A stretch of DNA of 28,594 nt from a virus (Duplodnaviria; Caudoviricetes). This document shows positions 1-28,594 of the stretch, piece after piece; position 1 is the first letter of the stretch, and each line of letters begins with the position of its first letter. The stretch spans positions 1-28,594 of the IMG/VR virus record IMGVR_UViG_3300020045_003705; one strand, 5' to 3'. The notes beneath the pieces were generated by a model that saw nothing but the letters and a program-made list of their open reading frames with translations, had not been told where the DNA came from and searched no databases. A program made the translations under genes and the position numbers.

Positions 1-1
1 G

Positions 2-379
2 AAGGACTTTGAAATCGTGGACATGAGCTTTGACCGGGCCATGCAAGCCATCCCGCTGGTGCTCCGCGCTGAGAAGGTGCTGGGCTGGACGGGCGTCTCT
101 GTGCCCCAGACCTCGTTCCACCTGTCGCCACAGACTCGCGGGTTTGAGGAGCTTCTGGCCAAGGGGGAGCTTCTGTTTGACGCCAGCCCCGTGGCCGTGT
201 GGTGCTTCCTCAACGCCCGCCTGTTGCTGTCGAAGTACAACACCAATCAGCTGAAGGTCGTGAAGCCCGAGGACCAGAGCCAGCACATCGACCTCCTCGT
301 GTGCGCCATAATGAGCGTGTGGGCCGCGTCCCTGTCGAACTCACTCCCCGAGGAAGAGCAAGGCGGCCTGACGATCTGA
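2..379 (+). CDS. terL: Terminase large subunit, C-terminal end (5' truncated)
   Basis: Frame open from window edge; ends with HIDLLVCAIMS resembling the KIDGxVAxIMA tail of HK97-type TerL nuclease domains; directly precedes portal. Confidence 0.8.
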   Translation, partial: KDFEIVDMSFDRAMQAIPLVLRAEKVLGWTGVSVPQTSFHLSPQTRGFEELLAKGELLFDASPVAVWCFLNARLLLSKYNTNQLKVVKPEDQSQHIDLLVCAIMSVWAASLSNSLPEEEQGGLTI

Positions 380-382
380 CAT

Positions 383-393
383 CTGACTATATC
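383..393 (+). promoter_or_regulatory. CTGACTATATC motif copy 1, putative late promoter element
   Basis: Exact 11-mer, 6 nt before portal ATG; recurs at 5057, 7170, 9000. Confidence 0.7.
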
Positions 394-399
394 GAGGGC

Positions 400-1611
400 A
401 TGGGAATCCTCGACCGCCTCGGCTTCGGCCGCAGATCGCTACACCCCGGGCTGAACTTTCTGCAAAACTGGTTCGGCACCGTTGGCGAAGTCGCCGAGCG
501 CCGAGCCCTTGGTCAGCCCTCCGTCTGGTCAGCTGTGAACCTGGTTGTCGGGGATCTATCGTCCCTGGCCCTCAAGGTCTATGACCGCACCCCTGACGGC
601 GGCCGGTTGGCTGTCGGGCTCGAGGCTAAGGCGTGGCTCCCGTGGATGCTCCGCTTCCAGCCCAACCCCTACCAGACCGCCCCCGTGTTCCTTGGCGTCG
701 TCGCCTATGACTTGCTCATGAAGGGTAACGCCTTCGTGTTCAAGAGCGTCAACCAGGTCGGCGAAGTGGTCCAGCTTCACCGCATCCCGCCCGAGTCCGT
801 GCAAGTGAAGTGGGACGGCCGGAAGAAGTTCTACGAGTTCGACGGCACGGTGTTCACTGACATCGAAATCATCCACATCATCGGCCTAACGGTTGACGGC
901 TACAAGGGCCTCTCCCTCCTGGAGATCTGCAACCGGGCGCTGTCCGGGGCGGTGGCCTTGGACGACTTCTCGGGCGACTATTTCAAAAACGCCGCCGTAC
1001 CTGCTGGCCTGCTGACCACCGAGGACAAGACCGGGGTCGAGGGCCGCAAGCAAGCCCAAGCCGACTGGGAAGCCCGCTACGGCGGCGCTGGGAACCGCCA
1101 CAAGATCGCCGTGCTGGCCGGGGCGTGGAAATACCAGAACGTGTCCTCGAACGCGAAGGACGCCCAGCTGCTCCAGGCCAAGGGCTTCACAGTCTCCGAG
1201 GTTGCCCGCCTGTTCCGCGTCCCTCCCTACAAGCTCGGCGACACGACCAAGGTCAGCTACTCCAGCATCGAAGCCCAGCAGATTGAGTATTGGCAATCGT
1301 GTCTCAGGCCCCTGGCTGTCCGCATCGAAGCCGCCTTCAACGCGGGCCTCGTCTCGGTCGGGATGCAGGCCGTCCGCTACGTCGAGTTTGACTACACCAG
1401 CATCGTGAAGCCCGACAGCGTAGGGATGACAGAACTCCTGGACAAGCAAGTCAAGGCTGGACTGATCACCCTCAACGAGGCCCGCGCAAAGCTCAACTAT
1501 AACCGGGTCGAGGGTGGAGACATCATCCTCATCCCCCAGAACCAAGCCAAGCTCGATGGCGGGGACATCTCGCCCGTCAACCAACTCGCCGCCCCGGGAG
1601 GCCCCGCATGA
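400..1611 (+). CDS. HK97-family portal protein
   Basis: VWSAV, QPNPYQT, LLMKGNAF, IIHI..GYKGLS, VARLFRVPP, TLNEARAKLN motifs; ATG at 400 preferred over ORF start 199. Confidence 0.95.
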   Translation: MGILDRLGFGRRSLHPGLNFLQNWFGTVGEVAERRALGQPSVWSAVNLVVGDLSSLALKVYDRTPDGGRLAVGLEAKAWLPWMLRFQPNPYQTAPVFLGVVAYDLLMKGNAFVFKSVNQVGEVVQLHRIPPESVQVKWDGRKKFYEFDGTVFTDIEIIHIIGLTVDGYKGLSLLEICNRALSGAVALDDFSGDYFKNAAVPAGLLTTEDKTGVEGRKQAQADWEARYGGAGNRHKIAVLAGAWKYQNVSSNAKDAQLLQAKGFTVSEVARLFRVPPYKLGDTTKVSYSSIEAQQIEYWQSCLRPLAVRIEAAFNAGLVSVGMQAVRYVEFDYTSIVKPDSVGMTELLDKQVKAGLITLNEARAKLNYNRVEGGDIILIPQNQAKLDGGDISPVNQLAAPGGPA

Positions 1612-1856
1612 GCCAGAAGCGCGCAAAGCATGGCCGATCTGTGGCCTCCGGGTACTCCGGCGTGATCGCCGCCAAGTTCGACCGGATGGTTCCGGCAACA
1701 CCGCCCGCCAAGCTGTTCACGCGCCTTGTCTGGTTCCTGTTCCCGAAGAAGCGGCGCGAGGCCCTGCTAGCGTGGCGCGTTAAGCGGGACAAGGAGCGCG
1801 AGGCATACCTGGCGCTGGTCACCAAGAAGATTTCACACGCCGCGATGCGGACATAG
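1608..1856 (+). CDS. Small basic hypothetical protein (82 aa)
   Basis: ATGA overlap with portal stop; fills gap to protease. Confidence 0.6.
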   Translation: MSQKRAKHGRSVASGYSGVIAAKFDRMVPATPPAKLFTRLVWFLFPKKRREALLAWRVKRDKEREAYLALVTKKISHAAMRT

Positions 1857-1865
1857 GAGCGGACC

Positions 1866-2498
1866 ATGAAAACCGAAACCAGAAACTTCCAGATCCAGAA
1901 AGCCGAAACCCGCGAAGGCGTGGACGGGAAGGGAAAGACGCTCGTCGGATACGCCGCCGTGTTCAACTCCCGCTCTGAAGACCTTGGCGGCTTTACCGAG
2001 ATCATTGCCCCCGGCGCCTTCACTAAGACGCTGAGCGAGAACCGCAAGATCAAGGCCCTGGCTCATCACGAGTGGGATCAGGTACTTGGCGCTGTCTCGT
2101 CCAACACCCTGCGCCTGGGCACGGATGACACGGGCCTGAGCGTCGAGGTTGACCCGCCGAATACCAGCTACGCCAACGACCTGGTTGAGTCCATCACGCG
2201 CGGCGATATCGACGGCATGAGCTTCGCCTTCGAACCCATCATCGACGAGTGGGAATACGACCGCGAGAAGGACACCTTCACCCGCACTCTGAAAGAGGTT
2301 CGCCTGTTCGAAGTGTCCTTCGTGGCATATCCGGCCTACAGCGCCACAACCGCCGGAGTACGCGACCTGATGGGTGCCCGCGCGGGCGAACTATATCAGC
2401 AGCGAGACGCCGCGAAAAATCAGCCCCCCGCCACTCCGGCCGCACCCGCACCGGAGCCGACTGAGCGCCCGAGCCTCGCCCGTCATCGATTCATCTGA
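1866..2498 (+). CDS. HK97-family prohead protease
   Basis: GYAAVFNS, catalytic His (LAHH), GMSFAF Ser motif, LFEVSFVAYPAY; AGGAG RBS. Confidence 0.95.
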   Translation: MKTETRNFQIQKAETREGVDGKGKTLVGYAAVFNSRSEDLGGFTEIIAPGAFTKTLSENRKIKALAHHEWDQVLGAVSSNTLRLGTDDTGLSVEVDPPNTSYANDLVESITRGDIDGMSFAFEPIIDEWEYDREKDTFTRTLKEVRLFEVSFVAYPAYSATTAGVRDLMGARAGELYQQRDAAKNQPPATPAAPAPEPTERPSLARHRFI

Positions 2499-2509
2499 GG
2501 AGAAGAATC

Positions 2510-3619
2510 ATGAAGGTCACCGAACTGTTCACCGCCCAGAAAGAGCTCCGCGCCCTGGGCTCCGAAATCGCCAAGGTTGCCGAAACCGAAAAGCGCGGCC
2601 TCAACGCCATGGAAGAGAAACGCCTGTCGGACATTGAGTCCCAGGTCAAAAGCCTCGACACCCAGATCGACGCCGAACTGCGAGCGCCGATGAACACGCC
2701 CAACATCCCCGAGAACCGGGCCACCCCCAAGCTCGAGAAGCTGACCCTGCGGTCGGTCATCGAAGCCATGACCCTGTCCAACCCCGAGCTTCGCGCCATG
2801 GCCTCCGGAGGCGCTGGCACCCCGAAGATGATTGAGGAGATCCTCGACATCGTCGCCGAGTCCAACCCGATGCGCGGCCTGGCCAGCGTCTACACCCTCC
2901 CCGGTGACGGCGCTGTCCCCGTGCCCGGAACTGCTACTGTCGCGTGGGCCGCTGAAGGTGCGACCATCACCCCCGCCGACGTGACCGTGACCCCCGTCCA
3001 GCTGAGCGCGTTCACCCTGCACGGTGGCATCACCGTCAACGACGCGACCATGATGGACGACTTCTACAACGTGTCCAAGCTCCTGAGCCAGGCCGCTGGT
3101 GGCGCCATCGGTGAAGCCGAAGCCACCGCCATGTTCGGCAACGGTGCGGGCGCGTCGAGTCCCCAGGGCTTGTTCAACGGCGGTACCATCGTGCAGACCA
3201 CGACCACCGCGACCGTCGTCCTCGCCGACATCCTGAACTTCATGCAGTCGCTAGAAACGAAGTGGCGCAGGGGCCGCGAGAAGCTGATTCTCTCGCCTTC
3301 GGTCCTCGCCGCCATCATCAACCTCAAGGACGCGACCATGAAGCTCGAGGTCGACACCCGGGCCGGTACCATCCAGGGCGTCCCCTACGTGCTGACCTCG
3401 CTGGCTCCCGCCTACGCCACCACGACCCTGACCAAGCTCATGGCCTACGGTGACTTCAAGCGCGGTTACGCCATCGCCCAGCGCGCCAGCGACCAGGGAA
3501 CCATTCAGTCCAAGGTCGTGCCCTCGGCTGTCGCCTTCGCCAGCAATGTGCTCTTCATGGAGCGCATCGACGGCCGCATCGTGGACGGCGCTGCCTACAA
3601 GGTCTGGCAGGTCAAGTAA
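2510..3619 (+). CDS. Major capsid protein, HK97 fold with N-terminal coiled-coil delta domain
   Basis: Position after protease; WAAEG, FGNGAG..PQGL, YGDFKRGY, ERIDGR motifs; GAGGAG RBS. Confidence 0.92.
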   Translation: MKVTELFTAQKELRALGSEIAKVAETEKRGLNAMEEKRLSDIESQVKSLDTQIDAELRAPMNTPNIPENRATPKLEKLTLRSVIEAMTLSNPELRAMASGGAGTPKMIEEILDIVAESNPMRGLASVYTLPGDGAVPVPGTATVAWAAEGATITPADVTVTPVQLSAFTLHGGITVNDATMMDDFYNVSKLLSQAAGGAIGEAEATAMFGNGAGASSPQGLFNGGTIVQTTTTATVVLADILNFMQSLETKWRRGREKLILSPSVLAAIINLKDATMKLEVDTRAGTIQGVPYVLTSLAPAYATTTLTKLMAYGDFKRGYAIAQRASDQGTIQSKVVPSAVAFASNVLFMERIDGRIVDGAAYKVWQVK

Positions 3620-3625
3620 CAAAAT

Positions 3626-3697
3626 CCCGGCGGGTGACTCCTTCCCGCCGGGCCCCTCCTGGGACGTCTTGCCGGTGACTCGACCGGCTCCTTTTTT
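3626..3697 (+). terminator. Tandem hairpins after capsid gene; second followed by T-tract
   Basis: CCCGGCGGG/CCCGCCGGG (3626-3652) and GCCGGT/ACCGGC (3671-3688) then TCCTTTTTT. Confidence 0.6.
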
Positions 3698-3706
3698 GGG
3701 GGACCC

Positions 3707-4246
3707 ATGGGCCTGATCACCTGGGCAGAGTACTGCGCCTTTGATGGCCTGGACCCCGCCGAAACCACCGACAAGACCAGACTCCAGGGACTCATCGACG
3801 CCGCGTCTGCCGCCATCGAAAAGTACTGCGGCCGCAAATTCGCGCCGGGTTCCTACTCGAAGGCCGACCTGTGGCGCTCGCGGATTATCCTCGACGCGCT
3901 CCCGGCCACGTCGGTGCGGATCTACATCGACCCCCTCGGGCTGTTTGCCGCCGATACCGAATGGACAACCGGCTTCTGGGTCGACGGGCCTTCGGGCATC
4001 GTCATGTTCCAGAGCGGCCACGTGTGGACCGAAACCCCGTGCAAAGTGACTTGGACCGGGGGAATGACCTCGCTGCCTGACGACCTCAAGGAAGCCGTTT
4101 ACAAAACGGTGAAGTGGGACAAGGCGCGGATCTTCTCCCAGCAAGTCGGCATCAAATCTCAGGTCAGCGGCGACGTGACAACCACCTTCGACACGGCCAT
4201 CCCCTACGAGGTCCGGCAGACGCTCGACAACTACAGGCTCGCATGA
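3707..4246 (+). CDS. Head-tail connector/adaptor (HK97 gp6/SPP1 gp15-like, long form)
   Basis: LITWAE..D..LQGLIDAAS..IEKYCGRKF, LPDDLKEAV, IPYEVRQTLDNYR. Confidence 0.85.
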   Translation: MGLITWAEYCAFDGLDPAETTDKTRLQGLIDAASAAIEKYCGRKFAPGSYSKADLWRSRIILDALPATSVRIYIDPLGLFAADTEWTTGFWVDGPSGIVMFQSGHVWTETPCKVTWTGGMTSLPDDLKEAVYKTVKWDKARIFSQQVGIKSQVSGDVTTTFDTAIPYEVRQTLDNYRLA

Positions 4247-4689
4247 AGTTCGTCGTTAACAAGGTCAGCGACGAGGTGGCCCTGGACCTGAACCGCAAAC
4301 TGCTCATCAGCCCCGCTCTCGGCCCGTACATCGTCGCCCAGATCGCGGGCATGGCCAACATCAAGATCGGCGTTCCTGGGATCCTGTCGGGCGCAGTCCA
4401 GGGCTTCGGTGTGAGGACTGGTGCGACAAAGCGAGAAGGGCTGTCGGCCAAGTTCAAGAACCTCAAGACGGGGTTCTCGGCCAGCCTTCACACCCCGCTG
4501 TTCAACATCTTCACCACCGGCTCCAAGCGCGGCATCCCGAAGCTCCCGCTCTGGGAATCCTTCGACGCAGCCCTTCAGTCCTCGGGCCTCGCTGACCAGG
4601 TGATTGACCAGGCGCTCGACGACTTCGATAAGAACAAGCTCCCCGACCTGAACAAGTACCTACTGCTGGGAATCAGGAGACGCCGATGA
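4243..4689 (+). CDS. Putative neck/tail completion protein
   Basis: ATGA coupling at 4243; position; weak HK97 gp10-like features (RTG, GSKRGIP). Confidence 0.55.
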   Translation: MKFVVNKVSDEVALDLNRKLLISPALGPYIVAQIAGMANIKIGVPGILSGAVQGFGVRTGATKREGLSAKFKNLKTGFSASLHTPLFNIFTTGSKRGIPKLPLWESFDAALQSSGLADQVIDQALDDFDKNKLPDLNKYLLLGIRRRR

Positions 4690-5060
4690 CCCTTGCCGAA
4701 TCCCGCAAAGCCGTGAAGGCGTACCTCAAGGCCAACCTCTCGGCGGCTCTGCCGGCGGCCCTGACTAAGATTGACGACAAGCCTTTCGACCCGACGCTGA
4801 CGGGAAAGAACGAGTGCCTGATCCGGCTCAACGACAACACGTTCGACCAGTATCACGCCACCGTCTCGCTCGAGTTGTACCTGTGTGTCTGGAAGATGGA
4901 CGAGGATGACCTGATCGGGGCCGTACAGGAATTCTTCGACACGCACAAGACTCTCGGCGGTTCCGTGGTCCTCGCCGCGGCTGACAGCATCGACCTTTTC
5001 CATGATGCGACCCGCCCGACGTTCCTGTTCGCCCAAGTCTCCGTTGAACTGACCATCTGA
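4686..5060 (+). CDS. Putative tail terminator
   Basis: 124 aa, alpha/beta pattern, TLGGSV motif, position in neck module. Confidence 0.55.
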   Translation: MTLAESRKAVKAYLKANLSAALPAALTKIDDKPFDPTLTGKNECLIRLNDNTFDQYHATVSLELYLCVWKMDEDDLIGAVQEFFDTHKTLGGSVVLAAADSIDLFHDATRPTFLFAQVSVELTI

Positions 5061-5067
5061 CTATATC
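5057..5067 (+). promoter_or_regulatory. CTGACTATATC motif copy 2
   Basis: Exact 11-mer overlapping upstream TGA stop, 17 nt before ATG 5085. Confidence 0.7.
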
Positions 5068-5084
5068 AAAGGCGGGGGGCCTTC

Positions 5085-5447
5085 ATGGCTGGCATTGCCG
5101 ACTTTCAGATTGACCAGGGATCGACGTTCTCGCGCGTCATCACCCTCAAGACCTCCGCAGGCGTTCCCATCGACCTGACCGGCTACACCGCGCGCGGCAT
5201 GATCAAGGCCAGCGCCCAGGACGTCGCCGCCCTCCAGTCCTTCACCTGTACCGTCGATCCCGACGAAACCACGGGCCGCATCACCATCTCGCTGACCGAC
5301 GTCCAGACCTCGGCGCTTCCGGCTACCGGGGAGAAGTTCAGCGAGCTGGCCCGCTTCGTGTACGACATCGAGATTGTGGACTGGGAAGGCAAGGTAACCC
5401 GCATCCTCAACGGCTCCATCCTGCTGTCCCCGGAAGTGACCGATTGA
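5085..5447 (+). CDS. Virion accessory protein, BppU-N-like beta-sandwich
   Basis: IDQGSTF..PIDLTGYTAR..GRITISL..YDIEI..TRILNG pattern typical of this phage domain. Confidence 0.75.
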   Translation: MAGIADFQIDQGSTFSRVITLKTSAGVPIDLTGYTARGMIKASAQDVAALQSFTCTVDPDETTGRITISLTDVQTSALPATGEKFSELARFVYDIEIVDWEGKVTRILNGSILLSPEVTD

Positions 5448-5713
5448 GTGACATTGCCGTTGTCGAGGTCGAAGGGGCGCTGACTCTCACGCTCTCCGGC
5501 GCGGTCGAGATCGTCGCCGTGATTGAGGATCTGCACCCCGTCGAGGTTGTCTTTGTGGCCGAGCAGGGTTTGTCAGGTTCGGGTGGAACGGGCGGCGGCG
5601 GCAACCTCGTCGTCAGCGCGACCGACCCGGGACTGACTGAGCCGGGACTGTGGATTCAGACGGGCCTCGGTGACGGCTCTGACATGACCTTCTGGGTCGA
5701 GGACGGTACCTGA
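5444..5713 (+). CDS. Small acidic Gly-rich structural accessory protein
   Basis: Coupled to both neighbours; VSATDP..LWI motif seen in fibre proteins. Confidence 0.65.
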   Translation: MSDIAVVEVEGALTLTLSGAVEIVAVIEDLHPVEVVFVAEQGLSGSGGTGGGGNLVVSATDPGLTEPGLWIQTGLGDGSDMTFWVEDGT

Positions 5714-7026
5714 TGCTCCGAAACGCCTTCGCCAACCTTTCGACCGAGGCCAAGCAAGACCTGATCCTGACGGCGCTGGGAAATATCCTTACCGAACTCA
5801 ACGCCAAGCTTGAGTCTGGCGGAGCGGTAGCCCTGGACGCTGGCACACTCGCCGCCCTCGAGACGGTCACCACTGCCGTGTCCAACTTCCCGGGAGACTT
5901 CCCCGACGCCGCAACCATCGCCAAGGCCGAGGCCATCCGCGCTCTGCTGGCCGGGACCATCGCCGTCTCTGCCGCCTCGCTCCCGTTGCCCCCCGACGCG
6001 GCCACCGACTCCAAGCTCAATGACATCCTTCTCGCCCTCGTCACCTCTGCCGGCGGCATCTTCGCCGAAGACTCGGCGCACACTTCCGGCGACATGGGCC
6101 GCCTCGTGCTGGGTATCCGCTGGGACTCAGACACCCCGACAGCCAATGACGGCGACTACACGGCGCTGAAGCTCGACGAGGCGGGGCGGCTCAAGGTGGC
6201 GACCCAGCCCGCCAGCGTACCGGCGGTTACCGGGTCCATTACCGCCAACGGGCAGAACGTCGCCATTGAGTGCAAACGGTTCTCCAACCTCTCCATTTCC
6301 ATGGTCGCCACCACACTCGTCGGGCACAACGCAACCTTCGAAGCGTCCAACAACTCAACCAACGGGACCGACGGCAACTGGTACGGCGTCCAGGCTGTTC
6401 GCTCCAACGCGAACACGGTCGAGACGGCGACGGGAGTTCTTGCCGCCACCCCTGCATACATGTGGCACGCCAACGTCGGCGATTACGCATGGTTCCGCGT
6501 CCGCGCCACGGCTCACACCTCTGGCACTGCCGCGTACATCCTGCGGCCCGGAGCCTTCGCAACCGAGCCCGTTCCGTCGGCTCAGGTCACGGGTACCCAG
6601 CCCATCTCCGGGTCTGTCACCTCGACGCTGGCCGCCGCAGCCGTGCGGGCCGGGTTCATGGCCGCCGCTGGGATCTGGTGGGATGACTCTGCCGTAGCCC
6701 TGGCCGCCAACGCCACCTTTACGGGAACCTCCCGCGACCTCACCGTCACTGCGACCGCGACCGCCATGGCCAACGCCGCAACCTACGCCAAGGAGTTGAG
6801 GCTGTCGGCAGAGTCTGACCAGACGGGCACCCTTTGGCTCGAGGTCAGCCGCGACAACACGAACTGGAGACGGGTCAAGAGTGTGGCCACGGCGGCAGTT
6901 GCGGGGGGCGGGTTCTACGCCGAGATCATCCACCGGCCCAGCTGGCGGTATGCCCGGGTGGGATTCACCAACGCCGCGACCCTTCAGACCCGGTTCTCGA
7001 TTGGCTCGTTTGCCATGGCCAACTAG
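5713..7026 (+). CDS. Ala/Thr-rich fibre or decoration protein with two jelly-roll-like segments
   Basis: 437 aa; TGATG coupling; two repeats of EAS/EVS..DxxNW..WxYxRV; typical codon usage. Confidence 0.7.
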   Translation: MLRNAFANLSTEAKQDLILTALGNILTELNAKLESGGAVALDAGTLAALETVTTAVSNFPGDFPDAATIAKAEAIRALLAGTIAVSAASLPLPPDAATDSKLNDILLALVTSAGGIFAEDSAHTSGDMGRLVLGIRWDSDTPTANDGDYTALKLDEAGRLKVATQPASVPAVTGSITANGQNVAIECKRFSNLSISMVATTLVGHNATFEASNNSTNGTDGNWYGVQAVRSNANTVETATGVLAATPAYMWHANVGDYAWFRVRATAHTSGTAAYILRPGAFATEPVPSAQVTGTQPISGSVTSTLAAAAVRAGFMAAAGIWWDDSAVALAANATFTGTSRDLTVTATATAMANAATYAKELRLSAESDQTGTLWLEVSRDNTNWRRVKSVATAAVAGGGFYAEIIHRPSWRYARVGFTNAATLQTRFSIGSFAMAN

Positions 7027-7035
7027 GAGGACGCT

Positions 7036-7164
7036 TTGACGCTCGAACAGATTGACCAGAACATTGCCCACATCCAGGACGGTGACCAGTACTACCAGGT
7101 GCTCAACGCCGAGGGCACCGACTGGGACGAGGAAGCGACCCGGGCGCAGTACGAAGGGGCCTAG
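7036..7164 (+). CDS. Small acidic protein (42 aa, MTLEQIDQNIAH...), not in ORF track
   Basis: AGGAGG RBS then TTG 7036, TAG 7162-7164. Confidence 0.7.
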   Translation: MTLEQIDQNIAHIQDGDQYYQVLNAEGTDWDEEATRAQYEGA

Positions 7165-7169
7165 CCTAG

Positions 7170-7180
7170 CTGACTATATC
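7170..7180 (+). promoter_or_regulatory. CTGACTATATC motif copy 3
   Basis: Exact 11-mer, intergenic, 20 nt before tail tube ATG. Confidence 0.7.
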
Positions 7181-7200
7181 AGCGGTGGAGGCTCACCCCC

Positions 7201-8391
7201 ATGAGATTCACTGCCAGAGCAAATACCCTTTCCATCGGCAAGGAGAGCGCGTGGGGTACTCCCGTCGCCACGACCGCCCTTGTGCCCAACACCAAGCACA
7301 CCGCCGCCCTCGAGGAAGACTTCATTGAGTCGGCCACGCTCACCGGCAGCCGTGCGAACTACGGCTCAATCCTCGCGGGCAGATCCGGCAAACTGTCGGT
7401 CCCCTTCGAACTCAACATCGAAACCATCGGCTATTTTCTGAAGGGCTTGCTGGGCACCGAAGTGGTCAGCGGTGCCGGTCCCTACACCCACGTTTTCACC
7501 ATGACCAACGGCGTCCTTCCCTCGTGGACCTTCCTGTCGGGCCTCGGCGGCTACAGCATGAAGAACCTCGTCGGGGCCATGTGCAAGAGCCTGTCGCTCG
7601 AGATCGCGCAGAAGGCCATTGTCACCGGGGCCGCTGAGTACATCTTCAAAGACGAGTCCGACCAGGCCATTAACCTTGTCCCGGGCAACGTGGCCACCGG
7701 CACCGGCATCATTACCGCGACCAACACCTTCGTCGCCAATGACGTGATCCGCTTCAACCTTCAGTCCGACACTTCGACCCTTCCGACCGGACTGGCCGAG
7801 GGTGTGGACTACTACGTGAGCGCCCCGACCGGAGCCAACTTCAAGGTCGCCCTCACTTCTGGCGGCGTGGCCCTGGCAACCTTCGCCGTTGCCGGAACCG
7901 GAACCTTCGAAGTCGTGCGCATGGAAAAGAACGCCATGCCGACCAACCGGGTGCTGACCTTCAAGGACTCCAACGCCGCGACCGCCGTCAAGGTCAACGC
8001 CGCCAACTTCGGCGAACTGCTGAGCGCGTCCTTGAGCTTCGACAACAACCTGAGCGCCGACGACTACCGCCTCGGAAACGCTGGCGTCTTGTCGGGCATC
8101 TCGGCCGGCGGCTTCTCGGCCTCGGGCAAGATCGTCGTCAACATGAACGGCAACTCGAAAATCCTGCGGGACAAACTGCTGGCCAACGTGGCCGTCAGTC
8201 TCCAGCTGGAACTCTGGGAAGATGCCACCTACGGGGTCCGCATCCTGTTCCCCTCGGTGTACCTCAAGGGCGGCGAGATCTCCAACGATGACGGCGGCAT
8301 GACCCAGAGCTTCGACTTTACCGGAACCGGGTCGATCTCCGTCAGTCCGGTCACCATCACCCTGATCAACGCTCACGTGGCGGCGTACTAA
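7201..8391 (+). CDS. Tail tube protein with internal inserted beta domain
   Basis: IGKESAWGT, YTHVFT, LPSWT, SLSFDNNL motifs of phage tail tube family; precedes chaperone and tape measure. Confidence 0.85.
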   Translation: MRFTARANTLSIGKESAWGTPVATTALVPNTKHTAALEEDFIESATLTGSRANYGSILAGRSGKLSVPFELNIETIGYFLKGLLGTEVVSGAGPYTHVFTMTNGVLPSWTFLSGLGGYSMKNLVGAMCKSLSLEIAQKAIVTGAAEYIFKDESDQAINLVPGNVATGTGIITATNTFVANDVIRFNLQSDTSTLPTGLAEGVDYYVSAPTGANFKVALTSGGVALATFAVAGTGTFEVVRMEKNAMPTNRVLTFKDSNAATAVKVNAANFGELLSASLSFDNNLSADDYRLGNAGVLSGISAGGFSASGKIVVNMNGNSKILRDKLLANVAVSLQLELWEDATYGVRILFPSVYLKGGEISNDDGGMTQSFDFTGTGSISVSPVTITLINAHVAAY

Positions 8392-8392
8392 G

Positions 8393-8785
8393 TTGGAATA
8401 CTCCGACCTCGTCCTGAACCGCAAAGAAGTGAACATCCTGGGGGTCGCCGTGACCCTCAGGCTTCACTCTGTTGCCTTCCGCAACTACTCCCAGCTGTTG
8501 GCCCTCGAGGGTCGCCGCATCGAACAGGAGCCCGGCGAAGACGGCCAGACCATGACCCGCATCGTCGACGCCGGAACCATGGAACAGTACCGCAAGATCG
8601 TGCGGGCGACCGTGGCCGACGGTGTGGCGAAGTGGGCGCTCAAGACCTCAGACGGCACCGAGGTGGGCGTTTCAGATTCCGTGCTGCTGGACCTTGAGGA
8701 CAAGCACCCCGAGTTCCTTGCCGCCGTGTTCGACGCCATCGCCGAGTTCAACACGCCCCTGTCAGCCGCAAAAAAAAAGACTTGA
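8393..8785 (+). CDS. Tail assembly chaperone (G-like)
   Basis: Between tube and tape measure; ends in A9G slippery run. Confidence 0.75.
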   Translation: MEYSDLVLNRKEVNILGVAVTLRLHSVAFRNYSQLLALEGRRIEQEPGEDGQTMTRIVDAGTMEQYRKIVRATVADGVAKWALKTSDGTEVGVSDSVLLDLEDKHPEFLAAVFDAIAEFNTPLSAAKKKT

Positions 8786-9003
8786 AACTAGCCCTGACTC
8801 AGATTGAAGAGTCAGGGCAGTTCCTCCGTACCGAGGACCAGGGCCTTCTCGCCGCGCAGGCGTTCGTCGGCGGGTGGTTCGCTTTCTTCGGCTCCGAGGG
8901 TCTTAAGTACCTACCATTTCAAGGCACCTACCTCGACCAGCCCGCCGAGTTGATGGACTTCCTCGGCAAGCTCGGGTCAGCCATCGCCAAGACCCCGCGC
9001 TGA
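8770..9003 (+). CDS. Tail assembly chaperone -1 frameshift extension (GT-like)
   Basis: -1 frame is open from A AAA AAA AAG (8770-8779); LPFQGTYLDQP resembles LPxxGGxxDQP of such extensions. Confidence 0.8.
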   Translation, partial: KKKDLKLALTQIEESGQFLRTEDQGLLAAQAFVGGWFAFFGSEGLKYLPFQGTYLDQPAELMDFLGKLGSAIAKTPR

Positions 9004-9010
9004 CTATATC
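9000..9010 (+). promoter_or_regulatory. CTGACTATATC motif copy 4
   Basis: Exact 11-mer overlapping TGA stop, 6 nt before tape measure ATG. Confidence 0.7.
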
Positions 9011-9016
9011 AGAGGC

Positions 9017-10972
9017 ATGGCGAAGACCACCCAGTATCAAATCCAGCTGAAGGAAGAGGTCACCGCCCAACTCCGCAACATCGAGGGCAAGCTCTCCACT
9101 ACCAACGCCAAGATGGCCGAGATGGGCAAGACCCAGGCGAACGCCTTCGACGCCGCCAAGATGACCGCCTATGGTGCGTCCGCCGTGATGGCCCTCGGGA
9201 AGATCGCCGACTTCGTGGGCGACGCGGTCAAGGCTTACGGCGACTTCGAGGAGAAGTCCCTGCGCCTCACCGCTCAACTCAAGGTCAGCGGCAACCAACT
9301 GGGCCTCACCGCCTCCCAGGTGCTCAACCTCGCCTCTGCCCTTGAGGACGCCACGGGCATCGACGACAGCGCCCTTCTCGACGCGGTCGCCACCATGCAG
9401 ACCTTTCAAGACGTGACGGGCAAGACTTTTGAGGAAGCCATCAAGCAGTCGGCCAACATGAGCGTTGTCTTCGGTGATGTGGACACCGCCGCGAAGGCTC
9501 TCGGCAAGGCTCTCGACGACCCGACGAACGGACTGGCCGCGCTGTCGAAAGCCGGGGTTCGGTTCAACGACGCAGAGAAGGAGCAGATCGAACTACTGCA
9601 GTCCTCGGGCAACCTCCTGGGCGCGCAGACGATCATCCTCGACAAGATCAAGGGCAAGTTCGACGGTCTGGCCGAGTCGATCAACGTCGGGGTCAATGGC
9701 GCGCTTCGGAACCTGGCCAACGCTTGGGACGACACAATGAAGCAGATGGGTGCGGCGGCGTTCGACGCCTACGAGCCCATGATCAAGTGGGCAACCGAGG
9801 CGCTGAAGGGCGTCAATAAATCCCTTGCCAAAGACTACACAATTGATGAACTGACCAAGCAGCTGGCCGCCGCCGACGCCTACATGAAGGCTAGGGGGCT
9901 GACCTCTGGCGACACGTGGGACATGTCGGTCAGGACGCGCAACGACATCAATTCGAGGTTGCAGTCGAGGCTTCACGCTCCCGGGACCAGTCTTCCGGGC
10001 ACTGGGTCAACAGTCCCGTTGCCGCCCCTCCCGTCCAACACCGTCGCGCAACTCGGCGGCTATGAGTCTTGGTCGCCCGACGCGCTGTCTACTCTCGGCG
10101 GCATGATGCCCGTCGGCTCGACGCCCATTGGCACCGGGCTCGACCTGTCGCTCGCCCAACCCGTGTCGACTGCCTTGCAGGATGAGATTGACGCCTGGGC
10201 CACCCAGACCGCGCTCATGCAGGAGTTCTACGACAGCGACGAAGTGGCGGCCAACGAGAAGGCAGCCCGCGACAAGAAGAACGCCGACGACCTTTTCGCC
10301 AGCCTGGGGAAGGGCTGGGAAATGGTGTCGGGCACCTTCGCCCTCTACGCCAAGCTCCAAGAGGACGCCACCCAGGCCAACCTTGACCGCATGGGCCGTG
10401 AGCTTGAGGAGTACACCGCCGCTCAAGACCTCAAGATCGAGATTGCCCGCCGCAACGGTGAGGACACGGGTCAGATGGAAGTCGACCGCGCGAATGAGCT
10501 CTACCTCCGCAAGAAGGAACTGAATGACGCCGAACGCGAGGCCAAGAAGAAGGCTTGGAAGGCTCAGAGAGATGCGTCGATCACCGAGGCCCTGATGGCG
10601 GGTGCGGTCGCAGGACTCGACGCCCTCAAGCTTCTGCCCAACATCCCGCTTGCCCTTGCGATGGGAGCCTTGGCCGCTGGCACAACCATCGCCAACATCG
10701 GCCTCATCTCAGGCCAGAAGATGCCCGCCTTCGCGCAGGGCGGTATCGTCCCTGGCAACTCCTTCAGCGGCGACCAGGTACTCTCCCGGCTCAACTCCCG
10801 CGAGATGGTGCTCTCCCTTCCGCAGCAGGCCCGACTTCTCTCGCTTGCCAATGGGGGCGGGGGAGGCGGCACCACGATCATCATCGACAAGGTCTACGGC
10901 AACGTGGATCAGGAATTCGTCGCCTCACTCAACCGCGCGCAGGACTTGCGTGACTACCGGGGGATCGCTTGA
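9017..10972 (+). CDS. Tape measure protein
   Basis: Ala-rich helical; LGKALDDP..GLAALSKAGVRF; C-terminal FAQGGIVPG..GDQV..RLNSREMVL. Confidence 0.92.
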   Translation: MAKTTQYQIQLKEEVTAQLRNIEGKLSTTNAKMAEMGKTQANAFDAAKMTAYGASAVMALGKIADFVGDAVKAYGDFEEKSLRLTAQLKVSGNQLGLTASQVLNLASALEDATGIDDSALLDAVATMQTFQDVTGKTFEEAIKQSANMSVVFGDVDTAAKALGKALDDPTNGLAALSKAGVRFNDAEKEQIELLQSSGNLLGAQTIILDKIKGKFDGLAESINVGVNGALRNLANAWDDTMKQMGAAAFDAYEPMIKWATEALKGVNKSLAKDYTIDELTKQLAAADAYMKARGLTSGDTWDMSVRTRNDINSRLQSRLHAPGTSLPGTGSTVPLPPLPSNTVAQLGGYESWSPDALSTLGGMMPVGSTPIGTGLDLSLAQPVSTALQDEIDAWATQTALMQEFYDSDEVAANEKAARDKKNADDLFASLGKGWEMVSGTFALYAKLQEDATQANLDRMGRELEEYTAAQDLKIEIARRNGEDTGQMEVDRANELYLRKKELNDAEREAKKKAWKAQRDASITEALMAGAVAGLDALKLLPNIPLALAMGALAAGTTIANIGLISGQKMPAFAQGGIVPGNSFSGDQVLSRLNSREMVLSLPQQARLLSLANGGGGGGTTIIIDKVYGNVDQEFVASLNRAQDLRDYRGIA

Positions 10973-13900
10973 GCACCTACTCCGTCCAGGTCAAATGGCC
11001 CGGTGATCCGTCGTTCACGGACCTAACCCCGGCGACCGATCGCAACTACAGCTTCGACCTCTACTCATGCGCCAAGGACTTCAAGTTTGTGAAGAATACG
11101 TTTCAGGTCGAGGTAGTCTACTCCTCGGCCCTGGCGCTCAAGCTGTTGTCCCTGCTACCCTCCGACCTCGTGCCCTTCACTGTCGACAAGGACGCGGTGC
11201 GCATCTTCACCGGCTACCTCATCCCTGTCGACTCCGTGGGCTATGCGTCTTGGCGGCGCACCACGATCCCGCTGACCGTGCAAGACCCGTCCCTGGCCCT
11301 GGACTGCGCCCTCGCTTCGGATCTGGTGTACCTCGACCACTGGCTGTCCAAGCCCTCCGACACGGCGCACTCGCTCCTGCACAAGCTCTTTCCCATGGCC
11401 TCGGCGACGGTCGCCTACACCCCGCCCAACACCGCGACGACCTCGACCATGGGCGGCGTGTTCAACCCCGAAACCAACAACTACCTCCCGCTGTTCCTGG
11501 CCACCGCTGGCGACAACCTCCTCGAGGCCCTGACTAATCTTCTGTGGCAACAGGGATGGCGCTGGTGGTTCGACGCTGACGGAACCGCTCAGTTTGCGCC
11601 CTGGATCAACACAGTCGGCGCTTCAGTCACCTTCTCGGTTGCCAACGAAAACGTCATCGACGGGTCTTTCCGCATCGACCGGACGGGGTTCGTTGAGGAC
11701 TCGGTTGAGGTGGAATACTCGACGGCCGGCACTCTTGTTCACATCGGCAAGACTGGGGAAGGGTGGTCATGCTTCAAGGCTTCCGACCCCGCGCAGACCA
11801 TACCGCTCAAGATCGATGGTACGGCCCAGAAGTCCCTTGAGGTCGCCTACTCGTCCACCACTCAAATCACCATCGTCGCCCCTGCCGAAGCGGGTGGGAA
11901 GTCGTTGCTGACGTGGGGCATCGCCAAGATACGCTTCTTTGTGCAGGACCGATGGCACTACGACAATTGGGCCCACGTCCAGGCGGGCGTGGACGGGTCC
12001 GGGTACGTCATCCCCACCTACCAGCACATCGTAGGAGATCTGTACCTTGGCCGCCGCTGGCTTGAGCTCGACACTGGAACCGGCGTGGTGACCGAAGTCT
12101 CCCGCATCGACGCCACCTACGGGACCCTTGGTTTCAGCGTCACGGGCTACTCCTATTCTTCGGGCGTGATCAACTTCAACCTCGTGGCCTCCGGCGCGCC
12201 AACACTAGGGACCGCCCTCCAGATAGGCATCCAGATCCCCGACCTCACGGGCACGGTTCACGGCGACAACCTGACGGCCAAGAGCACCGGAGCGCGCGGG
12301 ACTAAGGCGAAGAAGTACCGCGTCGGCCTCCCGACAAATGAGGCCATGGCCGAGAACCTCGCGGACTTCCTGCGACAGAACCTCATCGGACTTCCTCAGG
12401 TCTACGCGCTCAAGTCCTATGGCGACTACGCGCTCGGGGCCGGGTGCACTGTGGACATCGGCGGCATCACGGCCACCGGGTTCATCCACGGGAAAAGCTA
12501 CGACGAATCCTCGCGGTCCTTCGGCTACAAGATCAAGCAGTTGTCTGCCGCCACCACGGGGACCACGACGATCACTTCGCCAACCGACGACGACAGCAAC
12601 CTCGTGCCCGACCTGGTGCCTGAGCCTCCGGTCGAGGAATACTACATCCTGACCTCCTCTGCTTCCGTGGCCATGGCCGCGTCCGGGGCGATGAGTCCCG
12701 CGACCCTCTACGCCACGGGGTACCGCAGACTCGGCGGCGGTGACGGTGTCCCGATCCTGGGGCGCTTCAAGATCTACGAGACGGCAGACGGCACGACCTG
12801 GACGACGGTCTACACTTCGGCCTCCGACGAGGCGTCGAAGGACTACGCGCCGTCCGTGGCCGCAACCAAGGGTATCAAGTTCGAGTTCTTCGCCGCCGGC
12901 GGGACTGTGACACTACTGGCCGTGTACAACGTCTCGGTCGCCGTGGCCTCTGACTACGTGGCCGAGTTCGTCGTCGATGCGGTCGCCACCCAGACGGCGA
13001 AGTATCGCGGCTGCTTCACCGTTGACCCCGCCGTGGACAACCACTTGGGCGACCTCTACCTCTACACCACGTCCCTCACTACCGGAGCGGGCGACTCGGT
13101 CCTTCGCATCTACACGCTGTCCGGGTGGGCCGACGTCACCTCACCGACGAGCGACCAGATCGCGCTCGCACAAGGGGACATCTTCAGGCGAGCAACCTTC
13201 CTCGAGGGTGGCGTGATCGTCCCCGTTCGCTCGACTGACTTCGTCCTTCGCCTGTTCAGCGAGTTCATCAGCGCCTACTCGGTGCAGTTCCAGGATACGG
13301 TCGGCTCGACGGCTGGCGGCGGCGGCACTCCCACGGCTGGCGACATGCTGATTTACATGGGCAAAGATCCGCGCCTGACGGGGACTCGTCCCTACGAGTT
13401 CGCCATCAAGGAATTCATCGGGTCCAATGGAGTTCAGGAGGAATGGATGGCTCACTTGCTCACGAAGTTTTTGACCAGCGGCGTGCTGGCGTTGGTGTTG
13501 TCAGGGTGTCTTCAGGCGACACAGGTCACCTCGTCGCCGGGGAAGGTGTGGAACGAGGTTACCCATCCTTTCGGCGCTTCGCAGATATTGATAGTGGCAC
13601 ACGGCAACGGCGTATGGGTTGCCGTTGGTGTGTCGGGCAAGATTGCTCGTTCTACTGACGACGGCGTGACCTGGGGATCGCTTATCACGAACCCGTTTGG
13701 GACCGATTCAATAACCACTGTTGAGTACAGCAACGGCGTATGGGTTGCCGTTGGTGTGTCGGGCAAGATTGCTCGCTCTACGGACGGTGGTGTGACCTGG
13801 GGATCGCTTATCACGAACCCGTTTGGGACGTCTACCATAAACACGCTCTCCAGTGGAAACGGCACCTGGATCGCTGGCGCAGATGGTGGCAAGATTGCTC

Positions 13901-14619
13901 GCTCTACGGACGGTGGTGTGACATGGGGATCGCTTATCACGAACCCGTTTGGGGCTACGATTATTCGCTCAATCTCACACGGAACTGGAAGCTGGATCGC
14001 TGGCGGGGATACCGGCAAGGTTGCGCGATCCACTGACGACGGAGTCACATGGCTGGCGGTGTCTACAGAGATTTCGTCCCATGGGACAGCTTTGTCTTGG
14101 GGCGGGTTGGATTTCTCTGACCTTGGGTCGTTCGTAATGATTGGATACGACGGAATCTCTGCCTCCTACATCCTCCGCTCCATCCCCCTCGAAGCTGGCG
14201 GCGGCGTGGTCGGCAAGGGTATCGAGGCGCGAGGACGCTACATCGACATGAGCGATGGTACCCGCATCTGGAACACGGTCAACGACTCCCGCATCACCAC
14301 GGGGACGGTCAACCGGACGGAGACTGTGGTGGCGCTGGAGGTAGGGCAGATGGCCCTCATTGAGTGGGCGTGTGGAATCACCGGAGGCACGGCCAGGGCA
14401 ATCACATTCGCCCTCCCTGCCGTGGGCACGTATCAGGTCGACATTGACCTCGCGCTCGTCCCGACCAACGTTCTCGCGGCATCGGTCCACTCGGCCATCG
14501 CTGGTGGCAAAGTCTACTCGGGCGGCACTGTGGCCGGTGGTTCAAGTGTCGTCGTCAACGGTTTGGTTACCAGTGGATTTTCTGAGATCTTCAGCGGAAC
14601 CGTCAAGCGAATCACGTAA
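10969..14619 (+). CDS. Large tail tip/fibre protein with Asp-box beta-propeller repeats
   Basis: 1216 aa beta-rich, follows tape measure; four 42-aa repeats with STDxGVTW; GRYIDMSDGTRIW fibre C-terminal motif. Confidence 0.85.
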   Translation: MSTYSVQVKWPGDPSFTDLTPATDRNYSFDLYSCAKDFKFVKNTFQVEVVYSSALALKLLSLLPSDLVPFTVDKDAVRIFTGYLIPVDSVGYASWRRTTIPLTVQDPSLALDCALASDLVYLDHWLSKPSDTAHSLLHKLFPMASATVAYTPPNTATTSTMGGVFNPETNNYLPLFLATAGDNLLEALTNLLWQQGWRWWFDADGTAQFAPWINTVGASVTFSVANENVIDGSFRIDRTGFVEDSVEVEYSTAGTLVHIGKTGEGWSCFKASDPAQTIPLKIDGTAQKSLEVAYSSTTQITIVAPAEAGGKSLLTWGIAKIRFFVQDRWHYDNWAHVQAGVDGSGYVIPTYQHIVGDLYLGRRWLELDTGTGVVTEVSRIDATYGTLGFSVTGYSYSSGVINFNLVASGAPTLGTALQIGIQIPDLTGTVHGDNLTAKSTGARGTKAKKYRVGLPTNEAMAENLADFLRQNLIGLPQVYALKSYGDYALGAGCTVDIGGITATGFIHGKSYDESSRSFGYKIKQLSAATTGTTTITSPTDDDSNLVPDLVPEPPVEEYYILTSSASVAMAASGAMSPATLYATGYRRLGGGDGVPILGRFKIYETADGTTWTTVYTSASDEASKDYAPSVAATKGIKFEFFAAGGTVTLLAVYNVSVAVASDYVAEFVVDAVATQTAKYRGCFTVDPAVDNHLGDLYLYTTSLTTGAGDSVLRIYTLSGWADVTSPTSDQIALAQGDIFRRATFLEGGVIVPVRSTDFVLRLFSEFISAYSVQFQDTVGSTAGGGGTPTAGDMLIYMGKDPRLTGTRPYEFAIKEFIGSNGVQEEWMAHLLTKFLTSGVLALVLSGCLQATQVTSSPGKVWNEVTHPFGASQILIVAHGNGVWVAVGVSGKIARSTDDGVTWGSLITNPFGTDSITTVEYSNGVWVAVGVSGKIARSTDGGVTWGSLITNPFGTSTINTLSSGNGTWIAGADGGKIARSTDGGVTWGSLITNPFGATIIRSISHGTGSWIAGGDTGKVARSTDDGVTWLAVSTEISSHGTALSWGGLDFSDLGSFVMIGYDGISASYILRSIPLEAGGGVVGKGIEARGRYIDMSDGTRIWNTVNDSRITTGTVNRTETVVALEVGQMALIEWACGITGGTARAITFALPAVGTYQVDIDLALVPTNVLAASVHSAIAGGKVYSGGTVAGGSSVVVNGLVTSGFSEIFSGTVKRIT
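13605..14053 (+). repeat. 126-bp tandem coding repeat (about 3.5-4 units)
   Basis: CAACGGCGTATGGGTTGCCGTTGGTGTGTCGGGCAAGATTGCTCG at 13605 and 13731; GGGGATCGCTTATCACGAACCCGTTTGGG three times. Confidence 0.9.
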
Positions 14620-14630
14620 GGAGCACCACT

Positions 14631-15344
14631 TTGAACATTCTGCAACTGATCCTCGACGCCGCCCGAGACTGGGGTGGCACCTTCCGTCTGGCCTTCCTCT
14701 TCACCCTCATGGTCGTCGTCGTCGCCGTGGGACTGTGGGGCATCGCTACCTACATCCTACCGGCGCTCGTCCAGGTGGTCCGCTCGCTCGTCAAGGGCAA
14801 GAAGGTCACCACGCCCGTGGGTACCCTGGAAGACGCCGCCGTACCCGCTCCTGACGCCGAGTGTGGCCCCCCTGAGTCGGTGCCGCTGGACAAGGTCGAC
14901 GAGATGGCTCTGGCGCACCCGAGGGACGTCAAGGCCACGGTGATGAGCCGCCAGCTTGACGAGATGTGGGACGCCCTGCGAGGCGTGACGCAGATGATTG
15001 CAGGCGGGATCAAGGAAGAGGACCACGGCGCACACCTCGCCAAGCGCGACCACGTGCGGATTGTGCTCGACGGTCAGGTTGAGGTCATCGTGCGCCGGCT
15101 GATCCACAACGGACTCGACGCGCTGGCCGACCGGGACGAGGAGGCGTACTGCAAGGACAAGGCCGAGCGACTCTACCACGCCATCGCTGACGACCTCGAA
15201 GAACGGCTACTGGCCCGGAACGTGGACCACCTGGATCTGCACCAGGCGCTTGAGAGCGGTCGGCCCGTGGTGCTCGACAGACTACGGGGGATGTACCGGG
15301 CTTGCATCGCCATCGCGAAGAGCGCCTATCGGGAGTGTGCGTGA
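14631..15344 (+). CDS. Membrane protein with N-terminal TM segment, holin candidate
   Basis: AAGGAG RBS, TTG start, long hydrophobic stretch aa ~20-50, coupled to endolysin. Confidence 0.55.
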   Translation: MNILQLILDAARDWGGTFRLAFLFTLMVVVVAVGLWGIATYILPALVQVVRSLVKGKKVTTPVGTLEDAAVPAPDAECGPPESVPLDKVDEMALAHPRDVKATVMSRQLDEMWDALRGVTQMIAGGIKEEDHGAHLAKRDHVRIVLDGQVEVIVRRLIHNGLDALADRDEEAYCKDKAERLYHAIADDLEERLLARNVDHLDLHQALESGRPVVLDRLRGMYRACIAIAKSAYRECA

Positions 15345-15784
15345 TGGGCGGGCTCGTTCGTGACGTCGAGGCGCTGGAGCCTCGCACCAGGTACATGGTC
15401 AAATGCGCCCTCGAGAAGATCAAGGCGGCGGGGCTTTCGGTCTACATCTCCGAAACCCACCGCTCCGTCCTGACCCAAAAGGCGTACTTCGCTCAGGGTC
15501 GGGAGTCGACGGCCGCAGTCAACGCCAAGCGCCGAGACGCGGGACTGTGGGCCATCAGCGAGGGCGAGAACCGCAAGGTGGTCACCTGGACCCTGGACAG
15601 TCGCCACCTCATCGGGCAAGCCATTGACGTGGTGCCAGCCCTAGGCAACGGTCAGCCTCGATGGAACGCCCCCCGGGCCGACTACGAAGCACTCGCGGCG
15701 TACTTCAAGGCCGAGGGTCTGGAGTGGGGCGGGGACTGGAAGGGCAAGGAAGATCTGCCGCACTACCAACTGAGGCAGTCGTGA
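15344..15784 (+). CDS. Endolysin, peptidase M15 (L-Ala-D-Glu type)
   Basis: ETHRS..Q..YFAQGR, SRHLIGQAID (SxHxxGxAxD), WGGDW..DLPHYQ. Confidence 0.93.
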   Translation: MGGLVRDVEALEPRTRYMVKCALEKIKAAGLSVYISETHRSVLTQKAYFAQGRESTAAVNAKRRDAGLWAISEGENRKVVTWTLDSRHLIGQAIDVVPALGNGQPRWNAPRADYEALAAYFKAEGLEWGGDWKGKEDLPHYQLRQS

Positions 15785-16305
15785 AATGGGCGTCACTCGG
15801 TCGCTCATCCTGTTCGTCCTCGGGTTCGCTGTTGGCGCTGTCGCTGTTCTGTGCGTTGTGCTTCTTCGCCCTCCCGTCGCCTCTGACCGCGCAATCGACA
15901 ACCAGCGCGCCGCTGCCGCCCGTACAGCCGCAGAGCGTGGGCTGGTCCTTGAGCAAAGCCTCGCTCGAGTTGGTGACGCGCTTGACCGAGCGCAACGACG
16001 AGGTGCGGACCTTGCTCGCCAAGTTGGCGAGCTCCGAAGCGAGATGGCAAGCGGCCGAGAACAAAGTCACGAGCTTGTCGTTGACGGTGGACGCCTTGCA
16101 GACGGACTTGCTGGCGACCTCGAACTTGCTCGGCTCATCGCGGAAGGAGTTGGTCGACTACAGGGCGGCAGTCGCAACCGTCCACGACCTCGACCGGGCG
16201 GCGGTGAAGCTGGCCCGCGACCAGCGCGACGGCGCGGCCCTTGGCGGGCTCATCGTCGGCGCGATCCTAGTCGAGCTTGCCCACTTAGTTGGATGGATGC
16301 CTTAG
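15781..16305 (+). CDS. Spanin-like protein: N-terminal signal/Cys, coiled coil, C-terminal TM
   Basis: GTGA overlap with endolysin stop; LLALSLFCALCFFAL; heptad core; ALGGLIVGAILVELA. Confidence 0.65.
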   Translation: MKWASLGRSSCSSSGSLLALSLFCALCFFALPSPLTAQSTTSAPLPPVQPQSVGWSLSKASLELVTRLTERNDEVRTLLAKLASSEARWQAAENKVTSLSLTVDALQTDLLATSNLLGSSRKELVDYRAAVATVHDLDRAAVKLARDQRDGAALGGLIVGAILVELAHLVGWMP

Positions 16306-16631
16306 GCTGTAGGCGGTTGCTTGCGAGGGCGACCGCCTTTCTTCCCGTTCTCCGCGCTGGTGGGCTTCTTGGCGAGGCCACCCTTTCGGCCCATGGTGGC
16401 GGCGGCGGACTCGAGAGTGGCAATGGCCTCGTTGGCGATACGCTCATTATCCTCGGGAGTCCTGAGCGCCGCCTGCACGTCTGTAAGGTAGTGCATTGCA
16501 AGCCCGGTCAGTTGCCCCTTGTTTGCGTATGCCATCTCTCGGATGGCCAGCAGTACGTCTGCAAGTTCGCGCTTTGTCGCAAACATGACGATTTCCCCTC
16601 GGTCGTGGATTTTGGCAACTACCTCTTGTAG
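15786..16631 (+). CDS. i-spanin-like protein: N-terminal TM plus coiled coil (only first ~130 aa protein-like)
   Basis: LILFVLGFAVGAVAVLCVVLL then helical region; embedded in alternative frame; tail beyond ~16180 looks non-coding. Confidence 0.5.
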   Translation: MGVTRSLILFVLGFAVGAVAVLCVVLLRPPVASDRAIDNQRAAAARTAAERGLVLEQSLARVGDALDRAQRRGADLARQVGELRSEMASGREQSHELVVDGGRLADGLAGDLELARLIAEGVGRLQGGSRNRPRPRPGGGEAGPRPARRRGPWRAHRRRDPSRACPLSWMDALGCRRLLARATAFLPVLRAGGLLGEATLSAHGGGGGLESGNGLVGDTLIILGSPERRLHVCKVVHCKPGQLPLVCVCHLSDGQQYVCKFALCRKHDDFPSVVDFGNYLL

Positions 16632-16652
16632 GACTTTATTTTCATCGGTCAT
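16302..16652 (-). CDS. 116-aa protein with basic KGG..KGGRPRK (AT-hook-like) tail, putative DNA-binding regulator
   Basis: AAGGAG RBS before ATG 16652; C-terminus AAATMGRKGG..ENGKKGGRPRK. Confidence 0.8.
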   Translation of the reverse strand: MTDENKVLQEVVAKIHDRGEIVMFATKRELADVLLAIREMAYANKGQLTGLAMHYLTDVQAALRTPEDNERIANEAIATLESAAATMGRKGGLAKKPTSAENGKKGGRPRKQPPTA

Positions 16653-16664
16653 TTTTGATCTCCT

Positions 16665-16723
16665 TGGCTTCCGCCGACGCTTTCGCGTTTCGGCCCGGAG
16701 CCACCGGGCCATCATCAGGGCGG
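16665..16723 (-). ncRNA. Type I hammerhead ribozyme with loop II pseudoknot
   Basis: Minus strand: CCGCC-CUGAUGA-U-GGCCCGG(UGGCU)CCGGGCC-GAA-ACGC(GAAA)GCGU-C/GGCGG-A-AGCCA; all core bases and three perfect stems. Confidence 0.93.
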
Positions 16724-17176
16724 CTAGTAGGTTCGCCCTCCGAGGGTCATCATGGAGTCGACTCCCTTGGCGTGGGCGGCGTATTCGCGCTCGTCCTTTT
16801 CGGCGTTGGCAACGATAGCCTGGTAGTCGATCCAAGTCTGATCGGCTTCGGCCTCGGCGACAACTTCGGCGTAGAGCGCCTTGATGGCGTAGTAGTGGGA
16901 GGGGTCGGAGAAGGATAGTGCATCGGCCTGCCCGCCAATATGCTTGCGTCCATTAAGTTCTGCGTCTCCAGCTGGAATCCACATCCCGATAACAGTCTTG
17001 CCGCCGAACTTCGCGGTGATGTCAGTGGTGTTGATCGTGACGCGCTCGTCGACTTCGACTTCCCAGCCGTCAGCCGAGGTGGCCTTGCGGACCATCTTGC
17101 TTTCGCGTTCGGCGGTGATTGTCACGTAGACGGTTCCAATCTTGCTTTCCCAACTGTAAGTCTTGCTCGCTTTCAT
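16724..17176 (-). CDS. Hypothetical protein (150 aa)
   Basis: AAGGAG RBS, first gene after strong promoter; no family recognised. Confidence 0.85.
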   Translation of the reverse strand: MKASKTYSWESKIGTVYVTITAERESKMVRKATSADGWEVEVDERVTINTTDITAKFGGKTVIGMWIPAGDAELNGRKHIGGQADALSFSDPSHYYAIKALYAEVVAEAEADQTWIDYQAIVANAEKDEREYAAHAKGVDSMMTLGGRTY

Positions 17177-17197
17177 TTCTTCGATCTCCTTAATACC

Positions 17198-17226
17198 AAT
17201 ATAAACCTAATCGCTTAGGTTGTCAA
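17198..17226 (-). promoter_or_regulatory. Sigma70 promoter with palindromic operator in the spacer
   Basis: TTGACA-17-TATATT on minus strand; AACCTAA-TCGC-TTAGGTT at 17204-17221. Confidence 0.88.
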
Positions 17227-17418
17227 AGGAAATCGGTGGAAATCGTAAAGACTTGCTGGCGGGCGCTGGCGGGGTTATCCTTGGAGCATTGGCGGTGCTA
17301 GGGGCCAAGGCTATGGGGTGGATTAGGTAGCCTTTCCAGCCTGCAAAAGCGTGTGGAATCAACCCCAGCGTCAACCCTGCCGCCAGCAAGTCCTTTACCC
17401 ACATGACCGTGCCACTCC

Positions 17419-17460
17419 CTTGTAATGCGCAGGTCCGGGGTCCGATTCCCCGAGTTGGCT
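17419..17460 (+). mobile_element. attP: attP core: 3' half of tRNA-Thr(UGU)
   Basis: Anticodon loop CTTGTAA, TGCGC, variable AGGTC, T arm CGGGG-TCCGATT-CCCCG, acceptor strand AGTTGGC-T; 5' half absent; 140 bp from integrase. Confidence 0.88.
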
Positions 17461-17468
17461 TACCTTTT

Positions 17469-17504
17469 AGGGCCGTCTACCGGACAAGACGGCCCTTTTT
17501 CTTT
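17469..17504 (+). terminator. Intrinsic terminator after tRNA fragment
   Basis: AGGGCCGTCT/AGACGGCCCT 10-bp stem then TTTTCTTT. Confidence 0.88.
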
Positions 17505-17602
17505 GTCCGCGTGACGCCCGTTTGCGCTATTCGCCAACCGTCAAATCAACCTTTCATCAACCCGGCCCTTGATTCCTGGCAGTCTCCGCCGATACTCGGG
17601 GT

Positions 17603-18790
17603 ATGGACTGGACGGAACGTGACGTGAAAACCTGGAAACGGGCCGACAAAGGCGGTGTGGTCTACGTCGTGATACCGGGAACGAGTGGCTGGCGAAGCTC
17701 CGGGAAGACGAAGCGGACGGCGGCTGTCGACTGGGCGCTGATCCAGGCATCCGGTAGCATCTCGGCCGACGTCACCTTTGGAGTCTACGCCCGCGACTTC
17801 TTCATTCCCGGCCTCTGTCGCCGCGTGACTCACATCGAAGGCGCACACGGGAAGAACTCGCGCCACCACTGGGACGTCCTGCGGCAACTGCTTGAGGACT
17901 ACTGCCTTCCCAAGTGGGGAGGCGTCATGTTGGCCGCATTGACCCCGCCACGCCTCTACGCTTGGCTCCTCGACCCGAAGTTGATCGGCGTGAAGACTGG
18001 TGCGCCGCTGTCTGTGGCGACCCGTAACAAGCTCCGTGTAGCAATGAAGCACGTACTGGACCATGCGGCCTTCGAAGGGATCATAGCGGGCGGCATCGTC
18101 TCGACCGTGCCCGTGCAGACCTTGGGGACCGTTGAGCCTGACCTGTTCACCGCCGACGAGATGGCACTCCTGTTCCCGGATTCGCTCGAGGAGCTTGACC
18201 GAGTGTGGGGTGGCAGGCGGTGGGCGGCTTACGGGCTGATCCTTGCCGACACGTCCGGCCCCAGACCCTCGGAGGTGCTCGCGCTCAGGTGGCGGCACTG
18301 GCACCCGGCGCATCAGGCGTTCGTCTGCTCCGAGCGCGTCGGGCGTACTGGGCAAGTCGGGCCGCTGAAGTCGTCGCGCAAGGAACGGGGGGTGAAGCGC
18401 AAGGCCCTGCTGGTCAGCACGTGGACCATGCTCATCCTAGAAGACTGGCGGCTGAAGCTCTCACCGAAACCCGACGATCTTATTTTCCCTGCCATCCGCT
18501 TCGTCAACCGTCCGGATCAGCCGATGACGGTCACGACAGCCGAGCACCACTTTGTGCGGGTGATGGTACGGGCAGGCGTCACGGCGCTCAAGCCCGGGTC
18601 AAGCGCCAAACCTCGCACCCAGTATTGCCTCAGACACGGGGCCAACACGCGGGCCCGAACGCTCCACGGTGACGCCGCCGCCCAGCTGCTACTAGGCCAC
18701 GCGCCAGGGTCGGGGATGACGGAACATTACGACCACCCTGAGGACGCCGACATGATTACTCGAGCGAAGGCGGCGCTGGGGCTGGTGTAG
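17603..18790 (+). CDS. int: Tyrosine integrase
   Basis: GPRPSE (Arg I), LKS (Lys), YCLRH (HxxR variant), LLGH, MTEHY (Tyr). Confidence 0.95.
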   Translation: MDWTERDVKTWKRADKGGVVYVVIPGTSGWRSSGKTKRTAAVDWALIQASGSISADVTFGVYARDFFIPGLCRRVTHIEGAHGKNSRHHWDVLRQLLEDYCLPKWGGVMLAALTPPRLYAWLLDPKLIGVKTGAPLSVATRNKLRVAMKHVLDHAAFEGIIAGGIVSTVPVQTLGTVEPDLFTADEMALLFPDSLEELDRVWGGRRWAAYGLILADTSGPRPSEVLALRWRHWHPAHQAFVCSERVGRTGQVGPLKSSRKERGVKRKALLVSTWTMLILEDWRLKLSPKPDDLIFPAIRFVNRPDQPMTVTTAEHHFVRVMVRAGVTALKPGSSAKPRTQYCLRHGANTRARTLHGDAAAQLLLGHAPGSGMTEHYDHPEDADMITRAKAALGLV

Positions 18791-18833
18791 GCTAAATACC
18801 ACTGAAAGGTGGGAATAAGGGTTGGGCTGGTGG

Positions 18834-18869
18834 GATTCTAAAGGCCGGGGATTCCCGGTATTTAGAATC
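18834..18869. terminator. Hairpin between convergent int and lipoprotein genes
   Basis: GATTCTAAA-g-GCCGGG-GATT-CCCGGT-a-TTTAGAATC. Confidence 0.6.
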
Positions 18870-18881
18870 TTTGTCGGTGGG

Positions 18882-19370
18882 TCACTGCTTCGTAAGCCAC
18901 TCTGTACCTGTCCACAGCTTTGTAGCTGTCGAGTCAAACGTGTCCAGGGTCACTCTTGCACTGGCTGGTTGATGATCCAACTCCACGTAACCGACAATTA
19001 CTCCGCTGTCGTTCTTGACTGGAACGCTTTTCGTCGTAAACCAAGTGATAATGTACGCGTTCTCACAATCGTCAGAGGCGTAGTAGGAGAAGTTATCTCC
19101 GTCGTCGTTTACGTAGCCTGACGACCCGGTTACCAGCCCAAGTTCGTCATAATGCACCGTGCTCCATGTTAGTCTAGTCGGGCTTAAAACGGTCATTGTC
19201 TCGACCCAAGAGTGCGTCGTCCCATCCCACATGCCTGTCACGCCAGTCCCAACCCAGGCGGTTCCAGCTAGAGGCAAGTGGTAGATGCTTACGGCGCCTT
19301 CCTCCTGGGGTAATGGACCTTGGCACGACAACAGCAAAGCTAGAATCGACACCCCGACTAACAGCCTCAT
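18882..19370 (-). CDS. Lipoprotein, beta-rich (lysogenic conversion/superinfection exclusion candidate)
   Basis: MRLLVGVSILALLLSC lipobox; downstream of repressor; visibly lower GC. Confidence 0.8.
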   Translation of the reverse strand: MRLLVGVSILALLLSCQGPLPQEEGAVSIYHLPLAGTAWVGTGVTGMWDGTTHSWVETMTVLSPTRLTWSTVHYDELGLVTGSSGYVNDDGDNFSYYASDDCENAYIITWFTTKSVPVKNDSGVIVGYVELDHQPASARVTLDTFDSTATKLWTGTEWLTKQ

Positions 19371-19508
19371 TTCACAACCCACCCATAGCTAAACCCTACG
19401 CCCACCTGTGCCCCGCGTCAAGACCGTACCGCTGTACACTTTGTTACAATCGAGAAAGTTTAATCCTTTGCCGAAACTCAAGAGAAGGTCCGTTTACTTT
19501 TCACCCGA

Positions 19509-19889
19509 TCAGGTCGCTGTTGACCCAGAGGACGAGATTTTTCCCAACTCGCGCCTCGACTTCTCGGCCAGCTTCGCTACCGTGTCAGCAAGGTCGTCCA
19601 GTCGCTCAGGCGTTAGGGCCTTGAGGTCGGCTATCAGTTCACGGTGTTCTAGCGCCCATGCGTCTACGGCGGGGTGCCTACCTGTAACGAGGTATTCGAC
19701 GGATACGCCGAGCACCTCAGCGAGGCGCTGGGCCCCTTCGGCATCTGGGAATCGATCTTTCGTAATCCAGCCCCTGAGTGTGTTGAAACTAATGGCAGGC
19801 TTTTCCTTGGTGGCCGTTTTGTAGCAGAGCCATTCTTGCTTCTGCTCCAGCCTCTTTAACTCCTCCCGAACGCGATCCCAAAAGTCCAT
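19509..19889 (-). CDS. XRE-family HTH repressor (cI-like, no peptidase domain)
   Basis: MDFWDRV..ISFNTLRGWI..P..LAEVLGVSVEYLVTG; divergent from Xis/Cro-like gene. Confidence 0.9.
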   Translation of the reverse strand: MDFWDRVREELKRLEQKQEWLCYKTATKEKPAISFNTLRGWITKDRFPDAEGAQRLAEVLGVSVEYLVTGRHPAVDAWALEHRELIADLKALTPERLDDLADTVAKLAEKSRRELGKISSSGSTAT

Positions 19890-19936
19890 ACCATCATTGT
19901 CGGCGGAAAGCTTTGTCCAAACGGCGCATTTTCCCC

Positions 19937-19964
19937 TTGACAATGTTTCCATGTGCGCTATCAT
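19937..19964 (+). promoter_or_regulatory. Rightward early promoter
   Basis: TTGACA-16-TATCAT, 7 nt before ATG 19972. Confidence 0.7.
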
Positions 19965-19971
19965 GAACACC

Positions 19972-20190
19972 ATGAACGCTCCAAATGGAAACACAGACCA
20001 ACACCCCCGGACCCTCTCCCTCCAGAAAGCCGCCGAGTACCTGGGTTGCTCGAAAGCCTTCCTCCACGGCGTCTGCAAGTCCAAAGAGATCACGCACACC
20101 CGCATCGGGAACCGCATCAAGATCACCATCCTCGACCTCGACCTCTACCGCGCCGATCACACGGTTGAGCGGCAGGAGGCGAAAGCGTGA
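19972..20190 (+). CDS. Excisionase-like winged HTH protein in the Cro position
   Basis: [24 protein letters not shown]...DLD pattern of HTH_17 family; start could be 19963. Confidence 0.85.
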
Positions 20191-20735
20191 GCACCTACAC
20201 CGCCGAGCAGCTGGGCGAGATCTTGGCGAAGCACAAGAAGTGGATCATGGATGAGGAAGGAGGCTACCGGGCCAACCTCTACGGGGCCAACCTCTCCAGG
20301 GCCAACCTCTCCAGGGCCAACCTCTCCGGGGCCAACCTCTCCGAGGCCAACCTCTCCGAGGCCGACCTCTCCAGGGCCAACCTCTCCGGGGCCAACCTCT
20401 ACGGGGCCAACCTCTACGGGGCCAACCTCTCCAGGGCCAACCTCTCCGGGGCCAACCTCTCCGGGGCCAACCTCTCCGAGGCCGACCTCAGGAACATTGG
20501 CGGCCGCGAGGTCAACACCTTCCTTTCGGTCGCCGGAATCGGCAGGGAGGGGCGTCAGACGCTCTTTTGGGTCGAGGAGGACAAGGTGTGGTGCGGATGC
20601 TTCACGGGGACTCTCGAGGCGTTCGAGGCCAAGGTCCAGGATCAGCACGGCGACAACGTGCACGGCCAGAACTACCGGGACGCCATCGCCTTTTCCGGTC
20701 GGTCGTGTCGCGGATCTCGAAGGTTGAGGGGGTGA
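20187..20735 (+). CDS. Pentapeptide repeat protein
   Basis: ILAKHKKW then about 15 A(N/D)Lxx repeats, C-terminal [12 protein letters not shown] domain. Confidence 0.95.
20271..20490 (+). repeat. 15-bp tandem coding repeat GCC(A/G)ACCTCT(C/A)Cnnn
   Basis: About 15 near-identical units encoding the pentapeptide repeats. Confidence 0.95.
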
Positions 20736-20739
20736 CGCC

Positions 20740-21045
20740 GTGAGCGACTCCGCAGTCCTGGAACGTCTCGACGACCTCGAGTACCTGCTCAAGAGTCACC
20801 CGGTGCGCGAGTATGTGGACACCGCTTTCGTGGCCCTCAAGCTCGGATGTACGGCGCAACACCTGCGGGTGAATCCGTGGCTCCTTCCGAATCACGGCGT
20901 GTACGACTTCCCGGCTAAGCGCACGTGGCACTTCCAGACCGTCCGCGCATGGCTCGACGTCCCGGTAGCGGTGCATCAGGCCGAGTGGGACGCGCTTCCT
21001 GCGGCGACGAAGAAGGCTGTCGCGGACAAGCGGAGGCGGGGATGA
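20740..21045 (+). CDS. Hypothetical protein, possible Xis/AlpA-like DNA binder
   Basis: GAGGGG RBS; YVDTAFVALKLGCTAQHL..RTWH..TVRAWL. Confidence 0.65.
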   Translation: MSDSAVLERLDDLEYLLKSHPVREYVDTAFVALKLGCTAQHLRVNPWLLPNHGVYDFPAKRTWHFQTVRAWLDVPVAVHQAEWDALPAATKKAVADKRRRG

Positions 21046-21293
21046 CCGCCCGCCTCGTCCTCACCATCACCGACCCCGATTACCGCGCCTTGTGGGACGA
21101 AGCCCAGTCCACCGGGAGGCCCGTCCCCGCGATCATCGCCAAGGCTGTCCACCGCTACGTCCACGGGGTGTCAAATCCCGTCAACCAAGATCGCGGAAAC
21201 CTGTCGGCTTTCTCAACCATCGTCCCCTCTCGCCCGCTCCTGGAGTGGGTCACCGTTGTCGACCCGGAGGTTGTCCATGAATCCGCTCACTGA
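21042..21293 (+). CDS. Hypothetical protein, ribbon-helix-helix-like N-terminus
   Basis: ATGA coupling; RLVLTITD..YRAL..A..GR...II..AV..Y. Confidence 0.6.
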   Translation: MTARLVLTITDPDYRALWDEAQSTGRPVPAIIAKAVHRYVHGVSNPVNQDRGNLSAFSTIVPSRPLLEWVTVVDPEVVHESAH

Positions 21294-21480
21294 GGCCCTG
21301 GCCCTGTTCACGTCGATCCTGATCGGTCTGTTGCTGGTAGCGATGCTTGCCGCCATGGCTTACTACGGCCTGGTGTACCGCGACAGGGCGGCTATGGACC
21401 GCGAGCTTGACCGGATGCATGACGAGGCGGTGCGCGTGTCGACGCAGGGAGTCTACGCCGACCCCAAGGATGCGTCGTGA
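21277..21480 (+). CDS. Small single-TM protein
   Basis: GGAGG RBS, ATG 21277, hydrophobic run ALALFTSILIGLLLVAMLAAMAYYGLV. Confidence 0.7.
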   Translation: MNPLTEALALFTSILIGLLLVAMLAAMAYYGLVYRDRAAMDRELDRMHDEAVRVSTQGVYADPKDAS

Positions 21481-21947
21481 ACGCCCTCAACCCCCACGAC
21501 CTGACGAACATCACGCTGTCGGTCCTCCATGACCTTGGCGGCTACCACGCTGGCTTCGATGGTCCCGACCGCTTCCCCGGCTTCTTCGCCTTCGGTAACG
21601 GCGACGAGCACCGCAGGGCCATCGCTCACCGCCTCGTTGCCTGCTGGAACGCCTGTCTCGGTATGGCTGACCCCGCGCTCGAAGTTGCCCGCCTCCGCGC
21701 TGGCGAACTGTCTGCGCACCTTGGCGACGGCGTTGCGGCCCTGCTGCCTGACCACCCTGACGCTTCGCACCCTGGACCGTGGCACGTGGTCGACTGCTCG
21801 GGAGATCCATCCATGGTGATGACGGTTGACGGACGGTGGGCGCTGTACCCGGATTCCGAGGCGCAGGAGTTCACGGACCTCGACCAAGCTTGCGACATCG
21901 CGCTCGGGTTTGACGGTGACGTGGTGCCCGTTGTGAGGGTCGGCTGA
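21477..21947 (+). CDS. Hypothetical protein
   Basis: AAGGA RBS, GTGA coupling; AHRLVACWNAC motif common in phage early proteins. Confidence 0.7.
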   Translation: MNALNPHDLTNITLSVLHDLGGYHAGFDGPDRFPGFFAFGNGDEHRRAIAHRLVACWNACLGMADPALEVARLRAGELSAHLGDGVAALLPDHPDASHPGPWHVVDCSGDPSMVMTVDGRWALYPDSEAQEFTDLDQACDIALGFDGDVVPVVRVG

Positions 21948-22519
21948 TGAGCACCGAGGGAAGGTCTCTCAAGATGATCGGCGACTACGATCACGACCAC
22001 CACTTCCATTACTGCATAACCCCACCCGAGAAGCGGCCGCGCTTCACGATCGACGACTGCCCGAAAGAGCATCGCGTGTACGACAACCTCAACACGTACC
22101 GCAGATCCGGTGGCACCGGGAAGCTCGTCAAGTTCTACCAGGACGTCGAGCCAGAAGCCCGGTCGGTGGCGCGCAAAGAGTCCAGAGCCGCCAAGGCGAA
22201 GGTGGCACCCAAGCGCGACCGGAGCGAGACGCGCAAGCCCAAGCCCATGGGACGGCCGACGGTGGCGAAGTTGAAGCTGTTCACCGGGACGAAGGTTCAC
22301 GAGGTCGAGCCCCAGGCTGTGCTTCGCCGTCTGCACAAGCGCCAGATCGTCGGCCAAGCCTACGAGGCCATGCGGTGCGACGGGTTCCACAAGTTCCAGG
22401 ACGGCGCGGTGGTTTGGTTCGCCGAACGCTCAGAGCCCAAGATTGTCAGCCATGCGCTGGCAAGACTGCAAGCGGGGCTGTTGTCCCGCGCGATTGAGAT
22501 GAACGCCAAGGAGGCGTAG
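21947..22519 (+). CDS. Basic hypothetical protein
   Basis: TGATG coupling; typical codon usage. Confidence 0.7.
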   Translation: MSTEGRSLKMIGDYDHDHHFHYCITPPEKRPRFTIDDCPKEHRVYDNLNTYRRSGGTGKLVKFYQDVEPEARSVARKESRAAKAKVAPKRDRSETRKPKPMGRPTVAKLKLFTGTKVHEVEPQAVLRRLHKRQIVGQAYEAMRCDGFHKFQDGAVVWFAERSEPKIVSHALARLQAGLLSRAIEMNAKEA

Positions 22520-22523
22520 TCAG

Positions 22524-23081
22524 ATGGTCGAGACTGTCATGAAGTTCAAAATGGAGACGCGCGACTGGCCTTACGTGGTCGAGTTCGAGCGGCACAACGA
22601 AGCGACGAACAAGCCTGAGCTGCTGACGTGGCGCACGGGTTCTCAGCCCAAGGGCGCACTGCTCAAGGCCGCGAAGCTGGTCGCCCGCCTGGCCCTCGAG
22701 TTCCACGGTCTGCGCGTCATCACCGACGCCGACGGCTCGATCCGTGCTCAGGCCCCTGTCAGCTTTGACCTCGCGTCGGTTACCTGGTCCGAGGGTGACG
22801 TGCCCGGGAGCAAGGTCGAAGTGTTCCTTGTCAGCCCCATCGCCCTTGAGGATACCGAGATGGTTTCCGACCTCAAGCTTCCCCTGCAAAAGGTCGACCG
22901 CTTCGACGAGACGCGCACCGTCACCGAGGGCGGTTTGCGGATGGTTCGGAGCGTCGAGAACTCGGTCAAGGACGAGTACAATGCGGCGGTCAAGCAGTTG
23001 CGCGACCTGGTGAAGGACTTCGCCCAGGGTGGAACCGAGCAAGGCGAGTTGTTCACCGAGACTCAGGCGGCCGCGCAGTGA
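22524..23081 (+). CDS. Hypothetical protein with C-terminal QGELF
   Basis: AAGGAGG RBS; coupled to next gene. Confidence 0.75.
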   Translation: MVETVMKFKMETRDWPYVVEFERHNEATNKPELLTWRTGSQPKGALLKAAKLVARLALEFHGLRVITDADGSIRAQAPVSFDLASVTWSEGDVPGSKVEVFLVSPIALEDTEMVSDLKLPLQKVDRFDETRTVTEGGLRMVRSVENSVKDEYNAAVKQLRDLVKDFAQGGTEQGELFTETQAAAQ

Positions 23082-23443
23082 GGGCGGCGACCCGCTCCCG
23101 GCTCCCGCTCGAGAAGGAGCCCCACATCGTGCAGGGCATCGTCCAGTACCTCAAGCTGTCTGGCTTCATCGTCTGGCGGCAGAACACCGGGGCGACCAAG
23201 TTCACCGACCGGACTGGCCGTGAGCAGATGGTGCGCTTCGGCTTTCCCGGCCTCTCTGACGTTCTCGGTATCCTCCCCGACGGGCGGTTCCTTGCCATCG
23301 AAGTGAAGAAGCCAGGGGGCCGAGTCAGCCCCGAACAGAAGGCGTTCCTTGAGGCGGCGACCATGAACAAGGCTTTGGCGTTCGTCGCGTTCTCGGCCGA
23401 CGAGGTTGCAGCTCGGTTTCGCGCGGAGGGCTACGTCAAGTGA
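23078..23443 (+). CDS. VRR-NUC domain nuclease (Holliday junction resolvase-like)
   Basis: E..I..YL, RQNTG, GLSD, FLAIEVK..GRVSPEQ..FL. Confidence 0.92.
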   Translation: MRAATRSRLPLEKEPHIVQGIVQYLKLSGFIVWRQNTGATKFTDRTGREQMVRFGFPGLSDVLGILPDGRFLAIEVKKPGGRVSPEQKAFLEAATMNKALAFVAFSADEVAARFRAEGYVK

Positions 23444-23610
23444 CCCAACCCGAAGCGCAGGCCCTGGTCGCCAAGTGGATGACTAACTTCCACCCCTGGG
23501 AATCGCTGGTCGAGGGAGTCGCGCGACAGTTGTGCGACCACGTGGGGGAGTTGGAGACGAGATTGACGACCGCCCAGGAGTTGGCGCGGTTGGGAGGGTG
23601 GAGAGAGTGA
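23440..23610 (+). CDS. Small hypothetical protein (56 aa, MTQPEAQAL...), not in ORF track
   Basis: GGAGG RBS; GTGA overlaps at both ends. Confidence 0.65.
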   Translation: MTQPEAQALVAKWMTNFHPWESLVEGVARQLCDHVGELETRLTTAQELARLGGWRE

Positions 23611-24317
23611 AAGGCTGGCTGATTGAACGAAGCGTAAACGGACGGGCGCTGTGGTGGTGCCCCGGACAATGCACGATCCCAGGGCATACTACCGACGCAT
23701 CCAAGGCCGTCAGATTTGCCCGGAAGGAGGACGCTGAGCTAGTCCGAAAGGAACTCATGGGCGACGAGGCTTACGTCACCGAGCACGTTTGGCAGAATGA
23801 CACCCTCACCCCCGCCGAACCAGCGGTATGGTACACACGCGCTCAAATGGTCGACGCGATGGATGCGGCTTTTGGCTGGTGGGCAGATGGCAATGACACA
23901 ACAGAAGGCGAGTCGTTCGCCAACTTTGAAGGGCGGTACCTTTCGGAGATTGCCCCCGCCCCGCAACCCGTGGACCTGAGTGGGGCGATGTACGTCCCCG
24001 GTGCCATGTGCAAGAAGCATCTGATTTACTACAAGACCAGGGACGGCGGTCAGAACAAGACCGTGCAGCACTGCCCGAAGTGCGACGATGAGAACAACCC
24101 GTTCCTCGCCCACCTCACCGCACAAGCCACGCCGCAAGTGGTGGGGAGTTGCGGATGGAGTCAAGACGAGTGGTCCGAGTCGTGGTCGGCAGGGTGTGGA
24201 TGTGAGTGGGTATTCCCCGACGGAGGCCCCGCTGAAAACGATATGAAGTATTGCCCTTCATGCGGGAAGCCCGTGAGCCTCCCCGCACCACCGACCAAAG
24301 GAGCAAGCCGTGAGTGA
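23607..24317 (+). CDS. Mosaic hypothetical protein with CxxC zinc-ribbon motifs
   Basis: GTG 23607 after GGAGG; CKKH..CPKC and C-terminal YCPSCG. Confidence 0.7.
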   Translation: MKGWLIERSVNGRALWWCPGQCTIPGHTTDASKAVRFARKEDAELVRKELMGDEAYVTEHVWQNDTLTPAEPAVWYTRAQMVDAMDAAFGWWADGNDTTEGESFANFEGRYLSEIAPAPQPVDLSGAMYVPGAMCKKHLIYYKTRDGGQNKTVQHCPKCDDENNPFLAHLTAQATPQVVGSCGWSQDEWSESWSAGCGCEWVFPDGGPAENDMKYCPSCGKPVSLPAPPTKGASRE

Positions 24318-24801
24318 TCTGAAACCGTGCCCGTTTTGTGGGGCAACGCCGCACCGACAAATGACCAAGGCAGTCAAGGTTTTTGTGAGGGATGAACCTG
24401 ACGGAACAGGCCACTACGAAAACGAACAGCATGAAGTCGCCAAATGTCCGCACGGTTGTGCAACCCTTACTCCCGACAAGTGGAACACCCGAGCCCGTGA
24501 CGCCGAGGTTGCTCGGTTGCGGGAGGCTTTGGATAACGCCCGAGAGTCCATGATGGATCTTCGCAAGGAATCGCCACGGAGTCGCCTTGTCGAGGGTATG
24601 GAGCGAACGAGGGACATAGTACGCAAAGCCCTCGCCGCCAACCCCACAAGCGAGAGGGTGGTGCCAACGGTGGAGGATGTTGCTAGACTGGTAGATTCGT
24701 GGGTACTGGACAACATTCCCAACGGTTTGCCGTACCTCGCCTACACTGACACCTTGAGCAAGGCCATCCACGCCCTGCTCCAGCGCAAAGTGGGACGGTG
24801 A
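24310..24801 (+). CDS. Lar (restriction alleviation)-like zinc-finger protein
   Basis: LKPCPFCG..C..C..WNTR signature; AAGGAG RBS. Confidence 0.75.
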   Translation: MSDLKPCPFCGATPHRQMTKAVKVFVRDEPDGTGHYENEQHEVAKCPHGCATLTPDKWNTRARDAEVARLREALDNARESMMDLRKESPRSRLVEGMERTRDIVRKALAANPTSERVVPTVEDVARLVDSWVLDNIPNGLPYLAYTDTLSKAIHALLQRKVGR

Positions 24802-25031
24802 TGACCAAGCTCGGACCGATGACCGTCTACGTGCCCCGCAAAGGCTACGCTCCCATCGATCACTGCGGCCCCGAGTGCGGCTACTTCTGCATAGGTGGTC
24901 GGTGCAACCGCTTCGCCATCGGTGAGCCGATCCGACCCTTGCCCACTGAGATGCCCGGCAGTGGGTTCCCGGAGTGGTGCCACCTGACGACGGTCCCCGC
25001 GGCTGGGGAGCTTTTCGAGGTGAAGGCGTGA
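24798..25031 (+). CDS. Small Cys-rich protein
   Basis: Coupled; C..C..C..C..PEWC; ends GELFEVKA. Confidence 0.6.
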   Translation: MMTKLGPMTVYVPRKGYAPIDHCGPECGYFCIGGRCNRFAIGEPIRPLPTEMPGSGFPEWCHLTTVPAAGELFEVKA

Positions 25032-25243
25032 CTGCTCAACTCGACTTCACCGCCGCCCTCGACTCGCCGTCCCCCAAGCCGACTCCCCACGTCTGCAGTG
25101 ACTGTCGCTGGCATAAGGCCACAGGCTCGACCTTCAACGGGTCGCCAACGTTCCACTGCACGAACCCCAGGGGCTACGGCGGAGGGATTCGCGCCGACTT
25201 CCCGATAACAGCCCACGGGTGGCGCTGCTGGGAGGGGAGATGA
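25028..25243 (+). CDS. Small Cys-rich protein starting MTAQLDF
   Basis: GAGGTG RBS, GTGA coupling; CSDC..C..C. Confidence 0.65.
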   Translation: MTAQLDFTAALDSPSPKPTPHVCSDCRWHKATGSTFNGSPTFHCTNPRGYGGGIRADFPITAHGWRCWEGR

Positions 25244-25461
25244 CCGCACAACCTGAGCTATCGTTCGGAGACATCGACCAGCGGAACACACCTGCAGGAA
25301 TGGTAGCGACCAAGAAGGGGGATCTGCAGACGACGGACAACATCTGCAATCACTGTGACTATCGCCGCCGAGGTTGCCAGCAGGGCGGCCCGTCCCTAGT
25401 GCGGTGTATGCCATGGTCCAGGCCCGACGGCGTGTCTGTGCTGTTTAGGGTTAAGCAATGA
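25240..25461 (+). CDS. Small Cys-rich protein starting MTAQPELSF
   Basis: GGAGG RBS, ATGA coupling; CNHC..C..C..RPDG.SV.F. Confidence 0.7.
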   Translation: MTAQPELSFGDIDQRNTPAGMVATKKGDLQTTDNICNHCDYRRRGCQQGGPSLVRCMPWSRPDGVSVLFRVKQ

Positions 25462-25568
25462 CCGCGCAGCTTGACTTGTTCGTCGACATGGAAGCGCCTC
25501 CCGAGGTCGAAGACTTCCCCGCCGAATGGATCGTGGCGATACGTGGCCAGCACTTCGGCCGGGTGTGA
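25458..25568 (+). CDS. 36-aa peptide starting MTAQLDLF, not in ORF track
   Basis: ATGA coupling; TGA 25566-25568. Confidence 0.5.
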   Translation: MTAQLDLFVDMEAPPEVEDFPAEWIVAIRGQHFGRV

Positions 25569-25588
25569 CAAGGTGGCGAAGCGGTGAG

Positions 25589-25762
25589 TCAGGTGTGCCC
25601 TGTTTCCGCTGGCGGCAAGAGGTCGGGGCGGTGCTCCTGAAACCACATGGTCAGGATGCGCTCAATGGCGTTGGCCCTGGTGCGCGTCTCTTCCTTCGCC
25701 AGGTTGTCAACCGACTTGATGAGTTCCGGGGGAAGTCGCAGACCAACAAACTCTTTCGCCAT
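25589..25762 (-). CDS. Ribbon-helix-helix repressor (Mnt-like position)
   Basis: FVGLRLPPELIKSVDNLAKEETRTRANAIERIL. Confidence 0.85.
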   Translation of the reverse strand: MAKEFVGLRLPPELIKSVDNLAKEETRTRANAIERILTMWFQEHRPDLLPPAETGHT

Positions 25763-25806
25763 GCTTCCATTTTCGGAGAGAATCGCCGCAAGCACTACAG
25801 AAACAA

Positions 25807-25835
25807 TTGACACGCACCGTTAACAGTAGTATCGT
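25807..25835 (+). promoter_or_regulatory. Sigma70 promoter for RHH-antirepressor operon
   Basis: TTGACA-17-TATCGT then GGAGG RBS. Confidence 0.8.
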
Positions 25836-25853
25836 ATTCAACGGGAGGACAAG

Positions 25854-26030
25854 ATGAACCAACTTGTCGGGGTCCGGCTCGAACCGGATCAGGTGAAGAA
25901 GCTCGACGGACTGGCCAAGACGGAGCGCCGCAGTCGGGCGTCCATGCTCCGCGTCTTGTTTGAGGAGGGCCTCGAGGCCCGTGAACTGGTGAAAGAGTCG
26001 GAGAGGGTTCCGGAAGGACGGTCGGCGTGA
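25854..26030 (+). CDS. Ribbon-helix-helix repressor (Arc-like position, 58 aa), not in ORF track
   Basis: MNQLVGVRLEPDQVKKLDGLAKTERRSRASMLRVLFEEGL; GTGA coupling to antirepressor. Confidence 0.88.
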   Translation: MNQLVGVRLEPDQVKKLDGLAKTERRSRASMLRVLFEEGLEARELVKESERVPEGRSA

Positions 26031-26737
26031 GCGGCCTGCAGGTCTTCCAGAAGGACGGCCTCAAGGTCCGCACGCTGATCCGCGACGGCGAGCCCTGGTT
26101 CGTTGCCGCTGACGTGCTGAAGGTTTTGGACCTGGATCGAAAGGCTCTTGAGCGCCTGGACTACGACGAAAAGGGTGTGAGTTCAATTCACACCCCTGGC
26201 GGCGACCAGCATGTGATCATCGTCTCCGAGCCCGGGCTGTACGCCTTGGTCCTCGGCTCTCGCAAGCCTGAAGCTCGCACGTTCAAGCGGTGGGTGACGC
26301 ACGAGGTTATCCCCAGCATCCGGCGCTTCGGCGTGTATGCCGCCAAGATCCCGAAGACCTTCTCCGAGTCCTTGCGCGCCCTCGCCACGGCCACCGAGCA
26401 GATTGAGGCTCAGGCCCGCGTCATCGAGGAACAGGCTCCGAAGGTGCTGGCCGCTGACAGGATTGCCAGCGCGGACAACGGGATGACCATCAAGGACTTT
26501 GCCAAGAACCTCGGCGAGGGACCGATCAAGATTTTCCCGAAGCTCCAGCGCATGGGCATCCTCTTCCGGAACTCGAACATGGACTGGGTTCCTAAACAGG
26601 AGTACCTGGACCGCGAATACTTCCGCACCCACGTCACCACCATTCCGCACGGCGATAGGATCGTGAACCACACGACCACGCTCATCACCGGGAAGGGCGA
26701 AGTGTGGCTCGCTGCGAAGTTGAGCGAGGCGTCCTGA
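26027..26737 (+). CDS. ant: Antirepressor, BRO-N plus ANT/KilA-C domains
   Basis: GEPWFVAADV, VSEPGLY..SRKPEA..FKRWVTHEVIPSIR; APKV..TIKDFAK..P.QEY..ITGKG. Confidence 0.92.
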   Translation: MSGLQVFQKDGLKVRTLIRDGEPWFVAADVLKVLDLDRKALERLDYDEKGVSSIHTPGGDQHVIIVSEPGLYALVLGSRKPEARTFKRWVTHEVIPSIRRFGVYAAKIPKTFSESLRALATATEQIEAQARVIEEQAPKVLAADRIASADNGMTIKDFAKNLGEGPIKIFPKLQRMGILFRNSNMDWVPKQEYLDREYFRTHVTTIPHGDRIVNHTTTLITGKGEVWLAAKLSEAS

Positions 26738-27045
26738 TGAACACCAACCACCGCGCCGTCATCGTTCAGCAGATCCCCATGCTCGCCACCCTGATGGGCC
26801 GCGAGGGTGGGAGTGTCTGGGCGAGGCTGTACTCGGATTTCGCGTACGACACCGGGATCAACTTCGAGCGGATGGCGGTGGTGAACGACTGCAAGCAGAT
26901 CGACATCATCGAACGCGAGGGACTGCTCGCGGAATTCGCCGAGTTCGTGGAAAAGCGGATGAAGGAAAAGACAACCCCGGCGTTGCCGGAAAATGAAAAA
27001 GCTCCCGGCCAGGGGAGCTTGTTCGGAAAGGAGGCAACAACGTGA
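26737..27045 (+). CDS. Hypothetical protein resembling antirepressor-associated C-terminal domains; ends QGSLF
   Basis: TGATG coupling, GAGG RBS; W..LY..F....IN....IDIIE..G.L. Confidence 0.7.
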   Translation: MNTNHRAVIVQQIPMLATLMGREGGSVWARLYSDFAYDTGINFERMAVVNDCKQIDIIEREGLLAEFAEFVEKRMKEKTTPALPENEKAPGQGSLFGKEATT

Positions 27046-27269
27046 CGACCACGCTTGCCAAGAACCATACCACCGTCAGTGACGGATGGTCAAGAGACGA
27101 GGACGGAGTGCTTCGTATCCCTCTGCTCAAGGCGTTCCAGCTCTTCGGGGCGCTCAATCACGACCGGGGTCACGCTCCGGCCTACGCGCTCAACCTGGAG
27201 TGCTCGCGGGGCATGAGCTTCGCGGACTTCACCGACGTCAACGACATCGAATGCCTTGGGGGAATATGA
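27042..27269 (+). CDS. Hypothetical protein
   Basis: AAGGAGG RBS; coupled on both sides. Confidence 0.7.
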   Translation: MTTTLAKNHTTVSDGWSRDEDGVLRIPLLKAFQLFGALNHDRGHAPAYALNLECSRGMSFADFTDVNDIECLGGI

Positions 27270-27904
27270 GCAGCGCCGTAGAGAACCGTTTCGAGGCCCT
27301 TGAGGCCATCCGGGAGCCCTTTGAGGCGTACCTTACCGAAGCCGCCGAGGTAGTCGTTGAGACGCAGGCGCAGTACGAAGACGCGGCCTTTGGGCTCAAG
27401 AAGCTCAAGACATGGGAAAAGGACATCGCCGACTACTTCGAGCCCGAGCGGAAGCGGACCTATGACGCCTACAACGCCGTCACCACGACCAAGGCCGCTT
27501 TCCTGAAGAAGTCCGAGGCCGTCGAACGTATCATCAAGAGCAAGATGGGCGCGTTTGTCCAGGCTGAGCAGGCGAGGATCCGGGACGAGCAACGCGCCGC
27601 CGCCGCCGCCATGGCTGAAGCCCAGCGCCAGCTTGAGGCGTCGATGCCGACCCCCGACGCCCCCGTTGCTGTCGCCGAGGTCATCATCCCGGCCGTATCC
27701 GAGCCGACGAAGGTCGCCGGAATCAGCGTCACGAACACCTGGAACTTCCGCATCATCGACAAGGCCAAGATCAAGGACGACTACCTCGAGCCAAACGAGG
27801 CGTACATCCTGAAGGTGGTCAAAGCCATCGGCCCGAACGCGGCGGCCATGATTGGTGGAATTGAAGTCTTCGCCGAAACGAAGATCGGCTCCGGGAGGGG
27901 CTAA
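27266..27904 (+). CDS. Coiled-coil protein of recombination module
   Basis: ATG 27266 coupled; long helical region then W.F.I.D..I..YL.P motif; precedes annealing protein. Confidence 0.75.
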   Translation: MSSAVENRFEALEAIREPFEAYLTEAAEVVVETQAQYEDAAFGLKKLKTWEKDIADYFEPERKRTYDAYNAVTTTKAAFLKKSEAVERIIKSKMGAFVQAEQARIRDEQRAAAAAMAEAQRQLEASMPTPDAPVAVAEVIIPAVSEPTKVAGISVTNTWNFRIIDKAKIKDDYLEPNEAYILKVVKAIGPNAAAMIGGIEVFAETKIGSGRG

Positions 27905-27907
27905 GCT

Positions 27908-28594
27908 ATGAACGAACTTGCAACAATCCCCTACAACGATCTGGACAAGATGGCTAAGGCCATGGGCTCGGGCAAGATGTTCGGCAAGACTGCCGACGAG
28001 CTTCTTCCCCTGATGCTCCTCGCCCAGGCCGAGGGCCGCCACCCTGCTTTCGTCGCCCAGGAGTTCGACATTATTCAGGGCCGCCCGGCGATGAACTCCA
28101 AGAGCGCCCTGGCTCGCTTCCAGGCGGCAGGCGGCCGGATCCAGTGGCTCGAGCGTACCGACAAGGTGGCGACAGCCACGTTCTCACACCACCAAGGTGG
28201 CGACCTGACCGTCACTTGGGACATGGCCCGCGCCGCCGCTGCCCAGCTAACCGGGAAGGATAACTGGAAGAAGTTCCCGGCGCAGATGCTCTCTGCCCGC
28301 GTGGTCGCCGAAGGGGTCCGCGCCGTGTTCCCTGGGTGCCTGTCCGGGTTCTACACCGTCGAGGAAGCCGACTGGGAGCGAGAGCCCGCCAAGCCGTCGC
28401 CACGGCCCGCCGCCGGACCAGAGGCCCCGAAGGGCAAGCTCTTCGACAAGGCGGCCGCCGAGCCGAAGCAGGCAACGCCCGACGCCGCACCGCGAAAGGT
28501 TGAAGGCGAGGCCGCGCCAATCAAGAAGACGCCCGACAGCCGCCGCGTCCAGGTAATCACGTTCATCGGCGAGAACACTGACAAGCTCACCCCC
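27908..28594 (+). CDS. RecT/Redbeta-like single-strand annealing protein (3' truncated), not in ORF track
   Basis: MNELATIP..IIQGRPAM..A..AQL.GKDNWKKFPAQML.AR..VRAVFP..LSGFYTVEE; open to window end. Confidence 0.85.
   Translation, partial: MNELATIPYNDLDKMAKAMGSGKMFGKTADELLPLMLLAQAEGRHPAFVAQEFDIIQGRPAMNSKSALARFQAAGGRIQWLERTDKVATATFSHHQGGDLTVTWDMARAAAAQLTGKDNWKKFPAQMLSARVVAEGVRAVFPGCLSGFYTVEEADWEREPAKPSPRPAAGPEAPKGKLFDKAAAEPKQATPDAAPRKVEGEAAPIKKTPDSRRVQVITFIGENTDKLTP

Follow-up and report, generated by a model that had tools for sequence, protein, structure and literature searches.

How is a small two-gene cassette, inserted in antisense orientation into a temperate phage, regulated, and what does it encode? 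The window, i.e., the whole stretch of 28,594 nucleotides analysed here, is a 28.6-kb contig that represents a temperate siphophage with genes for a portal protein, prohead protease, capsid, tail tube, tape measure protein, M15 endolysin, integrase, and a CI-like repressor. The cassette is encoded on the minus strand (antisense) and separates the lysis genes from the likely attP, a context that had been described earlier. On one side it is bordered by the endolysin gene (Pfam Peptidase_M15_4) and by ORFs that yielded no family match and are called spanin-like from the gene layout. On the other side, a partial tRNA-like sequence, corresponding to the 3′ half, is followed by a terminator (together 17411..17496, plus strand) and then by the integrase gene. 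The assignment of this element as attP is a probable one: the T-arm aligned to a tRNA-like model with a score below the threshold, and a whole tRNA was not found at the site. A short plus-strand frame (17232..17330) resembles the C-terminus of the spanin-like gene located on the opposite side of the cassette (10 of 22 residues identical, pairwise E 1e-4) and is likely the scar of an insertion or exchange.

The cassette is preceded by a near-consensus sigma-70-type promoter (17198..17226, minus strand) with 11 of 12 consensus matches, in which TTGACA (17226-17221) and TATATT (17203-17198) are separated by 17 nt. Promoter-like sites numbered 2 in 4.5 kb, compared to 0.7 in shuffled sequences. 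The spacer contains an 18-bp palindrome, AACCTAA-GCGA-TTAGGTT (7-4-7; 17204..17221), which fills it completely and also covers the last base of the −35 hexamer. This predicted operator includes a 14-bp core shared by the family described below (CCYAA-NCGN-TTRGG, 17206-17219) and is the sole site with fewer than two mismatches to that core in the contig. Since it is located upstream of the predicted start site, the palindrome is regarded as a DNA element and not as an RNA hairpin of its own transcript. The two genes (17176-16724, 150 amino acids, and 16652-16302, 116 amino acids) share the ribosome-binding leader AAGGAGATC, which occurs exactly twice in the contig, ahead of the first gene at 17183..17191 and ahead of the second at 16657..16665 (both minus strand). 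Promoter, palindrome, ORFs, and shared leader thus all agree with the initial annotation.

The same applies to the ribozyme that it had located after the stop codon of the first gene. By anatomy and covariation, the segment 16671..16723 (minus strand), which begins at the base directly following that stop codon, is a real type I hammerhead ribozyme with predicted self-cleavage. It consists of a stem I of 5 bp, the core CUGAUGA, an extra U (16711) after A9, a stem II of 7 bp, GAAA, stem III, and GUC, after which the cut is predicted at 16676. Rfam yielded no ribozyme match in the window or in a 200-nt stretch, probably because of the extra U. One study reports that the CChMVd plus viroid ribozyme naturally carries an additional base, there an A, between A9 and G10.1, and that a U at this place raised trans-cleavage 3–4 fold (PMC3705267). 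The ribozyme and its relatives were identified by a topology script and a pattern scan for the core. Among 100 Markov copies of the window, a single match with 11 stem pairs was obtained and none with the 15 pairs of the window ribozyme. The pattern scan retrieved eight viral stretches, of which seven form full type I ribozymes with compensatory changes and one does not. In the window and the seven relatives, pairing is complete (100%) in stems I and II, and 7 of these pairs show two-sided changes; across all stems, 9 pairs are changed on both sides, none of 500 shuffles reached the covariation score, and slid controls paired to at most 49%, with the core and stem III, which were fixed by the search pattern, being uninformative for covariation. 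The five bases following stem I (AGCCA, 16665..16669, minus strand), the last of which is common to the second leader, are the predicted pseudoknot strand complementary to loop II (UGGCU, 16703-16699). This pairing is kept in three of the relatives, changed with pairing retained in three, and absent in one (75% paired on the MAFFT alignment). The start codon of the second gene is located 23 nt past the predicted cut.

The protein encoded downstream of the ribozyme (16302..16652, minus strand) consists of an N-terminal region, which is helical and belongs to no known family, and a basic domain of the form helix-GxKGG-linker-NGKKGGRP (approximately residues 82–112; 16317..16409), which is predicted to function as a DNA-binding autorepressor. 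A word-index search found two close relatives, with the C-terminal 35 residues as the main shared part, and the ESM Atlas gave no usable match for either cassette protein. The domain alone makes up the whole protein of 42–48 amino acids in some members of the family, whereas in the others it is fused to many unrelated regions, in one case to an HTH-like region (judged by eye). Searches of Pfam, PHROGs, NCBIfam, and PDB recovered no match to the domain beyond weak noise, a PDB profile search returning weak alphaRep and invertase matches only. The model of a stand-alone member contains two helices and a coil (pLDDT 71, pTM 0.30) and found no match in Foldseek. The earlier designation of the regulator as a non-HTH repressor is consistent with the absence of HTH profile matches and with the members of 42–48 amino acids, as far as its non-HTH character is concerned, while the structural model itself is of low confidence. 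Its designation as a KGG/AT-hook protein turned out to describe a resemblance only. AT-hooks have the core consensus R-G-R-P. The domain shares with AT-hooks and KGG (stress-induced) repeats the short Gly/Lys/Arg-rich segments ending in GRP and the repeated GxKGG, but its alignment shows an invariant G-G-R-P, it is tied to a 12- or 14-bp palindrome and not to AT tracts, and no Pfam match of the 116-aa protein to KGG or AT-hook was obtained. An Acinetobacter “putative repressor” was considered as a homolog and dropped, as its tblastn E value was 5 and the matches fell within replication genes. The motifs ENGKKGGRP, NGKKGGRP, and KKGGRP were not found among the papers listed in a search of openly accessible text, the operator strings gave one unrelated paper, and no account of the domain or the operators was found there. 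Both sets of motifs were also absent from the text supplements of PMC13551039 and PMC12282945. The domain is apparently an undescribed module, predicted from its genomic associations to bind DNA.

A weak tblastn match gave the first indication of these associations. It led to an unrelated podovirus (locus L002) whose TTGACA promoter contains the identical 18-mer palindrome and is followed by a gene for ArdC, a type II hammerhead, and, as the last gene, one for a protein bearing the basic tail. The initial annotation had suggested looking for promoter and domain together with varying cargo, and the two were indeed found together in both search directions, with the cargo free to vary. In the promoter-first search of viral sequences, the domain was encoded downstream on the same strand within 2.5 kb at 19 of 28 distinct sites, compared to none of 146 control strong promoters; at sites with at least 1500 nt of flank, the numbers were 15 of 22 and 0 of 73, respectively. 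Among GTDB genomes, where the palindrome pattern also matches by chance, the domain was present at 18 of 27 sites with a −10 hexamer and enough flank and at 1 of 46 sites without a −10. Occurrences of the palindrome alone were mostly due to chance in IMG/VR as well, since 52 of 68 sites had neither promoter nor domain. Starting from the proteins, an operator promoter was located upstream in 23 of 52 cases; on the opposite strand the count was 2 of 52, on the downstream side 3 of 47, and in control windows 8 of 262. The pair of domain and operator spans Cyanobacteria, Acidobacteria, Spirochaetes, CPR, Actinobacteria, and Proteobacteria. As the palindromes are located upstream of the predicted start and the promoter spacers are mostly 17 bp long (between strong hexamers), repression is likelier than activation or a role at the RNA level. 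From these sequence comparisons, the family very probably constitutes a repressor–operator pair, for which binding and repression are predicted.

Proteins missed by the first domain pattern proved to contain a second, short form of the domain, which has four residues less, lacks RKGG after the first Gly, and is associated with promoters carrying a 12-bp palindrome. A scan for such promoters yielded 75 loci with 64 distinct sites, 38 of which were followed by the short form, none by the long form, 3 by another form, and 23 by no domain (8 of these with short flank). At the 14-bp sites, the long form was found in 19 of 28 viral cases and in 19 of 46 GTDB cases (plus 3 other forms), and the short form was absent from both sets. 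In the promoter-first data, operator length and domain form therefore separate completely (14 bp: 38 long, 0 short; 12 bp: 0 long, 38 short); Fisher's p of 3e-22 for this table ignores shared descent, the classification rules were set after the short form had been seen, and no fewer than 6 of the 38 short-form sites come from contigs that suggested the 12-bp pattern. When 81 cassettes were grouped by the DNA between promoter and domain, 3 of the resulting 60 clusters were mixed in type, operator and domain having changed jointly. Protein-first searches with loose criteria gave 20 matched operators, 1 mismatch, 1 tie, and 28 cases without operator for the long form (n = 50), and 13 matched, 2 mismatched, and 15 without for the short form (n = 30), with 5 of 262 in the control. 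Three further long-form records that were fetched by protein all carried a 14-bp site just before the operon. The simplest reading of the length match is that the domain binds directly and that the insertion sets the half-site spacing. About half of the domains had no operator promoter within 2.5 kb upstream in the protein-first data (28 of 50 long, 15 of 30 short) and may act in trans or otherwise.

Hammerheads, whose co-occurrence with the palindrome promoter the initial annotation had proposed to examine, are an optional part of these cassettes. Apart from the window, the 89 cassettes found promoter-first included a single one with a hammerhead (L554, a type III ribozyme that also has the extra U), the other 88 having none; two further cases, L002 and L426, were both found protein-first. 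L426 has the order of elements seen in the window with different parts, namely a 12-bp promoter, the cargo gene, a type II hammerhead directly after its stop codon, and a short-form protein. Ribozymes of all three types have thus been recruited to operator cassettes (type I in the window, type II in L002 and L426, type III in L554).

The cargo of the window cassette is a 150-aa candidate host-interaction protein (16724..17176, minus strand) with at least 24 distant relatives. It is predicted to comprise a beta-sheet domain and two long C-terminal helices, and the structure prediction that had been called for gave a confident model (pLDDT 84.7) without a convincing known fold. No homolog was found by word-index search; a set of 25 matches at E ≤0.001 comprised 24 proteins that were either similar in length or fragments, plus a repeat protein of 1145 aa, which was left out, and 22 sequences were aligned with the 150-aa protein. 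Pfam, PHROG, NCBIfam, PADLOC, and PDB searches were negative, and the fold search with the model returned two uncharacterised phage proteins and no PDB match. PH/EVH1-type folds gave the best VIA Z (5.5; rmsd 4.6, 86 residues aligned), which is below the values that unrelated models reach and was kept as a lead only. The family profile detected eight ORFs across all loci and none in the control loci. Members are the first gene in five other distinct operator cassettes (one long-type and four short-type; two duplicates) and in one other strong-promoter antisense cassette, and a pattern scan for loci of the family retrieved one locus. The cargo as a whole amounted to 174 sequences in 133 clusters, 113 of them singletons. 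Named among these were ArdC once, as first cargo in L002, DUF2958 once, and DUF4160/DUF2442 several times, while no family of described Acrs was found in Pfam (85 + 92 proteins) or PHROGs (73 + 87 proteins). As no Acr family was recovered and ArdC only once, the anti-defence role of the cargo is deduced from the layout. By analogy with this layout and the one ArdC neighbor, the 150-aa protein could quite possibly have such a role, a tentative assignment.

An alternative would be a moron expressed in the lysogen, or a toxin–antitoxin-like pair, in which the 150-aa protein acts as toxin, exclusion or defence factor, the N-terminal helices of the 116-aa protein neutralise it, and the tail represses. 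The location of the cassette suits this explanation, as the antisense position beside attP is a usual site of morons. In addition, the domain forms the end of DUF2442 antitoxins encoded after DUF4160 toxins, as seen in 7 GTDB loci and for the majority of the 27 plasmid records. DUF4160/DUF2442 is a tested toxin–antitoxin system according to the parts covered of PMC8198452, PMC12724237, and 10.1101/2023.12.08.570793; it is the type II system DhiTA, of whose antitoxins a subset thus ends in the domain, with a 14-bp site directly ahead of the operon, and the covered parts of the DhiTA accounts (PMC8198452, PMC12724237) make no mention of the tail or the operator. The window proteins match neither DUF4160 nor DUF2442. 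In contrast to a cognate toxin–antitoxin pair, the genes that come after the 150-aa family in the different cassettes encode unrelated N-terminal domains; moreover, many domain proteins of 42–48 amino acids are too small for an antitoxin part, and the cargo has no toxin or PADLOC match. We therefore consider this alternative improbable.

Somewhat less probable still is that the family is real and the window copy has decayed, so that the promoter would be always active or regulated in trans, leaving any tuning to the ribozyme. The window domain keeps the long-form GRKGG but lacks four linker residues, including a nearly invariant Ser, has Thr in place of a nearly invariant Ala, and carries a Pro that the deletion places in the second predicted helix. 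Its spacing hence corresponds to the short form, whereas its operator is that of the long form. Evidence against decay comes from the perfect palindrome with its 7-bp arms and from a 58%-identical relative (P0003), the only one to retain a similarly shortened linker. A metagenome scan for the linker variant recovered 8 contigs of one other lineage, which carries the KPTSAENG segment of the window domain and has its own 15-bp imperfect palindrome over the −10; this also argues against decay, as evidence from a single lineage of 9 contigs.

It is very unlikely that the palindrome is the site of a host regulator or activator and the basic tail a passenger that binds nucleic acids non-specifically or in a chromatin-like manner. 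Some operator promoters indeed lack a nearby domain (7 of the 22 viral promoters of the 14-bp type and 15 of the 56 of the 12-bp type that have sufficient flank or a match), and the NGKKGGRP half of the domain also occurs inside replication-initiator-like proteins without the operator. However, operator length follows the form of the domain encoded in cis, the pair recurs across the phyla listed above, and promoters with mostly optimal 17-bp spacers and strong hexamers leave little to activate. Least likely is an antisense RNA into the spanin-like and endolysin genes as the main product, which would damp lysis, with the ribozyme freeing a 3′ fragment: the second gene has no minus-strand intrinsic terminator 3′ of it and the two convergent genes overlap in their stop codons (16302-16305), but related cassettes are found in each of the four possible flank orientations (24 same/same, 17 opposite/opposite, 17 same/opposite, and 9 opposite/same), so that the antisense position is not a family trait, and both ORFs have strong leaders and belong to conserved families.

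We thus favor as the probable explanation, judged from sequence data, that the phage carries a self-contained antisense accessory cassette in which the basic domain of the 116-aa protein binds the spacer palindrome and shuts the promoter, and the hammerhead cuts between the genes. The near-consensus promoter with its palindrome and the two genes with identical leaders are seen in the sequence. Upon DNA entry, when the repressor is absent, host RNA polymerase would produce a burst of cargo expression. The domain of approximately 30 residues would then bind the palindrome, probably in two copies, and block the polymerase; this binding is proposed because the two co-occur and because operator length goes with the form of the domain. 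Self-cleavage would split the transcript into a cargo message ending in two 3′ hairpins and a repressor message of its own, which would begin with a 5′-OH and a 23-nt leader; decay and translation of the two could then be independent. In the uncut RNA, the pseudoknot would abut the ribosome-binding site of the repressor gene and could delay its translation. That the 150-aa cargo counters host defence is the weakest of these steps. Of the regulatory module envisaged in the initial annotation, the logic of autoregulation is supported by co-occurrence, variable cargo, and length match, whereas the hammerhead as a general part is not.

Intergenic hammerheads with a pseudoknot have been described in prophage operons, one of them beside ardA, and those flanking phage genes were proposed to cut polycistronic RNA into gene-sized pieces (Perreault 2011, PMC3088659, in the parts covered). 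The ribozyme in the window differs from those described there by its location between cargo and predicted autorepressor, the extra U after A9, and a pseudoknot touching the ribosome-binding site. The cassette also has the layout of acr-aca operons that had been recognized earlier, with an inverted repeat in a strong core promoter, variable small cargo first, and a small regulator last, which is sometimes fused to the cargo (PMC9410906, PMC12282945, PMC13551039, parts covered). The Aca types in these sources are HTH proteins (Aca1-12), a coiled helix (Aca13), and a ribbon-helix-helix protein (Aca14). In contrast, the searches performed matched the domain to none of the Aca, HTH, and RHH profiles and to no PDB chain, no known acr was found among the cargo scanned, domain and operator exist in two size classes, and a hammerhead may precede the regulator. 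Since neither a known Aca domain nor a known acr is present, the cassette was not classified as Aca. By analogy, its predicted regulation is of the kind known from acr-aca and toxin–antitoxin autoregulation, with another DNA-binding module.

A broader and more speculative generalization, which we regard as slightly less secure than the anti-defence role of the 150-aa protein, is that the approximately 30-residue helix-glycine-hinge-helix-basic-hook peptide represents a new class of sequence-specific DNA-binding repressors, perhaps among the smallest known. Its four-residue insertion would shift the half-site spacing by 2 bp. It would serve as a plug-in autorepressor in phages, plasmids, and toxin–antitoxin operons of many phyla, the operator promoter would mark a large pool of anti-defence genes, and hammerheads would have been recruited repeatedly, so that synthesis of the repressor is delayed or uncoupled. 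Anti-CRISPR and other counter-defence genes are mainly searched for with Aca regulators as bait, and the known Acas are mostly from few well-studied host groups. The domain and its operator provide a new and very specific bait, as a short DNA pattern yielded 81 cassettes and 133 cargo clusters of mostly orphan proteins. If the predicted binding is true, the family would offer a new minimal DNA-binding module with a specificity code, represented by two natural orthogonal pairs, of use for work on protein–DNA recognition and as a compact repressor, and the window is a clean case for what intergenic phage hammerheads do, a question dating from 2011.

The cassette lies in antisense orientation between the lysis genes and the likely attP. 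An open reading frame of 281 codons with a start resembling that of inner-membrane spanins (15786-16631, plus strand) is antisense to nearly all of the 116-aa gene, and the stop of the ORF neighbouring it overlaps the last stop of the cassette. No minus-strand terminator was found after the second gene of the cassette. On the other side of the cassette, a short frame of 32 codons (17232-17330, plus strand) is similar to the membrane segment at the C-terminus of the spanin-like ORF that ends at 16305, with 10 of 22 residues identical (pairwise E 1e-4). It is probably the old 3' end, left as a remnant when the cassette arrived. Before the integrase follows a tRNA-like 3' half with a terminator and a TGT anticodon loop (17411-17496, plus strand), a likely attP for a tRNA-Thr gene. 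Elsewhere on the plus strand, three repeats of about 126 bp in the gene of the 1216-aa tail protein (13500-14100) encode BNR/Asp-box-like propeller blades, and an early-region ORF (24310-24801) weakly matches the Lar-like restriction-alleviation family (phrog_599, E 2e-6).

The hammerhead of the window, which has an extra U after A9, had no Rfam match. Viral hammerheads with this extra U (loci L581-L587, L173, and L554) form one lineage that spans types I, II, and III; a pseudoknot with loop II is common to those of type I.

A three-gene antisense cassette amid tail genes (L497, 2413-3426, minus strand) begins with a distant relative of the 150-aa protein. Its last gene encodes a small protein rich in Cys, in which the first helix is similar to the first half of the basic domain; the promoter of this cassette contains neither a 12- nor a 14-bp site. 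At L454 (around 3500) the basic domain has an N-terminal fusion with an XRE-like HTH region, and differently spaced operator half-sites lie upstream. Two single phages (L059/L060 and L062/L067) each carry two operator-promoters. Since the basic domain is absent within 2.5 kb of either operator-promoter of L062/L067, control in trans is suggested for this pair.

A bacterial-type TTGACA promoter, the 14-bp site, and the long-form domain also occur together in L591 (BK063671.1), whose stated host is Methanomicrobiales; either the host label is wrong or the module has spread into archaeal viruses. Finally, the basic domain forms the C-terminus of DUF2442 antitoxins at L305, L314, L317, L323, L365, L369, L372, L589, and L590, which have the 14-bp site upstream of the DUF4160 toxin gene. 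This site is a candidate for the operator of some DhiTA systems.
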